Origin: an uncultured Candidatus Saccharibacteria bacterium
GTDB taxonomy: Bacteria; Patescibacteriota; Minisyncoccia; Phycocordibacterales; SBAW01
NCBI GenBank assembly: GCA_964615415.1
Contig: CAZTNI010000002.1
Coordinates: 4,873-68,872 of the forward strand
DNA length: 64,000 nucleotides
Reading direction: 5' to 3'
The position numbers and the translations under genes were made by a program. A model generated the notes under the pieces. It ran no database searches. It was not told where the DNA came from and was given only the letters and a program-made list of their open reading frames with translations. How positions within the stretch are numbered: position 1 is the stretch's first letter; each line of letters starts with the position of its first letter. Positions 1 to 64,000 of this stretch are shown piece by piece.

Positions 1-50
1 TTGGAGATACGCTACTGTCGGCACTTTCGTGGGGCGACAAGTCAATTAAC

Positions 51-1892
51 ATGATAGGCAAGTGGAACGATCTTGGTATTGCAGTGGCGCTGCTGCTACT
101 CATCACTATTCTGCGTCTTGAGTTTTCGTCGTTGGTCCGTATGCGAGTGCTTGGTTTAGGAACACTTGTGGCCGCACTCTGTGTACTGCTTAGTTTTATT
201 AATTTCTCGTTTGTGTGGGGGTTGCTCTTTGTGGTGCTGGTGGTGGTGATCGTATTTAAACTGCTGCATGCTCCTATTGCACCTTCTGAGGAGCGACAGC
301 TTAATTGGCGTCAGCATATGCCATGGGTAAGTTTCGCTGCAGCGGCACTATTGGTGGGAGGATTGTTTTTCGGCACAACTGTTAACGCGTTCCTTACCCA
401 ATATTTCCCGGTAAGCGCAGTCGAAGTCCGTCCCTCGTTCTCTTCTACTCGTGCAGTAATAGACGCAGCTCGAGGTGACTCGGTCACAACACTGCTCCTT
501 GGCACTGGACCAACAACGTTTAACGAATCGTGGCTCATGCACAGGTCTGCTGATGTGAACCGTTCGCTCTTCTGGAATCTCGACTTTGTAGTTGGATTTT
601 CGACGGTTGTTACAGCTGTAGGGACGGTGGGTCTCGTAGGCGCACTTGCGTGGCTTGTAGCTCCACTGTTGGTGGCTGTCGCCTTTTTGCGCGCACTACG
701 TACCCAGTTGTTTCGTTCTCGAGAACGCACTATGGCACTTACCTTTAGCTTAGGGAGCCTCTTTCTCGCGTTTTCGTATATCTTCTATATTCCAAGCCAG
801 AATCTTGTGCTGCTTGCCTTTGGTACGATGGGTGTGGCCTTTGGGTTCCTTTGGCGTTCTGCGCAAAAAGAGCGAGATGTTGAAGAGGTTGATTCTACTC
901 GTATAGCTACTTTGGGTCGTGCACTTGTTGCGCTTCTTGTTGTTGTGGTGGTATTTGCGAGCGCGACACTTACGATTCGTCGTGCGCTTGCAGATGTCTT
1001 TGTGTTACAAGGACAGAGTGCTCTCGTAGCAGGGCAAACAGATGCTGCGCTATTTCAGGCAACTCGTGCTGCATGGTTTGAATCTACAGACAATGTACAC
1101 CTTCTCTCGCTCGCAGCAGGGTTTGTACAGTTACAACAAATTGCAAACGACTCTTCAGTACCTACGGCTACGGCACAAGAACGTTTTTCTACAACCCTCA
1201 CTGCTACGATTGCTACAGGAGAACAAGCAATGGTGCACATGAAGGAAGACTACCGGCCGTATGTGCTCATGGGGAACATCTACAGTTTCTTGGCGTCGCT
1301 TAAGGTCCAGGGTGCCTATGAAAATGCTCGCGCTGCGTATGAAACTGCTGCTCTGTATAATCCAAAAAATCCAGAAATCCCGCTTGCACTCGCGCGTCTT
1401 GAGGCAGCACAAGGCACTGAGGCTCGTGCTGAAGCTGCCGTAACAACCGCACTTACGTTGAAACCTGACTACACGGATGCAATTCTATTTGTTGCGCAGC
1501 TTGCAGCTGCAAAGAATGATATTCAAGGTGCGATCCGTGCGGCAGAGGTTGCGGTACAAACAGCTCCTGGTGTTTCTTCAATTTGGTTCCAGCTTGGGCT
1601 CTTGTATTACACTAACAACGCTATGGATAATGCGATTGTTGCCCTTGAACGAGCGATCCAACTCACCCCTGAATACGCAAATGCAAAATACTTCCTCGGT
1701 CTTGCGTACTACAAGCAAAATCGCGCACAAGACGCTATCCGCTTGTTTGAACAACTTCAGCGAGAAAATCCTGATAACACTGAAGTTTCTCTTATCTTGA
1801 GTAATATGCGCTTCGGTAAGCAGCCGCTCGATGGAGTACAGCCTCCAGCAACGAATCCTGAGGACCGAAGCACGGCGCCTATCTCCGAATAA
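51..1892 (+). CDS. polytopic membrane protein with C-terminal TPR repeats
   Basis: N-terminal ~300 aa of hydrophobic helices; C-terminal tandem TPR-like repeats (A..Y..A/G helix pairs, e.g. YFLGLAYYKQNRAQDAIRLFEQL). Confidence 0.6.
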   Translation: MIGKWNDLGIAVALLLLITILRLEFSSLVRMRVLGLGTLVAALCVLLSFINFSFVWGLLFVVLVVVIVFKLLHAPIAPSEERQLNWRQHMPWVSFAAAALLVGGLFFGTTVNAFLTQYFPVSAVEVRPSFSSTRAVIDAARGDSVTTLLLGTGPTTFNESWLMHRSADVNRSLFWNLDFVVGFSTVVTAVGTVGLVGALAWLVAPLLVAVAFLRALRTQLFRSRERTMALTFSLGSLFLAFSYIFYIPSQNLVLLAFGTMGVAFGFLWRSAQKERDVEEVDSTRIATLGRALVALLVVVVVFASATLTIRRALADVFVLQGQSALVAGQTDAALFQATRAAWFESTDNVHLLSLAAGFVQLQQIANDSSVPTATAQERFSTTLTATIATGEQAMVHMKEDYRPYVLMGNIYSFLASLKVQGAYENARAAYETAALYNPKNPEIPLALARLEAAQGTEARAEAAVTTALTLKPDYTDAILFVAQLAAAKNDIQGAIRAAEVAVQTAPGVSSIWFQLGLLYYTNNAMDNAIVALERAIQLTPEYANAKYFLGLAYYKQNRAQDAIRLFEQLQRENPDNTEVSLILSNMRFGKQPLDGVQPPATNPEDRSTAPISE

Positions 1893-1897
1893 CGACG

Positions 1898-3586
1898 ATG
1901 GTCCGCTTGCTTTTGTTGGCTGTTGGCAGAGAGGTCCGCGGCATGCACCAGGCCGCGTATGTGCTGGCAGGTTTTGCGTTCGGCTCGCAACTTCTGGCAC
2001 TGGTGCGTGACCGGTTGCTTGCGGGAACGTTCGGTGCTGGTTCGACACTCGACATCTATTACGCTGCGTTTCGTGTGCCGGACCTGTTGTTTGCAACCGT
2101 TGCGTCGCTTTTGTCGCTCTACGCACTGCTTCCGGTGCTCTCAAAATTTGAGACCGAAAGCAATGGGCTTGTAGCATCTTTTTTGCGACAAACACTCCTT
2201 GTCTTTTTTGTCGCAATGGGTGCCATTGCTGCGTGTGTTGCAGTGGTGGCACCGCAGTTGGTTGACCTTACTGCGCCAGGCTTAGCTGCAGACCCAGCAG
2301 CGCGGGATCAATTAATACTCTTGGTGCGCATTTTGCTGCTTCAGCCGATATTTTTAGGAGCGTCTAATATTGTTGCAGCGCTTACGCAACTTCGGCATCG
2401 TTTTTTTCTGTACTCTATTTCGCCACTTCTCTACAACATTGGCATCATTATCGGCATCGTCTGGTTGTATCCGGAGTTCGGTGTGACAGGGCTTGGATGG
2501 GGAGTAGTGTTAGGAGCGTGTTTACACCTGTTGGTGCAGCTACCCTTCTTTTTTACAGAGAAGTCTGCGGGGCATATTCCTCAGACTACGCTGTGGCGAT
2601 CTCTCGGTAAGGTGTTGGTACTCTCGGTGCCGCGCACTATCGCACTTGGTGCAGGACAAATTTCACTCCTTACGCTTATCGCTATGGCGTCCTTTTTTGC
2701 ACCGGGCTCTATTTCTGTATTTATGTTTGCGTTTAATTTGCAAGCGGTACCTCTTACTATTATTGGTGTTTCTTACTCTGTTGCTGCGTTTCCTACACTG
2801 GCGCGATTCCACGCAGAAGGGAACACTCAACAGTTTGTTGCTCATATTGAAACCGCACTACGCCACATTTTGTTTTGGTCTATTCCTGCAACGGTATTGA
2901 CGATCGTGTTGCGCGCGCAAATTGTGCGTATTGTCCTTGGTTCAGGCGCGTTCGACTGGAGCGCCACCCGTCTGACTGCGGCAGCACTCGCGTTTTTTGT
3001 TATTTCTCTTGCTGCGCAAAGCATCTCGCTCCTTATTGCGCGTGCGTACTATGCAGCGGGGCGTACTGCGACGCCGCTTGTGCTAGGTGCGCTGTCGGTG
3101 TTTGTCTCGATCGTCAGCGCGGTTATGTTAGTGAGTATCTTCCACAGCTCGGCACTCACACGCCACTTCCTTGAGGCACTCTTCCGTGTGGACGATATGC
3201 CAGGCACTACGGTGATCATGCTCGCGCTTGCGCTAACACTGGGAGCATTACTCCAAGCAGGAGTGGGGCTGTGGTGGTTTGTACGCGACTTTTCAGTGTC
3301 TTTGCGGGGCCTGGGCAGGCTCTGTTTCCAGAGTTTTGGGGCTTCAGTTGTTGGAGGTGCGTGTGCCTACATAGCGCTTACGGGCATGGGCGCACTCGTT
3401 GACATCAATACTGTGATAGGTATTGTGGCACAGGGCGCAGTCGGTACTGTGGTGGGGGTAGCAGGTACTCTCGTTATTCTGTACACTCTTGCTAATCAAG
3501 AGCTTTCAGAGGCTGTAGCGGCCCTTAAACGCCGCTTTAAGGACTCTCCGAAGGTTGTTTTGGAGCCGACAGACGTCTCTTCCTAA
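1898..3586 (+). CDS. murJ: lipid II flippase MurJ/MviN
   Basis: MviN-type N-terminus (AGTFGAGSTLDIYYAAFRVPDLLF), 14-TM-like hydrophobicity, 562 aa. Confidence 0.85.
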   Translation: MVRLLLLAVGREVRGMHQAAYVLAGFAFGSQLLALVRDRLLAGTFGAGSTLDIYYAAFRVPDLLFATVASLLSLYALLPVLSKFETESNGLVASFLRQTLLVFFVAMGAIAACVAVVAPQLVDLTAPGLAADPAARDQLILLVRILLLQPIFLGASNIVAALTQLRHRFFLYSISPLLYNIGIIIGIVWLYPEFGVTGLGWGVVLGACLHLLVQLPFFFTEKSAGHIPQTTLWRSLGKVLVLSVPRTIALGAGQISLLTLIAMASFFAPGSISVFMFAFNLQAVPLTIIGVSYSVAAFPTLARFHAEGNTQQFVAHIETALRHILFWSIPATVLTIVLRAQIVRIVLGSGAFDWSATRLTAAALAFFVISLAAQSISLLIARAYYAAGRTATPLVLGALSVFVSIVSAVMLVSIFHSSALTRHFLEALFRVDDMPGTTVIMLALALTLGALLQAGVGLWWFVRDFSVSLRGLGRLCFQSFGASVVGGACAYIALTGMGALVDINTVIGIVAQGAVGTVVGVAGTLVILYTLANQELSEAVAALKRRFKDSPKVVLEPTDVSS

Positions 3587-3589
3587 CCC

Positions 3590-5380
3590 ATGCAACACAT
3601 CCGCAATTTTTCTATCATTGCCCATATTGACCACGGCAAGTCGACCCTTGCTGATCGTTTTTTGGAGTTAACCGGCACTATCGAGAAGCGCAAAATGCGC
3701 GAACAGGTGCTCGACTCCATGGAACTTGAACGTGAGCGCGGCATTACCATTAAGATGCAGCCAGTGCGTATGCAGTGGAAGGCAGAGGATGGGAAGGAGT
3801 ACATCATTAACCTGATAGATACCCCGGGCCATATCGACTTCTCTTACGAAGTATCTCGCGCGCTTACCGCAGTAGAGGGCGCTATTTTGCTTGTGGATGC
3901 GACACAGGGAGTGCAGGCACAAACGCTGACGACGCTGCGCACTGCGCGCGATTTAGGACTCGTTATCATTCCCGCCCTTTCTAAAATTGACTCTCCGCTT
4001 GCAGAGGTTGAAAAAGTAAAAGAGCAGGTGTCCCAGCTTCTTGATGTACCTGCAGGTTCTATTTTGAGTTGCTCAGGCAGAACAGGGGAAGGCGTAGAGG
4101 AATTGCTTAAGGCCGTTATAGAGCAAGTGCCGCCTCCAAAAGCAGAAGTAGAAACCACCGCGCCGAAAGCGCTCGTGTTCGACTTTCAATATTCCGACCA
4201 TCAGGGCGTTATTGTGTACCTGCGCATGTTCGAAGGACAAATTACAAAAGGTGACACGTTAGAATTTGCTGCTAGTGGACGCAAATTCCAAGCACTTGAA
4301 GTGGGAACGTTCTCGCCACAACCAAAACCACAAGAAAAGTTAGGTACGGGAACCATTGGCTACGTAGTGACGGGCATTAAAGAACCGGGCGTATCGCGCG
4401 TGGGCGACACTATTCGCTCAAAAGTGGGGAAGACAACGCCGCTTTCCGGCTATGCAGAACCAAAGCCGGTGGTGTGGGCCAGTGTTTACCCAGAAAGTCA
4501 GGATGATTTCCCCCTCCTGCGGCAGTCTCTTTCCCGATTGCAGCTTTCGGACTCGTCATTGTCGTTTGATGAAGAATCTTCGGGCGTGCTTGGTCGCGGC
4601 TTTCGCTGCGGTCTGCTCGGTATGCTCCACTTGGAAATTGTGACCGAACGGTTGCGTCGCGAATTTAACCTCACGCTTATTGTTACAACGCCGTCGATTA
4701 CGTATGAAGTAGAGACAGGGAAAGGAAAACGCGTAACGGTATATACGCCGTCGATGTTCCCGCCGTATGGGGAAATAGAACGAGTGTGGGAACCGTATAC
4801 CAACATAGAAATTATTCTCCCTGCGCACTATTTAGGTGCTATTACGCCGCTTTTGTTTGATCATGAAGGAGTGGTTGACTCTACGGCAAACTTTTCCGAA
4901 GGACGATTGATGCTTAAGGTAACAATGCCTCTGCGTGAACTGATGCGCAACTTTTTTGATAAAATCAAAAGTCTTTCAGCAGGATATGCGTCTATTTCGT
5001 ATGAAATCCGCGAGTTACGCGAGGCGGACGTTGCACGGCTCGATATTGTGGTTGCAGAAGAGATCGTCCCTGCGTTTACTCGTATTGTTGCAAAGCGTCG
5101 AGTTGAAACAGAGGCGATAGCTGCGGTAGAAAAACTCTACGGTATTTTGCCGCGACAGATGTTCGCTACGAAAATTCAAGGTCAGGCACTGGGGCGCATC
5201 GTCTCTTCTCGCACGTTGCCTGCGATGAGTAAAAACGTGACGCAGCACATGTACGGCGGCGACAGAACTCGCAAAATGAAGCTCTGGGAGAAGCAAAAGC
5301 GAGGTAAAGCCCGCATGAAAGAAAGCGGGAAGGTAAATATCCCGGAAGAGGTCTTCCTGAAGATGGTTAAAAACGACTAA
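3590..5380 (+). CDS. lepA: translation elongation factor 4 (LepA)
   Basis: NFSIIAHIDHGKSTLADR G-domain, DTPGHIDF, LepA-specific C-terminal domain; 596 aa. Confidence 0.95.
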   Translation: MQHIRNFSIIAHIDHGKSTLADRFLELTGTIEKRKMREQVLDSMELERERGITIKMQPVRMQWKAEDGKEYIINLIDTPGHIDFSYEVSRALTAVEGAILLVDATQGVQAQTLTTLRTARDLGLVIIPALSKIDSPLAEVEKVKEQVSQLLDVPAGSILSCSGRTGEGVEELLKAVIEQVPPPKAEVETTAPKALVFDFQYSDHQGVIVYLRMFEGQITKGDTLEFAASGRKFQALEVGTFSPQPKPQEKLGTGTIGYVVTGIKEPGVSRVGDTIRSKVGKTTPLSGYAEPKPVVWASVYPESQDDFPLLRQSLSRLQLSDSSLSFDEESSGVLGRGFRCGLLGMLHLEIVTERLRREFNLTLIVTTPSITYEVETGKGKRVTVYTPSMFPPYGEIERVWEPYTNIEIILPAHYLGAITPLLFDHEGVVDSTANFSEGRLMLKVTMPLRELMRNFFDKIKSLSAGYASISYEIRELREADVARLDIVVAEEIVPAFTRIVAKRRVETEAIAAVEKLYGILPRQMFATKIQGQALGRIVSSRTLPAMSKNVTQHMYGGDRTRKMKLWEKQKRGKARMKESGKVNIPEEVFLKMVKND

Positions 5381-5518
5381 CCAGTCTTATATAAGAAGAG
5401 AGAAATATGAGAGGACCATCGAGGCGATGATCGCTACACCAAGTATCCACGCCAAAATGCGGGTGACTCTCTCTCGATTCTTTCCAAACATGCCAAACAT
5501 AAGGGTATACTACCATGT

Positions 5519-5911
5519 ATGCTCGATTACAAAAAGAACCCCCGGGCTCATGTGGTGCCGAAGTTCCTCCTCCATTGCACAATAAGCCTCTTACTGCTTG
5601 TTGTGGCAGTATTGGTAGTCCGAGCTGCTTGGCACATGTACGGCAAATTTGCGACAGCGTCTGCTGCAGCGGAAGCCGCAAAAACAGAACTCTCTCATAT
5701 GGAGGAGCAAAAAGCGAGTGTGAGCGAAGCTATAGCTGAACTGTCTTCAGAGCGAGGAGTGGAGGCAAGTGCGCGGGAAAAATTTGGTGTTGCAAAGCCG
5801 GGCGAAGGGGAAATACGCATCATCCGAGACAAGGAAGGCGTAGGAACGCTGCCTTCTCAAGATGATCAAAACATATTGAGTCGCATTTTTAATGCGCTGT
5901 TTGTGTGGTAA
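5519..5911 (+). CDS. septum formation initiator (FtsB/DivIC-like)
   Basis: Single N-terminal TM helix, coiled-coil, REKFGVAKPGE motif resembling the FtsB ARERLGLVKPGE motif. Confidence 0.55.
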   Translation: MLDYKKNPRAHVVPKFLLHCTISLLLLVVAVLVVRAAWHMYGKFATASAAAEAAKTELSHMEEQKASVSEAIAELSSERGVEASAREKFGVAKPGEGEIRIIRDKEGVGTLPSQDDQNILSRIFNALFVW

Positions 5912-5916
5912 AAATG

Positions 5917-5987
5917 TGCGGGATGCGAGAATCGAACTCGCGCCTACTGCTTGGGAAGCAGTCGTCCTACCACTAAACTAATCCCGC
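5917..5987 (-). tRNA. tRNA-Gly (anticodon CCC)
   Basis: Hand-folded cloverleaf on the minus strand: acceptor GCGGGAT/ATCCCGC, anticodon stem ACTGC/GCAGT, loop TTCCCAA, T-loop GTTCGATTC. Confidence 0.8.
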
Positions 5988-6037
5988 AGGCTTGACAGCC
6001 ATGGTATACTGAAAAGTAAGTAATAACAATAATTCCT

Positions 6038-6280
6038 ATGGACAAACACGTTACTATCTACACCACCCCGACTTGCCACTTTTGCCAAATGGCAAAGGAG
6101 TTTTTTGCTGAAAAAAATATTCAATACACTGCGTACGATGTAGCAGCAGACGCGCAAAAGCGTACAGAAATGATCCAAATGACGGGACAGCTCGGCGTAC
6201 CGGTTATCGTTATCAATGACGACATTATGGTCGGGTTTGACCGCTCGCGTATTGCACAAAAGCTCGGGGTAGAGGCATAA
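6038..6280 (+). CDS. glutaredoxin-like thioredoxin-fold protein
   Basis: 80 aa, CHFC redox motif at the N-terminus, GVPVIVIND, glutaredoxin/NrdH-like length. Confidence 0.8.
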   Translation: MDKHVTIYTTPTCHFCQMAKEFFAEKNIQYTAYDVAADAQKRTEMIQMTGQLGVPVIVINDDIMVGFDRSRIAQKLGVEA

Positions 6281-6291
6281 TCGCTGTTACA

Positions 6292-6363
6292 GCCTTCGTA
6301 GCTCAATGGATAGAGCAATCCCGTCCTAAGGGAAAGATGTAGGTCCGATTCCTGCCGAGGGCA
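6292..6363 (+). tRNA. tRNA-Arg (anticodon CCT)
   Basis: Acceptor GCCTTCG/CGAGGGC, anticodon loop GTCCTAA, T-arm GGTCCGATTCC. Confidence 0.8.
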
Positions 6364-6656
6364 TGATATGTGCTAAAAAGCGTTTTTGTGCTATAGTTTT
6401 TGGCGTGGAGTCGGAGCGTCAGCAGATAGAAGAACTCAAACAATTGGTGCGTCGGAACATTGAAGTAAGCACTGAAACGAGCAAGCTGGTACACAGCATG
6501 CAACGCCAGGCTCGTTGGAGTTCTATCTTTCGTATAATCCGCATAGTAGTGCTTATAGCGCTTGCCGGAGGTGTGTACCTCTACTTGCAGCCCTATGTCG
6601 AACAAATACGTGATGCGTACGACCAGGTGCGGGGTTTTATTCCAGGAGGAAATTAA
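6363..6656 (+). CDS. hypothetical small membrane protein (start uncertain, may be internal GTG)
   Basis: ORF with a C-terminal TM helix (IIRIVVLIALAGGVYLYL). The annotated ATG overlaps the last base of tRNA-Arg, so the true start is probably downstream. Confidence 0.3.
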   Translation: MICAKKRFCAIVFGVESERQQIEELKQLVRRNIEVSTETSKLVHSMQRQARWSSIFRIIRIVVLIALAGGVYLYLQPYVEQIRDAYDQVRGFIPGGN

Positions 6657-6662
6657 TAATAT

Positions 6663-6738
6663 GCCGAGGTAGCTCAGTTGGTAGAGCATTTCCCTGAAGA
6701 GGAAGGGGTCGCCGGTTCGAGCCCGGCCCTCGGCACCA
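6663..6738 (+). tRNA. tRNA-Phe (anticodon GAA)
   Basis: 76 nt with encoded CCA; anticodon loop CTGAAGA; GGTTCGAGCC T-arm. Confidence 0.9.
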
Positions 6739-6754
6739 AGGTTTTAAAATTTAT

Positions 6755-7264
6755 TTAGTTAGAGCGGACTTTAAGTTTTGCTTGGCGGCCTTTGTCCATT
6801 TTTGGAAGGCGGATGACGAGGAGTCCGTGTTTTTCCACTGCCTCAGCATCTTCAATATCTACTTCGACAGGAAGGACGATCGTGCGTGAAAAAGTACCCC
6901 AATAAAGTTCTTGGAAGAAAAAGTCACCAGCCGTGCCTTCAGTGTGTTGCTCGCGTTTGCCGCGGATAGTAACCATGTCGCGCGTAATGGATACATCAAG
7001 ATCTTCAGGACGGACGCCTGCGATCATGGCTTTAATAACAATATGAGTCGGCGTTTGGTATACATCAACAGAAAGCTCGCCTTCAACCTCTTCCTCAACT
7101 TCTGGAGCAGGGGCAGCTGCTAGAGGCTGTGCCGCACGTTTTTCTGATTTACGGGTAGGGACAGCAAAGCCAGAGCCGCTTTCAAGATCATCAAAAGAAA
7201 AGTCGTTGTCTGTTCCCGAGCTTCCAGTCAGCCATGTAAAGAGAGATTTCTTTTCCCGTGCCAT
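6755..7264 (-). CDS. Hsp20/alpha-crystallin small heat-shock protein
   Basis: Alpha-crystallin domain pattern (VDVYQTPTHIVIKAMIAGV...GLLVIRLPK); 169 aa. Confidence 0.85.
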   Translation of the reverse strand: MAREKKSLFTWLTGSSGTDNDFSFDDLESGSGFAVPTRKSEKRAAQPLAAAPAPEVEEEVEGELSVDVYQTPTHIVIKAMIAGVRPEDLDVSITRDMVTIRGKREQHTEGTAGDFFFQELYWGTFSRTIVLPVEVDIEDAEAVEKHGLLVIRLPKMDKGRQAKLKVRSN

Positions 7265-7270
7265 AAATAA

Positions 7271-7960
7271 TTAACAATAGTCCTTACTAGGATTTTTAAC
7301 GCGCTCTACTAAAAGTAAAATAGCGACGATGCCGAACCAGATACACAGGAATACCCAGAATGTTGCTCCACCGTCTCCTTTTAGTATAAAAAAGTTAAAC
7401 AATGTGTGCAATACAATTGCAAGGATAAGTCCTACTCCTGCAGCGAAGATGCGTACGCGAGCAGGCTTGTAGAACGAGAGTGCAAGCGCAACACCGACCG
7501 TTGCTGAGGCGAGCGTGTGGAGCAGTGTTGCGCCTATAAAGCGCAAGTCTCCCGTAACAATGGTGCGCAACATGTCTCCAGTTCCAAGCGGGCCCATAAG
7601 AAAAAGCGCATTCTCAAGCGCAGAAAATCCTAAGGCCGCGGTGACCATGTACACAACTGCATCAAGCGGCTCGTCAAACGCTCGCGAGCGGAGCGCGACA
7701 ACGTACGCCGCTAAGAACTTGAAAACTTCCTCAATACCTGCCCATGCAAGAAGGAGGAAAAAACCAGAATAGTATTCTGCCGCTAAGCGCTCAAGCTGGA
7801 GCACAAAGGGCAGTACTACCACCATACCGGCTATAAATGAAAAGAATATGTAGCGCTTCGGCTCGGGCTGACAGCGGTCTTCAAGGAGCCAGAACGCAAG
7901 CCACAGAAGGGCAGGTAGAAATCCTCCCAAAAAGGCAAGTAAAAGAACCGTAGACTCCAT
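7271..7960 (-). CDS. PrsW-family intramembrane metalloprotease
   Basis: Multi-TM protein with the EEVFKF (EExxK), FSALEN (FxxxE) and HTLFNF (HxxxN) motifs in the PrsW arrangement. Confidence 0.65.
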   Translation of the reverse strand: MESTVLLLAFLGGFLPALLWLAFWLLEDRCQPEPKRYIFFSFIAGMVVVLPFVLQLERLAAEYYSGFFLLLAWAGIEEVFKFLAAYVVALRSRAFDEPLDAVVYMVTAALGFSALENALFLMGPLGTGDMLRTIVTGDLRFIGATLLHTLASATVGVALALSFYKPARVRIFAAGVGLILAIVLHTLFNFFILKGDGGATFWVFLCIWFGIVAILLLVERVKNPSKDYC

Positions 7961-7995
7961 ACAGCTCTAGTATAAACCAGGTTTTTTGAGTGAAT

Positions 7996-10170
7996 CTACG
8001 CTGGCCACTGTTCGACCATAAGAAGGTCTTTCTTTCCTGGCATACTATCCCAAATTTCTTCTGTTACGAATGGCATAAATGGGTGGAGGAGTTTAAGCGA
8101 GTCAGAAAGTATGGCAATAAGCAGTCGTTTGCGCGAAGCAACTTCTTCCGCAGTGCCTGTTTTAAATATCTCCTTACTTTCTTCAAGAAGGTTTGCGGCA
8201 AAAATATCCCATACGTAGTGGTAGAGTTTTTCTGCGGCCATGTAGATGCGATATTCTTCCATGTCTTTGGTTGCATCTTGTGTAACTGCGTCGAATTGCG
8301 TCCAATACTCCTGATCTTTTGCTGTGTATGTAGTAGTACTATCTGCATCAGAAGCGTTTTCGAGGGTAAAACGAGTGATGTTCCAGAGTTTGTTAGAGAA
8401 AAGTTTATACCCGTTTATCTTTTGTTCATCAAATTTAACATCACTGCCGATAGCAGAGCCGACCATAAGTCCCATGCGCAGTGCGTCCGCGCCATATTTG
8501 TTGATGATATCGAGTGGGTCGACACCATTATTGAGTGACTTGCTAAACTTTCGTCCATCTTTTGCACGCACCAGACCGTGGATCAAGACTTTTTTAAACG
8601 GTACTTGCCCGAGGTGGAACCCGCTCATAAGTATCATGCGTGACACCCAAAGCGGCAGAATCTCGTACGCCGGCGACATGAACGACGTTGGATGGAACAC
8701 TTCAAGGTCTTTTGTTTTTTCTGGCCAGCCGAGGGTAGAAAATGTCCAGAGTGCGGAAGAAAACCAGGTGTCGAGTACGTCCTCGTCTTGATTCCAGCCA
8801 TCGCCCTTAGGTGCAGTAACTCCGCAATATACTTCTTTCCCCTTGTACCACACCGGAATACGGTGTCCGAACCAAATCTGGCGGCTGATGCACCAGTCGT
8901 GCAAGTTTTCTATCCAATGGAAATAGGTTTTACGAAAGCCTTCCTGTGGCATATCAACAGCGCCGCTTTCTACGGCCGCTTTCATCATCTGTGTCAGTGT
9001 GACGGTGCTGCCGCTTTTGATGCCGGGGATTTCGGAGTGGGGGATGGTAAATGGTTTATTAACGGCCACAAACCACTGTTCCATAATCTGCGGTTCAATA
9101 GTTGCTCCTGTGCGCTCTGAGGTTGCTATGTTGTGTACGTAATTGTCTTCAATTTTTACGACAAGACCTTTTTGTTGTAATTTTTCTACAATCTTCTCGC
9201 GAGCCTCGCTGATTTTCATGCCTGCAAACTCTCCAGCAATAGGAAGGAGCTTGCCGTATTTGTCGATAATCTGTTCTTTGTCGAGTTTATATTTTTCGGC
9301 CAACTCAAAGTCCACCATAGAGTGCCATGGGGTAATGGTCATGGCGCCCGTGCCTACTTCGGGGTCGCTCGCAGCGTCTTTAATAACAGTTGCAGTTATC
9401 GGGCCGTTGATCCACTCAAGGTCAATGGTTTGACCATGCGTAAATTCTTTGTAGCGAGGGTCGTCAGGGTGCACAACAATATATTTGTCACCAAACTTTG
9501 TTTCAGGACGGGCAGTGCCTATGGTGAACGGACCGTATTTGAAGTAATAAAACTTTGATTTCTCTTCTACGTATACAACTTCATCGTCAGAAATGGTGGT
9601 CTGCCCCTTTGGGTCCCAGTTAACGATGCGGTGGCCTTTGTAAATAAGCCCCGCGTCATACATATTTTTAAACGCGGTAAACACAGCTTTGTTGCGCGTT
9701 TCGTCCATCGTGTACGCGTAGCGTGACCAGTCGAGAGAAGCGCCCATACGACGCACTTGGGAGAGGATGGTGCTCTCGCTATTTTTAGCAAACTCATGGA
9801 CGCGGCGTACAAGTTCGTCGCGGCCAAGATCGTGACGACTCTTCCCTTCGTCTTTTTGAATATTTTTTTCTACACGGGCCTGGGTAGCAATTGCAGCAGA
9901 GTCTGTGCCAGGTATCCAAAGCGCTTTTTTGCCGCGCATGCGATGGAAGCGTATAACAATGTCTTGCAAGGTGTCTTCATATGCGTGACCCACATGCAAC
10001 GTGCCGGTGACGTTCGGCGGGGGAAGGACGACAGTAAATGGCTCGGTACGTTCACCAGGCAGGTTGTCTGGGTTAAAGTAGCCGCTTTGCTCCCATTTTT
10101 TATAGATTTCGCCCTCCACCTCTTGTGGGTTGTAGGGTTTTAAAAACTTCTCGGGCACCTGTTCACTCAT
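7996..10170 (-). CDS. valS: valyl-tRNA synthetase (short form, no C-terminal coiled coil)
   Basis: PPPNVTGTLHVGHA HIGH region, KFSKSLNN KMSKS motif, editing and anticodon-binding regions; 724 aa. Confidence 0.9.
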   Translation of the reverse strand: MSEQVPEKFLKPYNPQEVEGEIYKKWEQSGYFNPDNLPGERTEPFTVVLPPPNVTGTLHVGHAYEDTLQDIVIRFHRMRGKKALWIPGTDSAAIATQARVEKNIQKDEGKSRHDLGRDELVRRVHEFAKNSESTILSQVRRMGASLDWSRYAYTMDETRNKAVFTAFKNMYDAGLIYKGHRIVNWDPKGQTTISDDEVVYVEEKSKFYYFKYGPFTIGTARPETKFGDKYIVVHPDDPRYKEFTHGQTIDLEWINGPITATVIKDAASDPEVGTGAMTITPWHSMVDFELAEKYKLDKEQIIDKYGKLLPIAGEFAGMKISEAREKIVEKLQQKGLVVKIEDNYVHNIATSERTGATIEPQIMEQWFVAVNKPFTIPHSEIPGIKSGSTVTLTQMMKAAVESGAVDMPQEGFRKTYFHWIENLHDWCISRQIWFGHRIPVWYKGKEVYCGVTAPKGDGWNQDEDVLDTWFSSALWTFSTLGWPEKTKDLEVFHPTSFMSPAYEILPLWVSRMILMSGFHLGQVPFKKVLIHGLVRAKDGRKFSKSLNNGVDPLDIINKYGADALRMGLMVGSAIGSDVKFDEQKINGYKLFSNKLWNITRFTLENASDADSTTTYTAKDQEYWTQFDAVTQDATKDMEEYRIYMAAEKLYHYVWDIFAANLLEESKEIFKTGTAEEVASRKRLLIAILSDSLKLLHPFMPFVTEEIWDSMPGKKDLLMVEQWPA

Positions 10171-10221
10171 GTTGCAAATACTACGCCAAATAAGGCTTTT
10201 TTAGAAGGGTCAAGCAGACCC

Positions 10222-10250
10222 TTGACAAAATTTATGTATTGGTATATAAT
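10222..10250 (+). promoter_or_regulatory. consensus sigma70-type promoter (TTGACA-17-TATAAT)
   Basis: Exact TTGACA at 10222-10227, 17-nt spacer, exact TATAAT at 10245-10250. Confidence 0.6.
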
Positions 10251-10256
10251 TAAGTC

Positions 10257-10455
10257 AGGAAGATAGGATAGTTCTTGGGCCGATGCGGAGGTTCCGACCT
10301 TCAGCGTGACGCCGAGAAGACAGTTCTTATCGATATATTGGTCGGGATTATACTAACCGGCTAATTTCTCTCAGGAAATTCCAGAGAGATCGATATAGAA
10401 AGGAAGCATCCTTCTTCCACTCCATTCGACCCGTCACATTGTGGCGGGTCTTTTA
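10257..10455 (+). ncRNA. candidate small RNA (about 200 nt), identity unknown
   Basis: Bounded by a perfect consensus promoter and a strong intrinsic terminator. No plausible ORF. Internal direct repeats (AGTTCTT x2, ATCGATATA x2) and a GGAAGCA motif. Confidence 0.4.
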
Positions 10456-10458
10456 TTT
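10428..10458. terminator. rho-independent terminator (bidirectional; serves tsaD and the sRNA candidate)
   Basis: GACCCGTCAC-ATT-GTGGCGGGTC 10-bp stem followed by TTTTATTTTT, with an A-rich flank on the other side. Confidence 0.7.
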
Positions 10459-11544
10459 TTGTATAGAGAGATTACCGACTGCGCGGAAGTCCTCGGTTGT
10501 GGCGTCTTGTTTGCCGGACAGAGCGCGGGCAAGCGCTGCTTCGGCGATCATGATCGCGTTGTCGCCGGTTATAGAAAGTTCGGGCAGGCGGAATTCTACT
10601 TCAGGGAAATCTTTTGTAACTAATTCTTGCAATTTTTGGCGTAAAAATTTGTTTGCTGCAACGCCACCGCCAATCACAAAGGTTTGTGCGCCAGTTTCCT
10701 CAAGTGCTTTCCGGGTTTTTGCTACCAATACATCCGCTACCGCATCTTCAAACTCTTGCGCAAACGCTGCTTTTTCGTCGTCGTTCAATTCTTTACCCTT
10801 GAGTGCATACAAAGCTGCAGTTTTGAGGCCAGAAAAAGAGACGTCGCAGGTGTTTGTGCCAATCATAGGACGTGGAAGCCGAACGGAAAAATTTTCAGCC
10901 AAAGGTCCTCGGTTCTCCTCGAGGACTCGGCCAGACCTTGTGTCTGCTAATTTTTCCGTTCGGCTTTTCTCTGCTAATTTTGAAATGTGTGGGCCGCCTG
11001 GGTAGGGCAAGTTAAGCATGCGTGCCACTTTGTCGAACGCTTCGCCGACGGCGTCGTCTAATGTTTCGCCAATTTTTTCGTACTGGAACCATTCGCGCAT
11101 CAAAACAAACTCGGTGTGGCCGCCAGAAATAAGAAGGGCGAGGACGGGGAGCTGCACGTTTTCTAATTTTCCGTCGCGAACAAGAGAAGAAAGAAGGTGG
11201 CCCTCCATGTGGTTGGCCGGAATAAGAGACAAGTTCTTTTCTTGTGCAATTTGTTTCGCAAACGTAATGCCGGTCCACAGTGCTGGTTCGAGGCCAGGAC
11301 CTTGAGTTACCGCAATTGCATCGACTTCTTCATTTTTAAATTCTTCAAAGAGGACAGGAAGGTTTATTTGGTGTTCGCGCTTGGCGAGGTTGGGGTACAC
11401 GCCGCCATACTGTGCATGGAGCTGTGCTTGCGAGAGGAGGGCGTTTTTAAGTACAGAAAAAGAGAAACCGCCTTCGGTTTTGGTTCCTTCAACAAGAGCG
11501 ATGCCAGTTTCATCGCACGAGGTTTCGATCGCAAGAATTTTCAT
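10453..11544 (-). CDS. tsaD: tRNA N6-adenosine threonylcarbamoyltransferase TsaD (Kae1/Gcp)
   Basis: MKILAIETSCDETGIALVEG N-terminus and an ASKHA-fold; start taken at the internal Met because the longer ORF overlaps tRNA-Val. Confidence 0.9.
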   Translation of the reverse strand: MKILAIETSCDETGIALVEGTKTEGGFSFSVLKNALLSQAQLHAQYGGVYPNLAKREHQINLPVLFEEFKNEEVDAIAVTQGPGLEPALWTGITFAKQIAQEKNLSLIPANHMEGHLLSSLVRDGKLENVQLPVLALLISGGHTEFVLMREWFQYEKIGETLDDAVGEAFDKVARMLNLPYPGGPHISKLAEKSRTEKLADTRSGRVLEENRGPLAENFSVRLPRPMIGTNTCDVSFSGLKTAALYALKGKELNDDEKAAFAQEFEDAVADVLVAKTRKALEETGAQTFVIGGGVAANKFLRQKLQELVTKDFPEVEFRLPELSITGDNAIMIAEAALARALSGKQDATTEDFRAVGNLSIQK

Positions 11545-11620
11545 TGGTGCGCGGTAAGGGACTTGAACCCCTGGCCCTCCCCACGTCAAGGGGATGCTCT
11601 ACCAACTGAGCTAACCGCGC
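11545..11620 (-). tRNA. tRNA-Val (anticodon GAC)
   Basis: 76 nt with CCA; anticodon loop TTGACGT; acceptor GCGCGGT/ACCGCGC; abuts the tsaD start codon. Confidence 0.85.
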
Positions 11621-13468
11621 ATGTGGCAAAAACAATACCAGAATTTAGAGAGGTTGTCATTGTGGCGGTATACTATTCTAATGCCTCGGTGGATAGATTC
11701 GATAGGGAGTGCTCGTACTCCTCTGCGGTTCTTTTTTCTAGTTTCGAAACCATATCTCCGTTTCGCGGTGATTTCATCACTGTGTGTAATCGGAGCTTCG
11801 TTTTTGAATGTTTTTAGTAACTACCTTTTTAAACTTATTGTCGATAATTTAACGCTCGGTCCTCAAGGTGGAGGAGTGACGTTAGTGTGGTTTTGGACCG
11901 GAGTGTATGTGTTTGGAATCGCAGCGCAAGCCGCTTTTTGGCGTATCAGCGGTTTTGCAGGTATGCGTTGGTCGGTAGGACTGCGTGCGACGGCCGGCTA
12001 CCTGCTCTCGTTTTATGTGACGCAGCATAGTATCGACTATTTCCATGGACGTTTTGGTGGTGCTATTGGCGGCAAAATAGGAAACGCTGCCGAGTCTTTA
12101 AAAAAGATAGCCGAAGGGTATTTGTGGGGCCACTTGGATTTGTTTGTGGCTCTTGGTACTGGCGTTGTGTTGACGTTTGTTACAAGCCCGCTTTTGGGAT
12201 GGATATTTTTGAGCTGGACGGCGGGCGTGACGTCAGTGAGTTACTTTATGGCACGCAAGCGAGCGGTGTTTTCCTCGGCAGCGACCAATGAAGACACTCG
12301 GGTACGCGGACGGATTATCGATATGGTAACCAATATTGCAGCCGTACAGGATTTTGCTCGTCGAACACATGAACTTCTGTTACTACAGCCATTTTTGCTA
12401 GCTCGCTATCGTGCTGGAATACGAAACTGGACGCATGGAGAAATAAGCAGGATCTTGGTAAATATTTTTCAAGTGGTGTTTATTGCTCTTATCTCGTTTG
12501 CGTCTATATATATCTGGACTACGGGGGCACTTTCTGTCGGCGATATTGTGTTGATACTTACGCTTACCATCAGTCTCTCGTATCGTGTTGAAGAGCTAGG
12601 AAGAGCATTGAGCGATTTTGGCGAACGATATGGAGAAATTCAAAGTAGTTTGGATGATATTCTAATCACCTACAGCGTACAAGATGCTCCAAAGGCTCGC
12701 GCGCTTGTGGTAACTGAGGGGGCGATAGAATTTAAGAACGCATCTTTTGTATACGTGGACGGGAAGCGAAGTGTCCTTAACGATTTCTCGCTTACTATTC
12801 CCGCAGGACAAAAAGTCGGCTTAGTAGGAAAAAGCGGTGCGGGGAAGTCGACACTGCTCAAGCTCTTGCTGCGGCAGTATGACGTTGCGAGTGGTGAAAT
12901 AGTTATTGATGGTAAAAATATCGCACAAGTGACCCAAGAAAGTCTTCGAGCTGCTATTGCAACGGTGCCGCAAGAGCCGCTGTTGTTCCATCGCACGATT
13001 AAAGAAAATATTGCATACGGAAAGCCGGATGCGACACAGAAAGAAATTGAAAAAGCTGCAACGCTTGCGTATGCACACGATTTTATCGAAAAACTTCCAC
13101 ATAAGTATGACACGTTGGTGGGTGAGCGCGGGGTAAAACTCTCAGGCGGAGAGCGTCAGCGTGTTGCACTTGCGCGGGCTCTCTTAAAGGACGCAAAAAT
13201 TCTTATATTAGACGAAGCCACCTCGTCGCTCGACAGCGAAAGCGAAGCTGCTATTCAAGAAGCGCTTCATGCCCTCATGGAAGGTAAGACGGTTATTGCT
13301 ATTGCGCATCGCCTTTCAACGCTTAAGGAGATGGATCGTATTGTAGTTTTGCAAGAAGGAAAAATTATTGAAGACGGCTCGCATGTGGAACTGCTAAAGA
13401 AAGGAGGAGTATATGCAGGCCTGTGGGAACACCAGTCAGGTGGTTATCTCCAAGAAGATGAAGAATAG
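11621..13468 (+). CDS. ABC transporter, fused permease/ATPase (MsbA-like exporter)
   Basis: Six-TM N-terminal domain; Walker A GKSGAGKST, signature LSGGERQRVALARAL, Walker B ILILDEATS. The start is probably an internal Met (around 11681). Confidence 0.85.
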   Translation: MWQKQYQNLERLSLWRYTILMPRWIDSIGSARTPLRFFFLVSKPYLRFAVISSLCVIGASFLNVFSNYLFKLIVDNLTLGPQGGGVTLVWFWTGVYVFGIAAQAAFWRISGFAGMRWSVGLRATAGYLLSFYVTQHSIDYFHGRFGGAIGGKIGNAAESLKKIAEGYLWGHLDLFVALGTGVVLTFVTSPLLGWIFLSWTAGVTSVSYFMARKRAVFSSAATNEDTRVRGRIIDMVTNIAAVQDFARRTHELLLLQPFLLARYRAGIRNWTHGEISRILVNIFQVVFIALISFASIYIWTTGALSVGDIVLILTLTISLSYRVEELGRALSDFGERYGEIQSSLDDILITYSVQDAPKARALVVTEGAIEFKNASFVYVDGKRSVLNDFSLTIPAGQKVGLVGKSGAGKSTLLKLLLRQYDVASGEIVIDGKNIAQVTQESLRAAIATVPQEPLLFHRTIKENIAYGKPDATQKEIEKAATLAYAHDFIEKLPHKYDTLVGERGVKLSGGERQRVALARALLKDAKILILDEATSSLDSESEAAIQEALHALMEGKTVIAIAHRLSTLKEMDRIVVLQEGKIIEDGSHVELLKKGGVYAGLWEHQSGGYLQEDEE

Positions 13469-13649
13469 TTAGAGCGTTTCTATCGATGTAACGCGCATGA
13501 TGCCATCGTTCCATGATGTAAGGCATGTATGTCAGCCTCTTCTGTCTCTTCGGGGCGAATAGGGAAAATTATTGACATTTTTTGTACTTTAATGTAAAAA
13601 TCTTTTCGGTACTGAACGTCCTTTATAGGGCAAACACAAGGAGAGGGTA

Positions 13650-13883
13650 ATGAGCTTTTCAGACGCGTGGGTGTGGTTCCTTGCTGGAATCGCAATTTTC
13701 GGCGTGTTGGCGATGTATTCTTCCCGGCGACACCGCCAGGCGGTGGACAACGCTGCGCGCTCCGGTACGGGCGACGTCCGGCAACTGGACGAAGAGCTTG
13801 GCCGCGGAGGCCTTCGTCTTCTGTGGTGGGCAATCACCATCATTTTCGTTCTTCTCTTTGTCGCCTCGCTTGTTGTGAAGTAG
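13650..13883 (+). CDS. small 2-TM membrane protein (GC-rich), paralog of the 14246 gene
   Basis: Shine-Dalgarno AAGGAGAGGG before the ATG; two hydrophobic helices; own putative promoter (TTGACA at 13574) and terminator. Confidence 0.5.
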   Translation: MSFSDAWVWFLAGIAIFGVLAMYSSRRHRQAVDNAARSGTGDVRQLDEELGRGGLRLLWWAITIIFVLLFVASLVVK

Positions 13884-13910
13884 TACGTCTTCGAGCGACC
13901 TCGACAAAGC

Positions 13911-13942
13911 CGCGTCAGTGCACTGCACTGACGCGGTTTTTT
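13911..13942 (+). terminator. rho-independent terminator
   Basis: CGCGTCAGTG...CACTGACGCG 10-bp stem followed by GTTTTTT. Confidence 0.7.
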
Positions 13943-14167
13943 CTTAAAAAAGATATTACTGAATGTTAGTTACTGCTGCACCGAGGTAGTACGGCCAAAT
14001 GACGATAGCAAGCACTCCTTGCCAAAACCCTAATTGCAAATACCCAATAGTAAAAAGCCATGCTGCAAACCAAAAACCTCCTGATACTGTGTGGTTTTCA
14101 ATTTTAATTTTTTCCATATGCCTCCATCATACTCCTTTTTGGAGAAGGAAAGGGGTATGGAGAAGTA

Positions 14168-14195
14168 TTGACAAAATGATATAAAGGTGTATAAT
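14168..14195 (+). promoter_or_regulatory. sigma70-type promoter (TTGACA-16-TATAAT)
   Basis: Exact -35 and -10 hexamers 50 nt upstream of the 14246 ORF. Confidence 0.55.
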
Positions 14196-14245
14196 TAAAC
14201 AGTAAGTCCTTCCCGTTTCGGGGCAATAAACAACAGGAGACCGTC

Positions 14246-14527
14246 TTGGATTTCATCGCTCAGTATTGGTGGTTGTGGCTCATTGGCCTGCTAATCTTTG
14301 GCGGGTTGATGACCATCAATCAGCGTCGTCGCGTACGAGGCATGATGCGGCCGATGTCGAATTTCCCCTCGAACCTTTCCTTCGGGGAATTCGACAAGAG
14401 CTTCCAGCAAGCCGCCGACAGCTTCCAGAAGGGCTTCGGCTCGATGATGCTGTTCTGGGTTCTGTTCGTTGCCTCTGGCGTTCTTCTACTCATCTCTGTG
14501 GTCGTCAACATTTTCCAGGCGATCTAG
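14246..14527 (+). CDS. small 2-TM membrane protein, paralog of the 13650 gene
   Basis: W-rich first helix (WWLWLIGLLIFGGLMTINQRRRVR versus WVWFLAGIAIFGVLAMYSSRRHRQ in the paralog); own promoter and terminator. Confidence 0.5.
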   Translation: MDFIAQYWWLWLIGLLIFGGLMTINQRRRVRGMMRPMSNFPSNLSFGEFDKSFQQAADSFQKGFGSMMLFWVLFVASGVLLLISVVVNIFQAI

Positions 14528-14549
14528 CCTAGATCAAACGACACAGAGA

Positions 14550-14580
14550 AAGCCGCTGCCTTAACAAGCAGCGGCTTTCG
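14550..14580. terminator. rho-independent terminator (bidirectional)
   Basis: AAGCCGCTGC-cttaacaa-GCAGCGGCTT perfect 10-bp stem followed by TTCGATTT. Confidence 0.65.
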
Positions 14581-14649
14581 ATTTCGCCACCTGGCGATCA
14601 TGGTGGGCAAAAGAAAATACCGCCCGAAGGCGGCACTTTCTTTTACCCA

Positions 14650-14721
14650 TGACCTCACGGGGAATCGAACCCCGATTTACGCCGTGAAAGGGCGCTGTCC
14701 TAACCGTTAGACGATGAGGCC
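14650..14721 (-). tRNA. tRNA-Glu (anticodon TTC)
   Basis: Anticodon loop CTTTCAC; T-arm GGGGTTCGATTCCCC; acceptor GGCCTCA/TGAGGTC. Confidence 0.8.
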
Positions 14722-14772
14722 GTAGACACAAATATAGCCTAAAACTTGAAAAAATGGTACTTTGTGTCAATT

Positions 14773-14900
14773 GGAGAGATGGCTGAGTGGATCAAAGACA
14801 AACTGCTTTGTCTTTGATCCAGTGCCTGTGGCAAGCGCCGTTGTGAGCTTGCGAACAGGCGCTCGGTGGGCGAACTGGTTCGAACACCCAGTCCTCTCCA
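14773..14900 (+). ncRNA. aberrant tRNA-Ser-like element (128 nt) with a 28-nt palindromic insertion
   Basis: The first 18 nt are identical to the downstream tRNA-Ser (GGAGAGATGGCTGAGTGG). The acceptor 3' strand (CCTCTCC) and a T-arm-like stem (ACTGG/CCAGT) are present. The D-loop carries a perfect 12-bp hairpin, ATCAAAGACAAA-CTGC-TTTGTCTTTGAT, and the anticodon region is expanded. Confidence 0.35.
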
Positions 14901-14919
14901 GTACAGATACAAAGTATCT

Positions 14920-15009
14920 GGAGAGATGGCTGAGTGGTCGAAGGCACCGCACTCGAAATGCGGCGTACCCGAAAGGGTACCGTGAGTTCGAATCTCACTC
15001 TCTCCGCCA
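14920..15009 (+). tRNA. tRNA-Ser (anticodon CGA)
   Basis: 90 nt with CCA; anticodon loop CTCGAAA; long variable arm GTACCCGAAAGGGTACC. Confidence 0.9.
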
Positions 15010-15127
15010 GATGCGGCGCAGAAGCTGCTTTTTTAATACTCCTGTTCACCAAAAATTAATACCAAAGGTGGTCAAATGGATCGGTGTCGACAATGATTTA
15101 GTAGACATAACCGAATTCGCATCCATT

Positions 15128-15364
15128 ATGAAAACAGCAGCAAAAATTATGAGTGTTCCGCTCACGTGGGCGGTCCTTGGTGCCTCAGCAGCGCTTGCGC
15201 AAACAAGTACTACCACTATGGGAACAACTACAACACCAGGTGTACCGAACACCGGCGCAGGAGGCGATTTGCTCACCAATGTGCTCCTGCTTGGCATTTC
15301 AGCGGCAGCTGTAGTGGCAGGCATCGTGTATTTGGTTCGCATGCGTGCAACCCCAGCTGAATAA
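15128..15364 (+). CDS. minimal sortase substrate: signal peptide + Thr-rich 16-aa mature segment + VPNTG sorting signal
   Basis: MKTAAKIMSVPLTWAVLGASAALAQ signal peptide, TSTTTMGTTTTPGVPNTG, then a hydrophobic stretch and an RMR basic tail (classic cell-wall sorting signal). No good Shine-Dalgarno sequence. Confidence 0.5.
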   Translation: MKTAAKIMSVPLTWAVLGASAALAQTSTTTMGTTTTPGVPNTGAGGDLLTNVLLLGISAAAVVAGIVYLVRMRATPAE

Positions 15365-15376
15365 TATAGATCGACA

Positions 15377-16057
15377 GTGACTAGCGGATGCCTCAAGCGG
15401 CATCCGCTATTCATACTGTCTTTCGAATTGTCTCGTTACTGTATGTATATGGAGGAACGTATGCGACGCTACACACTAGTAGGTGCACTCACGTTGGTTG
15501 CAGCGTGTGTGTTTGTTGGCACGGTAGTGCGTGCAGTTTTTTATGCGCCCGATGCAGAGAGTCCGGTGCTTATGGAAGAGGTGTCGTCTGCGAGAGGAAT
15601 TGGCGTACCGACGCGCCTGCACATCCCGGCTGCGGGAGTTGATGCTTCGGTACAGCGAACAGGTATTACGACAAAAGGAGCCATGGCAGTTCCAAGTAAT
15701 TACGCTGATGTGGGGTGGTATAGGTATGGTACTCGACCAGGAGAAAAAGGGAGTGCGGTTATCTCAGGCCATCTTAATAACGGTTTTGGGCTCGATGGAG
15801 TGTTTGCAGATCTGTCGCGATTGAAACGGGGAGACGAAATTTTTGTTGAAACAGATCGTGGCGAGGAGATGCGGTTTGTTGTAGTAGAGGTGGAGACATA
15901 TCCATACACAGAGGTGCCTACAGAATTTCTGTTTAATAGGAAGGATGTTCCGCGACTCAATCTTATTACGTGCGACGGTGCATGGGTGGGGAGTGAAAAA
16001 ACTTACGATCGTCGGCTTGTGGTCTATGCTGAGTTTAGGGAAGCGGATCAAATATAG
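15377..16057 (+). CDS. sortase (transpeptidase)
   Basis: N-terminal TM anchor; catalytic His in AVISGH, Cys in LNLITCDG (TLxTC), Arg in YDRRLVVYAE. The start is probably the internal Met at about 15449. Confidence 0.8.
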   Translation: MTSGCLKRHPLFILSFELSRYCMYMEERMRRYTLVGALTLVAACVFVGTVVRAVFYAPDAESPVLMEEVSSARGIGVPTRLHIPAAGVDASVQRTGITTKGAMAVPSNYADVGWYRYGTRPGEKGSAVISGHLNNGFGLDGVFADLSRLKRGDEIFVETDRGEEMRFVVVEVETYPYTEVPTEFLFNRKDVPRLNLITCDGAWVGSEKTYDRRLVVYAEFREADQI

Positions 16058-17408
16058 ACGGCGTGAGGCGGGTGTTGGTGAGGATATCGGCAATACGTTT
16101 GCCGCCATAAACTGAGGGCAGGATGCCAACGCCATTGCAGCCTAGGTTGTACATAAGGACCGGGTTGCGTGGTTCGGTGCCGACGCGGCGCACACCGTTT
16201 GGGGTATAGCCCATGAGTCCATGCCAGCAAAATGCATACTCGGTTCCGCCCTCAGGATAATTTTTATAGTTATGCACCAAAAACTCGTCTATTTGCCCGT
16301 GCGACTCGTCCGAACAGGCGTCGCTCCGAAGATAGGTTGCTTGGTCGGGGAGTACTTTCTCTGGTCCACCGGTACATATAAGGTTATACGAAACATTGCC
16401 TTCGTGTTCGTGTGGACGACGGGTAAGGTAGTAGTACGGCTCACCCGTAGGATCCTTCGTTTGTGTAGCGTTTTTGGGGAAGTAGCTAATTGCTGTGGGT
16501 GAGTTTGCAAGTGGCTCTATGTAACCGGCCATGTAGCCGATCCGACCATTTACTAAGTGATGGAAATTTGGTTCGATCTCCTTTCCTGCGTTGTTTGTAA
16601 TATGAAAATTTTCAAAGCCGTTCGTGCAGAGAATGATGCGTGACGCGGTTATAGTATGTGTAGCGACTGTGGCTACACCGTTTGTACTCCCAAGGACCAC
16701 TGTCTTTACCGGACTTTCTTCAAAAAATGAAAATCGATCGGTATATTTCGTGGAAAGATATCCAACCAGCTCTTCTGTAAAGAGCGCACTATTCATGCAT
16801 CCTTTTTGAAAGGAGATGCATGCAATATAGTCTGTATTTTTCGCTTCAAGGAGCGATAGTATGTCTGCGTGTGGCGCGACTGTGTAAAGGTTTTTGTATT
16901 CCGGAGGGATGTGGGCAAGGATGGGCGACTCAGCGGCAACGACAATTTGTTCTGGCTGCAGTCCGCCTGCGACACGTAGCGCATTATTTTTAAAGTAGTG
17001 CAGCAGTTGTTCCTCTGTGGTAACACCGGTGTAGCCCGTAAAACGGTAGAGTGGTGTGCGTAGCTTTGCAGTAGCTAGTATCTCGTCAATAAGTGTCCAT
17101 GCAGACTCGACCGAGCGTTGTCCGTCGATGGCGCGTTCGAGTCCAAACTCTTCTACAAGTTCAAAGAGCGGCCGCTCGAAGTAACTCGTCACTTGGCCGG
17201 CGTTATGACCGGTGGCGCCATGAGCAATTTTGTCTGCTTCAAGCAATACAACCGTTTTGTCTGTTTTTGTGAGTGTAAAAAAAGCAGTAACGACTCCTGC
17301 AATACCACCGCCTACAATAAGCACGTCGGTAGAAAGGTCTTGTGCAAGGGGGATAACGGGACGAGTGCGAGCAAGTTGTTTGATCCAGGGAGATTCGTTC
17401 GGGCGCAT
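16035..17408 (-). CDS. FAD-dependent oxidoreductase (DAO family)
   Basis: N-terminal dinucleotide-binding motif DVLIVGGGIAGVVTAFFL; 457 aa. Confidence 0.75.
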   Translation of the reverse strand: MRPNESPWIKQLARTRPVIPLAQDLSTDVLIVGGGIAGVVTAFFTLTKTDKTVVLLEADKIAHGATGHNAGQVTSYFERPLFELVEEFGLERAIDGQRSVESAWTLIDEILATAKLRTPLYRFTGYTGVTTEEQLLHYFKNNALRVAGGLQPEQIVVAAESPILAHIPPEYKNLYTVAPHADILSLLEAKNTDYIACISFQKGCMNSALFTEELVGYLSTKYTDRFSFFEESPVKTVVLGSTNGVATVATHTITASRIILCTNGFENFHITNNAGKEIEPNFHHLVNGRIGYMAGYIEPLANSPTAISYFPKNATQTKDPTGEPYYYLTRRPHEHEGNVSYNLICTGGPEKVLPDQATYLRSDACSDESHGQIDEFLVHNYKNYPEGGTEYAFCWHGLMGYTPNGVRRVGTEPRNPVLMYNLGCNGVGILPSVYGGKRIADILTNTRLTPSIFDPLP

Positions 17409-17410
17409 GA

Positions 17411-18334
17411 CTAGTGAGCTTTTAGGTAAAAGTAGATATCTTCAAGTGCTTTTACTGCATCTCCAGCGGCGATGTTGTTTTGATGATAGAGGCCATCCGA
17501 GCAGTCACCCGCAGCCCAAATACCTTCTACTGAAGAGCGTTGCGATTTACCATCCACTTTGACCCGGCCCCATTCGTCCATTGCAACGAGTCCTTGTACA
17601 AGTTCGGTTGCAGGCACCATGCCGATTTCAACAAAGATGCCCATAACCGGAAGTTCAGTCTGTTCGCCGGTTGCAGTATTTTTAACTACCAAGCTACTCA
17701 CAAAATTTGTACCTTTTACTTCAGTCGGAATAGTGTTGGTGAGTGCCTTCATGTTAGGGTGCGCAAGGACTGCATCGACCGTTGCTTTGTCTGCTTTTAA
17801 GAATTCTGCGCCGCGGCTGATAAGCGTTACTGACTTGCAGTAGGCAAGGAGCTGTGCGGCGGTTTCAAACCCAGCGTTGCCGCCTCCCACAACCGCAACA
17901 TCCATACCACCGAAGAGCGGCCCGTCGCACGACGCACAGTAGGTAACACCTTTGTTTTCAAACTCTGCAGCGCCTGGAACCTCGAGCTTTCGGCGCCAGC
18001 CGCCGGTCGCAATAAGTACTGCGCGCGCTTCGTAGGTGTGTTGTGTAGTGGCGACAGAAAAACCGCCTTCTATCTTTGTTACTTTAGTGGCCTTTTCTCC
18101 TAAGCGAATGGTGACAATGTCTGCTGCATAGGCGCGTAGGTGAGCATCAAGCGACTTTCCTAAATCGAGGCCAGAGATTTTTGGCGTGCCGATCCAGTTT
18201 TGTATCTCGGTCGAGTCAGTCGACTGACCGCCAATAGTTTCAGCAATAAAAATTGTATTGAGGCGCTTACGTGCAGCGTACACTCCGGCAGCAACACCCG
18301 CAGGTCCACCACCAATAATTGCAAGATCATACAT
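17411..18334 (-). CDS. trxB: thioredoxin-disulfide reductase
   Basis: YDLAIIGGGPAGVAAGVYAAR FAD motif, CASC redox-active disulfide (CASCDGPLF), NADPH-binding motif VAVVGGGNAG. Confidence 0.9.
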   Translation of the reverse strand: MYDLAIIGGGPAGVAAGVYAARKRLNTIFIAETIGGQSTDSTEIQNWIGTPKISGLDLGKSLDAHLRAYAADIVTIRLGEKATKVTKIEGGFSVATTQHTYEARAVLIATGGWRRKLEVPGAAEFENKGVTYCASCDGPLFGGMDVAVVGGGNAGFETAAQLLAYCKSVTLISRGAEFLKADKATVDAVLAHPNMKALTNTIPTEVKGTNFVSSLVVKNTATGEQTELPVMGIFVEIGMVPATELVQGLVAMDEWGRVKVDGKSQRSSVEGIWAAGDCSDGLYHQNNIAAGDAVKALEDIYFYLKAH

Positions 18335-18449
18335 GTACTATAGGGTACTAGGTTTGCAAAGAGTAGGCAAATAATCATTGAATCTTCTAGGATGTCGTGG
18401 TAAAAAGCTGCTTAGAAACCAGGTCTTCATAGTAAAAAAGAGGTCACCA

Positions 18450-19223
18450 ATGGGACAAAATATCCCTGACTACACGCTTGATCATCCGGAAGTGCAGGAG
18501 GCAAAAAAAGCGTATCAAAAAGCACATCCAGTTGTAAGTGCACAAGAAGGTATGTTTGAGCGCCTCTTTGCTCTTTTCAAGCAACACGCCTCATTTGTAG
18601 AAATAGCGAGGAAAGTGGGCACTTCCAGGCTCCATATTAGTAAAGCGTACGCATTTTTTCGTCCCTTCTGCGAAAATAAATCCCACCGGGAACGGCGTAG
18701 TTATACTGAAGCGCGAGTGCGAGCACAGAAACGCCTTACGGTTGAGAAAACAGGAGTACCTCCTTCCCCTCAGGTTAGACTCGTGATGAATAAAGCACGA
18801 GAACTTGGATACCGGGTGGATATGGTAGCTCATTATGTAGATAAGGAAGGGATGTGGATGCCGTATAAGCGCTTGCTGCGGATAAACTGGCGCATCTGCG
18901 CAGTGATGCGAGGGACTGGCTTTTTTTCAAATGGACACCCATCAGGACGTGCAGTCTTTCATGTTTCTCAGTCAGTGGTAGTAGGTGCTGAAGCAGTGAT
19001 CTTTCTTGTAGAGACGGAGGGTAAAAGGGCACGATTCTTTATAGTGCCGTCTAGCGTAGTTGCAGCAGCTTACTTTGAAGGAACAGATAGGACGCACACA
19101 ATCATCGCCTTTTCGTTAAAGAAAAGGAAGAGATGGGGAGGGCCATCCTCTCGAGTGGACTATCTCGAATATGAGGATCGGTGGGACGTGCTCGCTGATG
19201 ATATTAAAAAAGCTCAGGCCTAA
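18450..19223 (+). CDS. hypothetical protein with a possible HTH
   Basis: Good Shine-Dalgarno (AAAAGAGGTCACCA) before MGQNIPDY; helix-turn-helix-like FVEIARKVGTSRLHISKAY; no recognisable catalytic motif. Confidence 0.5.
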   Translation: MGQNIPDYTLDHPEVQEAKKAYQKAHPVVSAQEGMFERLFALFKQHASFVEIARKVGTSRLHISKAYAFFRPFCENKSHRERRSYTEARVRAQKRLTVEKTGVPPSPQVRLVMNKARELGYRVDMVAHYVDKEGMWMPYKRLLRINWRICAVMRGTGFFSNGHPSGRAVFHVSQSVVVGAEAVIFLVETEGKRARFFIVPSSVVAAAYFEGTDRTHTIIAFSLKKRKRWGGPSSRVDYLEYEDRWDVLADDIKKAQA

Positions 19224-19239
19224 GTCTGAGCTTTTCTTT

Positions 19240-20442
19240 TTACTTAATTTTTGGTCGGCGGAGGAAGGAAGGGACTGCGCTCCACTCATCATCGTCTTTC
19301 TCTTCCGGCTTCGGCTTCATTTCAGTATTCAAGAGAGGTTTTACGTCCTCTTTTTCCTTAATAACTGGAGCTGATGGCGCGTTGTAGATTTTACCTACTG
19401 GAGGGAGGTCGAGCTCCTGTTCTTTAGGAGCGCTAGACTCGCTGCGGCTGAAGTTAAAGAGCGGTGTGCCGCGTGGAGCAATGCCGGGTGCAGGGAAGCC
19501 AGTTGCAATAACGGTAACGCGGATCTCGTTCTTCTTGAGTTTTTCGTCGCGCACTGCGCCGAAGATGATCTTTGCGTTCGGGTCGACAGACTCGGTGATA
19601 ATTTTTGCAGCCTCGTGCACTTCAAGCATACCGAGGTCTTCGCCGCCAGCGATAGCAAACAAAACACCCTTTGCGCCATTAATTGAAAGTTCGATAAGTG
19701 GAGACGACACCGCAGCTTGTGCAGCAACCTGTGCGCGATTTTCGCCCGATGCAACACCGACACCCATGAGCGCGGTGCCTGCATTTTCCATAACTGCACG
19801 AATATCGGCAAAGTCGACGTTGATGATACCCGGGTTGGTGATGAGGTCAGAGATACCCTCGACTGCTTGCTTAAGCACATCGTCACACATAGCGAACGCT
19901 TGCTTAAGCGTAGTGTCTTTACCTACCGTTGCAAGGAGGCGATCGTTCGGGATGATGATCAGTGCGTCAACTTCTTTGCGAAGTTCTTCGAGGCCTTGTT
20001 CAGCAAGACGCATGCGCTGCGCACCTTCGAATGAAAATGGTTTCGTCACAACGCCGACTGTAAGCGCACCAAGTTCTTTTGCAGTTTTTGCAACAACAGG
20101 TGCAGCGCCAGTGCCGGTACCGCCGCCCATACCACACGCAACAAAGACCATGTCAGATCCTTTAAGAACCTGCTGGACTTCTTCTTTTGTTTCTTCGGCT
20201 GCGCGCTTGCCGATGTCTGGATTCATACCAGCGCCAAGGCCGCGCGTGAGGTTTTTACCAATATGAATTTTCTTTTTAGAGAGAGATTGATGGAGATCTT
20301 GTGCGTCAGTGTTAACGTTGATGAAGTCAACGCCGCGCATCTTTGACTCAACCATGTGGTTGACCACGTTCTTGCCAGATCCGCCTACTCCGACGACTCG
20401 TATACGTGCAAATGATTCAACTTCAGGCTGTATTTGCGGCAT
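19240..20442 (-). CDS. ftsZ: cell division GTPase FtsZ
   Basis: GVGGSGKNVVNHM, tubulin signature GGGTGTGAAPVVA, C-terminal conserved peptide DDDEWSAVPSFLRR. Confidence 0.95.
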   Translation of the reverse strand: MPQIQPEVESFARIRVVGVGGSGKNVVNHMVESKMRGVDFINVNTDAQDLHQSLSKKKIHIGKNLTRGLGAGMNPDIGKRAAEETKEEVQQVLKGSDMVFVACGMGGGTGTGAAPVVAKTAKELGALTVGVVTKPFSFEGAQRMRLAEQGLEELRKEVDALIIIPNDRLLATVGKDTTLKQAFAMCDDVLKQAVEGISDLITNPGIINVDFADIRAVMENAGTALMGVGVASGENRAQVAAQAAVSSPLIELSINGAKGVLFAIAGGEDLGMLEVHEAAKIITESVDPNAKIIFGAVRDEKLKKNEIRVTVIATGFPAPGIAPRGTPLFNFSRSESSAPKEQELDLPPVGKIYNAPSAPVIKEKEDVKPLLNTEMKPKPEEKDDDEWSAVPSFLRRPKIK

Positions 20443-20522
20443 AGTGACTCGCAGTATACCACTTACACAGGGAATGCAAACCCCTACACTCAAAAACCTA
20501 TGTTTGACAACATTTTTTCCCT

Positions 20523-21701
20523 TTAGGGAAGAAACTTTTTAAACCAGCGCCAGAGGGCTTTCGGTAGCTCGCCGAGAGAACTTTCTTCTTGTGGTTCAAA
20601 GTCGCCCCCTTGGTTGAGTCCCCAGATGGTGAGACCATATGCAACAGCCCATGAACCATCTTTTAATTGCATTTTAGAGCCAGGCCCTTCTTCAATAGAG
20701 GCGGTGCGAGAAGGAAGGTGCAGTACTGCTTTTGCTAAATCTGCCATGGTCTGCACGGAGGATCCTCCACCCGTTAAAATAATGCCGCCGGGGAGGAGTT
20801 CGTTTTTACCGATCTTTTTTAGATGTGCCTCAACGAGTTTAAACATGTCCGACACGCGATGCGAAATAAGTTCGTCTATTTTTCGTTTTGGAAATGGTGC
20901 ACCAAGGACCGCGCCTTGTTTTAATTGTTCGGCTTCTTCGGGAGAAATGCGCAACCCGAGCGCGATGTCGTGTGTAATGTCAGACGATCCCATAGGAAAT
21001 ACTTTTACGGAAATCGGAATATCATCTTCAAACACGATAATCGAAAGAGTTTCTGAACCGATGTTTGCAAGGACACAGCCGACGCGCTTTTGCATTTTGC
21101 CGAGCGCGACAAAACTTGCTGCAAGCGGGGAGGCCACAACGTCTTCAACCTCGATTCCTGCTTCCTCGACAGCGCTGACCAGGTCGTGCACATGGCGCTC
21201 AAGCGCGGTGATGAATAACGTTTCAACAGAGAGGCGCATGCCTTTCATGCCGACAGGAGTTTTACCCATCACTCGCGACCCGTCGACTGCAAACCGCAAG
21301 GGAATCGTATGAATAATTTTTCGGTTAAGTGTTGCTGCTGGGGCGAGTGCGCCTTCGCTTGCTGCAATTGCGCGCGGCACATCGCGTCCCGTTATTTCAG
21401 AGTCACCCCGCTCGACAACTGTTTCTCCACGAGAAAAAGCCTCGTCGAGCCCTGCGCCGCCAACACCCACATACGCGCGTTTTACCTTAACCCCAGCGGC
21501 TTTAGAGGCCTGGTTCACCGCTGCAGCAATACTGCGTGCGACGTCTGGTGTGGAAATAATATAGCCGTGTTTGAGTCCGCGACTTTCTGCGTATCCAGTT
21601 CCTAAAATTTGAGGAGCTTCACGAGGGTTGCTTGGATGAGCGGCGATGACTACTTTGACTTGGTACGAGCCGACATCAATTCCTGTGACGATTTTTTGCA
21701 T
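20523..21701 (-). CDS. ftsA: cell division protein FtsA
   Basis: Actin/Hsp70-fold; MQKIVTGIDVGSYQVKVV N-terminus; gene order ftsA-ftsZ. Confidence 0.9.
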   Translation of the reverse strand: MQKIVTGIDVGSYQVKVVIAAHPSNPREAPQILGTGYAESRGLKHGYIISTPDVARSIAAAVNQASKAAGVKVKRAYVGVGGAGLDEAFSRGETVVERGDSEITGRDVPRAIAASEGALAPAATLNRKIIHTIPLRFAVDGSRVMGKTPVGMKGMRLSVETLFITALERHVHDLVSAVEEAGIEVEDVVASPLAASFVALGKMQKRVGCVLANIGSETLSIIVFEDDIPISVKVFPMGSSDITHDIALGLRISPEEAEQLKQGAVLGAPFPKRKIDELISHRVSDMFKLVEAHLKKIGKNELLPGGIILTGGGSSVQTMADLAKAVLHLPSRTASIEEGPGSKMQLKDGSWAVAYGLTIWGLNQGGDFEPQEESSLGELPKALWRWFKKFLP

Positions 21702-22054
21702 AGATTGAAACGCTTGAGCAACCGCTCTTCCGCGTCATCCATTGTATCACTATGTTCGTGGCCCTTTATATGGAGTAACCCGTGGATAAAGAGATATCCT
21801 ATCGTGTATTCGCCCTTCCCTGAGGGACAGATAATGATCTCTCCCACATGTGTAGAGAGGGGAAATGCGAGCACGTTCGATACTTTGTCTTTGTGCTTGG
21901 TTTGCTTTGTAATACTGCGCGATTCGGCTGCGGCAACGAATACTAAAGAGATTTCATGGCGCTTTCCAAGTACTGCCTCTTTGATGCGCTGAAAAGGCAC
22001 CGGAGGAATTTTAGTCCGGGTGCGATTAGTGATAGAGAATGAGTCGCCCGACAT
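21650..22054 (-). CDS. ybeY: rRNA maturation endoribonuclease YbeY
   Basis: HGLLHIKGHEHSD matches the H3xH5xH zinc motif. Confidence 0.8.
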   Translation of the reverse strand: MSGDSFSITNRTRTKIPPVPFQRIKEAVLGKRHEISLVFVAAAESRSITKQTKHKDKVSNVLAFPLSTHVGEIIICPSGKGEYTIGYLFIHGLLHIKGHEHSDTMDDAEERLLKRFNLCKKSSQELMSARTKSK

Positions 22055-22060
22055 TGCGTA

Positions 22061-22318
22061 TTAGCCGCGGCGTGGACCTCTGCCTGGAGTGCGTTCGAGC
22101 ATTTTGCCGAGCTTGATAAGCTCTGCAACCTCTTCGCGACGCTTGATAACCTTGAGTGTCTGCTTTTTGCGGACCTCGCGAGATTTAATGCGAGAGAAAT
22201 AGCGGCGGCCACGGACGCGCGGTACGATACCTGCTCCCTGGACACGCTTAGAAAAACGGCGGATCAAATTCACCGTCGTTTCGCCATCGTTTTTCTCTAC
22301 TTGTGCATTTACTGTCAT
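22061..22318 (-). CDS. rpsU: 30S ribosomal protein bS21
   Basis: Basic approximately 85-aa protein; IRRFSKRVQGAGIV...RRYFSRIKS aligns with the S21 RRFKR...GVL...R.FYEKP pattern. Confidence 0.7.
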   Translation of the reverse strand: MTVNAQVEKNDGETTVNLIRRFSKRVQGAGIVPRVRGRRYFSRIKSREVRKKQTLKVIKRREEVAELIKLGKMLERTPGRGPRRG

Positions 22319-22343
22319 GCCGGAAAATAATAGCACAAGGGGC

Positions 22344-23516
22344 TTATACTCGCAAGGTTTTGAGAAAACGGGGAATTTCCTTGAGTTGAACGGTTACTTG
22401 AGCGCTGTTTTTCATCGAGCGAACGATGACGGTACCGTCTAGGGCCTCGCGCTGGCCAATAATAAAGAGGTGGGACACCCCTTGGGCGTGCGCTTCGGCA
22501 AGCTGAGAAGAGAGTCGGCTTGCGTCAAACGACTGGAGCACTGGTACGTTTGCGGTGCGGAGCATGTCGAGGACAGAGAGGCCTTGGAGTTTCGCACGGG
22601 TGCCAAGCTGGGCAAAGTACACCTTCGGTTTGCGCGTGGTGACTTGGCAGGTGAATGACGACTGGGTAGCGCCCTTTTTACGGAAGAATACGCTTGCTGA
22701 GACACCGACACTGTTTTTAAAGCGATGTTCGCGCTTAAGGTATTCGTCATAGCGGCCCCCGAGCGAGCTGACAACCGTCGCATCTGCGCCATCCATGTCG
22801 ACAGCAAACGTAACGTGTTGTCCACGGTCGTCGCCCACCAAAGCGTCATCAAGTTCGTATGGGAGACCAAGGTTTTCCAAGTGCTCAAGGATCGAGCGGA
22901 AGTGCACGCGACTTTTTTCTGAAAGGAAATGCATCGGACGTGGACCTTCAAGTGCAATTTGACGGTGTGCTTCAATACCATCGCGGTAGAGGAGGAGCGG
23001 ATTTTGCAAAATGTCTCCGCGCTTCGTTTGGTCAAGACGGTCTGCGTGCTTGCGTACAAATAAAGCAATTTCGCGTTGGAAGCGCTGTTGTGAGTCTTTG
23101 TCGCCAAGTGCGTTAACCCGGATGCGCGACACGGGGAGGCCCCATTCTTCCATGATCATGGCAAGTGTTTTAAGGAGCACAATTTCTCCAACACTTTCAC
23201 TCGAGCCTATAACATGGAGGCCAAATTCCCCAACATCGCGTGGGTTGGTGTCTGCCAAGTAGGGCAGGTGGGTCGGAGACGGGGTCGCATAAAACGCCAA
23301 GACAGGCTCCTGGGGACGTAGCGACGCGTATGCGCTACAAAGTTGTGATGATGATTGGAATGTAAATGCTCCTCGTACTTTTTCAAACTGTGTGCTCGAG
23401 TTTCCCTGCTCGCGCAATGCCTTCTCTACTTCGCGCATGGGGCGGAAGCCGTAAAATGATGATACGTCTGCAGCGTGCTTAAGGAACGATGCTGGAGAGA
23501 CTCGTGCGGTTGCCAT
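22344..23516 (-). CDS. hisS: histidyl-tRNA synthetase family protein (divergent)
   Basis: Class II motif 3 GGRYD (SLGGRYDEYL) and a C-terminal anticodon-binding-like domain (SHLFIIGQREALDGTVIV); the N-terminal motifs are divergent. Confidence 0.55.
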   Translation of the reverse strand: MATARVSPASFLKHAADVSSFYGFRPMREVEKALREQGNSSTQFEKVRGAFTFQSSSQLCSAYASLRPQEPVLAFYATPSPTHLPYLADTNPRDVGEFGLHVIGSSESVGEIVLLKTLAMIMEEWGLPVSRIRVNALGDKDSQQRFQREIALFVRKHADRLDQTKRGDILQNPLLLYRDGIEAHRQIALEGPRPMHFLSEKSRVHFRSILEHLENLGLPYELDDALVGDDRGQHVTFAVDMDGADATVVSSLGGRYDEYLKREHRFKNSVGVSASVFFRKKGATQSSFTCQVTTRKPKVYFAQLGTRAKLQGLSVLDMLRTANVPVLQSFDASRLSSQLAEAHAQGVSHLFIIGQREALDGTVIVRSMKNSAQVTVQLKEIPRFLKTLRV

Positions 23517-23545
23517 ATATTGAGCGGATGTCTAAGAGCTAGTGG

Positions 23546-24235
23546 CTAAAAGGACTGAGGCGTGCTGCCGGGAAAAATTGAAAGAGTGGACAGCGGCAGG
23601 AGTCGCACTAAGGCTCGTCCTACAATATGGTCTCGAGGTAAGGGACCCCATACGCGAGAGTCAGAACTTTCGGGGCGGTTGTCGCCCATAACAAAGAATT
23701 CGTCTTGTCCGAGTGTGAGTTCTAGGTTGCCGCCGTTTCCTTCGTTTACGACGTATGATTCTTGCAGTGTCTCCCAGGTGGTGCTTTGTGCGCTGCGTAC
23801 ACTAACAATGCCGCCGGAAATGCGAACTGTTTCGCCTGGTGTGCCGATAATGCGCTTAATAAAGTACTGCGTTGGATCCTTTGGATATTTAAAGATAACA
23901 ACATCGCCGCGGTCTGGTTCTGTAACGCGGTAGGAAAGCTCATCTACAATCAAGTACTGGCCGTTTTCAAACGTTGGGTCCATTGATGCGCCGCTTACGA
24001 TAAACGGCTGGGCGATAAAAAGACGCACCGGAACAACAATAACAACCGCAATAAGAGCAAATTTAAGGAGTTCTGTGAAAAAATTCTCACTTTTCTCCTG
24101 TGGCATGCACATCATTGTATGCGACCCGCAAAACAATGCAAGCGGTTGATGCAACCACAAAGCACATAGTGCGAGAAAAATAGTCTGGCCCGAGAGGCTC
24201 CGAGCCGATACGGGAGAACCGAGGACTTTTTTCAC
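23546..24235 (-). CDS. lepB: signal peptidase I
   Basis: Catalytic Ser box SGASM, box E GDNRPESSDSRVWG. Confidence 0.85.
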   Translation of the reverse strand: MKKVLGSPVSARSLSGQTIFLALCALWLHQPLALFCGSHTMMCMPQEKSENFFTELLKFALIAVVIVVPVRLFIAQPFIVSGASMDPTFENGQYLIVDELSYRVTEPDRGDVVIFKYPKDPTQYFIKRIIGTPGETVRISGGIVSVRSAQSTTWETLQESYVVNEGNGGNLELTLGQDEFFVMGDNRPESSDSRVWGPLPRDHIVGRALVRLLPLSTLSIFPGSTPQSF

Positions 24236-24266
24236 GTACTATGTGCTTTGTGGTACTCTGTTGAGT

Positions 24267-24818
24267 ATGCAATGGGTACTAGCAGGCCTCGGAAACCCAG
24301 GTGAAGAGTATATTGGTACCCGCCATAACATTGGGCGCGACATATTGGGCGCTATTGTAGAGAAAGACGGAGAGAAAAATACTCTTTTTGGCAAGAAGGC
24401 TAAGGTTATTTTCCCCGACACCTACATGAACAACTCGGGGAAGGACATTAAGGCTGTGGTAAAGACGGTTAAAGCAGCTGAAGGTCTTATTGTGGTACAT
24501 GACGACGTCGACCTGCCGCTTGGGAGAGTAAAAATCTCTTTTGGTTCCGGTCCTGGAGGGCATAATGGCGTTAAGTCAGTGCAAGCCGCAGTGAAGACGA
24601 AAGACTTTACGCGTATTCGCGTAGGGATCTCTCCATCGACTCCTATGGGCAAGCTTAAAAAACCAGATGGTAGTGAACTCGCGGACTTTGTCTTAGGAAA
24701 ATTTAAACCAGCGGAACAAGAAACACTTAAAAAAGTCCGCAAAACGGTTGCCGATGCACTTGAACTCATTCTTACAGAAGGTAGAGAGCGTGCAATGACC
24801 GAAATAAATTCCAAATAA
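24267..24818 (+). CDS. pth: peptidyl-tRNA hydrolase
   Basis: WVLAGLGNPGEEYIGTRHNIG N-terminus and Pth-fold length. Confidence 0.9.
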   Translation: MQWVLAGLGNPGEEYIGTRHNIGRDILGAIVEKDGEKNTLFGKKAKVIFPDTYMNNSGKDIKAVVKTVKAAEGLIVVHDDVDLPLGRVKISFGSGPGGHNGVKSVQAAVKTKDFTRIRVGISPSTPMGKLKKPDGSELADFVLGKFKPAEQETLKKVRKTVADALELILTEGRERAMTEINSK

Positions 24819-24822
24819 AAAT

Positions 24823-24855
24823 AAAACAGCTCTTTAAGAGCTGTTTTATTTTCGG
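24823..24855 (+). terminator. rho-independent terminator
   Basis: AAAACAGCTC-tttaa-GAGCTGTTTT followed by ATTTTCGG. Confidence 0.7.
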
Positions 24856-24964
24856 GGCGGAGTAAAACAAGTTGAGCAGGGGCTCCGCAGGCGCGACGGC
24901 GCCGAGGCTGAGCAAATTTCTAGCAAGAAATTATGAGTACCCTGCGAGACTTCGTTTTACGGAG

Positions 24965-26080
24965 CTATTTCTTCTCTGGAGTTCCGTAGGTCAATGCCAT
25001 GCGCATGTCCTTCGGCTCGAAGAGGGAGATAGTAAACGGATAGCGCTTGCCGAGTTCGAGTGCCTGACGAAGTTTTTCCTCGCTGCCAAACTCTGAGACG
25101 TGTACCAAGCCCGCGATGCCTTCCTCGATAGAGGCGAGTGCGCCGTGCTTGTTGAACTTGATGACAACGCCTTCGACTTTGTCGCCCTTGTTGTAGCGCT
25201 TGCCAGCCTCGCTCCAAGGATTTTCCTTGAGTGCTTTGACTGAAAGCGACACTTTGCCGTCCTTGATGTCGATAATTTTTACCTTGACGCGGTCGCCAAC
25301 TTTAAAGAAGTGGCGTGGATCATCAACAAGACCCCAGTCGATTTCAGAAATGTGTACGAGACCCTCGAGACCTTCTTCAATCTTCACGAAGACGCCGAAG
25401 TCCACCATGCCGGTTACCTCGCCTTCAACAACATCGCCCACCTGGTATGCGGCGATAAGCTGCTTCTTCTCTTTGTCGTCAATACCTTTTTCAGAGAAGA
25501 TAAGTTTGCCTTCCTTTGGAGATGCGCCAATAAGCGACACTGCGAGTTTTTCGCCTACCAACTTGCGGAGTTCATCAAGGATCTTGTCCTTGTCGCCATC
25601 CATAACGCGTGGGTAGTGCTCGGCCTTAAGCTGAGATGCAGGGAGGAAGCCTGCGATACCCTGCCACTCCATAATGAGACCGCCCTTGTTTGCCTCCTTA
25701 ACAACGAGCTCGAAGATAGTCTTGTTTTTAACTGCCTCTTCTGCCTCTGCCCACATAAGAGCCTGGCGAGCTTCCTTGAGAGAAAGTTCGATGTAGCCTT
25801 CCTTGCTGGTCGTAGAGATAACCTTTGCAGCAATGCGGTCGCCAACGTTGGTGCGCTTAATAACCTCGCGGGCATTCAAGTACTCGCGACCGAAGATAAC
25901 GCCGGTACCAAACGGCGGAAGGTCGATGTAGAGGCGTGCGCGGTCGAGCGCAATAACTGGACCCTCGACAATGTCTCCTTCTTTCGGAGGAGTAGGGGCC
26001 TTCTCTGCATATCCATGCATGAGGGTAACAACAGAACCGTCTTCTTTCGCAATATCTGCGACAGATTTCATAGCTGACAT
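24965..26080 (-). CDS. rpsA: 30S ribosomal protein S1 (short, four S1 domains)
   Basis: Repeated S1 OB-fold modules (GDIVEGPV, GDRVKVKIIDI and similar); 371 aa. Confidence 0.9.
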   Translation of the reverse strand: MSAMKSVADIAKEDGSVVTLMHGYAEKAPTPPKEGDIVEGPVIALDRARLYIDLPPFGTGVIFGREYLNAREVIKRTNVGDRIAAKVISTTSKEGYIELSLKEARQALMWAEAEEAVKNKTIFELVVKEANKGGLIMEWQGIAGFLPASQLKAEHYPRVMDGDKDKILDELRKLVGEKLAVSLIGASPKEGKLIFSEKGIDDKEKKQLIAAYQVGDVVEGEVTGMVDFGVFVKIEEGLEGLVHISEIDWGLVDDPRHFFKVGDRVKVKIIDIKDGKVSLSVKALKENPWSEAGKRYNKGDKVEGVVIKFNKHGALASIEEGIAGLVHVSEFGSEEKLRQALELGKRYPFTISLFEPKDMRMALTYGTPEKK

Positions 26081-26214
26081 AAAATAATATTGATTTGTAC
26101 GATGGGTCCCTCAGGTCGAGGATTAATCCCATGCGCTTTACCTAATAATATCGAGTGAACCGATATTGCGAGCAAGAATAGCACAATTTTTAGCCTTTGC
26201 AAGGCAATAGAAAA

Positions 26215-26240
26215 GGCCGCCGCGATAGGTCGCGGCGGCC
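26215..26240 (-). terminator. rho-independent terminator (minus strand)
   Basis: GGCCGCCGCGA-tagg-TCGCGGCGGCC perfect 11-bp stem followed by TTTTCTATT on the minus strand. Confidence 0.65.
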
Positions 26241-26254
26241 TGTACTGAGTGTGG

Positions 26255-26631
26255 CTACGAGAGAGCCGGTCTGCCCCAAAGGGGAAGGTAGGAGGCCCCT
26301 CGGGAGAGAAAGGCACCGACGGAATGCAGGGCTCCCCGAAACCGATCGCCGAGTGAAGGCTGCACCAGCGCTTCGAGTTCGACGATGACGATATCGAGCA
26401 TGGGGCCGAGTTCCTTGTCGCCGGGACCGAAGTCGAGACGACCATCTTCGTTGATAGCGAAGAACGGTTCAGGAACGGGAATCACTTCTCCCCCGCGCTG
26501 GCGAGCAAACATACCCGCCTCGTTCGAGAAGAACTCCGTGGTGGAGTTCGGGTCGAGCTGGGACGCGGCCGCCGCTACGACAAAGCATGCGCAGCCAGGA
26601 CCACAGCCAACAAAGCTTCTCTGTTGCATGG
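26255..26631 (-). CDS. hypothetical protein (GC-rich island)
   Basis: Shine-Dalgarno GGAAG before ATG (MQQRSFVGCGPGCAC...); about 65% GC against a roughly 50% background. Confidence 0.4.
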
Positions 26632-26790
26632 AGCTTCCTTTCGTTGTGGGTACATCGTCCAACCAGGATGGGTGGGCATGGCTACTATACAACGATATAA
26701 GAAAAAGAAAATGCCCCCGTTTTGCTTTCACAAAACGGGGGACTTGGGGGAGCGTCAGCGTGGAAGGATGAGGGGAAAACCCCCTCGAGA

Positions 26791-27321
26791 TCAGGCAGCG
26801 ATACGCTGCCTGACGTTGTCGTTGGCGACAGTCAGCCTCTGGGCGCCGCCACCTCCGGGGCGGCGAGCCGTGCCGAAGCCGTGATCCACTTCGTGACGGC
26901 GAAGGCGGATCGTGCCACCGCGCCGGCCGAACCGAATCGTCGGGTCGTGCACGAGGGCGATGAGACCGTAGTCCGAGTCCTGGATAGGCACCGGGACGCG
27001 GTCGTTGTCGGCGCGGGCGAGGAGCATCGTGTAGAAGTCCTCGAACGGGTCGGCATCGAGCCGCGGCGGCGGTGTGGTCCAGTCATCGAGCGGATCCATC
27101 GGGATCGTGAGCGTGACCATGCCGGAGGCAGCGCCATTGCCGAAGGCGAGGTCCATCACCATGGCATCGAGAGGCGGGCCATGCAGGCCGACCATCACGA
27201 TTTCGAAGTCGGGGGTGATTCCGCCACCACCGCCAGGGTCTGCCGAAAGCGGACCGGCTGTGGCGTAGGGGCCGCAGACAGCCGCGACGGCGGCGCCTGC
27301 GAGAAGAAACGTGCGTTTCAT
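26791..27321 (-). CDS. secreted hypothetical protein (GC-rich island)
   Basis: Strong Shine-Dalgarno AAGGAGGAAGG; signal peptide MKRTFLLAGAAVAAVCG; Gly/Pro-rich. Confidence 0.55.
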   Translation of the reverse strand: MKRTFLLAGAAVAAVCGPYATAGPLSADPGGGGGITPDFEIVMVGLHGPPLDAMVMDLAFGNGAASGMVTLTIPMDPLDDWTTPPPRLDADPFEDFYTMLLARADNDRVPVPIQDSDYGLIALVHDPTIRFGRRGGTIRLRRHEVDHGFGTARRPGGGGAQRLTVANDNVRQRIAA

Positions 27322-27830
27322 TCCGCCTTCCTCCTTCTGTTGCTAAAGAGCAGTTACGCCTCCGAATATACTCCAGTTGCAAAAAAGCGCAATAAGGGGC
27401 GTGTGCATAAAAAAGCCCCTCATTTTGAGGGGCTTTGGTTTGGGAGCGGTCTGTTGGTACGAGCCCTATTTTGTTTTCTCTCTTGGTAGAGAAGAACACT
27501 CAAGGGTTGTTCGTCGCTAGACTCCTTTGCCTCGTCAGAGGCGGTTCGTCGATCGGCGTGCCGTTCGTGGCTACGCCGTCATGGATGAGAGGTCGGCGCC
27601 GGCGTCATACTACTGGAGGGTGAGCGTGCGCTTCATCGAGCACTCCTGTGGTTGGGCCCAAAAGGACAGTACTTCTTAACTATACACCCAACGGGTATGT
27701 TTGTCAAGCTCTACCAAGTGTGTTCTAAAAATGGCCTAAAATAAGGCTTTTTAAGCCTATTTGCGAGTGTATACAAAACGAGCCCCATCGGCGAATGTCG
27801 ATGGGGCAGTAGTGAAAAAGGTCGAGACGG

Positions 27831-28046
27831 CTAGTCGAACTGGCCGCCCAGCTGGTGCTGGTGTTCAGCCTGCTGTTGCTGCCGAGGCGTTGCCCAGTGT
27901 TCGCGCTGGTTAGGCTGCGGCCCAGCAACGTCGCCGTCGATGTGTACGGGTTCGTGTGCCGGTTTTGCCGCCGGTATGTCCGGCAACTTGTTGTGGGGAC
28001 TTTGGGGGACGCCGCTCTCGTGTAGCTTGTGATGACCGGAAACCAA
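27831..28046 (-). CDS. hypothetical low-complexity protein (TTG start)
   Basis: Shine-Dalgarno AGGGAGAG before TTG; followed by its own hairpin terminator (CCCCATCG...CGATGGGG plus T-run); GC-rich. Confidence 0.3.
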   Translation of the reverse strand: MVSGHHKLHESGVPQSPHNKLPDIPAAKPAHEPVHIDGDVAGPQPNQREHWATPRQQQQAEHQHQLGGQFD

Positions 28047-28197
28047 GAGACTCTCCCTATTTGTATGTGGTGGTAAGATCTTGTTCGTTCCGACAAGAAT
28101 AACTCGAGTCAGACAACCTATTTACTATAGTTTTCAAGCTACATTCAGTCAATCTGTGAGTGGTGGAAGACTCTAAAAGATGCTATAATGAAGGGGT

Positions 28198-28815
28198 ATG
28201 GTTATTAACTACCTTGGCGGCGAGTGCTTCAAGATAACTCAGGGCGACCTCACGATAGCGTTTAACCCTCCTTCAAAAGATTCTAAGTTAAAGAGCCCGA
28301 AATTTGGTTCGGATGTTGTCTTTACGTCAATGAACCATGAAGACTTCAATGGTATTGAAAACGTCTCCTTTGGCGACCGCGAGCCATTTATTGTGAGCGG
28401 TCCTGGCGAATACGAAGTAAAAGGTGTTGCGGTGCGTGGCTTCGGTACCGACTCGACCTATGGCGGTGAGAAAACGATCAATACTATTTATAGTATTTTG
28501 CTCGAGGGAACGACGCTCTGCTTCCTAGGTGCCTTGGGTACTGGCGACTTGCCGACCGCCGCGAAGCAAGAACTCGATGAGATCGACATTCTTTTCCTCC
28601 CGATTGGTGGCGAGGGAGTTTTGGACTATGCAGCTGCATACAAGCTTGCGGTACAATTAGAGCCGAAGGCGATTATCCCGATGCACTACACGCCAGAAAG
28701 TTTGAAAGCCTTTTTGAAAGAAGCGGGCGAGACGGTTGCACCGGTTGAAAAACTGACCGTAAAGAAAAAAGATCTCGAAGGTAAGGAACAAGAGATCGTC
28801 GTGCTCCAATCGTAA
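28198..28815 (+). CDS. MBL-fold (Lactamase_B_3 / UPF0173-like) hydrolase homolog, metal motif degenerate
   Basis: VINYLGGECFKIT..., DVVFTSMNHEDF in place of HxHxDH, C-terminal IIPMHYTP. Confidence 0.6.
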   Translation: MVINYLGGECFKITQGDLTIAFNPPSKDSKLKSPKFGSDVVFTSMNHEDFNGIENVSFGDREPFIVSGPGEYEVKGVAVRGFGTDSTYGGEKTINTIYSILLEGTTLCFLGALGTGDLPTAAKQELDEIDILFLPIGGEGVLDYAAAYKLAVQLEPKAIIPMHYTPESLKAFLKEAGETVAPVEKLTVKKKDLEGKEQEIVVLQS

Positions 28816-28816
28816 T

Positions 28817-29065
28817 ATGAAAAAATATATCCACCACATGCGCACTGAGCGCACACCACACCAGCGCCGACAAGCCGCACTGCAAATTGCGAGCATCGTC
28901 ACCGCGGTGTTGTTTGTGGGCTGGATAGCAACACTCGGCGTGCGCCTTGCAACGACCGACAAACTTGCAGATGAAAACACGACGCAGTTGGTGTCGTCTG
29001 TCGAAAGTGGCGTCGAGGCACTGCAAGCGGGGTGGGAAGCATCGTACTATCAAACAAATCGGTAA
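28817..29065 (+). CDS. small membrane protein
   Basis: 82 aa with one TM helix (AALQIASIVTAVLFVGWIATLGV); start overlaps the upstream stop (operon-like). Confidence 0.4.
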   Translation: MKKYIHHMRTERTPHQRRQAALQIASIVTAVLFVGWIATLGVRLATTDKLADENTTQLVSSVESGVEALQAGWEASYYQTNR

Positions 29066-29078
29066 TTACTAATACGGT

Positions 29079-31544
29079 ATGGCAGAAGAGGAGAAGAAAC
29101 CAGGGAATAATGGCAATGGCATTGTAGGCCGCAATATTTCGCAGGAAATGCGCGAAGCGTACTTGGACTACGCTATGTCCGTTATCACCTCGCGCGCACT
29201 CCCGGACGTGCGCGACGGCCTAAAGCCAGTGCACCGCCGCATTCTCTACGCGATGCATCGCATGGGTCTTACCGCAGGCAGCCGCTTCCGCAAGTCGGCA
29301 ACAGTGGTGGGCGATGTGCTTGGTAAGTACCACCCGCACGGCGACGCGTCGGTGTATGACGCGATGGTAAAAATGGCGCAGGACTTTTCTATGCGCTACC
29401 CGCTTATTTTGGGTCAGGGTAACTTCGGTTCTATCGACGGCGACTCTGCTGCAGCTATGCGCTACACCGAGGCAAAGATGTCTCGGCTTGCAGACCAACT
29501 CCTGGGCGACTTGGACAAAGACACGGTTGAGTGGCGTCCGAACTACGACGGGACTCTTAGAGAGCCTGCGGTACTTCCGGCCGCAGTGCCAAACATTTTG
29601 TTAAACGGTACGCTCGGTATCGCCGTGGGTATGGCGACGTCTATCCCGCCGCACAACCTCAAAGAGCTTTCTAACGCGCTCCAGCATTTGATAGATAATC
29701 CTTCCGCAACGGTAGAGGACTTGATGGAATTTGTGTCTGGTCCGGACTTTCCAACCGGCGCCGTTGCGTTTAATAAAAAAGATCTGCTCCATGCATACTC
29801 GACCGGCCGCGGCGGCGTTGTGGTGCGCGGCAACGCAGAAATTGTTGAAGACAAAAAGGGTAACTTCCAGATTGTTATCACCAGTCTTCCATACCGCGTA
29901 AACAAGGCAGACATGCAAGAGCATATTGCCGACTTAGTGCGCGACAAAAAACTGGAGGGCATCCGCGCAATGCGGGACGAGTCGACCCGCGACATTCGCG
30001 TTGTGCTCGACTTAAAGCAGGGTGCGCACCCGCAAAAAGTTTTGAACTATCTCTACAAGCACACGCAGCTTGAGGACACCTTCCACTTCAACATGGTGGT
30101 GTTGGTTGATGGCGTGCCGCAGACGATGTCGCTCAAGGGCATCCTTGAGGAGTTTATTAAACACCGTCGCGAGGTAGTAAAACGCCGTACGCAGTTTGAC
30201 CTTACGAAGGCACAGGACCGCGAGCATATTCTCCTTGGTCTTAAAAAAGCGCTCGACCACATCGACGAGATCATCAAGACGATCCGTGCATCGAAGGATG
30301 TTGCTGACGCTCATAAGAACTTGATGAGTAAATTTAAATTCTCTGCACTGCAGGCAACGGCTATTTTGGAAATGCGCTTGCAGAAGCTTGCAAACCTTGA
30401 GCGCAAGAAGATCGAAGACGAACTCGCAGAGGTACAGGCCCTTATTGCAGAACTGACAGACCTTTTGAAGAGCGACAAGAAGATGCTCGGCGTCGTCCGC
30501 AAGGAAATCGGCGAAGTGTCCGAGAAATACGGCGACGACCGCTTAACGAAAGTTATGAAGGGTGGCGCAGGCATCATTAATATTGAAGACTTGGTGCCAG
30601 ACGAGGAGCAGGTACTTGTTATGACGCAAGGCGGTTACGTAAAGCGTACTAACCCAGAAGAATTTAAGCGCCAGAAGCGCGGCGGTGTGGGCGTTATCGA
30701 CCTCGACACAAAAGAAGAGGACTTTGTAACGACCTTCCTGACGACCTCGACGCACAGCGACGTGCTCTTCTTCAGCGACCAGGGTAAGGCGTATCAAATT
30801 AAATTCTATGAACTTCCGGAAGGGAAGCGCTCAACTAAGGGCAAGGCGTTGGTGAACTTCCTCTCGCTGACTGACACAGAAAAAGTGTCTTCGATCCTTC
30901 CGATGCGTAAAAATCAGAAAGAGGGCGAGAAGTTCCTCTATATGATCACCAAACAAGGTGTCGCAAAGAAGGTAGATGCAACTGCGTTCCACGACGTGCG
31001 TCGCAGCGGCCTTATTGCTATTAAACTCCAAAAGGGTGACGAACTTATTGCAGCACTCTTGGTAGAAAAGGGTGATGAAATTCTCCTTGCTTCAGCAAAG
31101 GGTCAGTCGATTCGCTTTAAGGAAAGTGATATTCGCTCGATGGGTCGCGCAGCAGGTGGCGTGCGCGGTATGAAGTTGGGTAGTGGCGACACCATCGTAA
31201 GTGCCGACGTTGTTAAGAAGGGTCAGAAAAACCTAGAGATCTTGGTAGTGTCGCGCAACGGCTTTGGCAAAACAACACCAGAAAAAGAATACAAGGTACA
31301 AAAGCGCGGCGGCAGCGGCATCAAGACCGTTAAAGTAACTCCAAAGACCGGCCCACTCATTGCATCGAAAGTAATTTCGAAAGAAGAGGGTGTAGGCGAA
31401 GACGAGATTGTAGTTATCTCCCAGAAAGGCCAAGTGATCCGCACTGGTCTTGCAGAAATCCCATCACTCTCAAGAGGCACTCAAGGAGTAAGAATAATGA
31501 AACTCCGCGATGGTGACGCAATCGCCAGCTTTGTTTGTATCTAA
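29079..31544 (+). CDS. gyrA: DNA gyrase subunit A
   Basis: [28 protein letters not shown] with the active-site Tyr region; GyrA-box-like QKRGGVG; 821 aa. Confidence 0.95.
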
Positions 31545-31556
31545 GTGTACTATTCT

Positions 31557-32795
31557 ATGCCTTCCAGTAAAGAAAAGGGTGATCTGCTGGAAGAGATAAT
31601 TGAAGAACTGTGCGTAGGAATTAAAAATGTAAAAGTATCACGAAATTTAAAAATAATTGGTAAAAAAACTAAAGAAGAAAGAGAAATCGACGTTTATATC
31701 GAAGGAAAACAAGGAGTATTTGATATAAAAATTGCAATTGAATCTAAAAATTATGGAGAACCAGTGGGTGTTGAAAAAGTTGAGAGTTTCAAAGCAAAGT
31801 TAGAAGATATTGCTGCTGATTTAGGTGTAATGGTGTGTCCAACTGGATTTACAGAGCCAGCAAAAAAACGAGCAGAGTTTGACGGAATTCAATTATTTGA
31901 GGTGTATGATGAACGGCTGGGTAACAGCAAATGGTTTATTCCTATTCGTTTCATTGAACCTGAATTAACAAAACATCGCTTTACTTTTAAAGGGAGGGGA
32001 GGTGGTCCTTTCTCAATATCTATAGATTCACAAAAATGGAGATTTCATATAGAAGGGAAAATACTCACAACTGAAGAGTTCACCACCTATCTGTGGAATA
32101 AAGGAAAGATTCCTCAAAAAGCAGGTGAACATAAAATTGATCACGGCGCAGTCGTTATTAGTGAAGAAGGGAATCCAGATAAGGTGCAATATTGTGAAAT
32201 AGAAGTAGATGTTGTAGTTGAAGAGCGATATTTTTTAAAATTAATTCCAGCCTCTTTTCTTAAAAAAACTTCTGAAAATAAACAAAATTTCCAAATCAAA
32301 TTAGATCTCTATTCTAAGGAAAAAGACATGTTAAATAATGGTTGGAGAAAATTTCTCACTTTAGAAGAAATGAACCAAGCGGCAGATATTGAAAATCAAC
32401 CAGAAGGAATTAGGGGTTTAATATTGCATCCGAAGTATACGTATGAGTATGCTAAAAAGCACGAATTGCGTTTGCATCCGCGACCTTTCGAAAAGATTCG
32501 CAGCGGCAAGCAAATAATCGAGTCGCGGCTCAATGATGAAAAGCGTCAACAGATTAAAGTCGGGGACCATCTTGTGTTTGCTTTGCGGCCAGATTTTGTA
32601 GAAAAAGAAGAGGTGGAAGTGGTGGAGCTAATCCATGCGCCCACATTCCGCGACCTATTTCTTTCGCGTCCACTTACGGAATTTGGTATAGAAGATGGAA
32701 ACATTGAGCGAGTAGAAAATATGTACGAATACTACTCCAAAGAAGATGAAGCAAAATACGGAGTAGTTGGTATAAAATTTAAAAAACATGGCTAA
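31557..32795 (+). CDS. Mrr-like PD-(D/E)XK nuclease fused to a C-terminal ASCH (PUA-like) domain; candidate modification-dependent restriction endonuclease
   Basis: N-terminus: EIDVYIEGK ... IKIAIESKNYG (D...ExK restriction-endonuclease core). C-terminus: FEKIRSGKQIIESR...IKVGDHLVF...VEVVELIHAPTF...YGVVGIKFK matches the ASCH fold (compare E. coli YqfB). The N-terminal two thirds are about 32% GC; the ASCH part is about 47% GC. Confidence 0.65.
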   Translation: MPSSKEKGDLLEEIIEELCVGIKNVKVSRNLKIIGKKTKEEREIDVYIEGKQGVFDIKIAIESKNYGEPVGVEKVESFKAKLEDIAADLGVMVCPTGFTEPAKKRAEFDGIQLFEVYDERLGNSKWFIPIRFIEPELTKHRFTFKGRGGGPFSISIDSQKWRFHIEGKILTTEEFTTYLWNKGKIPQKAGEHKIDHGAVVISEEGNPDKVQYCEIEVDVVVEERYFLKLIPASFLKKTSENKQNFQIKLDLYSKEKDMLNNGWRKFLTLEEMNQAADIENQPEGIRGLILHPKYTYEYAKKHELRLHPRPFEKIRSGKQIIESRLNDEKRQQIKVGDHLVFALRPDFVEKEEVEVVELIHAPTFRDLFLSRPLTEFGIEDGNIERVENMYEYYSKEDEAKYGVVGIKFKKHG

Positions 32796-33264
32796 ACCTC
32801 CACAACAGTCGCCGGATTTTCCTGATGCTTTTTATCGTGTGACGGTAAAGGGGATCTGTGTGCGTGATGGAAAAGTGCTTTTTGTGCGCGATGTCACGAA
32901 TAAACATCGTGTAAATGGTTCTTTAGAGCTTCCTGGTGGCGGGCTCGATTTTGGCGAAGATATAGAAAAAGGTTTTGTGCGCGAGGTGCAAGAGGAAATG
33001 GGTTTGAAAGTAAAATGGATGTCCAAAAAACCTTTGTATCTCTGGACGTCGAAACAGGGGTCGAGGCGGGGAATGGAATGGTACTGGGTGCTTGTGCTCG
33101 CATATACGTTTGATGTAGAAGATTTTAACTTCACTCCTACTGACGAATGCAGAGAGTTAGTTTTTCTCTCTAAGGAAGAAATGAAAGAACGTCGCGACGA
33201 CATGGCAACCCAGATTCAATTTTTGGTTGAATATTTTGATCCAAAGGATTTTGAAAATAAGTAG
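32788..33264 (+). CDS. NUDIX hydrolase
   Basis: Nudix box GGGLDFGEDIEKGFVREVQEEMGL (GX5EX7REUXEEXGU); the ATG overlaps the upstream stop by 8 nt. Confidence 0.85.
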   Translation: MAKPPQQSPDFPDAFYRVTVKGICVRDGKVLFVRDVTNKHRVNGSLELPGGGLDFGEDIEKGFVREVQEEMGLKVKWMSKKPLYLWTSKQGSRRGMEWYWVLVLAYTFDVEDFNFTPTDECRELVFLSKEEMKERRDDMATQIQFLVEYFDPKDFENK

Positions 33265-33343
33265 AGCAGATGGTTGACTAACTGAGGTTTTTGTACTATT
33301 ATAGTTTCGGAACTTCCTTACACACAACAGGAAAGGGAATCAC

Positions 33344-33841
33344 ATGGGTTTCTTTAGCTTCTTTTTTGGCGGGAACAAGAAGCCTGCGCGCCAGCAGTGG
33401 CCGCAGGACCGCTTTGTCCCGCCTCCGCCTCCTCCTGCGTCTGCTCATACTCATCGGCGGAAGCCGAGGTATGTCATCGGTCCGAATCGGAAGGTGTTCT
33501 ACCCGCAGCCGAATGGGACCTATCAGGCCGATGACGGCGCGGTCATCAACTCTGTCATCCTCCAGGGCTTGCTCGCGGATGGTGAGGTGGGCGGGTACCG
33601 TGCGGTTGAGACGTTGCCGGCTGACCTGGTGCGTCATCCGCAGCCGCCCAGCATGGGACACGGCGTGCCGGTCTTCGACGCTCATGCGCATCATCGCCAT
33701 GACCACGGACTGCATCATCGTCATGAACCGGCTCACACGCCTTCCGGCTTCGATTCAAGCCCGTCCCTGGGTGGTGGCTCTGACACAGGCGGTGGCTCTT
33801 CTGGCGGGGGCGACTCCGGTGGCGGAGGTGGGAGCTTCTAG
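33344..33841 (+). CDS. Pro/His/Gly-rich low-complexity protein (GC-rich islet)
   Basis: Shine-Dalgarno GGAAAGGGA; PPPPPP, HAHHRHDHGLHHRHEP and GGGSSGGGDSGGGGGS tracts; own terminator. Confidence 0.5.
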   Translation: MGFFSFFFGGNKKPARQQWPQDRFVPPPPPPASAHTHRRKPRYVIGPNRKVFYPQPNGTYQADDGAVINSVILQGLLADGEVGGYRAVETLPADLVRHPQPPSMGHGVPVFDAHAHHRHDHGLHHRHEPAHTPSGFDSSPSLGGGSDTGGGSSGGGDSGGGGGSF

Positions 33842-33865
33842 CACTCTTGTTCTTCTATAATATGC

Positions 33866-33900
33866 AGCCGCGGCACAAAGTGCCGCGGTTTTTCTTTTTG
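33866..33900 (+). terminator. rho-independent terminator
   Basis: CCGCGGCAC-aaa-GTGCCGCGG followed by TTTTTCTTTTT. Confidence 0.7.
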
Positions 33901-33939
33901 TGGTATAACTCCGGTTAGAATTGAACCCGGGAGACAACG

Positions 33940-34362
33940 ATGCAGACAATTGAAGACAAACCAAAGGTAATAGAAAAGGTTGCGTGGACATACATACGCG
34001 ACGGCAAAGTGCTCATGGCTCGCTCACGTGAACAAACACTTTTTTATTGCCCTGGCGGCAAGATAGAGAGTGGCGAGACGCACGTGCAAGCGCTTGTCCG
34101 AGAAATCGACGAAGAGCTTGGTGTCAGTATTGTCCCTGACACGATAGAGGCGTTTTGTTTGGTTGAAGGTCCGGCGCATGGCCGTCAGGACACGCTGCTC
34201 CGCATGCACTGCTACACGGCAGACTATGTAGGAATGCTTACTCCTTCGGGAGAAGTCGAAGAATATGATTTTCTTGGTACTTCCAAAGAGGATCTGGCGC
34301 GAACAACCGAGTCTGGCCGCCTCTACCTTGCGCAAGTGCAGGTGCGCGGGCTTATTGCCTAA
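33940..34362 (+). CDS. NUDIX hydrolase (MutT-like)
   Basis: Nudix box GGKIESGETHVQALVREIDEELGV. Confidence 0.8.
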   Translation: MQTIEDKPKVIEKVAWTYIRDGKVLMARSREQTLFYCPGGKIESGETHVQALVREIDEELGVSIVPDTIEAFCLVEGPAHGRQDTLLRMHCYTADYVGMLTPSGEVEEYDFLGTSKEDLARTTESGRLYLAQVQVRGLIA

Positions 34363-34416
34363 GCGCCTGCATTTGCTACGATGCGCAGTATCTAGCTTTC
34401 AACAAGGGAGAGTAAG

Positions 34417-34713
34417 ATGACGCTTAAGCAGCGTCGGCGCATCAAGCGCCGGAATGGAATTCATGTGCCTACCCGCGCTTCGAAGCGCGGGTGGAAGGCG
34501 CGGGGCTTTATGGCCCTTGCTTTGGCACCGACGCCGCCGCGCGCTCCGGAGCCGGTCGCGGTACGCACTGTGGCGTCCAAGCCTCGTGTGTTGCCGGGGT
34601 CGACCCCTACGAAGCCGAGGGTCGCGCAGTTGCCGGAGTCGCTCATGAAGCCGGTCAGGCGCCCTCGGCGCAAGCAGCCGCATCCCGACGAGGAGCTTGC
34701 AGCAGCCGAATAG
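34417..34713 (+). CDS. small basic Pro/Arg-rich protein (GC-rich islet)
   Basis: Shine-Dalgarno GGGAGAGTAAG; KQRRRIKRRNG; own strong terminator. Confidence 0.5.
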   Translation: MTLKQRRRIKRRNGIHVPTRASKRGWKARGFMALALAPTPPRAPEPVAVRTVASKPRVLPGSTPTKPRVAQLPESLMKPVRRPRRKQPHPDEELAAAE

Positions 34714-34735
34714 CCTGCACTGTTCTTTTAATATC

Positions 34736-34766
34736 GCCGCACCCTCACGAGGGTGCGGCTTTTCTT
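34736..34766 (+). terminator. rho-independent terminator
   Basis: GCCGCACCCTC-acga-GGGTGCGGC followed by TTTTCTT. Confidence 0.7.
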
Positions 34767-34821
34767 AATCGTATCTTTAGCGGCACTGTAAGAAAATAAG
34801 ATCTCACACATCATATAGGGT

Positions 34822-34974
34822 ATGAGAGCGCGATATTATTACTATAGAGACACTGCTGGGGTAACCCTTCTAACACTTGCGGTAGTCACCGCATACTCGC
34901 TCTGGGGTGCCCATGTGCTTAAAGCAGAGAGTTCTGTGGGAGCGGTCTCACAGGCTGTCGCTGTAGAAAGTTAA
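34822..34974 (+). CDS. possible 50-aa hydrophobic peptide
   Basis: Hand-translated: MRARYYYYRDTAGVTLLTLAVVTAYSLWGAHVLKAESSVGAVSQAVAVES. Weak RBS; could be a leader peptide for the 34994 gene. Confidence 0.2.
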   Translation: MRARYYYYRDTAGVTLLTLAVVTAYSLWGAHVLKAESSVGAVSQAVAVES

Positions 34975-34993
34975 TAGTACTATTCACCTATAT

Positions 34994-35743
34994 ATGATGA
35001 ATAAGCAATTTATTGCAGGGTTCGTGCTCGCAGCCTTGGTGCTGGTCGGAGCAGTTACCTTTGCTTCGTGGAATGGGGGCGGCACGCCTGTGGATTCCGG
35101 CAACACGTCGAGCGGCTTGTCGCAGGCAGACAAAACTCGTTTTATTGATACTGTGCGCGCAAAGGTTGTGGCGGAAATCGGTCAGCCGATCGAAGGCTAC
35201 GAGCCGTTTATGTTTATGCGTGTGTATCCGGGGTTAATCGCGCAGGATTTCAACAACATAGATGCGCTCATTGGCCGCTATGTGGTAGCTAATGGTCAGG
35301 TAACCTACGACCTTAATGGCGAACAGGAACTGCATTCTGCAGCTCGTGCGATTTCCGACGAAGGCATGGAGCAGTTGTTTCTGAACATTCTTGCCCGCAT
35401 AAGTTTGATGGCCGGCAGCGACCAGGTTGATGGCGTCTTGAATGCAATTAGCGCAGCTCCAGGTCCGGATCCGACTGTCGGCACAGGAACTGAGACGACG
35501 CTTACGGGCAAGATCACTTGCCTCCCGCACAAGGGTGACGGTCCGCACACTATGGAATGCGCATTCGGTCTGGTGACCGCCGAGGGTAACCACTATGCGC
35601 TGCAAAATCTGTGGGATGTTGCACCGACTATTACCGACACCGAAGTGCGCGTACGTGTTACCGGCGTAGTTTCTACACCGGCAGCGAACGAAAAATACGA
35701 CATTGTTGGTGTTGTAAAAGTAACAAAAGTAGAAAAACTCTAA
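34994..35743 (+). CDS. membrane-anchored/secreted hypothetical protein
   Basis: N-terminal signal anchor (FIAGFVLAALVLVGAVTFA); followed by a terminator. Confidence 0.6.
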   Translation: MMNKQFIAGFVLAALVLVGAVTFASWNGGGTPVDSGNTSSGLSQADKTRFIDTVRAKVVAEIGQPIEGYEPFMFMRVYPGLIAQDFNNIDALIGRYVVANGQVTYDLNGEQELHSAARAISDEGMEQLFLNILARISLMAGSDQVDGVLNAISAAPGPDPTVGTGTETTLTGKITCLPHKGDGPHTMECAFGLVTAEGNHYALQNLWDVAPTITDTEVRVRVTGVVSTPAANEKYDIVGVVKVTKVEKL

Positions 35744-35755
35744 ACAATGTTTCCA

Positions 35756-35782
35756 AAACTGCCCCACTCGGGGCAGTTTTTC
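35756..35782 (+). terminator. rho-independent terminator
   Basis: AAAACTGCCCC-actc-GGGGCAGTTTTT. Confidence 0.7.
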
Positions 35783-35798
35783 GGTATATACTTGGGGA

Positions 35799-36342
35799 GA
35801 TGAACGACAGTTCGTTTTTAAATCCTCTCCAAGCAGTTGCCGCGGCGCATGTGCACGAAGGCATGCATGTTGCGGACTTTGGTAGCGGGTCCGGCTTTTT
35901 TGCTCGCGCAGCTGCGCGGGAAGTGGGCGAGCACGGGGTCGTATGGGCGATAGACATTAACCGCGATCTTCTGCCACGACTGAAAACCATCGCGCATGCT
36001 GAAGGCTTGCGTAATGTCGAAGTGCTCCACGGTAATGTGTCAGAGGAAAAGGGGAGCAACTTGCCGCCCGACTCTGTCGACCTGGTTATAGCAGCGAACG
36101 TGTTATTTACGCTTGAAGACAAAGAAGGCTGCGTTAAGGAAATAAAACGCGTACTTAAAAAGGGTGGCCGCGCTTTGGTTATAGACTGGTCGGACTCTTG
36201 GGGCGGCTTGGGTCCGCACAAAGACCATGTGCTTACGGAGGCAGATGCGCGCGAGCTGTTTGAAAAACATGGGTTTCTTACGAGCGACCCCATTCCTGCG
36301 GGTGCCTACCACTGGGGATTTATCGGTAGGAAAAAGTCGTAA
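35799..36342 (+). CDS. class I SAM-dependent methyltransferase
   Basis: Motif I VADFGSGSGFFA; motif post-I WAIDIN; Shine-Dalgarno GGGGAG. Confidence 0.8.
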
Positions 36343-36364
36343 GGTGCGGCACTATTAAGCAAAC

Positions 36365-37657
36365 ATGTCTACATTTCAAATTATTGTGCTCGGTATATTT
36401 GGCGCATTAGTGCTCCTTGGTGTCGGTGTGTTTGCTACGATGGGGGGCTTGGGTAACAGTAATGCGGTGGGGAATGTAGTGGTGTGGGGTACGCTGCCCG
36501 CACTGACGGTCAACGAGGCACTAGCAGAGGGAGACAAAGACATATTGGGAGGTGTGTCGTATGTATATAAAAATCCTGCTACGTATGAAAAAGATTTAGT
36601 AGACGCTATGGCGAGCGGCAAGGGTCCGGACCTCTTCTTGATATCGACCGAAGAGGTAACTACCTTTGCCGACAAAATCATCCCTATTCCGTATCGCTAT
36701 GTCTCGCAGGGTACGTTTTTAAACTCGTTTATAGACGGCGCACAACAATTCCTAACTCCGCAGGGCGCACTCGCGCTACCGTTTACGATCGACCCGCTTG
36801 TTATGTACTGGAACCGGGACCTCTTTGCGGGTGCAGGTGTTGCAACGCCGCCGGTCTACTGGAACGACTTTTTAGAATTGGCGCCGAAAATAACGTCGTA
36901 TAACGTTGGTTCTGCGGTAAAGAAAAGTAGCGTTGCTCTTGGCGAGTGGCGCAATGTCGACCATGCAAAAGAAATTTTATACACGCTCTTTATGCAAGCG
37001 GGTGACCGTGTTGTGGTGCGCGGGAGTAACGGTACGCCTACGTCAGTCTTTGGGGAAAATACCGCGCGCGTAAACGGTGCAGCGGAGTCTGTGGTGCGCT
37101 TTTATACCGAATTTGCCAACCCGACAAAAACCAGCTACTCGTGGAATCGTTCCCTCCCGCGCTCGCGTGAAGCATTTATTGCCGGCGACTTGGCAGTGTA
37201 TTTTGGGTTAGTGAGCGAGGGAAGCAGTTTTGTCACTCGCAACCCTAACCTGCGCTTTGGTGTAGCGGAAGTGCCGCAGATTGAGGGAAATAGCTCAAAA
37301 TTTACCTACGGCTTACTGAGTGGGCTCGCTATTGCCCGCACGGCGCGCAATCCAAACGGCGCCGTTGTTGTGGCTCAAGAGTTATCTGGACCGGCAGTTG
37401 TTGCGGCGCTTGTGGGCACGACCGGGTTGCCGCCGGTCCGACGCGATGTCTCGGTAAATACCACCGCGAACGCCAGTGTTGGAATTGCTATAAAGTCGGC
37501 GTTGTACTCGTGGGGCTTCCTTGACCCTAATCCACTGGAGACCTCTGCCGCATTTCAGACCATGATAGAATCCGTAATAAGCGGGGCAAATACGCCAAGC
37601 GAAGCAGTGCGGGATGCTGCACAGGAACTTCGTTCACTTATGCCTTCGTCTCGATAA
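36365..37657 (+). CDS. extracellular solute-binding protein (ABC transporter SBP, family 1-like), membrane anchored
   Basis: N-terminal TM anchor, then an SBP_bac_1-like pattern (GPDLFLISTEEV, DPLVMYWNRDLF, VYWNDFLEL). Confidence 0.7.
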   Translation: MSTFQIIVLGIFGALVLLGVGVFATMGGLGNSNAVGNVVVWGTLPALTVNEALAEGDKDILGGVSYVYKNPATYEKDLVDAMASGKGPDLFLISTEEVTTFADKIIPIPYRYVSQGTFLNSFIDGAQQFLTPQGALALPFTIDPLVMYWNRDLFAGAGVATPPVYWNDFLELAPKITSYNVGSAVKKSSVALGEWRNVDHAKEILYTLFMQAGDRVVVRGSNGTPTSVFGENTARVNGAAESVVRFYTEFANPTKTSYSWNRSLPRSREAFIAGDLAVYFGLVSEGSSFVTRNPNLRFGVAEVPQIEGNSSKFTYGLLSGLAIARTARNPNGAVVVAQELSGPAVVAALVGTTGLPPVRRDVSVNTTANASVGIAIKSALYSWGFLDPNPLETSAAFQTMIESVISGANTPSEAVRDAAQELRSLMPSSR

Positions 37658-37660
37658 CGT

Positions 37661-38071
37661 ATGATACGCACATTTTTTGTAACTCTGGCACTCCTCCTTT
37701 CGCCGCTATTTGTCTTTGCACAAGGAGGAGGGTTTGATACACCAGGTGGTGGTGTTGATACTGCAGGAGGAGGAGTCGACAATGCCTACTCGCTCCAGAA
37801 TCCTCTTAACGTTAGCTCTGTTCCGGAGCTCCTCGACCGATTTTTCCAAGCGATTCTTATAATTGTAGTGCCGTTTGCGGTTTTGTTTATTGTCTACGCT
37901 GGTTTTCGGCTTATTCTTGCGCGTGGTAATCCGAAGGAGCTTGCAACCGCGAAGCGTCAGCTCCTTTATACACTGCTTGGTATCGCAATTGTTATCAGTG
38001 CCTCAATCATCATCAATATCCTGATAGACACCGCGTGTCAGGTTGATATTAGAGGTGTGTCTGACTGCTAG
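37661..38071 (+). CDS. pilin-like small protein, copy 1 (signal peptide + 2 TM; VirB2/TrbC-like architecture)
   Basis: Signal peptide ...VFAQ; Gly-rich mature N-terminus; helix - NPKELATAKRQ loop - helix; ends in NILID. Confidence 0.55.
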   Translation: MIRTFFVTLALLLSPLFVFAQGGGFDTPGGGVDTAGGGVDNAYSLQNPLNVSSVPELLDRFFQAILIIVVPFAVLFIVYAGFRLILARGNPKELATAKRQLLYTLLGIAIVISASIIINILIDTACQVDIRGVSDC

Positions 38072-38073
38072 CT

Positions 38074-38409
38074 ATGTTTGAAGACGTCCGTACATTTGCA
38101 GACTTTGTGGCCGTTATAGTCGGCTATGTAAACCTTATTGTAGGGTTGTTAGCCTCGATAGCGTTGTTGATGTTTTTAGTAAACATTGTGCGTTTTGTAT
38201 TTGAAATCTCGAGCGGAAAGTATAAAGCAGAGCGTAAAAAGGCAATTATGTGGAGTGTTGTTGCGCTCTTCGTCCTTTTTTCTATTGCAGGCATTGTCCG
38301 TGTGTTGATGGTTACATTGTTGCCTAACGAAACGTACCGGGAGTCCTGGACCACAGACCGTACAAACTACCCGAACCAGTACCCGGTCGACATAGACTCG
38401 CTTAACTAG
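38074..38409 (+). CDS. pilin-like small protein, copy 2
   Basis: The same helix - basic loop (SSGKYKAERKKAIMW) - helix module; starts 3 nt after copy 1. Confidence 0.5.
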   Translation: MFEDVRTFADFVAVIVGYVNLIVGLLASIALLMFLVNIVRFVFEISSGKYKAERKKAIMWSVVALFVLFSIAGIVRVLMVTLLPNETYRESWTTDRTNYPNQYPVDIDSLN

Positions 38410-38488
38410 TTGTCCACAGGAAGGCCCGCTGGGCCTTGAGGCAGGGGTTGGGTCTGCTACAGTTAAGGCATATAAGTATTAATATTGT

Positions 38489-38836
38489 ATGAAAAAGTTA
38501 CTTGCAGCTTCGTCTTTGATATATGCTCTTCCGTTCGTTGCGTTTGCACAGACAGACGCAAAAGATACTATTACTCAGCTTGTGGAAGCACTAGGAGGTA
38601 TCGTAGATCTTCTTATCCCAATAATGATCGGTTTGGCTCTCGTTATCTTCTTCTGGGGTCTTATCCGCTTCGTATTTAACCAGGGTAGCGATAAAGCAGC
38701 AGCTGCTAAGAAGTACATGCTTTGGAGCGTTATCGCACTCTTCATCATGGTGTCTATCATGGGCATTATCGGAGTGATCCGCACCACCTTGGGTGTTAAC
38801 GAGGATTCAACTATAAAGGCTCCAAGTATTAACTAA
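38489..38836 (+). CDS. pilin-like small protein, copy 3
   Basis: Signal peptide ...AFAQ; LIPIMIGLALVIFFWGLIRFVF - NQGSDKAAAAKKY - MLWSVIALFIMVSIMGIIGVI. Confidence 0.55.
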   Translation: MKKLLAASSLIYALPFVAFAQTDAKDTITQLVEALGGIVDLLIPIMIGLALVIFFWGLIRFVFNQGSDKAAAAKKYMLWSVIALFIMVSIMGIIGVIRTTLGVNEDSTIKAPSIN

Positions 38837-38842
38837 TTCTGA

Positions 38843-39118
38843 ATGGATCCGCGCTCGTTTACACAGAGTCTCTCGGACAATGTTATCCAGCCCTTCATAC
38901 TCTTGTTCTTCGCGCTCGGGTTCCTGATCTTCGTCTACGGTATTGTGGAGTACGTGTGGGGTCTTTCGACCGACACGCTTGCTAAGGAAAACGGCAAGAA
39001 GCACATGCTCTGGGGAGTCATCGGTATGTTTATCATGGCGGGTGCGTATGGGATCTTTAACCTCATGGTGGATCTGATAGGCGCTCCAGTCGGTGTCGAC
39101 ACTATCTGGCGAGACTAA
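38843..39118 (+). CDS. pilin-like small protein, copy 4
   Basis: FILLFFALGFLIFVYGIVEYVW - AKENGKKH - MLWGVIGMFIMAGAYGIF; same module. Confidence 0.5.
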   Translation: MDPRSFTQSLSDNVIQPFILLFFALGFLIFVYGIVEYVWGLSTDTLAKENGKKHMLWGVIGMFIMAGAYGIFNLMVDLIGAPVGVDTIWRD

Positions 39119-39135
39119 AAAACAGACAAAAGAAA

Positions 39136-39170
39136 AACGGCGGGCCCTGAAAAGGGTCCGCCGTTTGCGT
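39136..39170. terminator. bidirectional rho-independent terminator
   Basis: AACGGCGGGCCC-tgaaaa-GGGTCCGCCGTT with an A-run upstream and TTGCGTT downstream. Confidence 0.7.
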
Positions 39171-39181
39171 TGTAGAAGGTA

Positions 39182-40063
39182 CTAGAAACAGACGTAGAGG
39201 CTGGTGCGTGGTGAGTGCGGAATGCAGAGCGTGTGCGAGATGGTCGCCTCTGCGGTAACTGCCTGCACCGAGTAGATGCTGTACGCAGTTACCACCACGT
39301 CGCCGCGCACACAGGCGCGGTCTATCACCACTTCGCCCGCGCGGTTGAGGAAGGCAACACAGCCCGACTCGACCACCCAGCGTAGCTCGCAGCCGTTTGC
39401 ACTGATTACTCGCGGTTCTTCTCCTGCCCGAAGGGGGAGAAGTTCCGACGTGCCAGGGCACGCGGCTGCTGCTGCACTTTCAGAAAATGGCCACCACATT
39501 GTCTCTACGATCTGGGCGCGTGCCGAGGAGACGAGCCCCAAGGTCACAACGACCGCAAAGAAGGTGAGTGCAAGATGGTTAGGCTTCATCGCGCCGGGGC
39601 TTATCATCGAAATGATGATGAGGACGACGAGGTAGGCGATCGACCCCACGAGAATACCCACCAAGATAAGAAGAGCGATGTCTGTCACGAAGGACAAGAC
39701 CGGCTCTGGGATCACCCTGGTAACATTCTCGTACACTTCCGGCGGCACAATCGTCACGAGGGCGGTCAGGCCGATGGTAAGGAAGAGAACCGGAGCCCAT
39801 GCCCACCAGTACCGCCAGATGCTGCTTCGTCCGGACGATGTGTCCGACGAAGAGGTTTCAGAGGCGTGTTCCTCGTGCCCATGATCCTCCGCGTGTTCGT
39901 CGTGGTGGTCGTCTGCATGATGGTCGGTGTGAGGTGCCGGAGCAGTCATGGTCTCCTTGATCCTTTTGGTGCGACGATGGTCGCGATACAAGCCAAGGGC
40001 GACGATACTGAAGAGCAGTAACGCCCCCACTAGAGCAAGTGTTGCTATCTGTCCTACTGTCAT
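39182..40063 (-). CDS. polytopic membrane protein with a His-rich loop and a C-terminal soluble domain (possibly NfeD-like)
   Basis: HTDHHADDHHDEHAEDHGHEEH tract; four TM helices; C-terminal approximately 100-aa soluble domain; start overlaps the upstream SPFH gene stop (ATGA). Confidence 0.45.
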   Translation of the reverse strand: MTVGQIATLALVGALLLFSIVALGLYRDHRRTKRIKETMTAPAPHTDHHADDHHDEHAEDHGHEEHASETSSSDTSSGRSSIWRYWWAWAPVLFLTIGLTALVTIVPPEVYENVTRVIPEPVLSFVTDIALLILVGILVGSIAYLVVLIIISMISPGAMKPNHLALTFFAVVVTLGLVSSARAQIVETMWWPFSESAAAAACPGTSELLPLRAGEEPRVISANGCELRWVVESGCVAFLNRAGEVVIDRACVRGDVVVTAYSIYSVQAVTAEATISHTLCIPHSPRTSLYVCF

Positions 40064-41370
40064 GGAGTGTCAGGTCCTTGTGGCGGAGTAGTGCCGCTGG
40101 TACGGTTTCTCCGGTCAGGGTTGCGCAGAGCGTCGAGAATAGCCACCTGTACTGGATCAACGGACGGGCCGCTGGTGCCAGGGAGGATAACCATTCCGCC
40201 TGCTTCGCCGGCAGCTTTCGCTGCACGGACCATTCCTTCGATGTGCGGAATCGCTTCCGCACCTGGGTGAGTCTTGAGAGCCTCGCCCTGTTCGCGAATG
40301 TCGGCTGCCTTGCCTTTTGCGCGCTCTTCCATCGCCTGACGGTCGATGCGAGCAATGGCGAGGTCGCCGAGAGCATCATATCGACTCTTGTCAGACGGGC
40401 TGATGTCGAGTACTTGGACAGAGGGAAGTGCGATGCCGAACTCAACGGCAGCGCCCTGCATGATGACGCCTCTTATAATGCGACCATTCTCGTTGAGAAT
40501 AGTTTCTTCGAGCTCGCGCACTAGCGCAGGACTTTCCGCCGACAACACAGCTTCAAGAGGCCGGGGCCTCGTATAATGCGTTACCGAGTCAGAGATCGTT
40601 GCGATAAGACGTGTACCCCAGTCGTCGTCCGAATTGTACGCAGTGAGGTGCGGATTGAATACCCGCGCTATTGCGTTGACAAGGATTTCGACCGGGATCT
40701 TGTCCTTCGTGTCGGCAGCCGGTACCCGCAAGGGGAACTGGAAGTCGCCGACGCGATAGTGGTCGCTCCAGTCAAGGAGTCGACGAAGTTCGATCTCGCC
40801 ACCGCTTTGCGTGATCTTCTTGAAGTGCTCAAGAGGATAGGTGCGGACTTTCTGGAACGGGTAGATGCCGGTAAAGACAGCACCCGTCAACCAGTACACC
40901 CACTCCTTCCACAACCAGAAGAGAATGCTGAGCGGCGAGTAGAAGATCCAGAGTATTGTCCATATCCCGTACAATCGCTTGGTGGGAAATGGAATAGGAT
41001 CTGAGCCGCCTGAGTAGATAGAAGGGACTACCTCCCAGTAGTGAACGTCTCGGATGGTGTAGCCGCTTGCAGGATCTTCGCCGAGGAACATCTTGTCGTG
41101 CGATTTCATAATCGCGTACTTAAAGAGGTCGCCTCGCTCGATTATCTTCACCTTCTCGGGTTCGATGTAGGTGAAGTAGCCAAAGTCCGACTTCTCGTGG
41201 TCTGGTGCTGTGCCGAGGTCGTCGTGCACGGTGTCCGTAGTGCCGCGGTATTTATTTGGCCTGTTGGTGAGTCTGTCGATAAGACCCGGCCACAATGGCA
41301 GCAGAAAGAGAAACAAAACTACGCTACCAAGAATGCCCAGTGCGTAGCCAAGAACCGGATCTACGATCAT
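40060..41370 (-). CDS. SPFH/band-7 (stomatin/flotillin-like) domain protein with an unusual 180-aa N-terminal 2-TM region
   Basis: SPFH core pattern (TKDKIPVEILVNAIARV...VEFGIALPSVQVLDISPSD) plus a coiled-coil tail; about 60% GC. Confidence 0.65.
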   Translation of the reverse strand: MIVDPVLGYALGILGSVVLFLFLLPLWPGLIDRLTNRPNKYRGTTDTVHDDLGTAPDHEKSDFGYFTYIEPEKVKIIERGDLFKYAIMKSHDKMFLGEDPASGYTIRDVHYWEVVPSIYSGGSDPIPFPTKRLYGIWTILWIFYSPLSILFWLWKEWVYWLTGAVFTGIYPFQKVRTYPLEHFKKITQSGGEIELRRLLDWSDHYRVGDFQFPLRVPAADTKDKIPVEILVNAIARVFNPHLTAYNSDDDWGTRLIATISDSVTHYTRPRPLEAVLSAESPALVRELEETILNENGRIIRGVIMQGAAVEFGIALPSVQVLDISPSDKSRYDALGDLAIARIDRQAMEERAKGKAADIREQGEALKTHPGAEAIPHIEGMVRAAKAAGEAGGMVILPGTSGPSVDPVQVAILDALRNPDRRNRTSGTTPPQGPDTP

Positions 41371-41485
41371 GTTTTTTCCTTTCGAAGAGCTAGGGTTGTG
41401 CGGATATGCACCGCTCTGCGGCGCATTTTATCATATTTCGAGCAAAAAGTCAAGCTACAATAGCCTTATGTTGCAACGTATTTTG

Positions 41486-41567
41486 TGGGCGAGGGGAGAC
41501 TCGAACTCCCAATCCGTGAGGAACGTGGTCCTAAGCCACGCGCGTATACCAATTCCGCCACTCGCCC
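41486..41567 (-). tRNA. tRNA-Leu (anticodon TAG)
   Basis: Long variable arm; anticodon loop CTTAGGA; acceptor GGGCGAG/CTCGCCC. Confidence 0.85.
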
Positions 41568-41653
41568 GTATAGTTCGATTGTAGTCTAAGAAAGATCATT
41601 TGTCGCCGGAGGGTATAGAAATTTTCTCATTTTTGTTGTAATTTATAGAAATC

Positions 41654-41726
41654 GCGCCCATAGCTCAGTTGGTAGAGCTGCTCCCTCTTAAGGAGAAGGT
41701 CGTAGGTTCGAATCCTACTGGGCGCA
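41654..41726 (+). tRNA. tRNA-Lys (anticodon CTT)
   Basis: 73 nt; anticodon loop CTCTTAA; GGTTCGAATCC T-arm. Confidence 0.9.
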
Positions 41727-41735
41727 CAAATTGTG

Positions 41736-42599
41736 CTAAAAAAGTTTTCCGGGCATGAATCGCCACAGGAGTGGCGGGAGTTCCACAAGGTGTGTACAGA
41801 ATTGTTTTTTAAATTGCGAAAATCCTTTCCAGTGTTTGTCTTTGCCAGGGCCCCAAAATAATCCTAAATGTACAAAGCGCACACCCCGAGTAGCTGCCTC
41901 TCGGTGCCAGTAGTCCATGAGTCCGATCATGAGCGGGTCTTTACTTACTTCGTCTTGTATAAAGCCTGCTATGTAGTAGGTGCTTTTGGTGCTAGGCGAC
42001 CATAGGGTGGAGATCCCTGCCACTACTCTTCCTTTTGCGTCGCGGACACCGTATAGCTCGGTGTACGGTGTGTTTTGTATACAGTTACGTTCTGTGTAGG
42101 CAAGTTGCTGGTCGCCAATGTTTCTATACACAAAACTTTTTTTGTATGCAGCACTAAATTCTTCCATCGTAATAGGAGTGATTGTGTATGTGTTGTTCGC
42201 AACAAGAGTGAGCCATTTTTTGCAATAGCGTTTTGCAGTCGGTGCCCACGCGTCGTGGTAATCAGAGTTAAGGCTAAGGTCCGCGAAGCCGATTATTTCC
42301 GCAGGGCGTTTTGAAAATTGGTGCCATCCTTTTGGAATATCGCGGCGCCGCACGCGCGACCATGCAATAAAGCGAGGCGGCGGTGTACCAATGCGTGCTG
42401 CACTCGCAAGGTCTGGCTCCGTGTCGCTTATATATTTTTCAAAAAAAAGAGGCCAAATACCCCAGCGCAATCCTTTAGGGTGGGTGAGCAGTTCAAGAGA
42501 TTTTTGTGAGGAGGGAGGAGCGGTGGTGAGGTGATACTCAGGCCACTCTTCTTTAAGAGAGCATTCTTGGGGAATCGTCGTTTTAAAATGATCCTCCAT
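41736..42599 (-). CDS. FemAB-family (GNAT-fold) aminoacyltransferase-like protein
   Basis: C-terminal pattern IGLMDYWHREAATRGVRFVHLGLF...WKGFSQFKKQF resembles the FemAB/MurM C-terminus. The longer ORF upstream is a translation artefact of tRNA-Leu. Confidence 0.45.
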   Translation of the reverse strand: MEDHFKTTIPQECSLKEEWPEYHLTTAPPSSQKSLELLTHPKGLRWGIWPLFFEKYISDTEPDLASAARIGTPPPRFIAWSRVRRRDIPKGWHQFSKRPAEIIGFADLSLNSDYHDAWAPTAKRYCKKWLTLVANNTYTITPITMEEFSAAYKKSFVYRNIGDQQLAYTERNCIQNTPYTELYGVRDAKGRVVAGISTLWSPSTKSTYYIAGFIQDEVSKDPLMIGLMDYWHREAATRGVRFVHLGLFWGPGKDKHWKGFSQFKKQFCTHLVELPPLLWRFMPGKLF

Positions 42600-42609
42600 A
42601 TGTACTACT

Positions 42610-42700
42610 TGGTGCCGGGAGTGGGAATCGAACCCACACGAGCGTTTAACGGCTCCCAGGATTTTAAGTCCTGTATGTCTACCAATTCCATCATCCCGGC
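42610..42700 (-). tRNA. tRNA-Leu (anticodon TAA)
   Basis: 91 nt with CCA; anticodon loop CTTAAAA; long variable arm. Confidence 0.9.
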
Positions 42701-42728
42701 AATACACGCCATGATAGATGCGTATGCG

Positions 42729-43643
42729 TTAGTACGCAATACCAGCAATAGTGTCTCCTTTGCGCAGTGACATAGTTTCCTTGCGCCACAAGACGGTACC
42801 GCTTCGAGGCGCCTGCACACTTTCTGTAAGGGTGTCCGTGTAATTTCTATAGACGCCAAGTTCTTCTCCTTCTGTAATGGTGCTGCCTTGGTGTGTCGGG
42901 GTAAACAGGCCGTTTTGTGGTGCGTGCACTTTTTCGACATGGGTAAAAATCGTAGAGGGTGCTGTAGCGCGATAAGTAGCGGGAGGGATCATCCCATACT
43001 GTTGCATGACCGATTCTGTCCATGCTACTTGTTGTGCGACCATGTGTGCCTCGCGGGTGCCGCGGCCTCCTGCTTCGGTTAGAACGTGTGCGCAGTTGTG
43101 GTTTGCAAGGATTACTGCCTGCTCGCTTCCTCTCGCTGTTTCCTGTACCACAAAAGCAGCGGGATTGGTTGCGAGCCACGCTGCAGTACGAGCATCGACT
43201 GTTTCTATTCCTGTGGTGTATACCCACACAAAAGGAGTAGGTATGGTTTCAGTGAGTGCGCCTGCGTGCAGGTCGACCCAGCAGTCGGCGTGGAACGCAT
43301 ACGTTTCGGTAAGCCAGTGCATGAGTTGGTCGGTTGCTGTGCCGTGTGCCTTGCCGGGGAATACAAACTTAGGGTACTTGTTGTCGACAGGATTCTTACT
43401 GGTTTCCGCCTTAAATCCTTCAATGTTTACAATCGGGATTAAAATAAGTCTTCCTGCAAAATCTCGAGTCTTGTATTTTTTGTGTAGCGCGTACACAGCT
43501 TCAATTCCTGTATACTCGTCTCCATCCATGCCAGCGGTAACAAGAAGAGTTTTGCCTGGGCGTGTACCGGTATGTTCGAACACCGGGATATTTTTAGTGA
43601 TGGGTTGCAAAGAAGACGATGTCTTAAAAAAACGCCGCAACAT
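42729..43643 (-). CDS. AstE/AspA-family (succinylglutamate desuccinylase/aspartoacylase-like) zinc hydrolase
   Basis: LLVTAGMDGDEYTGIEAV (GxHGxE-like Zn site) and DLHAG second metal-ligand region. Confidence 0.6.
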   Translation of the reverse strand: MLRRFFKTSSSLQPITKNIPVFEHTGTRPGKTLLVTAGMDGDEYTGIEAVYALHKKYKTRDFAGRLILIPIVNIEGFKAETSKNPVDNKYPKFVFPGKAHGTATDQLMHWLTETYAFHADCWVDLHAGALTETIPTPFVWVYTTGIETVDARTAAWLATNPAAFVVQETARGSEQAVILANHNCAHVLTEAGGRGTREAHMVAQQVAWTESVMQQYGMIPPATYRATAPSTIFTHVEKVHAPQNGLFTPTHQGSTITEGEELGVYRNYTDTLTESVQAPRSGTVLWRKETMSLRKGDTIAGIAY

Positions 43644-43686
43644 GTGCTGAGCATAGCATGCGACCCGTGCATGATAAAATGCTGCA

Positions 43687-45201
43687 ATGGACGAAACGCT
43701 GCGCGACCTTCAAGACGACCTGACGGAACTGTATGAACTCGTGATAGGGGCGCATACTAAACTAGTTGCGTATGAGCACAGGCTCGACTCTTCGCGCGCT
43801 GTGTTCTATTCTCCAACCTTTTCCTATCTCAAAACAACAAGTGCTGCGTTAAAGGAACAATGTGCTTCCGTGCGGGATGATATACAAAAGTTACTCAATA
43901 CTGTTGAGCAGTGGACTACAGAGGATGTTCCTCGACTGTGCGAAGCAAAAAAACAGTACGCAGACCTTGTGCGCGTGTTCTATAGCACGCTTGGGTCGGT
44001 ATTATCTGCCGACTTGTGGCAGTCGCCGTCGTTTGTACACTCCGCTATGTCCCAAGCTGGTCGAGAAACAGGAAGCATTGGCGCTTCAGAAAATGATTAC
44101 AAACGAGACTTACATGCCGAGGAAAAGAAATACAGTAATTTGTTCGTGCAAGAATACATTGACCACAGTATGCGATTTTCTCCCGTTGCGTATGCAACGA
44201 ATAGCGGCATGGCCGCTGTTACTACAGTGCTTACTCATCTGGTAAAAACTGTAGAGCCTCAGGACGTGGTGCTTGCGGGGAAGTCTAGTTACTTTCAAAA
44301 CAAATGGGCGCTCGAACATATATTCCCTGGAAAGGTAGTGTATGTTGATGAGTTTGATACAGAGCAGATTATCGAACTTGCGCGGACGCGTCGCCCGGCG
44401 CTGGTATTTCTCGACTCGTTGTGTGGTGCCGAAGCACTACCTGTGCCAAATCTGTCGGTGTTGCTGCGGTCATTGGTCGAGGTGTTGCCGAGTCGTGCAA
44501 CGATAGTGCTAGATAATACTGGGCTAGGAGTGCTGTATCAGCCACTTAACGATGTGCCACTTCGCGCAAATGGGCCACGGCTACTGGTGGTTGAAAGTTT
44601 GATTAAATATCATCAGTTCGGGTTTGATCGTGTAAATGCAGGAATTGTATGGGCGCCAAAATTTGCTGAACGAGGGCTTTTCCAAGCACGGATGCACCTC
44701 GGCACTATTATTCCTGAGGCGTCTGTGCTCTCACTGCCTACTCCTAATCGCGTCCTACTTGAAAAACGTATGCGTCGGGTAGGAAGAAACGCTTTCTATC
44801 TTGCACAAACTCTTGATGCTCGTCTGGTGGACAAGCAAAGCAGTATTTCCCATGTTGTATATCCAGGGTTGCCGTCGTATTCGGGATACGCGTGGACCAA
44901 AGACCTCCCATTTCAGGGTGGATTTATCGTCTTGTCGTTTAAAGAAAAATATAAAAACGTAAAACGGTACGATGCGTTTATTCAGTCCGTGCTTATGCAT
45001 GCAAAAAAAGCAGGAGTAGACCTAATTGGCGGAACGAGTTTCGGGTTTAATACGACTCGCGTGTATGTGACCGCACGCTACGCAACAGACATAACAGAGC
45101 CCTTTGTGCGTATTTCCGCAGGCACAGAGACGCGACAAGAAATTGAAGCAGTTGCCCAAGTACTTGTGCGCGCTATTGATGATGTATCTTCTGCCTCATA
45201 A
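43687..45201 (+). CDS. PLP-dependent Cys/Met-metabolism family enzyme with an extra approximately 150-aa N-terminal domain
   Basis: C-terminal two thirds match the cystathionine gamma-synthase/lyase fold (LVVESLIKYHQFGFDRVNAGIV with the PLP-Lys context; GTSFGFNTTRVYVTARYA...RISAGTE). Confidence 0.6.
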   Translation: MDETLRDLQDDLTELYELVIGAHTKLVAYEHRLDSSRAVFYSPTFSYLKTTSAALKEQCASVRDDIQKLLNTVEQWTTEDVPRLCEAKKQYADLVRVFYSTLGSVLSADLWQSPSFVHSAMSQAGRETGSIGASENDYKRDLHAEEKKYSNLFVQEYIDHSMRFSPVAYATNSGMAAVTTVLTHLVKTVEPQDVVLAGKSSYFQNKWALEHIFPGKVVYVDEFDTEQIIELARTRRPALVFLDSLCGAEALPVPNLSVLLRSLVEVLPSRATIVLDNTGLGVLYQPLNDVPLRANGPRLLVVESLIKYHQFGFDRVNAGIVWAPKFAERGLFQARMHLGTIIPEASVLSLPTPNRVLLEKRMRRVGRNAFYLAQTLDARLVDKQSSISHVVYPGLPSYSGYAWTKDLPFQGGFIVLSFKEKYKNVKRYDAFIQSVLMHAKKAGVDLIGGTSFGFNTTRVYVTARYATDITEPFVRISAGTETRQEIEAVAQVLVRAIDDVSSAS

Positions 45202-45781
45202 ATACGTTGTGCAGTCAGAAAAGAACGGCCCTATAACCGTGCAACAGTTTCTTAATCGTGTAACAGTCTACGCAGGAGGTTTCGAACAGACGGGTCCGTA
45301 TGTAACCGGGTTGTGGCGTACTGCGCTACGCAAAGTTGCGGGAGCGCCTGTAAAGCGAGTATTGCTTTTGGGGTTAGGTGGAGGTCGCCATGTAAGAGAA
45401 GTAGAAAAAGCGTTTCCGAATGCAGCGATTACGGCAATAGAGTGGGATCCTGCTATGGTTGCTATAGCAAAAAAAGTTGCAGGGTGGCACACAGAACCAA
45501 CGATAGTAGTAGGAGACGTTTATGATGTGGTTCCGACGTTGCCGTCTCATGCATACGACCTGATATGTATAGATGCATTTTTTGGTGATACTCCCGAACC
45601 TCGGATTGCGGAAGGAAACACACTCCAGGCACTACAAAAAATTCTTGCTCCGAACGGCACTATTTTGATTAATATTTCTCGGCATCTGGAGTTTATTTCA
45701 GCTTTTGAACAAGTGTTTTCAGTAGAAGAGGTGTGGAAATTTAAACAAAATACCTGCGTACGAGCGAGCGCTAAACACTAG
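45179..45781 (+). CDS. spermidine-synthase-like (class I SAM MTase fold) protein
   Basis: VLLLGLGGGRHVREV, ITAIEWDP, DLICIDAFFG - spermidine/spermine synthase family pattern. Confidence 0.55.
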   Translation: MMYLLPHKYVVQSEKNGPITVQQFLNRVTVYAGGFEQTGPYVTGLWRTALRKVAGAPVKRVLLLGLGGGRHVREVEKAFPNAAITAIEWDPAMVAIAKKVAGWHTEPTIVVGDVYDVVPTLPSHAYDLICIDAFFGDTPEPRIAEGNTLQALQKILAPNGTILINISRHLEFISAFEQVFSVEEVWKFKQNTCVRASAKH

Positions 45782-45789
45782 TTTTAAAG

Positions 45790-45817
45790 AAAAAAGCCCA
45801 GGTAAGGGCTTTTGTTT
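45790..45817. terminator. bidirectional rho-independent terminator
   Basis: AAAAGCCC-aggtaa-GGGCTTTT followed by GTTT. Confidence 0.7.
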
Positions 45818-45826
45818 AACTAAGTG

Positions 45827-46216
45827 CTAGTTGATTCTCTGAAGAAGTTCAGTCAGGTCGGTGACTTTGTCTTCGTTGATCTCTTTACGATGTTGATCGG
45901 TCACGTGCTCGTAGAGCTCGCCGAAAGGATGATGTCTGAATGAGCCTATGACCGAGTCGGTCACAGTTTCATGATAAAGCACATTTCCGTTTTCGTCTTG
46001 GAATGAGAACGCAAGATAGACCCCTTCAATCCAATTCTTTAGCTCTATGGAGACAGACAGAATTTTTCCATCACCCATTTCAAAACGATAGAGATTTTTT
46101 ATGCTTGTATCTCTTGTGAACGACTTAGAAAGAAGTCGTCGCACAATTTCGGTCTGTAGTTTCTCCTTGGGGGAGAGGTAGCGCTTCGCGAGTGCGTTGT
46201 CAATTGCTTCCAACAT
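45827..46216 (-). CDS. hypothetical protein
   Basis: ORF starting MLEAIDNALAKRY; no recognisable motif. Confidence 0.4.
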   Translation of the reverse strand: MLEAIDNALAKRYLSPKEKLQTEIVRRLLSKSFTRDTSIKNLYRFEMGDGKILSVSIELKNWIEGVYLAFSFQDENGNVLYHETVTDSVIGSFRHHPFGELYEHVTDQHRKEINEDKVTDLTELLQRIN

Positions 46217-46280
46217 TGAGACCTCCACAGAAGAACAATCAAAAAAACTATAACACAAATCTACAGAATATCAAAACTAG

Positions 46281-46352
46281 AGGCCACGGCGGGAATCGAA
46301 CCCGCGCATGAGGGTTTTGCAGACCCTTGTCTTACCACTTGACTACGTGGCC
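46281..46352 (-). tRNA. tRNA-Cys (anticodon GCA)
   Basis: Anticodon loop CTGCAAA; discriminator U73, as is typical of tRNA-Cys. Confidence 0.9.
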
Positions 46353-46389
46353 TTTTACGAACCCTTTTACTCTAGCGCACTCGGCGGAC

Positions 46390-46704
46390 TTACGAAAGTT
46401 CGTCGAGGCGCTGGCGGCTTTTCTCGCCTTTGTCGATCTGGAACTCGATGTGCGGCATAAAGACGCCCTTGATGCGTTTTTGGAAGAACTCTGAAAACTC
46501 GCCGCGGTTCCGGTTGGCGAAGGCGAGTGCGGCTTCCTCTGCACTTTCTGGAAGGACCGTAATGTAAATGATGCCGCGTTTGTTGTCGTCTGAAAGTCGC
46601 GCAGCAGTAACGGTGACGAGAGAGTTGCGATTCGCTTCGCGAACAAGGAATTCTGCAGCGACTTCTCTGAGTGCGTCAGTAATTTTGTCGTGGCGGTTAT
46701 TCAT
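46390..46704 (-). CDS. rbfA: ribosome-binding factor A
   Basis: RbfA pattern (R..KITDALREVAAEFL...LVTVTAARLSDD...IYITVL); immediately downstream of infB. Confidence 0.85.
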   Translation of the reverse strand: MNNRHDKITDALREVAAEFLVREANRNSLVTVTAARLSDDNKRGIIYITVLPESAEEAALAFANRNRGEFSEFFQKRIKGVFMPHIEFQIDKGEKSRQRLDELS

Positions 46705-46710
46705 AGAGTG

Positions 46711-48249
46711 CTACACGATAACAGTTTTAAATGACTCGATTCGGTCGCCGGCTGCAACATCAGCATTTGTTTTTACCATTGCGCCAAACTCTGATCCACT
46801 TTCAACTTTTTTCGCTGCAGTTTTTTGCGACTGGAGGCTCACAATCTCGCCCACGCCAAGTTCGAGGTCGCGGCGCATGATCTTTACTTCCGCGCCTTGG
46901 ATAAGCTCGCCCTCTTCGACACGACCGCCGAGTACGGTGCGTCCTTTGGTAGTACTAAAGATTTTTAGAATTTTTGCTGCGCCGGTTTTTTCCTGGCTTT
47001 GGTGGCGAGGGCGGCGCTTTTCGAGCTCTGCTCCTAGCCACTCAGTGAGTTTGTAAATAATGTTGAAGACAGGAATTTCTACACCAAGACGCTCGGCAAG
47101 GTCGCGCGCAGGGCTGTCTACTTTTACGTTAAAGCCTACAACGATGCCCGGGGTTTTGCCGCTCCCGACCAAGCGTACGTCGCCTTCTGAAATAGGACCG
47201 ACTCCTTGCGAAAGGACGCGCACTTCAAGCTTTTCAAACTTCGGCAGTTTTTCCATCTCGTGTACGACCGCATCGCCTGTCCCGGCAACGTCGGTTTTGA
47301 TAACCAGGGGAAGGACCATGCGCTCGCTTTCTTCGCTATCAAGAGATTGGGCCGCGCGTGTGGTGGTGCGCTTTTGGAGTTCTGCTGCAGTATCTTCTTC
47401 CGCTTCGCGTTTAGACTCTACCGCGTGCCACTTGCTGCCCACCGCAGGTAGGGTGCTGAACCCGATGATGCGAACCGGGCTTCCTGGTTTTGCTTCTTTA
47501 ATCGGTTTGCCTAAAAAGTTTTCCATGATGCGTACCGGAGCGAAGCTGCTGCCGGACACTACGTACTCGCCGCTCATAAGCGTGCCGTTTTGCACGATAA
47601 GTGTTGCAGAGAGGCCGCGCTTACCATCCACATTTGCTTCGATAACAAGGCCTTCGCCCGGAGCGTCGTGGTTTGCACTCAGTCCTTCCATTTCTGCAGC
47701 AAGGAGAATAAGGTCAAGGAGTTCTGGAATACCTGCGCCTGTTTTGCCCGAGACCGCAACGCACGGTACGGTGCCGCCCATGCCTTCTATAAATATGCTG
47801 TGTTCAAGGAGTGATGCTTTTGCGCGTTCGATATTAACGCCAGGTTTATCAATTTTAGTGAGTGCGACAATGTAGGGGATGCCAACCTCTTCGATCAGCT
47901 TCAGTGCCTCCATGGTTTGCGGCTTTACACCCTCTTCGCCAGAGACAACCAAAATAGCCACGTCTGCAACTTCCAGTCCGCGGGCGCGCATAGCCTTAAA
48001 TGCTTCGTGACCTGGCGTGTCGAGGAAAGTGATGCGGTGTTTGCCCGACGCGTTTTCGTGCTCGGCTTCATATGCCGAGAGGTGTTGTGTAATACCGCCG
48101 GCTTCTGTGTCGACGACGTTGGTGCGGCGGATATAGTCAAGAAGCGTCGACTTTCCGTGGTCGATGTGTCCCACAATAGCAACGATCGGGGGGCGGACCC
48201 CCGCTTCTAGCGCCTTATCTGCCATACTTGACGACCAGTATATATTCAA
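46711..48249 (-). CDS. infB: translation initiation factor IF-2 (N-terminally minimal)
   Basis: VAIVGHIDHGKSTLLD, DTPGHEAF, and the C-terminal IF-2 beta-barrel domains; 512 aa. Confidence 0.95.
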   Translation of the reverse strand: MNIYWSSSMADKALEAGVRPPIVAIVGHIDHGKSTLLDYIRRTNVVDTEAGGITQHLSAYEAEHENASGKHRITFLDTPGHEAFKAMRARGLEVADVAILVVSGEEGVKPQTMEALKLIEEVGIPYIVALTKIDKPGVNIERAKASLLEHSIFIEGMGGTVPCVAVSGKTGAGIPELLDLILLAAEMEGLSANHDAPGEGLVIEANVDGKRGLSATLIVQNGTLMSGEYVVSGSSFAPVRIMENFLGKPIKEAKPGSPVRIIGFSTLPAVGSKWHAVESKREAEEDTAAELQKRTTTRAAQSLDSEESERMVLPLVIKTDVAGTGDAVVHEMEKLPKFEKLEVRVLSQGVGPISEGDVRLVGSGKTPGIVVGFNVKVDSPARDLAERLGVEIPVFNIIYKLTEWLGAELEKRRPRHQSQEKTGAAKILKIFSTTKGRTVLGGRVEEGELIQGAEVKIMRRDLELGVGEIVSLQSQKTAAKKVESGSEFGAMVKTNADVAAGDRIESFKTVIV

Positions 48250-48285
48250 TTGTTCATAATTGCGAGCTGTGGTTAGATTGACTGT

Positions 48286-49488
48286 ATGTTTCCACTATTC
48301 TCAAAAAAACGCATCTATGTGGACGCAGCGGCTGCAACACCGCTCTCGGTGCGTGCAAAAAAAGAGCTGATCCGCTTGCTCAACCTCTTTGGCAACCCGG
48401 GTGCCTTGCACGACGAAGCAGTGTTTGCAAAAAACGAGCTAGAAACCGCGCGAGAAAAGATCGCCCAAGTACTCGCCGCACAAGCAGAAGAACTTATTTT
48501 TACGGCAAGCGGTACGGAAGCAAATAACTTGGCGATCCAAGGTGTGTTGCGTCCGCTTCTTGCAAAACATGGCGAGTTGCATGCAATCGCGTCGCGTATT
48601 GAACATGCGTCGGTCTTGGAACCACTGCGCGCGCTCGAACGCGAAGGACTGTACGTGACTGAACTCGAAGTAGACAGCGAAGGGTTTGTGACACTCGAGT
48701 CGCTTAAGGAGGCGATTACCGAAGAAACGGTGTTTATTTCTGTGCAGCTCATTAATAGCGAGGTTGGCACCATTCAAAACGTAAAAGAAATTTCTAAACT
48801 GGTACGCCAGGTGCGCAAAGAGCGCACTGCGAGCGGAAGTACGCTGCCTCTCTTTATACATAGCGACGCCGCACAAGCACCGCTTTGGCTTCCTCTTAAT
48901 ATAGAGAGTCTTGGTGTCGACCTCCTTACCCTTGATGCACAAAAAATACTTGGTCCAAAGGGTGTAGGGCTCCTGTATGTACGCCGCGGTGTGCCGATTG
49001 AACCGATTCTCTGGGGTGGGATGCAAGAGCGTGGATACCGCGCAGGGACAGAAAACGTGCCGCTTGCTGGTAGTTTTGCTGTTGCGTTTCTTGATGCGCA
49101 AGAGCGTGTGGAAGACTGCGCGCAACAAACGGCAGCGGTGCGCGACTTTTTAATAACAGAACTCAAAAAAGCATTCCCTGACGCAGTGATACATGGGCCT
49201 ACTGGTAAGGAGCGTGTGGCGAACAACGTCAACGTGTCTATTCCGGGTCTTCTGGGCGAGATGGCGGTTATTGCACTGAATAAGGAAGGAGTGGCAGCCT
49301 CGACGCGCTCGGCATGTAGTACCGGGGAAGAGAGTGTCTCCCATGTGTTAGAAGCGCTTGGTATATCGCAGCAAACAGCGCTCGAAGCATTTCGGCTTAC
49401 GTTGTTACCGTCAGCAACAAAAAATGAAATGAAGGCTCTCGTGCAAGCGCTGCTGAGGGTTGCTAGGACCCATCGTCGCGTGGTATAG
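48286..49488 (+). CDS. cysteine desulfurase (class V aminotransferase, IscS/NifS family)
   Basis: PLP-Lys region LTLDAQKILGPKGVGLLYVRR and the active-site Cys loop SACSTGEE. Confidence 0.9.
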   Translation: MFPLFSKKRIYVDAAAATPLSVRAKKELIRLLNLFGNPGALHDEAVFAKNELETAREKIAQVLAAQAEELIFTASGTEANNLAIQGVLRPLLAKHGELHAIASRIEHASVLEPLRALEREGLYVTELEVDSEGFVTLESLKEAITEETVFISVQLINSEVGTIQNVKEISKLVRQVRKERTASGSTLPLFIHSDAAQAPLWLPLNIESLGVDLLTLDAQKILGPKGVGLLYVRRGVPIEPILWGGMQERGYRAGTENVPLAGSFAVAFLDAQERVEDCAQQTAAVRDFLITELKKAFPDAVIHGPTGKERVANNVNVSIPGLLGEMAVIALNKEGVAASTRSACSTGEESVSHVLEALGISQQTALEAFRLTLLPSATKNEMKALVQALLRVARTHRRVV

Positions 49489-49521
49489 TTTAGGGTATCA
49501 GCGTCCTTTACTGTACACACC

Positions 49522-50325
49522 ATGGATCTAGAACAGCTTACTAAGCATCAGATCGTACTACTCACGCTTCTTGTGTCTTTTGTTACGTCAATTGCCACAG
49601 GAATCGTCACGGTCTCGCTTATGGAGCAGGCGCCGGAAGGGGTAACCAGGGTGGTCAATCAAATTGTTGAGCACACCGTCGAAAAAGTAGTTCCCTCAAC
49701 CCAAGGCGCAGCTGTCATCTCCACGGAAAAAACAGTTGTGGTGAAGGATGATGATCTTGCTGCCCAATCGATCGCGCAAGTGCGGAAGGGAATTGTCCGT
49801 GTTGTCGCAAAGGGGAGTGACGACCTTGTCGCTCGCGGCGTTATCACAAACGCAGATGGCGCAGCACTGACAGACAAAGCAGCTCTTCAACAAGCAAAGT
49901 CCGATACATTTGAAGCAATTCTCCCTTCCGGAGAGCGTGTGGCGCTGGAGGTCGTAGCAAACGGAACAAGTAGTCCCTTTGCAACACTGAAGTTAGCGCT
50001 TGGCACCACCACCGCGGTCACTCCTATTTCATTTGCCGACATCCATAAGCTATCGCTTGGTCAAAGCGTGATTCGGATCGGCGGAGTAGGAAGCGATACG
50101 GTAGGAACCGGCGTTGTTGCCTCGCTCCCTGATGCACAGCCAGGAGAATTCACAAAAGTAGAAGCAAGTGTTTCGTCAGTAACCCCCGGTTCAGTACTTA
50201 TTACCTTGTTTGGGGAAGTTATCGGTCTTGTCATTAGTGCACCTTCGGCAGATTCCACTACCTATATATCTCCTGCATCTCCTGCTGCCGCCCCAGAAGC
50301 AACTGTAACCGTTCCTAATTCTTAA
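49522..50325 (+). CDS. membrane-anchored trypsin/HtrA-like fold protein lacking the catalytic Ser and His (pseudo-protease)
   Basis: [10 protein letters not shown] in place of the ILTNNHV His box; [16 protein letters not shown] in place of GNSGGPLVNxxGEVIGIN; a retained [10 protein letters not shown]-like Asp-region scaffold. Confidence 0.4.
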
Positions 50326-50332
50326 AATACAT

Positions 50333-53029
50333 ATGCCACCATTTAATCACTTCACCACAAAAGCAAAGGAAGCGGTGCGACGAGCTCATGAGCTCGCTGT
50401 TGAGCGTGCGCAAAATCAGGTCTCTCCGATGCACCTGCTCGCGGCACTCCTTATACAAGAAGAGAGTTTGGTGACAACGGTACTCGATAAGCTCGAGGTA
50501 GACGTTGTGCTGCTTACCGACACCGTGCTCGAGTCGCTCGAAGCAGGTTCAAATGGTTCGGTGCTTTCACCGTCCTACCAGCTTTACCTGACGCCAGACT
50601 TGGTCCAGGCTCTTGAGCGTTCAAGTAAGGTTGCAGCAGAACTCCACGATGAATTTGTTTCGACTGAACACCTTTTTATTGCAATTCTCGATATTCCTGG
50701 CGCTACGCGCGACTTGCTTGCACGTTTCCGCATTGCGCGCGACAGCGTTGTTCGCACGCTTACTGAGCTTCGCTCAACAAAACCAACAAGTACCGAGCAG
50801 AAGAAATTCCGCGCGCTACCAAAATATACACGCTCACTTACCAAGCTTGCGCTTGAAAACAAACTCGACCCAGTTATTGGTCGCGACGAAGAAATTCAGC
50901 GTGTGATCCAAATTCTTTCTCGCCGTACGAAAAATAATCCGATTTTGATCGGTGAAGCCGGCGTTGGTAAAACTGCTATTGCAGAAGGTCTTGCAAGTCG
51001 TATTGCAACTGGCGACGTGCCGGACTCATTGCGCGACAAGGACCTGGTGTCGCTCGACTTGGGCTCTCTTATTGCCGGTACCAAGTATCGCGGCGAATTC
51101 GAAGAGCGCCTGAAGGCGATTATGAAAGAAATCGAGCGCTCAGAAGGGAAGATACTTCTCTTTGTTGACGAAATTCATACCATGATTGGTGCCGGTGCGG
51201 CAGAGGGCGCTATGGATGCCTCAAATATGCTGAAGCCCGCTCTGGCTCGTGGCGACCTCCACTTGATTGGCGCGACGACACTGCGCGAGTATCAGAAGCA
51301 TATTGAACGCGACCCGGCCTTCCAACGTCGCTTCCAACCGGTTCATGTGCTCGAGCCATCGCTCGACGATGCAACTTCTATTTTGCGTGGACTTAAGGAA
51401 AAGTATGAGCTCTTCCACGGTGTACACATTACCGACGACGCGATTGTGTCGGCGGTGCAGCTTTCTGCGCGCTATATTCCAGACCGCTTCCTTCCGGACA
51501 AAGCAATCGACCTTATCGACGAAGCAGCATCATCGCTGCGCATTAGTTTGGAAAATAAACCACCAGTTCTTGAAGACGCACATCGCAAGATTATGCGCCT
51601 TGAGGTTGAAAAAGAGGCGCTTCGCAAAGAAGCGGAGTCTGAAACGGGCGGCCGCGATGCAAAGGCACGCGTAAAAAACATTGAGCGCGAAATCGCAGAA
51701 CTCAAAGAAAAGACGAGTGAAATCGAGATGCGCTGGAAAAACGAGAAGCAAATTCTCGCCGACATTAAGAGCATCAAAAAAGAACTTGAAGGTTTACGCA
51801 TTGAAGCCGAGGCGGCAGAGTCGACGGTAGACCTCTCTCGTGCGGCAGAAATCCGTTACGGCGAAATTCCGTCGCTTGAACGCGAACTCGAACAAAAGAC
51901 CAAGCGTCTTAAAAAACTCCAAAGTACTCGCCGTCTGCTTAAAGAAGAAATCAGCGGCAACGATATTGCAGGAGTGGTGTCCAAGTGGACCGGTATTCCA
52001 GTCTCACGCATGCTCGAAGAAGAGGCAGAAAAACTTTCTCGCATTGAAGCGGAGTTGGAGAAGCGCGTGGTTGGACAGTCTGAAGCAGTACAAAAAGTTG
52101 CGGATGCGGTAAAACGCTCGCGCGCAGGTATTGCTGACCCGAACCGCCCCATCGCCTCATTTATGTTCCTTGGCCCAACCGGCGTCGGTAAAACAGAGCT
52201 CACGAAAGCACTCGCGGAGTTTATGTTTAACGATGACAAGGCACTCATCCGCGTCGACATGTCGGAATACATGGAGAAGCACGCCGTCTCGCGCATTATC
52301 GGTGCTCCACCAGGCTACGTGGGTCATGAAGAGGGAGGAACGCTTACAGAGTTGGTGCGTCATCGTCCATACGCGGTGGTGCTCTTCGACGAAATTGAGA
52401 AGGCTCATCCAGAAGTATTCAACATTCTTCTCCAAGTGCTCGACAACGGACATTTAACTGACTCAAAGGGTCGCAAAGTTAACTTCCGTAACACGATCAT
52501 CATCATGACTTCGAATATTGGTGCGCAGCACATCGATAAGATGGAGCAGATTGGCTTCAATATTGCAGGCAATGATGCTGAGCAGTACAAGATGGCTAAG
52601 GAACGCGTGCAGCAGTCTCTTAAGGACTACTTCCGTCCAGAATTCCTTAACCGTATCGACGAAACCATTATCTTCAACATCCTCTCTCCAGAGGCAGTTA
52701 AAGATATTGTGTCTATCCAGGTGAAGGAGGTTGTAGAGCGGCTCGCTCAAAAGGATATTACGCTCACGCTGACTCCGGATGTGTATACGTTCCTCGGTAA
52801 AGAGGGCTACAACCCACACTACGGCGCTCGACCACTCCGCCGCCTTATCCAGGACAAGATCCTGACCAAGATCGCAAGCTTAATGGTCTCGCGCGGCGTA
52901 CTCTCGGGCGGCAGCGTTACAGTAGGAATGAAAAACGGTGAGTTTATCTTCGATGTAAAGAAAACAGGGAAGAGTAAGGGGATGAAAGTAACGTCCGCCG
53001 CAATAGCAGAAGAGAAGATTGGGGCGTAA
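50333..53029 (+). CDS. clpB: ATP-dependent chaperone ClpB
   Basis: Two AAA+ modules ([15 protein letters not shown]; [15 protein letters not shown]) with the long middle coiled-coil; 898 aa. Confidence 0.95.
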
Positions 53030-53035
53030 AAGAAA

Positions 53036-53066
53036 AACCGCCGGGAATATCCCGGCGGTTTTTTGT
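53036..53066. terminator. bidirectional rho-independent terminator
   Basis: AACCGCCGGGA-atat-CCCGGCGGTT followed by TTTTGTT. Confidence 0.75.
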
Positions 53067-53431
53067 TATCGTCCGTAGCGGACTATAGGTATGAGTGCAC
53101 CGCCAACAAGAGGCGAGCTGTACATGCTCATCTGCCGCACACGAGGTGTGTAGTAGAGCGGACGGAAGACGCTTCGAGGAGACGCTCCGGCAATGCGCCA
53201 GCCATTCCACCTCAGGAACCAGGGCAGGCGGTAGGGCTTTTTCTTTGCTCGCACCAGCTGGTTGTAGCAGATGTCGAGGACGATGCCGGAGACTATGATG
53301 ATCGTAATCCCAGCTACTTCTGCGATGAAGAGTAGAGTAAGTACCAGTCCGTCCATAAGTACGAATATAAGTGGAGCAAGGAGTGTGCCCGCCGCAGTGC
53401 CCAAGGCAAACACGATAAGAAGGAGTTCCAT
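53066..53431 (-). CDS. small polytopic membrane protein
   Basis: Shine-Dalgarno GGAGG 5 nt upstream of ATG (MELLLIVFALG...); three hydrophobic helices. Confidence 0.5.
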   Translation of the reverse strand: MELLLIVFALGTAAGTLLAPLIFVLMDGLVLTLLFIAEVAGITIIIVSGIVLDICYNQLVRAKKKPYRLPWFLRWNGWRIAGASPRSVFRPLYYTPRVRQMSMYSSPLVGGALIPIVRYGR

Positions 53432-53542
53432 CACAGCCTCCGTTGAAAGTGCATTTCTGGAGACACTATACAGGAAATTTGTTTTGGGAAAAGAAAAGCC
53501 GCCCAACCGAAGTCGGGCTAAGCCTTTCTTCGGGTGGGCGGG

Positions 53543-53737
53543 TTAGGTTCTGTTGCAGCGAGTAATGATTTCGTCTTTGATAGCCGAGATCATTTCGTTG
53601 CGAACAGGATTCATGCTGTCTCCTCGTGCGCCTGCTCTGACTTCTCGCTCGAGTTTATCCACTAGCTGTTGAGGGGTTAGTGTTTTTACATGATCAGATA
53701 CGGCCACCTTGTTTTCCTTCTGTTGCGCGGGAAACAA
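53543..53737 (-). CDS. hypothetical 64-aa protein
   Basis: ORF only; no motif. Confidence 0.25.
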   Translation of the reverse strand: MFPAQQKENKVAVSDHVKTLTPQQLVDKLEREVRAGARGDSMNPVRNEMISAIKDEIITRCNRT

Positions 53738-53988
53738 CTGCTCGAAGGCGTTTTATCATAAAAATATTAAAACGTCAAATTAGAGAGGGGAGGATTCGGT
53801 CACAAATAAACTTTTATCGTCACAAAAGTTTTTCGCGACCCCGGATTGTCTTGTGCGGACACGAATAATCCTCCGCCGTCGCTACGGATTTTCGCGATCC
53901 CCGCCTCGCGGTTTTGCAAGTGCAAAACATCGCTGCGGCCGCGCACTACGCAAAAATGCCTCCCGCAGGGGAGGCATTTTTGTCTTAG

Positions 53989-54071
53989 TGCGCCGGGTAG
54001 GATTCGAACCTACGTAGCCCGAAGGCGACAGATTTACAGTCTGTTGTAATTGACCACTCTACCACCGACGC
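53989..54071 (-). tRNA. tRNA-Tyr (anticodon GTA)
   Basis: Anticodon loop CTGTAAA; long variable arm (bacterial type); followed by a hairpin terminator at 53950-53978. Confidence 0.85.
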
Positions 54072-54133
54072 ATCCACATTAAAATACACTATTTGACCAT
54101 CCTCTGCAAAAGTCGTGGTAGAGTTTTCTGTAT

Positions 54134-55270
54134 ATGCCTCGTAAGCGGAAGGCTCTTGCACTTTTTTCAATTGGTATCGCACTCCTGCTTCCTGTCTTTA
54201 CCTATGCCCAAATACAGCCGAGCGGGGCGGGACTTGTGCCGTGCGGCGTTACACAAGACAGTCCTTTAAGTACAGAAAAAGATGTTGGAGTTGCTACAGA
54301 ATGCGAAGCCTGCCACTTGGTGCAGCTTACGCAAAATATTATCCACTTCCTGATAGGCCTTGCGGTTTCAATTGCAGTATTGATGTTTGCGTGGGCGGGT
54401 ATCCTCTTCTTTACCTCGAATGCAAATCCGGAGAAGATTAACAAAGGTAAGCGCATCTTCGGACAAACATTGTTTGGGTTCCTATTAGCGCTCTGTGCGT
54501 GGATTATAGTTAACACCCTCCTTTTTATTCTTATTGACCAACAGCAGTTCCCGCAAAGCACCTGGTTTGAAGTTGAATGTGCGAAAAGTCGGGCTGTAGT
54601 GGCCGATAAGGAGTTTGGTCAAATCGTGCTCGGCGCTATTGGTAACGTAGAATCTATACCGCTCTTTAAAATACAAGATGGCACCAGGCCGGACGGACAG
54701 TATTCATGTCCTGCTGGCTTTACGTACGACACGACTGCGCGTATGTGTCTGAACGGACAAGGGGGTGCAGAAGAGCCCGACTTTATTGCGCCTCTCGGCA
54801 GTGGAGCATTCACTCCTAATAGTGAAGCTACTGTCGATTTTGGATCTTGCGGAGGGGAGGGAAGTATTGGTAGCAGAATTATGCGGTGTGCCACCTTGTA
54901 TGCGGACTCAAGAGTAAGTTCTGCTAAGTGTAGTCCCAATGTAGATGGAGGAAACCTGGCATGTGCATGTATGGTAAACAAAATTCTTAACGGCGCCGGT
55001 ATTTTGTCTATAGATGCGGACAGTGTTCCTGATATGGTTGCGGCCCTAAAAGCTGGCAGAGGAAGGCAGATTTCTATTCAATCTGCGCAGCCTGGAGACA
55101 TTGTGTTTTGGCAATACACGAGCCCAAGAAGAAGCCATGTGGGTATTTGTGCAACTCCAGGCTGTACCCAGGTATACAGTAATTCCTCAAGTCAGGCCGT
55201 TGTACGTCTCACTACAAGTGATTATCTGGGCGTCGACCCTTCATCTGTTTATCGGATAAATGACTTCTAA
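54134..55270 (+). CDS. fusion: pilin-like N-terminal module (same family as 37661-39118) + C-terminal NlpC/P60-like cysteine peptidase (cell-wall hydrolase) domain
   Basis: N-terminus: signal peptide, CxxC, then IIHFLIGLAVSIAVLMFAWAGILFFTSNANPEKINKGKRIFGQTLFGFLLALCAWIIVNTLLFILID. C-terminus: Cys in NLACACMVNKIL and His in PGDIVFWQYTSPRRSHVGIC (papain-like Cys...His order). Confidence 0.6.
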   Translation: MPRKRKALALFSIGIALLLPVFTYAQIQPSGAGLVPCGVTQDSPLSTEKDVGVATECEACHLVQLTQNIIHFLIGLAVSIAVLMFAWAGILFFTSNANPEKINKGKRIFGQTLFGFLLALCAWIIVNTLLFILIDQQQFPQSTWFEVECAKSRAVVADKEFGQIVLGAIGNVESIPLFKIQDGTRPDGQYSCPAGFTYDTTARMCLNGQGGAEEPDFIAPLGSGAFTPNSEATVDFGSCGGEGSIGSRIMRCATLYADSRVSSAKCSPNVDGGNLACACMVNKILNGAGILSIDADSVPDMVAALKAGRGRQISIQSAQPGDIVFWQYTSPRRSHVGICATPGCTQVYSNSSSQAVVRLTTSDYLGVDPSSVYRINDF

Positions 55271-55274
55271 CTAT

Positions 55275-55754
55275 ATGAATAAATCAATCACCGTACTAAT
55301 AGTTATATGTATCCTTGTGATCCTCGGTGTTGCCGCGGTCTTGTTTTGGCCACGCGCAACTATGCCTGTCCCTAATGAAACACCAGGTCTGCCTGTCTCA
55401 GGGAATTCTAATACTAACGGTACTGTTTCAATTCCGGTTCAAAACGAAGGGGGTGGCAATTCGCAGCTTTCTGCTGAACAACGCGCTGTACAGGAGACGT
55501 ACTGGGCGCCTTTTGTAACCGACGGAAATAACGATAATGTGCGGCTTGGTAATACTGCCGTAGTAGAAGAATGGGCACTCCAAAAGTGGGTAGGAGATGA
55601 GACGGGAGGAGAAGCCCTACTTCGGTACGATAGTGTAAGTAAGGCGTGGGTGGTGGTGGACGTGGGCGGTGGAGCCTGGAGCGTCGATGCACTTGTCCGT
55701 GCGGGTGTACCTGAAAGCGTGGCAGGCTCTCTCCTTAGCAAACTGCGTCAATAA
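55275..55754 (+). CDS. membrane-anchored hypothetical protein
   Basis: N-terminal TM (ITVLIVICILVILGVAAVLF); the start overlaps the upstream gene end. Confidence 0.5.
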   Translation: MNKSITVLIVICILVILGVAAVLFWPRATMPVPNETPGLPVSGNSNTNGTVSIPVQNEGGGNSQLSAEQRAVQETYWAPFVTDGNNDNVRLGNTAVVEEWALQKWVGDETGGEALLRYDSVSKAWVVVDVGGGAWSVDALVRAGVPESVAGSLLSKLRQ

Positions 55755-55812
55755 CAGGATACAGGCCTATATATTGCATATTTGGCATTCTTGGGTTATA
55801 GTCCTAGCACCA

Positions 55813-55972
55813 TATGTCACAGGATAGACTCATAAAACTCGCCTGCCAGAAGTGCAAGCGCATTAACTATTGGTCAAGCAAGAATAAGAAGCTGGTGACC
55901 CGCAAGATCGAGCTGAAGAAGTACTGCAAGTGGTGCAAGGCTTCTACGGTACACAAAGAGGCTAAGAAATAA
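55813..55972 (+). CDS. rpmG: 50S ribosomal protein bL33
   Basis: Hand-translated 53 aa: MSQDRLIKLACQKCKRINYWSSKNKKLVTRKIELKKYCKWCKASTVHKEAKK. It shows the C-x2-C...C-x2-C zinc ribbon and is followed by a terminator. It is not in the ORF track because it is shorter than 60 aa. Confidence 0.85.
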
Positions 55973-55985
55973 CTCTCCTCAACAC

Positions 55986-56015
55986 AAAACCGCCCCCGAA
56001 AGGGGCGGTTTTGTT
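55986..56015. terminator. bidirectional rho-independent terminator
   Basis: AAACCGCCCC-cgaaa-GGGGCGGTTT followed by TGTT. Confidence 0.75.
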
Positions 56016-56017
56016 AT

Positions 56018-56088
56018 CTTGGGCGGACCCACGAGGATTCGAACCTCGATCAACGGTTTTGGAGACCGCTATTCTACCATTGAACTAT
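56018..56088 (-). tRNA. tRNA-Gly (anticodon TCC)
   Basis: Acceptor GGACCCA/TGGGTCC; anticodon loop CTCCAAA. Confidence 0.85.
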
Positions 56089-56179
56089 GGGTCCTTTTTT
56101 GCGACCTTCGCCCAGTTTTCTAGAACTGCATATTCTATCCCGGAACTATGGGTCCTTGGGGTCGAGTATACCCTAAGCC

Positions 56180-57082
56180 CTACCTTTTTAAAAACGCTTT
56201 AGCTAACCGAAGCGCCTCGGTTTTGTTAGCTACCCAGTTAATTTCTTTATTCTTTTTAAACCATGTTAGTTGACGCTTGGCATACTTTTTAATTTCTTGT
56301 TCGAGTTCTGCTAGCATTTCTTCTTTTGAAAGCTTGCCTTGCAGGTGGCGGGCAAGGTAGCGATATTCAAGGCCAAGCATCTCCATGCGTGTATACGAAA
56401 GACCCGCTTTGTGGAGGCGCTTTGCTTCCACGATCATCCCCTGTTGCATGCGTGCCGCCAAACGCTTGGAAATGCGTTTATAGAGCGCAGGAAGGGGGAA
56501 GGTGATACCGAGCCAGAGAACATCATACGGGCTCTCGGTAGTGGGTTCAGGACTCTTCCCTAAAGCTGCTGCGATTTCGAGTGCGCGTACCAACCGTACT
56601 GGGTTGTGTTTGTCGATCGTTTTCGCACGAGCGGGGTCTTTTTTCTCGAGCATTGCAAAGAGTTGTTCGGTAGATTTCTTTTCTAGTTTTTTGCGCAGTG
56701 CGGGGTTTGGTGGAACTTCCGGAAGGACGAAGCGGCCGGTCAGTGTGTCTACATAAAACCCCGTGCCGCCTACAACAATCGGGATGTTGTTGTTTTTTGA
56801 AATTTTTTCAATAACTTGTGTTGCCTGCTTTTTAAAATCATCCGCAGTGAACACTACTTTAGGAGATGCGACATCAAGCAGGTGGTGGGGCACACCCGCC
56901 ATTTCTTTTTTAGTAACCTTACCAGTGCCAATGTCGAGCCCTTTATAGACCTGACGACTGTCAGCAGAAACAACCTCACCGCAAATTTTTTGCGCTAAAA
57001 AGATCCCCAGGGCGCTTTTCCCCGAGGCGGTAGGGCCAACAATGGCTATAACTTTAAGTTTAGACACCTCAAACTTGTACAA
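56180..57082 (-). CDS. miaA: tRNA dimethylallyltransferase
   Basis: VIAIVGPTASGKSALGIFLA P-loop; ADSRQVYKGLDIGTGK. Confidence 0.9.
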   Translation of the reverse strand: MYKFEVSKLKVIAIVGPTASGKSALGIFLAQKICGEVVSADSRQVYKGLDIGTGKVTKKEMAGVPHHLLDVASPKVVFTADDFKKQATQVIEKISKNNNIPIVVGGTGFYVDTLTGRFVLPEVPPNPALRKKLEKKSTEQLFAMLEKKDPARAKTIDKHNPVRLVRALEIAAALGKSPEPTTESPYDVLWLGITFPLPALYKRISKRLAARMQQGMIVEAKRLHKAGLSYTRMEMLGLEYRYLARHLQGKLSKEEMLAELEQEIKKYAKRQLTWFKKNKEINWVANKTEALRLAKAFLKR

Positions 57083-57153
57083 CGATTGTTTAAAAAAGGA
57101 AAGGAGGCTAGAATGCGGTCGGACTTGTACAACGACAAGCAGAGGAGACCGAG

Positions 57154-57822
57154 ATGCGGTCCGAACAGGAATGGGAAGACATCTGTCGTCGCCGAAAGGC
57201 GTACTGGGAACACTCTGGTGACCCCTCGCAACCGCATGTGATTATTACGAGCGAGGATCACAGCAGAGGTTACTTTAACGGAGAACAAGTTCTCCAAGAC
57301 ACGTGGCTTGCGGACGAAATGTCCCGTGAGCTGATCGAGAAACTGGTACAAGCTGGGTTCGATCTTGATTCTATCGACCGAGTGATTGGTCCTGCTATGG
57401 GTGCGGTTACTTGGGTCGACCTTCTTTCTCTTAACATTGGAAGACGTCGGGGCCGTCCGTGTTTGAGAGCGTTCGCTGAGAAAGAGAGCGAAGGAAAGGG
57501 AAAAACCTTTATCTTCAAGCGGGGCGATATTCAGCCGGGTGAACGTGCTCTGACTAGTGAGGATGCTAGCACCAAGCTCGAGAGTGTTGCAGGGACTGAT
57601 AAAGCCTTTATGGATGTCGGCGGCACCACTGTCGACTTCTATGCCCTCATTCTTAATAGATCTGGTAAGACGGAGGTCGGGCCTAAGAAAATCGTTTCAC
57701 TCTGGAAACGAGACTTGCCCACGTGGCCTAAGCACGAGTGTCCACTATGTCGTGCTGGCTCAGTCGCTTTGCGGCCGAAGGGTCGCCAGAACTGGGCTCG
57801 GCTCAACCTAGTAGCAGCGTAG
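57154..57822 (+). CDS. type I phosphoribosyltransferase-like protein (PyrE-like, PRPP motif divergent)
   Basis: N-terminal HVIITSEDHSRGYFNGEQVL...DRVIGPAMGAVTWVDLLS resembles the orotate PRTase hood/loop region; the canonical VLLVDDVLTTG motif is degenerate (ALTSEDASTKLES). Confidence 0.4.
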   Translation: MRSEQEWEDICRRRKAYWEHSGDPSQPHVIITSEDHSRGYFNGEQVLQDTWLADEMSRELIEKLVQAGFDLDSIDRVIGPAMGAVTWVDLLSLNIGRRRGRPCLRAFAEKESEGKGKTFIFKRGDIQPGERALTSEDASTKLESVAGTDKAFMDVGGTTVDFYALILNRSGKTEVGPKKIVSLWKRDLPTWPKHECPLCRAGSVALRPKGRQNWARLNLVAA

Positions 57823-57947
57823 AATGTATAAAAAGGCCGGAGGAATCCGGCCTTTATTTTTTGTGTGGAAAAAGGGAAGGAGTGGGTTGTGCTACAGTGG
57901 GGGCGGAATAGGTTCTTCGCATATATGCGAAATTAAAGGAGAGAACA

Positions 57948-58730
57948 GTGAGAGAGTTGGAGCCAAAGGACTACCTAACGGTCTCGATCGATATCAAGCC
58001 GATGCGGTCTACTGACCGCACGGTGTCGTCTATCGATAGTCGAGCTGCCGAGGCAGAAGCAAAACGCATCGTCTATTGCGTAAAGGACACCGGGGTAACC
58101 ATCAAGCTTAATACGATCCTACGCGCACGTGGCTACGGCCTCATTGCGCATGTGCGTTCGTACGGCTTGCCTATGTTCGTCGACCTAAAACTTTTAGATA
58201 CCACTGCGACGCTTGAGGGAGATGGATTGTTCCTCGAAGAAGTAAGGCCTGAAATCCTTACTGTGGCCCGGGGAGCTGGGCCAAAAGCTATTGAGGCGCT
58301 GCGCCGGCACCTCCCCAATACGGAGCTCCTTTGTGTCGGTGTGCCGACCAGTATGGACGACGAGGAGTGTCGGTGGGCGTATGGAATGACTGTTGCAGAA
58401 ACGCAAGCAGGGCTCGTTGCTTTCGCAGAAAAGGCTTCCTTGCATGGTGTTGTGTGTGCAGGCACCGAGATCGAGATGATGCGGGGTCTGGCAAACAAGC
58501 CTCTCGAGTTCAGTGCGGTTAATATCCGCCCTGCAAATATTTCAATTGTGGGAGATGATCAGAATCCTCACCGTGCCATGACCCCAACAGAGGCGATTCT
58601 GCGGGGAGCGCGTAGAGTCATCATCGGCCGCCCGGTCTGGCAGTCAGTAAACCCGTACGACACGGTTCGTCGACTGCTCGACGAAATAGCTCTGGCGCTC
58701 GAGAAGCGCAAAACGCTCATTGCAGCCTAA
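57948..58730 (+). CDS. OMP-decarboxylase-fold protein (PyrF/KGPDC family)
   Basis: FVDLKLLDTTAT (the D-x-K-x-x-D catalytic region) and a C-terminal VIIGRPVWQSVNPYDTVRRLLDEI phosphate-binding tail. Confidence 0.55.
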   Translation: MRELEPKDYLTVSIDIKPMRSTDRTVSSIDSRAAEAEAKRIVYCVKDTGVTIKLNTILRARGYGLIAHVRSYGLPMFVDLKLLDTTATLEGDGLFLEEVRPEILTVARGAGPKAIEALRRHLPNTELLCVGVPTSMDDEECRWAYGMTVAETQAGLVAFAEKASLHGVVCAGTEIEMMRGLANKPLEFSAVNIRPANISIVGDDQNPHRAMTPTEAILRGARRVIIGRPVWQSVNPYDTVRRLLDEIALALEKRKTLIAA

Positions 58731-58772
58731 AGAAAAGCCCCTGCCAAGTATGGCGGGGGTTCTTTTTACATG

Positions 58773-58856
58773 TGCCGCGGGAGAGAATCGAACTCTCATG
58801 ACCTTGCGATCGAGGGATTTTGAGTCCCTTGCGTCTACCAATTCCGCCACCGCGGC
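58773..58856 (-). tRNA. tRNA-Leu (anticodon CAA)
   Basis: Anticodon loop CTCAAAA; long variable arm; acceptor GCCGCGG/CCGCGGC. Confidence 0.9.
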
Positions 58857-58878
58857 ATGTCTGTGTTAGTATATCTGC

Positions 58879-59979
58879 ATGTCAAAGTTTTACAATAACG
58901 CCATTTTTTGGGTCGATGTCGACAAGATCAAGCCGAACCCCTTCCAACCTCGCAAAGAATTCGATCAGGCGAAGCTCGACGACCTTGCAAAGTCGATCCG
59001 TCAGTACGGCGTTATCCAACCCCTTACCGTTTCTCGTAAAGAAGTAGAGAAGGCGGAGGGCGGTCTTGCCGCAGAGTACGAACTTATTGCTGGCGAGCGC
59101 CGTTTACGTGCCTCAAAAATGGCGGGGATTGCACAGGTGCCGGTTTTAATCCGCGAGGCGTTTGATGACGACAAGACAAAGCTTGAAATTGCGATTATTG
59201 AAAACCTCCAGCGCGAAGATCTTAATGCAATCGACCGCGCAAAAGCGTTTGACCGCTTGGTAAAAGAGTTCGGCTTTAAACACACCGACATTGCAGAAAA
59301 GGTAGGGAAGAGTCGCGAGTATGTGTCGAACACGATTCGCCTCCTCATGTTGCCTCCCGAGATGCAACAAGCGCTCGCAGAGGGAAAGATTTCCGAAGGC
59401 CATACGCGCCCGCTCCTCATGCTTGCAGAGCGTCCGCAGGAGCAAAATACGCTCTTTCGAGAGATTATGTTGAAGCGCCTGACCGTGCGCGACACGGAAA
59501 GTATTGCACGCCGCATTGCGACCGACCGCGTGCGCAAGAAGGAATATCTCTTTAGTCCGGAAGTGTTGGAGATGGAGCGCGAATTGACGCAAGCACTCGG
59601 GACCCGCGTTGCTATTGAGCCGAAGGAAAACGGCGGCAAAGTTTCAATTGACTATATGAACGAGGAAGACTTGCGTGCGATCTTTGCAGCGCTCCATGCG
59701 CGTCTGCAAGGAGCGACGTCTCCTGCTGGGACACAAAAAGGTCTGGCCGAAGTGTCGCCGGAGCTTGGTGGGCAGAGCAACCCTCCTGCTGTGCAAAATG
59801 GTCTGGCCCGAGATGGCGCCGAGCCGATACGGGAGAACCGAGGACCTTTTGCACAGCAGGAGGTTGCGGCAGCTACTCCCGTCTCTTCCGAAGACAATGT
59901 AAATCCCCTTGATGATCGCTCGAAGGAGGAAAAAGAGATCGACGAAAACTCTTTTAATCCAAATTCGTTTTCTATCTAA
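58879..59979 (+). CDS. parB: chromosome partitioning protein ParB (Spo0J) with a low-complexity C-terminal extension
   Basis: ParB box GERRLRAS, HTH region, and the N-terminal IDVDKIKPNPFQPR. Confidence 0.85.
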   Translation: MSKFYNNAIFWVDVDKIKPNPFQPRKEFDQAKLDDLAKSIRQYGVIQPLTVSRKEVEKAEGGLAAEYELIAGERRLRASKMAGIAQVPVLIREAFDDDKTKLEIAIIENLQREDLNAIDRAKAFDRLVKEFGFKHTDIAEKVGKSREYVSNTIRLLMLPPEMQQALAEGKISEGHTRPLLMLAERPQEQNTLFREIMLKRLTVRDTESIARRIATDRVRKKEYLFSPEVLEMERELTQALGTRVAIEPKENGGKVSIDYMNEEDLRAIFAALHARLQGATSPAGTQKGLAEVSPELGGQSNPPAVQNGLARDGAEPIRENRGPFAQQEVAAATPVSSEDNVNPLDDRSKEEKEIDENSFNPNSFSI

Positions 59980-61509
59980 CTAGTTTTTCTTTTCCGCATC
60001 GAGTGCGTTTCTGATGTGGCGGCGGGCAAGCGTCGTTTTTGCTATATCGAGCCATTTTTGTTTCGGCCATGCAGACTTGCGGGTTTCAATATCAACAATG
60101 TCACCGTTGTGGAGCGTGGTGTTAAGCGGCACCATTTTCCCATTTACCTTAACGCCAAAGATGTGGTTGCCAACGTCCGAGTGAATAGCGTAGGCGAAGT
60201 CTATAGGACTTGAGTGTGCAGGGAGGTCGACTACGTCGCCTTTTGGTGTAAAGACGAATACTCGATGCGAAAAGAGGTCAGACTTTAAACTGGTTTCAAA
60301 GTCAGGCTCTTCCATTTCCTCGTCCAAGCGCGATAGCCACTCTGGAGCACTCGGAGGACTATATTTATTTGGGTCGCTCGGGGGTGTCGGATTCGATTTG
60401 CCGCGACGCAGCAAACTCGGGATAAGACTTTTAATCCACACAAAGCTTGAGGCTTTGCCGGTAGTGCCACCCGCCTTTGCTTGTTCCTTGTAGTTAACGT
60501 GCGCAGCGATACCAAACTGCGCCTCTTGATGCATCTCCTTGGTGCGGATCTGTACCTCGACGATCCCGCCGTCGCCAGTAAACACGGTGGTGTGTAAACT
60601 CTTGTAGCCGTTTGGTTTCGGAAAGGCGATGTAGTCTTTAATTTTATTCGGTAGCGGCTGCCAGACATTGTTCACAATACCGAGTACGCGGTAACAATCC
60701 GCCTCGTTTTCAAGTACCACGCGCACTGCGGCGATGTCATGGATATTTCCGATATCGCCTCCTTTGCGCTTGAGTTTTTGCCAGAGACTCCACAGACCCT
60801 TTACGCGGCTATCGGTTTCAAATTTAGTTATGCCTGCGCCTGCGAGTTCTTTTTTAAGTGTGCGCATCATCTTTTCGAGGCGCTCTTGGGTTTCTTTTGT
60901 TTTTTCTGTAAGGAGTCGCTTTGCTTCTGCAAATTCTTCCGGGTATGCGTATTGAAACGCAAGGTCTTCCAGTTCGCGGCGGACAACGCCCATACCAAGG
61001 CGGTGGGCGATAGCAGCGTAAATTTCAATTGTCTCAAGTGCGATGCGTTTGCGTTTTTCTTCCGGCACGTGCTGCAGCGTGCGCATGTTATGCAGGCGGT
61101 CCATCAACTTAATGATGAGGACACGTGCGTCTTCGCTGGTTGCAACAAGGAGTTTGCGCAGCGACTCTCGGTGGCGCTCGGTGCCGCGGTACTTTAGGTG
61201 GCCGAGCTTCGTAACCCCTTCGACAAGAAAGGTAATCTCTTTACCGAACTCTTTTTCAAGAGTTTCCGGCTGTACGTTAACGTCTTCAATGGAGTCGTGG
61301 AGGAGGCCCGCTGCTATCGTTTTAGCGCTCATACCGAGGTCGGCAAGGCCTTTTGCGGTCTCTACCAGGTGGATCAAATACGGCTCGCCAGAGAGGCGTT
61401 TATGGTCTTTGTGGGCCTCTAAAACAAAGTTAAAGGCCTTTTCAACTAGCGCCTTGTCCTCGGCTGTAGGCGAGCCCATCCGCTCCCAGATGTCTTTGAC
61501 AGTAGGCAT
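59980..61509 (-). CDS. rel: bifunctional (p)ppGpp synthetase/hydrolase, RelA/SpoT family (HD + synthetase + TGS)
   Basis: HD motif HLVETAKGLADL...LHDSIED; synthetase region AAVRVVL...HTTVFTGDGGIVEVQIRT; C-terminal TGS (VFVFTPKGDVVDLPAHSSPIDFAYAIHSDVG). Confidence 0.9.
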   Translation of the reverse strand: MPTVKDIWERMGSPTAEDKALVEKAFNFVLEAHKDHKRLSGEPYLIHLVETAKGLADLGMSAKTIAAGLLHDSIEDVNVQPETLEKEFGKEITFLVEGVTKLGHLKYRGTERHRESLRKLLVATSEDARVLIIKLMDRLHNMRTLQHVPEEKRKRIALETIEIYAAIAHRLGMGVVRRELEDLAFQYAYPEEFAEAKRLLTEKTKETQERLEKMMRTLKKELAGAGITKFETDSRVKGLWSLWQKLKRKGGDIGNIHDIAAVRVVLENEADCYRVLGIVNNVWQPLPNKIKDYIAFPKPNGYKSLHTTVFTGDGGIVEVQIRTKEMHQEAQFGIAAHVNYKEQAKAGGTTGKASSFVWIKSLIPSLLRRGKSNPTPPSDPNKYSPPSAPEWLSRLDEEMEEPDFETSLKSDLFSHRVFVFTPKGDVVDLPAHSSPIDFAYAIHSDVGNHIFGVKVNGKMVPLNTTLHNGDIVDIETRKSAWPKQKWLDIAKTTLARRHIRNALDAEKKN

Positions 61510-61563
61510 AGATAATTGAATAGTACATCGTTTTTACCCTTAAAATAAGGGCCTCTTGACGTA

Positions 61564-61592
61564 TTGACAAATCCGTTGTTTGGGTGTATAAT
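61564..61592 (+). promoter_or_regulatory. consensus sigma70-type promoter (TTGACA-17-TATAAT)
   Basis: Exact hexamers at 61564-61569 and 61587-61592. Confidence 0.55.
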
Positions 61593-61619
61593 AAAGGGGT
61601 AAGCACTTTCTCTTGGGAG

Positions 61620-61811
61620 ATGGAAATGGACGAAGAAGAAGTTGCTCGTATCCGCAATGAAGGTGTCCTCGAGATCAAACTCGAAAATGATCTGATGGAT
61701 CTTGATGTTCTGATGGCGGTTGCCAGGGATATCTTTCCGGAAGGTCGTCTCGTTATGACACTTCATCCTAACAAGACTGGTGTGCGTATCCTTAGTCTTG
61801 CTTCTGCGTAG
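61620..61811 (+). CDS. small acidic hypothetical protein (about 62 aa)
   Basis: Shine-Dalgarno GGGAG before ATG; MEMDEEEVARIRNEGVLEIKLEND...; followed by a bidirectional terminator. Confidence 0.4.
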   Translation: MEMDEEEVARIRNEGVLEIKLENDLMDLDVLMAVARDIFPEGRLVMTLHPNKTGVRILSLASA

Positions 61812-61884
61812 AGACAACTAGTCGAGCTCCATCTGACCTACTTCTAGGAATATCGAACTTGGGAAATATGACCCCCTGAAAGCC

Positions 61885-61912
61885 GCCTCCAACTCTGTTG
61901 GGGGCTTTCTTA
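61885..61912. terminator. bidirectional rho-independent terminator
   Basis: GCCTCCAAC-tct-GTTGGGGGC followed by TTTCTTATT; serves both topA and the small + strand gene. Confidence 0.65.
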
Positions 61913-64000
61913 TTCCGCTTTTGCTTTGCGGGCGAAGCCTCTTCGTTTCTTTTCTTCCTTTAGAATTTCGAGTGCTCTTTCAAGAGTGATGGTGTAGACG
62001 TCGTCAGTTTTAAGTGAGCGGAAGTCTGGTTTTGGTTTGGTGTTGTGTGCAATGTATGGACCAAAGCGTCCAACGTTCGCCGTAATTTTCTCTCCTGTGT
62101 CTGGGTGTACGCCAAGCTCGCGTGGGAGTGCAAGATATTTGAGCGCGTCTTCAAGCGTTACATCTTCCGGCAATTTTTCTTTAGGTATAGACGCGCGGCG
62201 CGGTTTTGTTTTTTTACCTTTTACGACTTCGCCCACCTGTACATACGGGCCAAAGCGTCCATTAAGTACATAAATAGGTTCGCCGGTCTCTGGCCAGTTA
62301 CCAAGCGGTTTTGGCGGCTCGTTTGAAATAACTTCGCCGGTTTCTGTGCGTGAACCGGTACAGTCAGGGAAGCGCGTACAGCTCATAAACTTTCCTTGGC
62401 GCGAAAGTTTATAGACCATCTTGCTGCCGCAGATGGGGCACGGGAATTCTTTCGGTGCAGGACCAAGGTCGGTAATCTTGCCGGCCTCTTTGTCTTTTAC
62501 TTTTACTTCTTTGTGGAATGGGGTATAGAAGTCGCGCAATGTTTTTTCATACTCGCGTTTGCCTTCTGCTATCTCGTCCAACTCGTCTTCCATTTCTGCG
62601 GTAAAGGTGTCGCTGATGTACGTAGGGAAGTTATCTTCCAAGAAAGTAGAGACAACATCGCCAGTTTCGGTCGGAATAAGTGTGCGGCCTTCCTTGGTAA
62701 CGTAACCGCGGTCGGCAAGCGTTTTCATAATACTTGCGTAGGTCGAGGGGCGGCCGATACCGCGCTTCTCAAGTTCTTTAATGAGTCCTGCTTCGCTGTA
62801 GCGGGTCGGTGGAGTGGTTTGCTTTTCTTCTGCAGCGACATCCTTTACGTCGAGTACATCGCCACCAGAAACTTTTGGCAATTCTACGTCCTCGCCGCGA
62901 GCATCTGGGTCGGCCTTAAGCCAGCCATCAAACACAACGCGTGAGCCGTTTGCAGCAAACTCCGGCACCTTGCTGTCTTTTGTTTTTGCAATAATCTTCG
63001 TCTTTAAGAGTTTTGCATCTGCCATCTGTGAAGCGATGGTGCGGCTCCAGATAAGTTCATAGAGTTTCTTCTGTTCTGGTGTGCCACCAACCGTCTCTTT
63101 TTCTATGTGTGTAGGGCGAATAGCCTCGTGTGCTTCCTGCGCGTTCTTCGATTTTGCTGCAAAGGTGTGTTCCTCTACATAGTTTTTGCCGTACTTCTTT
63201 TCTATGAGGCCATGCATCGCAGTCTTTGCTTGTGCGGCAAGGTTGGTCGAGTCGGTACGCATGTACGTAATGTGGCCCGCTTCGTACAATTTTTGCGCGA
63301 TGCGCATCGTGTTAGATGGCGAAAGTCCTAGGCGTGTTGATGCGGCCTGTTGCAAGGTCGAGGTAGTAAACGGCGCCTTTGGTGCGCGCTTCATGTCGCT
63401 TTCTGTTACATCAGCAACACTAAGCCCATCTTTTTTGACCGCTTCAAGAATATGATCAACTTGTTTTTTGTCGCGCGGCTCTTCAGTGCAGGTAAGCAGG
63501 AGTGCATCCTTTTTGGGAGTTATTGTGTTTGCAGTGATAACCCAGTAGGTTTCAGGTTTAAAGGCGCGGATCTCACGCTCGCGTTCCATGATGATGCGCA
63601 GCGCGGGCGACTGTACGCGACCAGCAGAAAGTCCGTAGCGCACTTTTTTCCAAATTAATCCTGAAAGGTCGTAACCCACCAGGCGGTCCAAGACACGGCG
63701 CGCCTCCTGGGCATAGCGAAGATGTTCGTCGATTTTGCGTGGGTGTTCAAGCGCTTCTTTAATAGCGTCCTTTGTAATTTCGTGGAAGGCAATGCGCTCT
63801 GCTTTTTTAAGCTTTAGTTCGTCTTGAATATGCCATGCGATAGCTTCGCCCTCGCGGTCGGGGTCGGTTGCAAGGTACACATGGTCTGCTTTGTGTGCGA
63901 GGCGACCAAGTTCTTCAATAATATCCGCCTTGCCGGGCACCACTTCGTAGTGGGGAATAAAGCCGCCTTCAATATCGATCGCTTTTTTGTTGCTCTTTGG
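61910..64000 (-). CDS. topA: DNA topoisomerase I (N-terminus runs off the window end)
   Basis: Toprim/type IA core (DPDREGEAIAWHI, the active-site Tyr region RYSEAGLIKELE) and a C-terminal zinc ribbon CPICGSKM...CTRFPDC. The ORF is still open at position 64000. Confidence 0.9.
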   Translation of the reverse strand, partial: PKSNKKAIDIEGGFIPHYEVVPGKADIIEELGRLAHKADHVYLATDPDREGEAIAWHIQDELKLKKAERIAFHEITKDAIKEALEHPRKIDEHLRYAQEARRVLDRLVGYDLSGLIWKKVRYGLSAGRVQSPALRIIMEREREIRAFKPETYWVITANTITPKKDALLLTCTEEPRDKKQVDHILEAVKKDGLSVADVTESDMKRAPKAPFTTSTLQQAASTRLGLSPSNTMRIAQKLYEAGHITYMRTDSTNLAAQAKTAMHGLIEKKYGKNYVEEHTFAAKSKNAQEAHEAIRPTHIEKETVGGTPEQKKLYELIWSRTIASQMADAKLLKTKIIAKTKDSKVPEFAANGSRVVFDGWLKADPDARGEDVELPKVSGGDVLDVKDVAAEEKQTTPPTRYSEAGLIKELEKRGIGRPSTYASIMKTLADRGYVTKEGRTLIPTETGDVVSTFLEDNFPTYISDTFTAEMEDELDEIAEGKREYEKTLRDFYTPFHKEVKVKDKEAGKITDLGPAPKEFPCPICGSKMVYKLSRQGKFMSCTRFPDCTGSRTETGEVISNEPPKPLGNWPETGEPIYVLNGRFGPYVQVGEVVKGKKTKPRRASIPKEKLPEDVTLEDALKYLALPRELGVHPDTGEKITANVGRFGPYIAHNTKPKPDFRSLKTDDVYTITLERALEILKEEKKRRGFARKAKAE

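Follow-up and report, generated by a model that had tools for sequence, protein, structure and literature searches.

A perfect consensus promoter followed by a strong terminator, with no evident gene between them, raises the question of what product, if any, such a unit makes. A unit of this kind had been described in an earlier note at 10222–10458 of the 64,000-nt stretch of DNA analysed here (hereafter the window), where it was read as an orphan transcription unit and a small RNA (sRNA) candidate, possibly 6S RNA. Our analysis, which was confined to sequence, bears out the orphan unit and its sRNA candidacy, because a promoter and a unidirectional terminator enclose a segment whose structured strand matches their direction and which holds no significant ORF. 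The suggestion of 6S RNA did not survive.

Judged from its protein matches, the source genome belongs to the Patescibacteria (CPR), and among these to the Parcubacteria/Paceibacterota type. The best matches of ValS were MAGs of Parcubacteria/Paceibacterota, with identities of at most 79% among GTDB genomes and at most 85% over the N-terminal half among metagenome contigs. The nearest TsaD among 5.8 billion database proteins was only 80% identical, and there is therefore no close relative by which drift could be judged.

Locus, promoter and terminator

The candidate unit lies on the + strand in the 282-nt spacer between valS (7996–10170) and tsaD (10453–11544), both of which are on the − strand and antiparallel to it. 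The true start of tsaD is the ATG at 11544, since the mechanical TTG start at 11589 overlaps tRNA-Val. The gene for tRNA-Val(gac) (11545–11620, − strand) directly adjoins this start codon; the − strand order is tRNA-Val, tsaD, the insert and valS, and the genes for a cognate tRNA and synthetase are thus linked. The spacer sequence was 100% identical in independent Logan assemblies from other sequencing runs, which excludes an assembly artefact. The transcription signals of the spacer, with a palindrome beside them, are as follows.

10205–10223, no strand: palindrome AAGGGTC-aagca-GACCCTT, the core of inverted repeat I1, abutting the −35 hexamer
10222–10250, + strand: sigma-70 promoter, with TTGACA at 10222–10227, a 17-nt spacer and TATAAT at 10245–10250, matching the consensus at 12 of 12 positions
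10347–10374, − strand: promoter-like site on the opposite strand, with CTGAGA, 16 nt and TATAAT, matching the consensus at only 10 of 12 positions
10428–10460, + strand: intrinsic terminator, with a 10-bp stem and an AUU loop, then UUUUAUUUUU

The promoter is exactly the one that the earlier note had reported. The window holds only three promoters with 12/12 matches, where dinucleotide shuffles predict 0.01, indicating that the organism uses canonical sigma-70 promoters and that the match is not due to chance. The palindrome next to the promoter may be a candidate operator or an insertion scar.

The GC-rich hairpin of 10 bp with a T-run, which had also been noticed before, was found again and starts ~180 nt past the promoter. 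Its stem, GACCCGTCAC-ATT-GTGGCGGGTC at 10428–10450, has 10 pairs (7 of them G-C) with a pair probability of 1.00 and is followed by TTTTATTTTT. The terminator scan gave a match on the + strand only, and on the − strand the hairpin runs into GAAUGGAG. The U-tract overlaps the stop codon of tsaD (10453–10455), a gene without a terminator in its own (−) direction. On the − strand, the scan found no terminator between the opposite-strand promoter-like site (10374..10347) and valS.

The other two 12/12 promoters were rejected as heads of sister RNA units, since both drive small proteins. One of these units (14168–14640, + strand) encodes a 93-aa two-helix membrane ORFan with an AGGAG-6 nt-TTG start, and the other (61564–61905, + strand) encodes an acidic ORF of ~63 aa with its own terminator. 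Both are small, stand-alone, + strand units wedged between − strand genes. A sequence flavour, TTGACAAA...GGT[A/G]TATAAT, is common to all three promoters. Perfect promoters may be the marks of recently acquired small accessory genes in this genome.

Predicted fold and coding potential

The predicted transcript and its structural parts, together with the one complete reading frame in it, are listed below.

10257–10458, + strand: predicted transcript of ~200 nt, its ends inferred from the promoter and terminator geometry
10258–10269, + strand: 5′ strand of helix P1 (GGAAGA-U-AGGAU), purine-rich and SD-like, pairing with 10408–10418 at probabilities of 0.96–0.99
10408–10418, + strand: 3′ strand of helix P1 (AUCCU-UCUUCC), pyrimidine-rich and anti-SD-like
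10273–10317, + strand: hairpin P2, with helices of 6 bp and 10 bp (the latter bulged once) on the two sides of a 4 × 4 internal loop, and a UCCG loop
10324–10400, + strand: domain P3, with probabilities of 0.78–0.99 and an 11-bp stem formed by two copies of an ATCGATA palindrome
10419–10427, + strand: linker ACUCCAUUC, which joins the body to the terminator and is unpaired in the MFE and centroid structures
10275–10364, + strand: 29-codon TTG ORF (MGRCGGSDLQRDAEKTVLIDILVGIILTG), with AGGA 6 nt upstream

The segment 10257–10452 had an MFE of −78.6 kcal/mol (z = −5.49), and none of 200 dinucleotide shuffles folded as well. Without the terminator, the body (10257–10420) had an MFE of −60.7 kcal/mol (z = −4.04). 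The predicted architecture was a closed three-way junction of P1, P2 and P3, in which P1 clamps the 5′ and 3′ ends. The centroid nearly equals the MFE structure, and helix probabilities were mostly 0.9–1.0. The pair probabilities of P2 were 0.62, 0.99 and 0.96, and this hairpin includes G-U pairs specific to the + strand. P3 encloses P3a (10337–10365, with an 11-nt loop) and P3b (10368–10388), and the repeats related to it are D3 and the inverted repeats I3 and I5.

An alternative to the pairing of the P1 3′ strand is the local hairpin GGAAG-CAUCCUU-CUUCC (10402–10418). This hairpin was among the internal motifs pointed out previously, all of which are present: AGTTCTT occurs twice, within repeat family D1, ATCGATATA also occurs twice (D3), and GGAAGCA was found as well. 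The inverted repeat I2 (13 nt, 77% complementary) is weak and lies near both ends of the insert. GGA motifs, counted by hand, numbered 6 against ~3.5 expected; this is unremarkable, and a CsrA-type enrichment of such motifs was rejected.

The complementary strand folded 9.7 kcal/mol worse (z = −3.03) and with a different topology, and seven G-U pairs are specific to the + strand. The structured strand is therefore the one in the direction of the promoter and terminator. A strongly negative folding z can also stem from palindromes at the DNA level, and the reverse strand still has a z of −3.0. The mRNAs behind the other two 12/12 promoters were less structured (z = −1.5 and −2.8) and had diffuse ensembles. 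The tsaD–valS spacers of relatives were mostly unstructured, with z near 0, and a few held structured elements of different architecture.

The 29-codon ORF is the sole complete ORF in the unit, and its SD-like motif and start codon both lie inside helices. ORFs of at least 29 codons occurred in 30% of dinucleotide shuffles, and ORFs of this length with an SD-like motif occurred in 7%. The earlier view that the segment holds no credible ORF thus stands in the sense that none is significant, but a TTG frame behind an AGGA motif does exist. The 29-aa peptide has a hydrophobic run of 11–14 residues, including an Asp, and a 19-residue Kyte-Doolittle mean of 1.05. No membrane helix was predicted, because the hydrophobic stretch is too short. 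The ORF had no match in Pfam or PADLOC, was not called by gene callers in the Logan contigs, and had no second copy within the 64-kb window. Coding by this ORF is possible but unsupported.

Elsewhere in the window, a cloverleaf-like RNA of ~130 nt (14773–14902, + strand; MFE −66.6 kcal/mol, z = −6.15) lies immediately upstream of tRNA-Ser(cga) (14920–15009). The 18 nt at the start of that tRNA (GGAGAGATGGCTGAGTGG) recur in it, a TTCGAA motif in it resembles a T-loop, and its 3′ acceptor strand matches, but its arms are greatly expanded and include a 14-bp perfect hairpin. It was called neither by ARAGORN nor by Rfam. Possible identities are an RNA that derives from a tRNA or resembles one, and a tRNA that is degenerate or carries an insertion.

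Known RNA families and the tsaD–valS junction

Whether the transcript belongs to a known family was one of the checks that the earlier note had proposed, with 6S and SRP RNA among the models named. A search of the whole window with Rfam 15 gave no family match for the unit at the gathering score. At E ≤ 10 with permissive filters, the region 10150–10480, searched on both strands, gave terminator-type partial matches only. Even at this threshold there was no Rfam match for SRP RNA, tmRNA or RNase P RNA, in line with the previous failure to assign the unit to any of them by eye. The GGAAGCA motif bears a superficial likeness to domain IV of SRP RNA (a GNRA tetraloop on a short stem beside an AGG/AGCA symmetric loop), and GAAAGGAAGCA stands at 10398–10408, but the UAUA 5′ of GAAA cannot close the tetraloop stem. 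For tmRNA, ARAGORN found none, and at ~200 nt the transcript is too short for either tmRNA or RNase P RNA. A T-box or other riboswitch was likewise rejected, as Rfam gave no match on either strand and T-box motif stems did not close by eye. A cis-regulator of a + strand gene does not fit, since no such gene lies downstream and the unit, closed by a terminator, points towards the 3′ end of tsaD. Nor does a − strand valS leader, since it is the + strand, antisense to valS, that the structure favours.

6S RNA (RF00013 and related models) resembles the candidate in its length class and its stem closing the 5′ and 3′ ends. The strong housekeeping-type promoter is a further likeness, which here concerns expected expression only. 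No 6S covariance model matched at the gathering score, or at E ≤ 10 on either strand of 10150–10480. 6S RNA is a rod with a central bubble, whereas the candidate is a branched junction: the best unbranched fold of the body had −38.4 kcal/mol, 22 kcal/mol worse than the branched fold at −60.7 kcal/mol and no better than the shuffle mean of −42.9 kcal/mol. The candidate also differs from 6S RNA in its lack of conservation among relatives and in its location, a hotspot for accessory insertions (see below). In its bearing on a clade-wide housekeeping 6S RNA, the unit was absent from the tsaD/valS neighbourhood of every relative searched.

Homologues were sought in the valS/tsaD neighbourhoods of 152 loci (60 from GTDB, 80 from metagenomes and 12 close TsaD/ValS contexts; ~1 Mb). 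The unit was present in no relative at this locus, so that the lack of conservation which the earlier note had named as refuting its reading was observed within these neighbourhoods. Neither nhmmer nor blastn found a homologue in the 152 loci, and a single-sequence covariance model found no second copy in the window and ~1 Mb of loci. Against phages and plasmids, blastn found nothing beyond the promoter consensus, and a search of IMG/VR viral contigs with the exact hairpin motifs gave no second copy; a phage, plasmid or viral origin was rejected on these results. No homologue was found in the searched loci, phages, plasmids or viral contigs, and the sRNA reading therefore has no support from covariation or conservation. 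Within the 64-kb window, there was no paralogue of the unit and no trans target with complementarity of more than 11 nt.

Alignment of the junctions divided the spacer into an old and a new part.

10171–10207, − strand: ancestral tsaD–valS spacer block, adjoining valS and aligning with the loci L147, L065 and L146
10208–10452, + strand: lineage-specific insertion (~245 nt), bounded by the tsaD stop codon on one side and by the ancestral spacer on the other

The retained ancestral spacer next to valS reads GCCTTATTTTGACGTAGTATTTGC...ATG, which places the ~245-nt insertion right after the tsaD stop codon. The order of tsaD followed by valS is widely conserved. In all close relatives the two genes overlap (L144, TsaD 80% identical) or lie 14–28 nt apart, with spacers of 14–15 nt in L148–L152, 14 nt in L064, 25 nt in L065 and 28 nt in L147.

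Two relatives carry other cargo in the same slot. The locus L146 (TsaD 73%) has the same ancestral block and a promoter, TTGATA-17-TATAAT, which stands 51 nt from the valS ATG as it does in the window and drives an unrelated 143-aa ORFan. The slot of L145 holds another unrelated ORF of at least 77 aa in the same orientation. In the window, L145 and L146 alike, the terminator hairpin of the cargo abuts the tsaD stop codon. These cassettes share with the candidate their slot and their orientation on the strand opposite to tsaD and valS, but they encode proteins (143 aa and at least 77 aa), whereas the window cargo is most likely non-coding and is unrelated in sequence. The L145 and L146 cargo proteins had no Pfam or PADLOC family. 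A decayed copy of their cargo was rejected, as no protein or DNA similarity extended beyond the −10 hexamer (local score 25, against 22.4 ± 3.6 in shuffles).

Among 82 syntenic tsaD–valS junctions drawn from loci L001–L152, 36 were tight (≤100 nt) and 46 were expanded (>100 nt, up to 3.2 kb). Most of the expanded junctions contain ORFs, frequently on the opposite strand; except in near-identical genomes, these ORFs are unrelated to one another. A single conserved opposite-strand gene in the slot was therefore rejected. The survey indicated that, across Parcubacteria, the tsaD–valS site is a recurrent hotspot of insertion whose accessory cargo varies in kind. No known RNA was found in the same slot of relatives, and the window cargo is unusual for the hotspot in being, most likely, non-coding.

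Three further observations concern this junction. In L121 (2329–2479), the same slot holds an insert with a 28-bp perfect inverted repeat flanking a ~45-nt GC-rich core and an 11-bp A/U hairpin (z about −9), which looks MITE-like. An imperfect direct repeat lies at the ends of the window insert, GACCCTTGACA (10217–10229) and GACCCGTCACA (10428–10438), with 9 of 11 positions identical; one copy overlaps the −35 hexamer and the other the 5′ arm of the terminator. At the two equivalent positions, L146 carries an 8-nt direct repeat of another sequence (GCAGGGCC). Such end repeats may be due to chance or may be the trace of an insertion or cassette-exchange mechanism. The motif TAGTAT stands 7 nt before the valS ATG in the window (− strand), L147, L065 and L146, with no SD-like motif, and its equivalent in L148, L149 and L151 is TAAGAT, 6 nt before the ATG. 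From its position, TAGTAT may be an internal promoter, within the 3′ end of tsaD, from which valS would be transcribed as a leaderless mRNA.

Explanations for the unit

The consensus promoter, the putatively transcribed segment and the one-directional terminator form a compact + strand unit inserted in an otherwise tight tsaD–valS junction. We give roughly even odds (a probability of about 0.5) to the reading that this unit is an accessory gene, complete in itself and specific to the strain, whose product is a structured and most likely non-coding small RNA of ~200 nt. It is plausible that the candidate belongs to a known class, the stand-alone bacterial sRNA genes. It is like them in its consensus promoter, its structured ~200-nt transcript and its terminator hairpin with a U-tract, and also in its lack of a significant ORF and its narrow, lineage-specific distribution, which is common for sRNAs. 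It differs from them in that it belongs to no known family and in that its body is almost fully paired, leaving little single-stranded sequence.

If the unit is an sRNA gene, RNA polymerase would start near A10257 and be released at the U-tract at ~10455–10460, and the product would probably be an abundant and stable RNA. Such an RNA could act as a riboregulator, and base pairing would be its likeliest mode. Few segments are exposed in the predicted fold, and those that could pair with a target or contact a protein would be the linker ACUCCAUUC, which is CU-rich, the purine-rich junction AGGAAGC and the P3a loop of 11 nt; the linker is a candidate seed region. As tsaD has no terminator in its own direction, transcription of the unit would converge on tsaD read-through and be fully complementary to it. 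This convergence may insulate valS, whose own promoter seems to have been preserved in the ancestral part of the spacer.

The same arrangement could have arisen if an accessory protein cassette like that of L146 had lost its coding part, so that the promoter, fragments of the UTRs and the terminator remained, transcribed and functionless. The positionally matching promoter and common upstream block of L146 fit such a history, albeit in front of a 143-aa ORFan cargo, as do the heterogeneous and mostly protein-coding cargo of the hotspot and the occurrence of the unit as a singleton without conservation. A relic of this kind is unlikely, however: no residual similarity to the L145 and L146 cargo extends beyond the −10 hexamer (25 against 22.4 ± 3.6), most relatives' spacers have z near 0, and a z of −4 to −5.5, a well-defined fold and strand-specific G-U pairs are not expected of a neutral remnant. 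The transcript might instead be the mRNA of a small protein, the 29-aa ORF at 10275–10364, with the P1 clamp and P2 sequestering AGGA and the start codon; to this we assign a somewhat smaller chance than to a relic. Sequestration of the SD and start codon by a 5′–3′ clamp is the logic of type I toxin mRNAs (hok, aapA1), and in the predicted fold P1 does sequester the SD-like motif, with the TTG inside P2. As in hok/sok and aapA1/IsoA1, an SD-like 5′ end pairs with a pyrimidine-rich, anti-SD-like 3′ segment, and the candidate is likewise a small, highly structured RNA with a tiny ORF in a lineage-specific intergenic insertion. The 10/12 promoter-like site on the opposite strand could supply an antisense RNA. 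In addition, the AGGA-6 nt-TTG geometry equals that of AGGAG-6 nt-TTG behind the second perfect promoter, and both of the other perfect promoters drive small proteins. The small hydrophobic peptide with a transmembrane helix that marks type I toxins was not found in the 29 aa, since the 11–14-residue hydrophobic segment includes an Asp and no membrane helix is predicted. The candidate differs from these systems also in its statistically unremarkable ORF (30% of shuffles for length, 7% with the SD-like motif) and in its single copy. No bounded antisense RNA is definable, as the antisense transcript would meet no terminator before valS. The lack of a Pfam or PADLOC match, of a gene call in the Logan contigs and of a second copy in the window also speaks against a small-protein mRNA.

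A third possibility would place the significance of the insert in the DNA itself, as a MITE-like or recombination-derived insertion whose inverted repeats mimic RNA structure and whose promoter and terminator are incidental. The perfect 28-bp inverted-repeat element of L121 in the same slot, the derivation of the P3 stem from two palindrome copies, the weak I2 repeat near both insert ends and the fold of the reverse strand (z −3.0) are consistent with it. We hold it to be improbable, as the insert occurs once in the window and in none of the loci, folds into a branched junction and not one long hairpin, and has + strand G-U pairs and an advantage of ~10 kcal/mol on that strand, and as a 12/12 promoter and a one-way terminator in the correct order and orientation are very unlikely to be incidental. 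The RNAs of CPR bacteria are often divergent, so that a known RNA (6S, SRP, tmRNA, RNase P, or a T-box or other riboswitch) might have been missed by the Rfam models, and a length of ~165–200 nt with a closed 5′/3′ stem is compatible with 6S-sized RNAs. We consider this scarcely credible, given that no family matched at the gathering score or at E ≤ 10 on either strand, that the unbranched rod (−38.4 against −60.7 kcal/mol, with a shuffle mean of −42.9) is unfavourable, that SRP domain IV does not close and that ARAGORN found no tmRNA. The insertion is moreover recent, missing at this site in all close relatives and located in a hotspot of accessory cargo, and a cis-regulator would have no + strand gene downstream to act on.

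Returning to a structured sRNA gene as the preferred reading, a bolder version of it is that CPR bacteria have a class of structured RNAs carried on cassettes which has gone unrecognised, and that this RNA is its first member, an accessory functional RNA placed behind a shared strong promoter module. This is a long shot. Such RNAs could be protein-sequestering, of the defence or addiction type, or small ribozymes, and could be carried in the way the ORFans of the hotspot are. A literature search on regulatory RNAs in CPR/Patescibacteria returned essentially nothing relevant.

CPR/Patescibacteria are uncultivated bacteria with very small genomes and few recognisable regulators. As a singleton without a functional handle, the RNA described here is of limited importance in itself, but a strongly promoted and strongly structured orphan RNA gene offers a concrete candidate for metatranscriptomic validation. 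The tsaD–valS hotspot with its unrelated small cargos may be more useful than the single RNA, as it suggests where these reduced genomes take up accessory functions.

Follow-up and report, generated by a model that had tools for sequence, protein, structure and literature searches.

RNAs such as tmRNA and the YrlA/Y-RNA-like RNAs bear tRNA-like modules, and multi-intron forms exist among archaeal tRNAs. The group I tRNA introns of Patescibacteria are far longer than 25–28 nt. The pseudo-tRNA tRNAOther retains a recognisable cloverleaf and is encoded by a stand-alone gene. In Bacillus cereus, tRNAOther is a functional pseudo-tRNA located beside a genomic island (PMC3399842). Patescibacteria are rich in tRNA introns, which sit in the anticodon loop and are of the self-splicing group I type (PMC13011429). 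As cited in PMC9514646, the 3′ external transcribed spacer of an E. coli tRNA operon sponges RyhB and RybB (Lalaouna et al. 2015). Here we compare with these systems a hairpin-rich, tRNA-Ser-derived element of 128 nt (a pseudo-tRNA) at 14773–14900 on the + strand of the window, which is the whole 64-kb stretch of DNA analysed. The element is real, tRNA-derived, and unable to serve as a tRNA. It is restricted to one small lineage (the window and one relative, among the loci listed) and is most likely a structured leader relic.

The element begins with GGAGAGATGGCTGAGTGG (repeat copy 1, 14773–14790, +), which comprises the acceptor 5′ strand and the 5′ half of the D-arm, with GG at the position of G18/G19. 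The same 18 nt recur at 14920–14937, as an earlier inspection of the DNA (the sequence-only reading) had noticed, and the exact repeat is 19 nt when the preceding T is counted. The two copies are the sole pair within the 64-kb window at ≤3 mismatches, and two matches were found in 0 of 100 shuffles. The second copy opens a functional tRNA-Ser(CGA) with an encoded CCA (14920–15009, +). The sequence-only reading had taken this gene to be a normal tRNA, and both ARAGORN and Rfam (57.8 bits) call it. Hairpin 1 of the element (14788–14821, +) has the core palindrome ATCAAAGACAAA-CTGC-TTTGTCTTTGAT (14791–14818), which is unique in the 64-kb window at ≤3 mismatches. It had been described as a perfect 12-bp hairpin with a CTGC loop, and its perfect Watson-Crick pairing even reaches 15 pairs (14788–14802 with 14807–14821). 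Hairpin 2 (14821–14863, +) stands in place of the anticodon arm in the minimum free energy (MFE) structure and consists of AGTGCCTGT/ACAGGCGCT around GCAAGC-GCCGTTGTGA-GCTTGC. Here CCTGT (14825–14829) and ACAGG (14855–14859) flank exactly 25 nt, a length that had been estimated at about 25 nt, and a GCAAGC/GCTTGC stem with a 10-nt loop lies inside.

The 3′ part of the element also agrees with the earlier description. The T-arm-like hairpin ACTGG-TTCGAACAC-CCAGT is present at 14874–14892 (+), with a GTTCGAA motif and a 9-nt loop, and it abuts the mimic of an acceptor 3′ strand, CCTCTCC (14893–14899, +). This strand forms six of seven pairs with 14773–14779, the closing stem being GGAGAG/CTCTCC and the seventh pair (7:66) an A.C mismatch. 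The discriminator position (14900) holds A, followed by GTA instead of CCA. An AT-rich spacer (14901–14919, +) then leads to the tRNA. The 7-bp hairpin CAGATAC-AAA-GTATCTG that had been placed between the two elements was located at 14904–14920, and the spacer has an alternative pairing of CCTCTCCAG(TAC) with (GTAT)CTGGAGAGA of the tRNA-Ser(CGA) 5′ end.

Upstream of the element lies a divergent tRNA-Glu(TTC) (14650–14721, −), the conserved partner of tRNA-Ser(CGA) in the clade. Between them is a promoter-like bipartite block (14735–14763, +) composed of TAGCCT, 14 nt and TGGTACTTT, or equivalently of a 17-nt spacer before TACTTT. The block belongs to TATAGCCTAAA-N5-AAAAAATGGTACTTTGT, which is conserved across Paceibacteria, and ends 9 nt upstream of the element. 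L017 (Nomurabacteria), L022 and five metagenome contigs (L024–L028) carry an identical block where their tRNA-Glu(TTC) and tRNA-Ser(CGA) genes diverge. The tRNA-Ser(CGA) gene starts 9–28 nt past the block in L017 and L024–L028 (9–10 nt in L025, L026 and L028), and the start of the element occupies the place of the tRNA start in the relatives without the element. Since it begins 9 nt after the conserved block, at the tRNA-start position of these relatives, we read the element as a 5′ leader. A scan with the sigma-70 consensus did not call the block, so its putative role as promoter of the tRNA-Ser(CGA) unit is assigned from conservation and position only. Downstream of the tRNA, a terminator-like hairpin GCGGCGCAGAAGCTGC is followed by TTTTTT (15013–15034, +). 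A conserved block downstream of tRNA-Glu in the relatives had no Rfam identity.

The tRNA models did not recognise the element. ARAGORN at default settings called neither a tRNA nor a tmRNA in it, the intron option at default stringency gave no call on it, and deletion of the palindrome in silico still gave no tRNA at default settings. When the threshold was lowered to 80%, the intact element was drawn as 'Thr(tgt)' and the palindrome-deleted element as 'Arg(gcg)' with a 20-nt 'intron', two mutually inconsistent results. Rfam release 15 (E ≤ 10, 14700–15060) gave chance-level matches only on the element and no tRNA, group I intron or ribozyme. We also used a clade covariance model (R1) built from eleven tRNA-Ser genes of the clade, with which tRNA-Ser(CGA) scored 111.1 bits and tRNA-Glu 27.7 bits; the element was matched in hairpin-sized pieces of at most 5 bits. 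A 7-nt anticodon loop on a 5-bp stem is absent from the element, which has the 25-nt insert instead. Its T-loop has 9 nt versus 7 nt in a tRNA, and its discriminator is A, whereas G73 is present in 11/11 aligned clade tRNA-Ser genes. An encoded CCA is not a requirement because only 4 of the 13 tRNA genes of the window have one. A functional tRNA, with or without introns, was rejected on the results of ARAGORN at default settings, Rfam at E ≤ 10, and model R1. The sequence-only reading had offered a tRNA gene disrupted by a palindromic insertion. The derivation from a tRNA held, but the palindrome is not the sole lesion, as ARAGORN gave no call after its deletion.

The distribution of the element was traced by several routes. 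A genome scan based on the neighbouring DAO oxidoreductase gene gave at least 18 loci, and among the matches listed the Glu/Ser pair is kept in L017 only. Three further loci (L021–L023) come from DAO homologues in the protein database. A scan of JGI metagenomes with the promoter pattern gave at least five loci, with a long leader in none of the matches listed. The route through the sortase gene gave no further syntenic loci, and the neighbour gene in L022 (195 aa) is an orphan. Among the nine related tRNA-Ser(CGA) loci listed, the element is missing from eight (L017, L021, L023 and L024–L028), the exception being L022. Identity of the DAO gene places the four closest genomes at about equal distances (74–79%), with the window grouping with L022 and L021 with L023. 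In L021 and L023 the tRNA-Ser is inverted into a Ser-to-Glu tandem, and there is no leader. An upstream copy of both acceptor strands was found, among 48 tRNA genes examined, for tRNA-Ser(CGA) only, in the window, L019 and L022. L024 carries a 15-nt miniature, GGAGAA-GTG-TTCTCC, at the element position. Further hairpin-rich insertions were observed in the same tRNA spacers in L022 (110 nt, z = −5.7) and L023 (111 nt).

The L022 locus, from a JGI sample, has a 112-nt insert at the position of the element, which starts with GGAGAGG and ends with CCTCTCC. After nt 8 of this insert begins a perfect 12-bp hairpin, ATGAAATATGCA-CTGC-TGCATATTTCAT, followed by three more hairpins (z = −5.1). Comparison of these two leader sequences showed that hairpin 1 has equal length and loop in both, with 7 of 12 pairs identical, 5 of 12 changed on both sides, and all 12 paired. 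Mismatch and wobble (G.U) pairs are absent from it in both genomes, and of its five double changes three are transversion pairs, which are impossible via wobble intermediates. When the structure sets the register, matches occur at 11 of 16 independent positions (p ~0.006, our own binomial estimate). The fourfold synonymous sites of DAO are 24% identical between the window and L022, versus a random expectation of 27%. They are thus saturated, and neutral sequence is fully randomised between the two genomes.

Outside hairpin 1 and the closing stem, the branch pattern differs between the two leaders. The best local alignment of their interiors was equalled or beaten in 173 of 2000 shuffles (p ~0.09), a level at which homology is not shown. 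A candidate conserved block, CCGTT..AGCTTGCGAA, was dropped because interior homology was not demonstrated by this alignment. The L022 insert is without the GGCTGAGTGG and GTTCGAA motifs, and R1 matches it in hairpin-sized pieces only (at most 4 bits).

The element is predicted to fold very stably. Its MFE is −70.8 kcal/mol (z = −8.15), and 0 of 200 shuffles were equally stable. The MFE fold is a four-way junction, in which GGCTG (14781–14785) pairs with CAGTC (14889–14893) and thereby breaks the T-arm. A cloverleaf-like fold has −51.5 versus −69.1 kcal/mol for the MFE fold, making it 17.6 kcal/mol less stable under a nearest-neighbour model that leaves tertiary contacts aside. The + strand is more stable than its complement both for the element (−70.8 vs −61.1 kcal/mol) and for the L022 leader (−46.5 vs −43.4 kcal/mol). 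In the full precursor, a swapped pairing between the leader 3′ strand and the tRNA 5′ strand is favoured by the thermodynamic model (−115.1 vs −106.0 kcal/mol). As the model prefers this swapped pairing, a 'harmless leader' remains an assumption.

We favour, with confidence slightly better than even, the interpretation that a tRNA-Ser gene was duplicated in tandem and that the element is what remains of one copy, no longer a tRNA and now a structured leader at the 5′ end of the tRNA-Ser(CGA) transcript. A relic is supported by the adjoining parent tRNA gene, by the 19-nt exact repeat, and by the retained GTTCGAA hairpin abutting CCTCTCC. The L022 leader fits a decaying duplicate, in that the same site, the closure GGAGAG..CCTCTCC and the 12-bp/CTGC hairpin are present and the D- and T-arm motifs are lost. 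In the tRNA-Ser(CGA) of the window, the A7:T66 pair is derived; G7 occurs in all relatives listed, and C66 in all of them except L017. The acceptor 3′ strand of tRNA-Ser(CGA) reads CCTCTCC in all relatives but L017 and differs in the window's own tRNA. The leader carries the derived A7 but keeps the ancestral C in its 3′ strand, which suggests that the 19-nt 5′ segment was recently homogenised between leader and tRNA. The leader's T-stem (ACTGG/CCAGT) is unlike that of tRNA-Ser(CGA) (GTGAG/CTCAC) or of any other tRNA examined, indicating that the duplication is old or that the donor was a different gene. When the interior was compared with the 13 tRNAs of the window and the tRNA-Ser(GGA) of L015 as candidate donors, it shared the generic T-loop motif only.

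In the most economical history, tRNA-Ser would have been duplicated in tandem in a common ancestor, before the lineages of the window and L022 diverged, and the upstream copy would have retained the ancestral promoter context and later lost its tRNA function. With transcription starting at about 14771–14773, the element would be transcribed first, followed by the 19-nt spacer, the tRNA and the terminator-like hairpin. The leader may fold alone into the closed four-way junction during synthesis, which would sequester CCUCUCC, a strand otherwise able to pair with the tRNA 5′ strand GGAGAG. An RNase P cut at 14919/14920 would then free the tRNA and a leader RNA of ~147 nt with a base-paired 5′ end. 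Any function of the leader is probably in cis, or there is none. Possible cis roles are the prevention of leader interference with tRNA folding, or a processing signal.

A purely neutral relic should not, judging from the comparison of the two loci, have kept perfect stems (z = −8.15 and −5.1) while synonymous sites became saturated. Candidate explanations for the perfect hairpins are RNA-level selection for a closed fold that keeps CCUCUCC away from the tRNA 5′ strand, a leader RNA that acts in trans or as a switch, and a DNA process that makes and homogenises palindromes. The possibility of a plain duplicated pseudogene with no conservation, which the sequence-only reading had raised against itself, was borne out in part: tRNA-Ser(CGA) adjoins the element and the interior has no significant similarity to that of L022, but hairpin 1 is compensated and both leaders persist.

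The perfect hairpins bear on two other explanations. The element may be a functional tRNA-derived small RNA under selection, either a trans-acting RNA released by RNase P or a switch for tRNA-Ser(CGA) maturation through alternative pairing, which we consider doubtful. A tRNA-derived regulatory RNA was also among the options of the sequence-only reading. The trans version could act, for example, through an exposed CCGUU-containing loop. Leaders persist in two lineages with saturated synonymous sites, and hairpin 1 keeps its length and loop with five compensated pairs and zero mismatches, as selection on an RNA would explain; both leaders are also extremely stable, with the + strand surpassing its complement in each, and an alternative pairing of leader and tRNA is predicted. 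Precedents exist in functional pseudo-tRNAs (PMC3399842) and, as cited in PMC9514646, in tRNA spacer-derived RNAs (Lalaouna et al. 2015). However, there are two occurrences, with none in the close L021 and L023 or in six more distant loci listed. Conservation of sequence and structure is confined to hairpin 1 and the closing stem, and the tRNA-like motifs of the window copy are absent in L022. The other hairpin-rich insertions in tRNA spacers of L022 and L023 also weigh against a selected small RNA, since hairpin richness may be a mutational property of the locus. That the leader is a selected tRNA-derived RNA domain, whether a cis switch or a stable small RNA released by RNase P, is a tentative and somewhat unlikely model. 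As a cis switch, the leader 5′ repeat, its 3′ complement and the 5′ and 3′ strands of the tRNA would form two exclusive pairings that gate tRNA-Ser(CGA) maturation. In the small-RNA version, the conserved 12-bp/CUGC hairpin would be a recognition site for a protein or RNase. The further perfect hairpins in the L022 and L023 spacers speak for an insert that arose at the DNA level, by a small mobile hairpin element or a template switch (inverted duplication), in or beside the tRNA gene, that duplicated the tRNA 5′ end (19 nt in the window, 10 nt in L022) and left hairpins without RNA function. We regard this origin as rather improbable. The main stems are all perfect Watson-Crick, with no G.U in hairpin 1 of either genome, the palindrome begins where the direct repeat stops (after nt 18 in the window and nt 8 in L022), and three of the five compensated pairs of hairpin 1 differ by transversions, all of which speak for it. 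Yet neither the palindrome nor any other part of the insert recurred in the 64-kb window or in ~0.5 Mb of related loci, and the 15 matches to the palindrome in IMG/VR viral contigs were all chance AT-rich sequences, none palindromic. The insert is flanked by direct repeats, 19 nt long in the window and 10 nt long in L022, and no terminal inverted repeats were recognised. The insert moreover bears the T-arm-like hairpin and an acceptor 3′ strand, indicating a tRNA origin rather than a foreign element.

Two explanations that would remove the relic altogether were weighed against the model searches and the independent assemblies. One is a working tRNA from which the inserts in the D-loop and the anticodon loop are spliced as non-canonical introns. 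The sequence-only reading had suggested a tRNA with a non-canonical intron, and the abundance of tRNA introns in Patescibacteria (PMC13011429) and the cloverleaf that ARAGORN draws at the 80% threshold once the palindrome is deleted, with its 20-nt 'intron', speak for it. The known introns of this group are group I and lie in the anticodon loop (PMC13011429), whereas Rfam (E ≤ 10) gave no credible match on the element. ARAGORN, whether its intron option was on or off, made no call at default stringency, and inspection of the element showed no bulge-helix-bulge geometry (3-nt bulge/4-bp helix/3-nt bulge). Taking out both inserts would still leave a T-loop of 9 nt, the A.C mismatch, an A as discriminator and no CCA, and the L022 homologue cannot be converted into a tRNA. 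Intron splicing is thus largely refuted and very improbable. An assembly artefact, such as a chimeric join or a collapsed repeat at the tRNA gene, is hardly credible. The Logan contig L020 does end within the second repeat, at window position 14927. Against such an artefact, the element is copied base for base in a separate Logan assembly, L019, where identity spans 14722–15040, so the sequence is not an artefact of one assembly; an analogous architecture is also found in L022, from an unrelated JGI sample.

If the element is a mere relic, it shows the decay of a duplicated tRNA gene in a streamlined CPR genome, and it is a caution for annotation, since a tRNA-like fragment that precedes a real tRNA may be its leader and not a gene. 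If hairpin 1 and the closing stem are under selection, the locus would be a rare case of a bacterial tRNA duplicate re-used as a structured leader or small RNA on its own paralogue. A cis switch or small RNA would be a previously undescribed re-use of a duplicated tRNA in genome-reduced CPR bacteria.

Compared with known systems, the element is not a tRNA, an intron-bearing tRNA, a tmRNA or member of another Rfam family, or, within the 64-kb window and the related loci, a dispersed palindromic repeat, as it lacks a defining feature of each. Like intron-containing tRNAs, it has extra sequence in the D-loop and anticodon region of a tRNA-like frame in a CPR genome, but its inserts measure only 28 and 25 nt, it lacks a group I core, and its exons give no valid tRNA. 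It resembles tmRNA and the YrlA/Y-RNA-like RNAs in joining an acceptor-like stem to a T-arm-like hairpin without decoding; unlike in those RNAs, its T-arm lies outside the predicted fold and is absent in the L022 homologue. With the tRNA transcribed-spacer RNAs it would share the nature of a precursor-processing by-product able to persist as an RNA of its own, and a spacer-derived RNA co-transcribed with the tRNA would fit the placement of the promoter-like block and the terminator-like site. In contrast to these RNAs, it is a 5′ and not a 3′ spacer, derives from a tRNA and has far more structure, and release by RNase P is putative in its case. Like tRNAOther (PMC3399842), the element is tRNA-derived and has no role in translation, whereas it is a putative leader, is known from sequence alone and fails all tRNA models.

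The closest likeness is to bacterial tRNA pseudogenes and degenerate tandem duplicates. The element adjoins its presumed parent, shares with it the 5′ end, the T-loop motif and the acceptor strands, and has lost its score in tRNA models. It differs from them in that the lost parts are replaced by perfect hairpins and not by random decay, and in that one hairpin is compensated in a second lineage. It also lies between a putative promoter and the functional copy, and would therefore be transcribed as the leader of that copy. We file the element under tRNA pseudogenes (pseudo-tRNAs), as an unusual one that forms the putative 5′ leader of its own paralogue and carries one compensated helix.

In the window, the divergent tRNA-Glu(TTC) and tRNA-Ser(CGA) genes are separated by a bipartite block, TATAGCCTAAA-N5-AAAAAATGGTACTTTGT (14731-14765), which lies between the same two tRNAs in the related loci L017, L022 and L024-L028. 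The block is identical in the window and in all of these loci, while the protein of the neighbouring oxidoreductase gene (DAO) is only 46-79% identical to that of the window in the block-sharing genomes, as measured for L017 and L022. On the reverse strand, the block contains TATATT, 9 nt ahead of tRNA-Glu. The block probably represents two overlapping divergent tRNA promoters. In the other two close relatives, L021 and L023, tRNA-Ser(CGA) has the opposite orientation to that in the window, giving a Ser-to-Glu tandem (L021:5601-5762; L023:2480-2753) that is preceded by a similar AAAAAATGGTATTTT motif. Therefore, a local inversion took place around the tRNA pair.

The tRNA spacers of two relatives carry hairpin-rich, lineage-specific insertions. 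In L022, an insertion of 110 nt (1820-1932) sets tRNA-Glu apart from the promoter block and contains several perfect 6-9-bp hairpins (z = -5.7). The insertion of L023 (2570-2680) amounts to 111 nt in the tRNA-Ser/tRNA-Glu spacer, whereas only 1 nt is found at the same place in L021. These two insertions suggest that tRNA spacers of this clade readily gain palindromic sequence. In L024, the promoter block is followed by a 21-nt insert, GGAGAAGTGTTCTCC-ATTAAC (1156-1176), ahead of tRNA-Ser(CGA). It is a miniature acceptor-stem mimic sited where the long proposed tRNA-Ser(CGA) leaders of the window and L022 begin. This insert may have arisen independently, or it may be a collapsed relic. In another assembly of this population (L020, Logan SRR14271365), the matching contig ends at window position 14927, which is 7 nt inside the functional tRNA-Ser(CGA) and just 3′ of the leader. 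The break may come from low coverage or from an assembly graph that was hard to resolve around the repeat or the palindrome.

Only 4 of the 13 tRNA genes in the window (Phe, Val, Ser-CGA, and Leu-TAA) encode the 3′ CCA. The organism thus needs a CCA-adding enzyme, and for the same reason the absence of CCA on the proposed leader element (14773-14900) is not decisive when taken alone. Immediately 3′ of tRNA-Ser(CGA) is a gene for a 78-aa secreted protein (15128-15361) whose C-terminus bears a PNTGA-type sorting signal and a hydrophobic tail, followed by a sortase gene (15461-16057) whose homologues are named class F by their sources; the pair is kept in L021 and L023. Directly 3′ of tRNA-Glu, an imperfect inverted repeat with 21-nt arms (14604-14649; 86% complementary) has A- and T-runs on both sides. 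Lying between tRNA-Glu and the small upstream ORF, it probably terminates transcription from both directions.

In four relatives, tRNA-Glu(TTC) is directly followed by a noncoding block of ~145 nt (L022:2003-2150; L023:2754-2900; L021:5763-5905; L028:4133-4275), which was not found in the window. Fourfold synonymous sites are saturated between the window and L022, a similarly distant pair, yet the block is 83-94% identical across the four relatives. It had no match in Rfam. RNAalifold predicted a terminator-like hairpin, GCGCA-CTGC-TGCGC, flanked by an A run and a T run, and two long hairpins besides. Compensatory changes occur at nine pairs of the predicted fold, and G-U pairs that do not vary point to the tRNA-Glu strand. 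We regard this block as a candidate unannotated ncRNA.

Follow-up and report, generated by a model that had tools for sequence, protein, structure and literature searches.

Sortases are known for anchoring folded proteins to the cell surface. In single-target sortase systems, one sortase gene lies by one cognate target with a non-canonical motif, and serine-rich repeat glycoproteins are a Ser/Thr-rich, wall-anchored, disordered cargo with dedicated glycosyltransferases and an accessory Sec system; the targets of both kinds are large folded or very long repeat proteins. Pilins that sortases assemble combine a folded Ig-like body with a pilin motif whose Lys is the nucleophile, and their pilus-specific sortase, of class C, bears a lid. 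Among class F sortases, only the enzyme of Propionibacterium/Cutibacterium acnes has, to our knowledge, been characterized. The P. acnes class F sortase uses LPXTG (PMC8225981), what the class does physiologically is not known (PMC13251363), and Asn has been reported in actinobacterial class F sortases at the position equivalent to Arg185 of the enzyme described below (PMC8703055). In Actinomyces oris, the housekeeping sortase has a glycosylated substrate that is expressed at a high level, GspA (PMC9282373, PMC6381275), and streptococci O-glycosylate disordered, Ser/Thr-rich extracytoplasmic regions (PMC12041528). SafA is not a substrate: this 52-aa single-span protein, with a PGP motif and exoplasmic FPW motif, adjoins an actinobacterial housekeeping sortase, is encoded just downstream of srtA and blocks signal-peptidase cleavage of SrtA at its AXA site (PMC9282373).

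Sequence comparison indicates that a two-gene cassette, comprising a tiny Thr-rich precursor and a sortase, is conserved in Paceibacteria (Parcubacteria, candidate phyla radiation), of which the bacterium studied is an uncultivated, ultra-small member. We found no earlier description of this pair in the literature searched. In the window, the whole 64-kb stretch of DNA analysed, the two genes and their products are laid out as follows.

15128–15364, + strand: small gene for the 78-aa precursor (ATG 15128, TAA 15362–15364)
15128–15199, + strand: signal peptide, assigned by eye (n-region MKTAAK, hydrophobic core, end ALA↓Q)
15200–15253, + strand: predicted mature peptide QTSTTTMGTTTTPGVPNT, 18 aa counting Gln
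15242–15256, + strand: sorting motif VPNTG, running into GAGGD
15269–15337, + strand: hydrophobic span of the precursor, 23 aa
15338–15361, + strand: basic tail RMRATPAE, with the stop codon next
15451–15456, + strand: Shine-Dalgarno sequence GGAGGA of the sortase gene, 4 nt before ATG 15461
15461–16057, + strand: membrane-anchored sortase, 198 aa (open frame 15377–16057)
Sortase residues 2–27, + strand: N-terminal membrane helix
15770–15772, + strand: sortase His104 (SGH), invariant in 41 homologues
15971–15973, + strand: sortase Cys171 (LITC), invariant in 41 homologues
16013–16015, + strand: sortase Arg185, invariant in 41 homologues

The precursor has a pentapeptide, a hydrophobic span, a basic C-terminal tail and an N-terminal leader, and a six-frame scan of the whole 64 kb for xPxT[GASN] followed by a hydrophobic tail found the full architecture in this one ORF. 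By its layout, the protein appears to carry an LPXTG-type sorting signal with a non-LPXTG motif. These data bear out the earlier note on this DNA, which had described a 78-aa ORF with a signal peptide, VPNTG and an RMR tail, in both coordinates and layout, together with the Thr-rich mature part and the hydrophobic stretch after VPNTG; only the lengths change, to 18 aa with Gln for a mature part that had been written as 17 aa and to 23 aa for a stretch put at about 20 aa. The comparison with an LPXTG HMM that the note had proposed was negative for the window precursor: the TIGR01167 LPXTG-anchor model did not match it at E ≤ 0.1 and was only weakly matched by 13 of 30 relatives (best E = 7.6e-4). 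NCBIfam holds no dedicated model for the family.

Comparative evidence identifies the small ORF as a real gene. A protein word-index search returned 35 relatives of the precursor, the same type of search with the 45-aa sorting signal as query returned 6 small proteins, a number too low to indicate a substrate range, and a profile search returned 601 clusters at 50% identity, 206 of them with E ≤ 1e-10; the lack of homologues that the earlier note had named as a point against the ORF is thus contradicted. In alignment A1 of the family, A24, Q25, P37, P40, N41, T42 and G43 are invariant, and a near-universal layout consists of A↓Q(T), a Thr/Ser/Gly-rich run and PG-[VTA]-P-N-T-G-AGG(D). The A↓Q junction occurs in 171 of the 177 members examined, with T as the next residue in 129 of those 171. 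Mature parts have a median length of about 23 aa and a minimum of 10, and across the family their residues are 33% Thr and 12% Ser. Between close relatives, this low-complexity cargo varies freely in sequence and in length, from 10 to >100 aa. Constraint therefore falls on the sorting signal and on composition rather than on any folded cargo. The hydrophobic span is itself conserved at N51, L55, S58, A59, G65, Y68 and L69 (alignment A1), which is unusual for a sorting signal and could mean that the membrane remnant has a function. A heuristic search of these genomes for other exported proteins with Gln at +1 caught mostly membrane anchors.

The sortase start is likely to be ATG 15461, given the Shine-Dalgarno sequence before it. 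The protein matches Pfam Sortase PF04203 at 83.3 bits (cut-off 26.6, E = 1.5e-23), and its AlphaFold2 model, in which the N-terminal helix is present, has a pLDDT of 92.6. Foldseek with this model found 115 PDB chains at E ≤ 0.001, of which the best 50 of 115 are all sortases, with query-normalised TM-scores of 0.51–0.62, helix included. PDB sequence and fold searches gave no close solved structure, so the class could not be assigned by structure. Across the clade, a signal-peptidase-like [A/V/L]-x-A directly follows the helix, and its A25 is nearly invariant. A genome scan with alignment A2 located sortase relatives at 494 species loci, and a scan with the single sortase sequence as query gave no match. 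An identical sortase sequence is present in assemblies of runs SRR14271365, SRR14271366 and SRR14271372.

Of the NCBIfam class models, class F (NF033748) scores best, at 129.4 bits, below its cut-off of 166; class E is next at 36.6 bits, so that class F leads any other class model by about 90 bits, and class C scores 23.6 bits. Related sortases in Kaiserbacteria, Adlerbacteria and Paceibacterota records are labelled ‘class F sortase’. We consider the enzyme class-F-like on these scores, the class F cut-off not being reached (129 versus 166 bits). It resembles class F in its N-terminal membrane helix, its His, Cys and Arg and its size of about 200 aa; it differs in that Arg185 is invariant here whereas actinobacterial enzymes are reported to have Asn, and in that adjacent substrates here carry [T/A/V]PNTG, with LPxTG in 4 of 56 judged by neighbouring genes.

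Several observations tie the two genes together. At 56 of 75 evaluable species loci, an ORF with a sorting signal ends on the same strand 0–209 nt before the sortase match, and at 19 of 75 the adjacent substrate is absent. The pair adjoins in five independent contexts with differing flanking genes. In an independent metagenome sample selected by motif, the sortase lies directly downstream of 9 of 9 minimal peptides among the matches listed. This DNA-pattern scan yielded 35 usable matches among the 120 listed; the other 85 of the 120, antisense to a conserved membrane-protein motif, APAPVFGTPG, were set aside, and the protein concerned, judged from sequence, looks like a PstA-like phosphate permease. 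The adjacent substrates (n = 56), which suggest the motif preference of the sortase clade, carry TPNTG in 21 cases, APNTG in 9, VPNTG in 6, other motifs beginning with V, A, T, I or M in 16 and LPxTG in 4. The earlier note's proposal of a sortase, with SGH His, LITC Cys and Arg, next to a minimal Thr-rich protein with a complete sorting signal is thereby borne out, and the adjacent substrates of the clade carry [T/A/V]PNTG-type motifs. Co-variation between sortase columns and motif positions 1, 3 and 4 gave only noise from variable columns.

The short precursor is the commonest sortase partner; in other species, the same upstream slot holds proteins of 80–430 aa that combine ordinary cargo with this signal. 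The PGVPNTGAGG signal is also found in longer proteins away from sortase genes among the metagenome matches listed, which makes the peptide the usual companion of the sortase and not its only substrate. The cassette therefore departs from single-target systems, where it otherwise resembles them and serine-rich repeat systems in having one sortase gene, a neighbouring Ser/Thr-rich cargo and a non-canonical motif. Unlike serine-rich repeat systems, it has a handful of threonines and no linked glycosyltransferase or accessory Sec genes. Clustering of neighbourhoods at 85 loci revealed no conserved neighbour beyond the pair; the top cluster, at 23 of 85 loci, reflects lineage synteny. A hybrid histidine kinase is convergent with, and next to, the sortase gene at about 14 loci, in some lineages only.

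The DNA around the small gene is conserved as well.

14920–15009, + strand: tRNA-Ser(CGA), called by ARAGORN and Rfam
15013–15028, + strand: terminator-like hairpin with a T run, after the tRNA
15045–15127, + strand: conserved block upstream of the small gene
15045–15050, + strand: TTCACC in this block, 11 nt from TTAATA
15056–15061, + strand: TTAATA in this block
15072–15077, + strand: −10-like TCAAAT in this block
15083–15091, + strand: GGTGTCGAC in this block
15097–15106, + strand: TTTAGTAGAC in this block
15369–15424, + strand: strong intergenic stem-loop, after the small gene and before the sortase gene (its core a stem of 11 bp, 15382–15392 / 15399–15409)

In the three-species footprint, the upstream block is kept and the DNA on either side has diverged. 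By hand count, 26 of 43 substrate upstream regions contain GGTCG, compared with about 5.5% of control upstream regions, and TTCAC-N6-TTCAC with at most 1 mismatch is present in 14 of 45, compared with 14 of 509 controls (p = 1e-9). The copy found in the window departs from this pattern at 2 positions, and the window contains no further site of this kind. From these sequence features, we infer that the block is the promoter of the small gene. No Shine-Dalgarno site precedes the small-gene ATG, as in 41 of 43 substrate genes. The 96-nt intergenic region (15365–15460) folds at −37.0 kcal/mol in RNAfold (z = −5.5), and a hairpin with z < −2, of differing sequence and counted at this position only, is found in 40 of 50 related loci; it is likely to be a terminator, an attenuator or an mRNA stabiliser. 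Rfam identified no known RNA family in the small-gene leader or the hairpin. The tRNA-Ser(CGA) and its hairpin (14920–15028) bound the cassette upstream and are not part of it; in two relatives (L092 and L093), the block is retained although the tRNA is on the opposite strand. A pair of tRNA-Ser genes had been reported here, of which this one stands, whereas ARAGORN calls the second, at 14772–14901, only when its threshold is relaxed, and then as a tRNA with an intron, and Rfam does not call it.

We favour, with a probability of roughly 0.55, the reading that the class-F-like sortase acts on its non-LPXTG motif to attach the 18-residue oligo-Thr peptide to peptidoglycan. Directly supported are the reality of the gene, family conservation, synteny, the catalytic residues, the fold, the variant motif, the hairpin and the upstream block; we infer every biochemical step, the acceptor, the abundance of the peptide, pyroglutamate formation and glycosylation. 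The small gene would probably be transcribed from its own promoter with the strong hairpin after it, an arrangement that would favour peptide over enzyme, and the peptide is probably abundant. The 78-aa precursor would be exported by Sec, cut by signal peptidase at ALA↓Q, where the new N-terminal Gln may cyclise to pyroglutamate, and retained in the membrane through the hydrophobic span and RMR tail at its C-terminus. The sortase, through His104, Cys171 and Arg185, would recognise the extended signal TPG-VPNT↓G-AGGD (candidate recognition peptide TTPGVPNTGAGGD) and cut between Thr and Gly; the 18-residue peptide, carried as a thioester intermediate, would pass to a free amine of a lipid II stem peptide and would finally be joined covalently to peptidoglycan, giving a predicted wall adduct of (pyroGlu/Gln)-TSTTTMGTTTTPGVPNT linked to the stem peptide. 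MurJ, the lipid II flippase, is encoded within the same 64-kb window, so that the wall chemistry called for here is available. The wall would then bear a dense, Lys-free oligo-Thr ‘brush’, possibly O-glycosylated, that would alter the chemistry at the surface of a cell lacking an outer membrane.

O-glycosylation of the Thr-rich peptide is possible on grounds of composition, to which the genomic context adds nothing: among 30 window ORFs scanned with Pfam there is no LCP, glycosyltransferase or accessory Sec gene, and GT2 and GT4 genes lie near 9 and 8 of 85 loci, respectively, with no glycosyltransferase conserved near the cassette. By analogy, the peptide could be glycosylated as GspA is; GspA is, as proposed for the peptide, a wall-anchored sortase substrate, abundant and without a known function of its own, but no LCP or glycosyltransferase gene is linked to the cassette here and the mature product is 10–25 aa.

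Other readings start from the same observations. The precursor resembles SafA in its tiny size, its single membrane span and its conserved linkage to a sortase gene, and an AXA-type site follows the helix of the partner sortase. The uncut protein, or its C-terminal piece of about 36 aa (GAGGD, span and tail), might thus be the functional part, binding the sortase membrane helix and controlling the stability or localisation of the enzyme, for example by shielding [A/V/L]-x-A from signal peptidase, with the Thr-rich part incidental; the conserved residues in the hydrophobic span would suit such a role. We nevertheless think it unlikely: conservation is highest in the sortase cleavage motif PG-x-PNTG, which SafA lacks together with a signal peptide, whereas the precursor has both but neither FPW nor PGP; the small gene is upstream, not downstream, of the sortase; the topology after export, N-out/C-in, is the opposite of that of SafA; and the 80–430-aa cargo proteins in the same slot elsewhere fit a substrate slot better than a cofactor slot. 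Release of a 13–20-aa peptide into the medium as a signal, freed by the sortase or by hydrolysis of the acyl-enzyme, or its transfer to some acceptor other than peptidoglycan (a lipid or an S-layer protein, for instance), would agree with a size typical of signalling peptides, with the gene's own upstream block and its direct repeats 11 nt apart in a subset of loci, and with the convergent kinase. This we judge quite improbable, since the cargo varies too freely between close relatives for a receptor-specific ligand, the kinase linkage is limited to some lineages and we found no paper describing a sortase with a released signalling peptide as its normal product.

The pilus tip or cap suggested in the earlier note fares worse still. 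Nine family members (for example, P0212 and P0170) have 2–5 internal PG-x-PNTG copies that resemble concatenated units, and a sortase might join such units through Lys isopeptide bonds or head-to-tail through the N-terminal amine into a polymer or pilus-like fibre. Yet internal repeats can come from slippage in low-complexity DNA, Lys occurs in 0 of 97 short mature parts and in 6 of 171 overall, and the mature N-terminus is Gln, which may cyclise, not Gly. There is no pilin motif or E-box, and no second pilin or sortase gene recurs in the neighbour clusters; where pilins have a folded body, the product here is 10–25 low-complexity residues, and the sortase reaches only 23.6 bits on the class C model. 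We regard a fibre as very improbable. That the small gene is a chance ORF, or what decay has left of a larger surface protein, might account for its shortness, its missing Shine-Dalgarno site, the rare in-frame substrate–sortase deletions (L063 and P0299) and the antisense frame at 15046–15414 that is also open. This reading is strongly disfavoured by hundreds of intact homologues with the same tripartite layout, by the prevalence of the short form among sortase partners, by the conserved upstream block and downstream hairpin, and by the use of mixed Thr codons, the small-gene region having no DNA tandem repeat. The antisense ORF, examined as a candidate gene, was rejected, as it shares no feature with the precursor and this antisense reading also arises by chance at other places. 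A RiPP precursor was also rejected: its leader would be a Sec signal of the usual kind, and the cassette has no linked modifying enzyme.

If the sortase does attach the oligo-Thr peptide to peptidoglycan, a more far-reaching form of that reading, which we hold to be improbable, would make the peptide a bulk structural constituent of the Paceibacteria wall rather than a displayed protein, namely a ribosomally made side chain installed by sortase on many stem peptides. The near-invariant N-terminal Gln-Thr could then accept further cross-linking or modification, a response regulator acting on the direct-repeat upstream block might set output, and the sortase could simultaneously be tuned by the membrane remnant. 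Such a side chain would be a gene-encoded counterpart of the enzymatically built interpeptide bridges and wall polymers of other bacteria.

A peptide of 10–25 residues as usual partner would be an unusually small natural sortase substrate. For class F, which is poorly understood, the pair may also supply a concrete client together with a new motif for recognition, PG-[T/A/V]-PNTG-AGG, which could serve in protein ligation by sortases. Most candidate phyla radiation bacteria are uncultivated, and little is known of their envelope; within them, the cassette would extend over hundreds of species, to go by the 494 species loci with a sortase relative.

The Thr-rich VPNTG substrate and the sortase claimed in the earlier note are both present, with a strong hairpin between their genes:

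15128–15364, +: 78-aa precursor, MKTAAKIMSVPLTWAVLGASAALA/QTSTTTMGTTTTPGVPNT/GAGGDLLTNVLLLGISAAAVVAGIVYLVRMRATPAE
15369–15424: strong hairpin in the gap separating the two genes (96-nt intergenic fold, −37 kcal/mol, z = −5.5)
15377–16057, +: sortase reading frame, open from 15377 with likely start ATG 15461, 4 nt after GGAGGA (198 aa; Pfam E = 1.5e-23)

From its N to its C terminus, the precursor consists of a Sec-type leader (basic n-region, hydrophobic core and ALA), a predicted mature part of 18 residues with Thr or Ser at 11 of them, VPNTG, a hydrophobic span of 23 residues and a basic tail; with all 64 kb of the window scanned in six frames, no other ORF has a complete sorting signal. The precursor layout is shared by 35 proteins of 64–127 aa that came up in a word-index search, and a profile made from 30 of these matched 601 clusters (50% identity) at E ≤ 1e-3, 206 of them at E ≤ 1e-10, so the small ORF belongs to a gene family, and the possibility that it is spurious is excluded for practical purposes. 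NCBIfam has no model dedicated to this family; its generic LPXTG-anchor model is not matched by the window protein and is matched weakly by 13 of 30 relatives.

The family alignment is invariant at the Ala-Gln junction behind the leader and at P-x-x-P-N-T-G, and nearly so at TT-PG-V ahead of the motif, AG(G)D behind it and several residues of the hydrophobic span. Among 177 members examined, 171 have the Ala-Gln junction, with Thr next in 129 of the 171; the predicted mature parts are 23 aa long at the median and as short as 10 (QTTTPGVPAA, for example). Thr accounts for 33% of their residues, Ser for 12% and Gly for 12%, and Lys is present in just 6 of 171. The Thr run of the window precursor uses mixed codons, with no DNA tandem repeat underlying it. 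The invariant junction and motif, the Thr-rich, Lys-poor mature parts and the lack of a DNA repeat together argue that the family conserves an export and sorting apparatus plus a composition, not a folded cargo.

Nine family members (P0212, P0170, P0156, P0161, P0197, P0213, P0254, P0034 and P0280) carry 2–5 internal TPG[V/I/A]PNTG copies ahead of the terminal signal and resemble concatenated units, which may reflect slippage in low-complexity DNA or something functional. In one locus from another genome (L063:2683–3447) and in protein P0299, the precursor is fused in frame to the sortase catalytic domain (for example, ...APNTGAGGDAAMNFALLGSSAAIAIAAL-QSGSDDLPLRLDIP...); these fusions look like deletions or pseudogenes, because the catalytic domain would, in their topology, face the wrong side of the membrane.

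The catalytic residues read earlier from the SGH and LITC motifs and an Arg are His104, Cys171 and Arg185, each invariant across 41 aligned homologues. Among the NCBIfam sortase classes, class F scores best with 129 bits (class E is second with 37) and misses its cut-off of 166 bits; close relatives are named 'class F sortase' in database records, and we file the enzyme as class-F-like rather than as an established class F member. At the position of the catalytic Arg, which the window sortase clade keeps, actinobacterial class F enzymes are reported to have Asn (PMC8703055). Biochemistry on class F is limited to one study, of the P. acnes enzyme, and no role is otherwise known for the class; an Actinoplanes strain with four class F sortases knocked out had no phenotype (PMC13251363, PMC8225981). 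An AlphaFold2 model (pLDDT 92.6) has an N-terminal helix (residues 2–27) followed by a β-rich catalytic domain, which Foldseek matches about equally well to class A, C and E structures; structure searches found no close solved structure. At the helix end (residues 22–30, window 15524–15550), the sortase alignment conserves [A/V/L]-x-A and then [V/L/T]-[W/F/L]-Y-[A/S]-P, the former looking like a signal-peptidase site by comparison with the SafA-protected site of Actinomyces SrtA.

Linkage of the two genes recurs across genomes. The small gene lies beside a sortase gene on five independent contigs with differing flanks, upstream on the same strand in four and convergent in one. A scan with the sortase alignment, using one genome per species, found 494 species loci encoding a relative; the best 80 of these 494 were kept and are labelled Kaiserbacteria, Adlerbacteria, Nomurabacteria, Zambryskibacteria, Paceibacterota or Parcubacteria, with many auto-binned entries labelled 'Saccharibacteria'. 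A same-strand sorting-signal ORF ends 0–209 nt ahead of the sortase match in 56 of the 75 loci with enough upstream DNA. The motifs of these adjacent substrates are TPNTG (21), APNTG (9), VPNTG (6), others with V, A, T, I or M first (16) and LPxTG (only 4), and the predicted mature part is at most 25 aa in 29 of 52. Clustering of all ORFs around the pair gave no further conserved neighbour. In loci L075, L082, L083 and L085 (~2400–3000 in each), the upstream substrate has three Cys-containing repeats, GC..ALGYS..TG.PC.G, and a canonical LPxTG replaces xPNTG.

An independent metagenome sample, selected solely for DNA able to encode PGVPNTGAG, contained 35 real sorting signals among the 120 matches listed. 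Among these listed matches, a same-strand sortase lies directly downstream of 9 of 9 minimal peptides (mature part 13–21 aa) and 6 of 7 small 'MPVLYN...YYYGNGTYY' proteins, and is adjacent to none of the 8 long proteins, Gly-rich or Ig-like, that share the signal. Since these long proteins are encoded away from sortase genes, the sortase probably serves several clients, the minimal peptide being its usual genomic companion and not its only substrate. The Tyr-rich proteins form a second small type in the slot just 5′ of the sortase (L103, L127, L140, L155, L167 and L180; P0275 and P0296), with a mature part of ~85–93 aa, the module 'MPVLYN...YYYGNGTYY(D/N)P.T.TYGG' and a PGVPNTGAGG signal, and are assigned to no family. 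In 85 of the 120 listed loci (L094–L213; for example, L100:2211–3890, −), the antisense of the search pattern is the conserved APAPVFGTPG motif of a membrane protein resembling PstA-type phosphate permeases; because pattern and motif are opposite strands of the same DNA, the window's own antisense ORF (15046–15414) reads ...PPAPVFGTPG....

Upstream of the small gene, many species share one layout: TTCAC-N6-TTCAC (11-nt period), ~10 nt, a −10-like hexamer, ~6 nt, GGTCGA, 35–45 nt and ATG. By hand count, 26 of 43 substrate upstream regions contain GGTCG, versus ~5.5% of controls; the TTCAC direct repeat, at ≤1 mismatch, occurs in 14 of 45 versus 14 of 509 controls (P = 1e-9), some of the matching controls being themselves substrate or sortase upstream regions. 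The window block, TTCACC / TTAATA / TCAAAT / GGTGTCGAC, is two mismatches off the repeat consensus and is kept in two relatives (59–64% protein identity) in which the flanking DNA, even the tRNA orientation, differs. We infer that a promoter of its own drives the small gene; an OmpR/PhoB-type regulator may activate it, direct repeats with an 11-bp period in place of a −35 element being the hallmark of that regulator family. A terminator-like hairpin with a T run closes the preceding tRNA-Ser. A Shine–Dalgarno site is missing from 41 of 43 small genes, whereas the window sortase gene has GGAGGA. A hairpin of differing sequence occupies the position between small gene and sortase in 40 of 50 related loci; it would hold sortase transcripts below peptide transcripts.

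In ~14 loci (L006, L018, L024, L040, L042, L051, L054, L057, L066, L076, L086 and others), the gene convergent right behind the sortase encodes a large protein that reads as a hybrid histidine kinase (membrane domain, kinase and receiver); L036:4575–5246 additionally reads as an OmpR-family response regulator. These genes may relate to the direct-repeat block. In L022 (4544–5551), GGTCGCATTATCAG precedes the gene of an exported 336-aa protein whose leader ends in AFAQA; it resembles the small genes' leader motif, and the 336-aa protein may be regulated as they are.

Of the 'tRNA-Ser pair' reported ahead of the small gene, one member stands, tRNA-Ser(CGA) at 14920–15009. The other (14772–14901, +) is a look-alike of ~130 nt with an internal 13-bp hairpin, starting as the neighbouring tRNA-Ser does (GGAGAGATGGCTGAGTGG) and ending T-arm-like (GGTTCGAAC...CCTCTCC); it escapes the Rfam tRNA model and is reported by ARAGORN, as tRNA-Thr(tgt) containing a 36-nt intron, only once the threshold is relaxed. 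Convergent with the sortase gene, and overlapping its 3′ end by 23 nt (16035–16057), is a DAO-family FAD-dependent oxidoreductase gene (16035–17408), followed by a thioredoxin-reductase-like gene. The overlap recurs in L092 (3391–3413), L093 has the same convergent gene without overlap, and in more remote contexts, too, FAD-oxidoreductase genes neighbour the small gene. The window also encodes MurJ; among otherwise housekeeping genes lies one (54134–55270, +) for a 378-aa protein that carries a type IV secretion system pilin domain (PF18895, E = 5.9e-10).

Whereas the analysis demonstrates the genes, their family and linkage, the catalytic residues, the fold and the cis elements, we infer every chemical step of the following, most likely pathway. 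Sec would export the precursor, the leader would be cut between ALA and Q, and the hydrophobic span and tail would keep the precursor in the membrane. The sortase would recognize TPG-VPNTG-AGGD, cut after the Thr of VPNT and pass the peptide to the stem-peptide amine of lipid II, so that peptidoglycan would end up carrying an oligo-threonine peptide of 18 residues. The N-terminal Gln, being nearly invariant, hints at capping as pyroglutamate. The O-glycosylated, disordered Ser/Thr-rich regions of streptococci (PMC12041528) and the sortase substrate GspA of Actinomyces (PMC6381275, PMC9282373) make glycosylation plausible by analogy; the window ORFs and locus neighbourhoods searched gave no genomic support for it.

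The most serious rival is that the small protein is a SafA-like factor instead of a substrate. In Actinobacteria, a 52-aa membrane protein encoded beside the housekeeping sortase gene shields the sortase AXA site from signal peptidase (PMC9282373), and both the [A/V/L]-x-A kept directly behind the helix in this clade's sortases and the conserved hydrophobic span of the small protein would suit such a role. However, the strongest conservation in the small protein falls on the cleavage motif, topology and gene order are unlike those of SafA, the FPW motif is absent, and ordinary larger substrates fill the same slot in other species. Release of a signal peptide by the sortase fits poorly with a free-running, low-complexity cargo. 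The absence of Lys makes a pilus, as the earlier note had entertained, or another polymer a poor fit as well, although the nine members with internal motif copies speak for it and are not accounted for.

In the full-text literature searched on VPNTG, class F sortases and the sortases of CPR, Parcubacteria or Patescibacteria, no description of a small peptide paired with a sortase turned up; one study notes, with nothing further, that over half of the genomes of the candidate phyla radiation have a sortase family (PMC6744442). For the preferred reading, a minimal peptide sorted by the neighbouring enzyme, the components (sortase, sorting signal and linked target) are known ones. What appears new, judged from the genomes, is the motif, how extremely the cargo is reduced and the conserved expression layout.

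Follow-up and report, generated by a model that had tools for sequence, protein, structure and literature searches.

Between the core genes of bacteria, hotspots of accessory content, or genomic islets, present conserved flanks in a conserved order and a content differing in nearly every species. DNA acquired by bacteria is more often AT-rich than the genome that receives it. Bacteria of the CPR are thought to be episymbionts and, to our knowledge, their host-contact proteins are almost wholly unknown. The window considered here, i.e., the whole stretch of 64 kb that was analysed, derives from the genome of an uncultured bacterium of Candidatus Adlerbacteria (Paceibacterota, CPR) and contains, between the conserved and divergently arranged core genes for rpsA and for an MBL-fold hydrolase, a gap that likewise combines constant flanks and order with a changing content, and which appears to hold four small minus-strand units, each independently terminated.

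For the comparison across relatives, loci were taken where both the MBL gene and rpsA were present in that orientation, namely 44 loci, of which 43 belong to related species and one to another assembly of the same genome. The order gyrA-orf82-MBL-gap-rpsA-pth-lepB is conserved in all of them, and the length of the gap spans a 17-fold range, from 125 to 2117 bp, the gap of this window being the longest. Among 320 gap ORFs, only 7 pairs similar from one locus to another were found, and alignment at the DNA level is limited to the edges of the gap and one promoter block. Related genomes lack what occupies the gap in the window or have other content at that site, as in a genomic island: searched by tblastn, the three predicted proteins (A176, B124 and C71) have no match in any related-species locus, B124 being retrieved only from a sister population, the contigs of which (L062 and L065, JGI sample 3300050209) break within the islet, at its edges, and cover neither the A176 nor the T2 position. 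The gap genes of the relatives are also ORFs with a signal peptide, with a GC3 of 0.76-0.90 whatever the core GC3 of their host (0.50-0.82). As a hotspot of accessory genes, the gap is real, if fairly ordinary. An excess in GC and GC3 is common to the genes of this gap across the family and could reflect either DNA of foreign, high-GC origin or a process acting locally in favour of GC. The reading we favour, with a probability of about 60%, is that the islet represents the local content of this hypervariable gap, made of resident fast-evolving genes.

The islet DNA is real and not an assembly artefact, its sequence having been assembled three times independently (two further runs; one 1035-bp contig 100% identical). 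The whole 2.1-kb gap is GC-rich, with 59.0% GC over 26197-28100 compared with 51.5% in rpsA, 48.2% in the MBL gene and 50.1% in the whole window, and the richest 1.9-kb stretch of the 64 kb falls on the islet (maximum 0.592, start 26215). By part, GC reaches 62.0% over 26197-27400, 67.6% in A176, 61.1% in B124 and 62.5% in C71, and only 53% in the T2 stretch. The initial annotation had put the islet at 63-65% GC with a jump of about 15%; the rise stands but had been put too high, amounting to 8-10 points for the interval and 10-19 points for the ORFs. At the third codon position, A176 lies about 4 sd above 50 long genes of the window (0.785 versus 0.493 ± 0.070). The islet thus deviates in composition from its host genome in the manner of horizontally acquired islands; codon-usage log-likelihood, tried as a test for alien genes, was uninformative because the codon bias of this genome is weak. 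Similar GC-rich mini-genes had been said to recur along the window, which is the case at 33351-33900 and 34301-34800 (at least 60% GC, single ORFs bounded by promoter and terminator) but not, as far as GC is concerned, at 13650-14527 (48-53%), where ORF 14246-14527 nonetheless has a GC3 of 0.75. The segment 39151-40450, absent from the earlier list, also reaches at least 60% GC. These remaining mini-genes differ in composition among themselves and therefore do not establish one class of genes. Within the islet itself, the three ORFs initially annotated, i.e., the ORF with a signal peptide, the ORF with CGPGCAC and the TTG-started ORF, were all recovered as A176, B124 and C71, respectively (Table 1).

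Table 1. Features of the islet in the gap between rpsA and the MBL-fold gene (positions in the window).
Feature	Position	Strand	Basis or remark
C-unit promoter-like site TTGACT-17-TATAGT	28124..28152	-	Scan 10/12; in divergent region shared with MBL gene
C71, 71-aa His/Pro/Gln-rich small protein	27831..28046	-	ORF; TTG start, GGGAG Shine-Dalgarno
C-unit intrinsic terminator	27782..27807	-	9 pairs (7 G-C), then T-rich tail
AT-rich second hairpin and upstream part of T2 promoter	27733..27757	-	Scan; conserved block
T2 promoter-like site TTGACA-17-TATAGT	27679..27707	-	Scan 11/12; best promoter match
T2, ~265-nt unit without ORF of at least 30 aa on its own strand	27409..27672	-	Promoter, terminator, ORF scan
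T2 terminator hairpin, then U-tract	27415-27433	-	Read in sequence and fold; missed by scan
A176, 176-aa orphan protein	26791..27321	-	ORF; GGAGG 8 nt upstream of ATG
A176-unit intrinsic terminator	26714..26741	-	12 pairs, then CATTTTCTTT
B124, 124-aa protein, invariant N-terminal MQQRSFVGCGPGCACFVVA, fast-evolving remainder	26255..26629	-	ORF and ortholog
B-unit intrinsic terminator	26214..26241	-	12 pairs (10 G-C), then TTTTCTATT

The evolutionary rate is best seen in B124, which has a full-length ortholog (P0003, 57% identical) in the sister population, where it lies on L062 immediately upstream of an rpsA with 96% identity. Between the two, dN amounts to 0.31 for a dS of about 1.1-1.16 (dN/dS 0.27), compared with a dN of 0.025 for rpsA and 0.047 for the MBL gene in the same comparison. 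The first 19 codons accumulated 8 synonymous and 0 non-synonymous changes and the remainder has a dN of 0.39, with a GC3 that is high in both lineages (0.66 and 0.78). At least B124 and C71 are genuine coding genes, inherited with the lineage and changing about 7-12 times faster than their neighbours at non-synonymous sites. The N-terminus of B124 is hydrophobic and carries CGPGCAC, which does not constitute a lipobox, C9 having no more than 8 residues ahead of it, and C13 and C15 following Pro/Gly. A leader shared by a family of paralogs was rejected, the motif being present a single time in the window and, apart from that, in the ortholog alone. The string CGPGCACF was also encountered at the extreme C-terminal end of a 112-aa ORF located beside a 353-aa ORF on a metagenome contig (L063), a match that was discarded as the tail of an unrelated protein; by eye, these two ORFs resemble an FKBP/SlyD-like protein and a G3E-type GTPase.

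C71, also predicted by the gene caller, has a GC of 0.78/0.39/0.71 at the three codon positions and a counterpart in L065 with an ATG start, a GGAGGA Shine-Dalgarno sequence and the N-terminus MV[SA]GHHK kept. With the ORFs at the same position in L066, L002 and L012, it has in common the motifs DVAGPQP..R.EH and QP..R....P[KR]QQQ; homology with these positional counterparts goes undetected by phmmer and is read from short motifs together with synteny. C71 thus looks like the version, in this window, of a barely recognisable family of small proteins resident in the gap, which is GC-rich relative to low-GC hosts and apparently vertically inherited. C71 lacks an export signal.

Judging from its sequence features, A176 most likely represents a real gene, the product of which would be exported by Sec. 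It was predicted as a gene in independent assemblies, and its composition at the three codon positions (0.72/0.525/0.785, i.e., GC3>GC1>GC2) is coding-like. The Shine-Dalgarno sequence, described as textbook in the initial annotation, is indeed in place. By eye, the signal peptide reads MKR, then TFLLAGAAVAAV, then CGPYATA with a break before G, and by inspection it resembles a Sec (type I) signal, with a charged n-region, an h-region within 7-15 residues and small residues at -3 and -1; hydrophobicity peaks at 2.49 over residues 5-16. No lipobox is present, A-A-V-C having Val at -1. The protein contains a run of five Gly and 22% of Gly and Pro. In a search of 5.8 billion clusters, A176 matched itself alone, and an exhaustive HMMER scan of 1.84 billion representatives yielded a single further match, weak and to a repeat domain; residues 30-80 align over about 50 residues with one 973-aa protein (33-39% identity, phmmer E 1.6e-6 when summed over repeats), the repeat of which is Calx-beta-like by eye only, and no Calx-beta domain was matched in A176 by Pfam at E<=1. 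The AlphaFold models are uninformative for A176 as for B124 (pLDDT of 29 and 46, respectively) and of a quality too low for fold comparison. Two proposed kinships were rejected: neither with the secreted 'GHAPPLI' family found in the gaps of L002, L005, L008 and L009 (by profile and pairwise), of which A176 might have been a diverged member, nor with the gap protein of L014 was the similarity significant, the best pairwise E being 0.76 and the likeness being limited to short strings (GLHGPPLD, DPGGG..TP). The orphan status of A176 fits the same rate of divergence as in B124 together with a sparse sampling of close relatives.

How the islet came to be GC-rich bears on its origin. Horizontal acquisition would mean that A176 and, earlier, B124 were inserted from a high-GC donor, be it a high-GC relative among Adlerbacteria or an unrelated high-GC bacterium, e.g., the host, and that the GC excess is donor composition not yet ameliorated. 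We consider this reading less likely than not, though the best placed of the alternatives. Such a transfer is plausible without being proven, on two grounds: GC3 is strongly discordant, by some 4 sd in A176, and the content of the same gap in two relatives points that way: in L033, a 101-aa ORF shares 75% identity with a Bradyrhizobium porin over its first 60 residues (Pfam Porin_2, E 7.5e-13), and in L014 the gap gene has a GC3 of 0.875 in a genome with a core GC3 of 0.50. The same window also includes a low-GC outlier, the Mrr/ASCH gene (GC3 0.27), so that the genome is a compositional mosaic, and the family ranges from 36 to 62% GC, so that high-GC donors exist within it. On the other side, the protein searches of clusters and representatives returned no homolog of A176 or B124 in a donor lineage. 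No tRNA was found near the islet, no integrase or transposase was matched by Pfam in any frame, and the direct or inverted repeats flanking the islet or its units amount to short chance matches; no repeat exceeds 28 nt in 25900-28400. Diversification by a diversity-generating retroelement is equally unsupported, since neither template and variable repeats nor, by Pfam among the islet and tested neighbour ORFs, a reverse transcriptase were found. An origin from a phage or plasmid was rejected as well, without any DNA match in plasmids and phages or protein relative in viral contigs. Moreover, the GC3 of B124 stays high in both lineages despite a dS of about 1.1, and the family of C71, though apparently vertical, is also GC-rich in low-GC hosts, which speaks for a property that is being maintained and against a leftover of transfer. 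For this window, the repeated acquisition from a high-GC donor put forward initially is not demonstrated by these searches. Of note, this scenario concerns origin and is compatible with a hypervariable gap.

All four units of the islet, namely C71, T2, A176 and B124, are read from the minus strand, and each ends in an intrinsic terminator. Five minus-strand sites comprise a G+C-rich stem-loop and a U-tract on the transcribed strand, as in rho-independent termination. Of the hairpins, at least four in number, listed in the initial annotation, three were recovered by the scan (the terminators of the B and C units and the AT-rich second hairpin), the one placed at 27404 proved to be the T2 hairpin, and the terminator of the A176 unit had been missed. 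In the scan of the islet, 7 terminator-like sites were counted versus 2.8 ± 1.7 in shuffles, and 4 promoter-like sites versus 1.0. Sigma-70-like promoter matches are available for two units, C71 and T2. The C promoter region shares 74-82% identity with its counterparts in L064, L065 and L066, with both hexamers intact in L064 and L065; for T2, conservation in L066 extends over the -35 region and what lies upstream of it, where 7430-7483 is 80% identical to 27700-27751 of the window. At the other end, the conserved promoter and structured leader of rpsA itself follow just downstream of the islet, from which the B-unit terminator separates them, and an equivalent hairpin is found in L062. The insulation by terminators reported earlier is true, yet corresponds to the normal gene architecture of this genome. 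Since every unit possesses its own terminator, the gain, loss or rewriting of gap DNA would leave the expression of rpsA and of the MBL gene undisturbed.

T2 is the least readily classified unit and could be a small RNA, a 5' leader or attenuator of A176, or a decayed gene. It folds at -90.8 kcal/mol (z = -4.0, terminator included), opens on a tiny ORF of 8 codons (MKRTLTLQ) with an AGGAG Shine-Dalgarno sequence, and terminates 88 nt short of the A176 ATG. A large structured RNA or known RNA family was rejected for the islet: Rfam recognised nothing but tRNAs in the whole window at gathering score, and a search of 25900-28300 at E<=10 returned noise, the best islet match scoring 23 bits for a gathering score of 55. 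A conserved small RNA was rejected too, given that only the promoter block aligns with L066. It is rather unlikely that T2 represents a long 5' leader of A176, in which the peptide MKRTLTLQ and the attenuator formed by the terminal hairpin would control read-through, with no independent small RNA; the order of a Shine-Dalgarno-preceded ORF and a terminator ahead of A176, and the lack of any A176 promoter passing the scan, fit such a leader, but no alternative anti-terminator pairing was demonstrated, the body of T2 is unconserved in L066, where A176 is absent, and a weak TTGCGC-16-TATATT, read from the sequence, is available between the hairpin and A176.

With resident fast-evolving genes as the preferred reading, the islet would encode small envelope or exported proteins and one His-rich cytoplasmic protein, under weak purifying to diversifying pressure. 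The initial annotation had offered fast-evolving surface or effector genes as a second possibility. Fast evolution is borne out by the dN of B124, by the similarity of C71 at the motif level and by the non-homologous content of the gap over 44 loci; as for surface or effector, we infer export from the signal peptide of A176 seen by eye and from the hydrophobic N-terminus of B124, and these proteins likely act at the cell surface or with the host of the episymbiont. An extension of this reading, which we consider unlikely, regards the MBL-rpsA gap and similar gaps of Candidatus Adlerbacteria as a standing nursery from which small exported proteins arise, where high-GC DNA from neighbours or the host would be captured, as the porin fragment of L033 might illustrate, then come under resident conserved promoters and become very fast-evolving GC3-rich surface proteins. 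If so, the content of the gap would record the identity of the host or partner and drive the specificity of host interaction.

Even less probable is the birth of A176 de novo from previously non-coding GC-rich DNA of the gap. Long ORFs open easily in GC-rich sequence because stop codons are few, and the region indeed has long ORFs on both strands, including an antisense ORF of 255 aa; the lack of a homolog and of a confident fold for A176, as well as the 17-fold variation of the gap among relatives, would agree with such a birth. Set against this, the drop of a bona fide gene such as B124 to 57% identity means that missing homologs are to be expected for old genes too, and A176 has a complete and well-formed signal peptide together with a strong Shine-Dalgarno sequence and GC3>GC1>GC2. 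An alignable non-coding precursor, the defining evidence for de novo birth, is seen in no relative, the contigs of the only close one stopping at the islet edges. Similarly improbable is that A176 is no gene, or that the islet is largely non-coding with ORFs as by-products of high GC and with transcripts such as T2 or structured DNA as functional elements: overlapping long ORFs in several frames and the promoter, terminator and fold of the ORF-less T2 speak for it, but run into the protein-level constraint of B124, the start codon, Shine-Dalgarno sequence and N-terminus of C71 conserved in L065, the frame-specific features of A176, from which the antisense ORF differs (TTG start, no Shine-Dalgarno sequence, GC3 below GC1), and the lack of any Rfam family.

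A gap that reliably holds small, exported and rapidly diverging proteins offers a practical route to candidate host-interaction genes. At the rate of B124 (57% identity when rpsA is at 96%), such genes look like orphans, and searching between conserved anchors rather than by homology would find them. Their high-GC3 signature is opposite to the usual AT-rich signature of acquired genes and, if general, would call for a cause, e.g., the identity of a donor or GC-biased repair and recombination. Taken on its own, however, the islet of this window is of an ordinary accessory kind.

Compared with known systems, the islet agrees with genomic islets in its atypical composition and in the presence of foreign DNA in the same gap of one relative, but it is only 2 kb long and devoid of integrase, tRNA, insertion sequence and flanking repeats, for at least two of its genes descent is vertical and divergence simply very fast, and its composition deviates towards high GC. 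With the orphan small or secreted proteins of CPR/Patescibacteria, it shares small ORFs without relatives in Pfam, NCBIfam, PHROGs, PADLOC or PDB sequences (nothing was found for the islet ORFs and the nine longest alternative frames), one signal peptide, and a reduced genome of the episymbiont type; it differs by a measured rate for B124, a positional continuity for C71 and a GC3 markedly above that of the genome. The SlyD-like FKBPs, with their C-terminal Cys-rich metal-binding tails, would have the string CGPGCACF in common with B124 through L063, but the motif of B124 is N-terminal, inside a hydrophobic segment, and there is no other similarity, which makes it a lead only. B124 may also recall secreted proteins in which a hypervariable mature part follows a conserved leader, e.g., the precursors of toxins or effectors, its 19-residue N-terminus being identical between populations ahead of a strongly divergent remainder; it differs in having no paralog that carries this leader, either in the window or in the fetched loci, and no adjacent genes for modification or export.

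The islet, contained in the 2117-bp gap between rpsA and the gene of the MBL-fold protein, is a real, well-delimited and lineage-specific interval within a gap that is hypervariable among relatives. The source genome belongs to Candidatus Adlerbacteria (Paceibacterota/CPR) and has about 50% GC, and its nearest rpsA relatives in data holding one genome per species are all Adlerbacteria or Paceibacterota MAGs (80-86% protein identity). The islet sequence was recovered in independent assemblies from two other sequencing runs, where one contig of 1035 bp is 100% identical to it. It constitutes the highest-GC 1.9-kb stretch of the whole window; the compositional rise reported in the initial annotation is real, but smaller than the 63-65% GC claimed. 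The GC3 of the three islet ORFs (A176, B124 and C71) compares with a mean of 0.493 +/- 0.070 for 50 long window genes.

The islet comprises four transcription units, every one on the minus strand, namely (i) C71, (ii) T2, (iii) A176, and (iv) B124, the latter being directly followed downstream by the rpsA promoter and leader. The T2 transcript, of about 265 nt, is without an ORF of at least 30 aa, ends in a hairpin and a U-tract, and has a fold z-score of -4.0. Terminator-like sites (7 vs 2.8 +/- 1.7) and promoter-like sites (4 vs 1.0 +/- 0.9) were counted against shuffled sequence. The ORFs and Shine-Dalgarno sequence first annotated were confirmed in position, as were the hairpins, except that the one placed at 27404 is actually the T2 hairpin and that the A176 terminator has to be added. 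While the units are indeed bounded by terminators, single small ORFs with a promoter and a terminator are the norm in this genome, and such insulation is therefore not specific to the islet. Of note, an 8-codon ORF at the T2 5' end (MKRTLTLQ; 27615-27640, minus strand) resembles the A176 start (MKRTFLL; 27297-27321, minus strand) with about 18 of 24 nt matching, which could reflect chance or make T2 the remnant of a paralogous gene with a signal peptide.

Coordinates and composition of the features discussed (window positions unless otherwise indicated)
Feature	Position	Strand	GC (%)	GC3	Remark
Promoter	14168-14195	+			TTGACA-16-TATAAT, perfect 12/12 sigma-70 consensus
93-aa ORF	14246-14527	+	~53 (region)	0.75	hydrophobic-ended
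rpsA-pth gap	24819-24964				146 bp
rpsA	24965-26080	-	51.5		four S1 domains
rpsA 5' leader	26086-26172	-			upstream of rpsA
Islet	26197-28100		59.0
Islet, part	26197-27400		62.0
B124 terminator	26241-26214	-
B124 ORF	26255-26629	-	61.1	0.66
A176 terminator	26741-26714	-
A176 ORF	26791-27321	-	67.6	0.785	GGAGG 8 nt 5' of ATG
T2 hairpin	27415-27433	-
T2 promoter	27707-27679	-			TTGACA-17-TATAGT, score 11/12
T2 unit		-	53
C71 terminator	27807-27782	-
C71 ORF	27831-28046	-	62.5	0.70	TTG start
C71 promoter	28152-28124	-			TTGACT-17-TATAGT
MBL-fold gene	28198-28815	+	48.2		Lactamase_B_3
Mrr_cat + ASCH gene	31545-32795	+	36	0.27
293-aa ORF	39182-40063	-		0.68	no domain
436-aa ORF	40060-41370	-		0.64	sub-threshold Band_7/SPFH match
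L033 porin-like ORF	1241-1546 (spacer)				JAGWLV010000001.1, MBL-rpsA gap

B124 has a single homolog, 57% identical across its full length. In the contig that encodes it, which comes from a different metagenome, the homolog immediately precedes an rpsA that shows 96% identity across the first 170 residues. With a dN of 0.31, a dS of 1.16 and a dN/dS of 0.27 (Nei-Gojobori), against a dN of 0.025 for rpsA and 0.047 for the MBL gene in the same comparison, B124 is a genuine gene under protein-level constraint, evolving by this estimate at roughly 7-12 times the rate of the genes beside it. Its first 19 codons (MQQRSFVGCGPGCACFVVA) exhibit 8 synonymous and 0 non-synonymous differences, and this invariant, Cys-rich and hydrophobic N-terminus may act as a signal anchor or as a metal site. 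The latter idea arises because its CGPGCACF string is also present at the C-terminus of an FKBP-looking ORF in an unrelated metagenome contig, a lead pointing to possible metal binding by the motif. In that contig (Ga0068855_100155639), the 112-aa ORF (1002-1340; ...MECGPGCACFY) is immediately followed by a 353-aa ORF (1363-2424), the pair resembling by eye an FKBP/SlyD-like protein and a CobW/G3E-type GTPase.

For C71, phmmer did not detect the relationships to its positional counterparts in relatives and the case was therefore built on position and motifs. The leftward promoter is kept in the MBL contig of the sister sample that also yielded the B124 homolog, where the counterpart starts with ATG behind a GGAGGA Shine-Dalgarno sequence (MVAGHHKHH..., vs TTG-MVSGHHKLH in the window). 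In four other loci (L066, whose rpsA is 90% identical to that of the window, L002, L012, and L009), the first ORFs past this promoter have in common the motifs CSVG.DP, QP.ER.DD.APKQQQ and DVAGPQP, of which C71 keeps the last two. C71, rich in His (12.7%) and with no export signal, is probably a genuine gene.

A176 is an orphan, with no homolog among 5.8 billion clusters. When 1.84 billion representatives were scanned exhaustively with HMMER, the sole match was a repeat-summed one (E 1.6e-6) to a repeat protein, Calx-beta-like by eye, a relationship to which Pfam lends no support. A176 is nonetheless a likely, if unproven, gene, favoured because of its GC by codon position (0.72/0.525/0.785), Shine-Dalgarno sequence, signal peptide and terminator, all absent from the antisense 255-aa ORF. 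The protein is probably exported, its N-terminus (MKR-TFLLAGAAVAAV-CGPYATA|G) having by inspection the make-up of a Sec signal peptide.

Across related loci, the order gyrA-orf82-MBL-[gap]-rpsA-pth-lepB is kept, while the length of the gap varies between 125 and 2117 bp (median about 730 bp; 44 loci, i.e., 43 related species and a second assembly of the window's genome), the window having the longest. Only 7 similar cross-species pairs occur among 320 gap ORFs, and the window's gap DNA aligns to relatives solely at the rpsA leader, the T2 promoter block and the MBL-side divergent promoter. These observations support a hypervariable accessory gap, whose resident small genes diverge until homology vanishes within the family; such rapid divergence alone accounts for the orphan look of A176. 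In many of the longer gaps there are rpsA-oriented ORFs that encode a signal peptide and have a very high GC3, e.g., the GHAPPLI family in L002, L005, L008, and L009 (GC3 0.76-0.90), a 192-aa protein in L014, and the B124 ortholog in L062. The GHAPPLI proteins (118-196 aa, signal peptide, motifs GHxL and GHAPPL[IL], no Pfam match) are restricted to the MBL-rpsA gap of one subclade.

Of note, the rpsA-pth gap reaches 1.5-5 kb in some relatives (compared loci L007, L041, L042, and L043), so that variability within this core block is not confined to a single gap. The rpsA leader, a candidate for autoregulation by S1, is itself conserved and structured. It is preceded by a promoter (TTGCAA-N16/17-TAT(A/T)(G/C)T) and has two hairpins, the second being GGGA[TG]TAA-stem-loop-stem-ACCC, then CGTACAAA..CAATATG. 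RNAalifold predicted 11 pairs from 26 Adlerbacteria leaders, with compensatory changes in 10; the leader has no Rfam match, and a 2020 ribosomal-leader survey makes no mention of Parcubacteria, Patescibacteria, the candidate phyla or a leader for S1. Elsewhere in the window, of the three sites where similar GC-rich mini-genes were said to recur, 33351-33900 and 34301-34800 are GC-rich but 13650-14527 is not, and none contains a known domain; the 93-aa ORF of the last lies behind the consensus promoter. Another stretch of at least 60% GC, at 39151-40450, had been missed.

For the GC-rich mini-genes, the initial annotation proposed a distinct class of fast-evolving surface or effector genes or repeated acquisition from a high-GC donor. 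The fast evolution is supported by the rate of B124 and by gap content unlike between species. A foreign origin is plausible but unproven: the size of the GC3 discordance favours it, as does the mosaic composition of the window, where the Mrr/ASCH gene, directly after gyrA and 3.4 kb from the islet, has a GC3 some 3 sd under the mean for the window. Also in its favour, the MBL-rpsA gap harbours, in L014, the gene for the 192-aa protein (GC3 0.875 vs core 0.50) and, in L033, a 101-aa ORF that shares 75% identity with a Bradyrhizobium porin over its N-terminal 60 residues (Pfam Porin_2, E 7.5e-13), all plasmid-database matches listed being to Hyphomicrobiales genera. This ORF has an Adlerbacteria core gene on either side within a 75-kb contig, and represents either alphaproteobacterial DNA that was captured or a chimera produced in assembly. 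As the whole story, however, foreign origin is opposed by searches that revealed no donor, no mobility gene, no tRNA and no repeats flanking the islet, by B being GC3-rich in both lineages after a dS of about 1 (0.78 in the ortholog vs 0.465 for its rpsA), and by the apparently vertically inherited C family being also GC-richer than its low-GC hosts. Alternatively, a local process may favour GC, e.g., biased gene conversion at a site prone to recombination. The islet fits a known kind of locus, namely the accessory hotspot with orphan small proteins.
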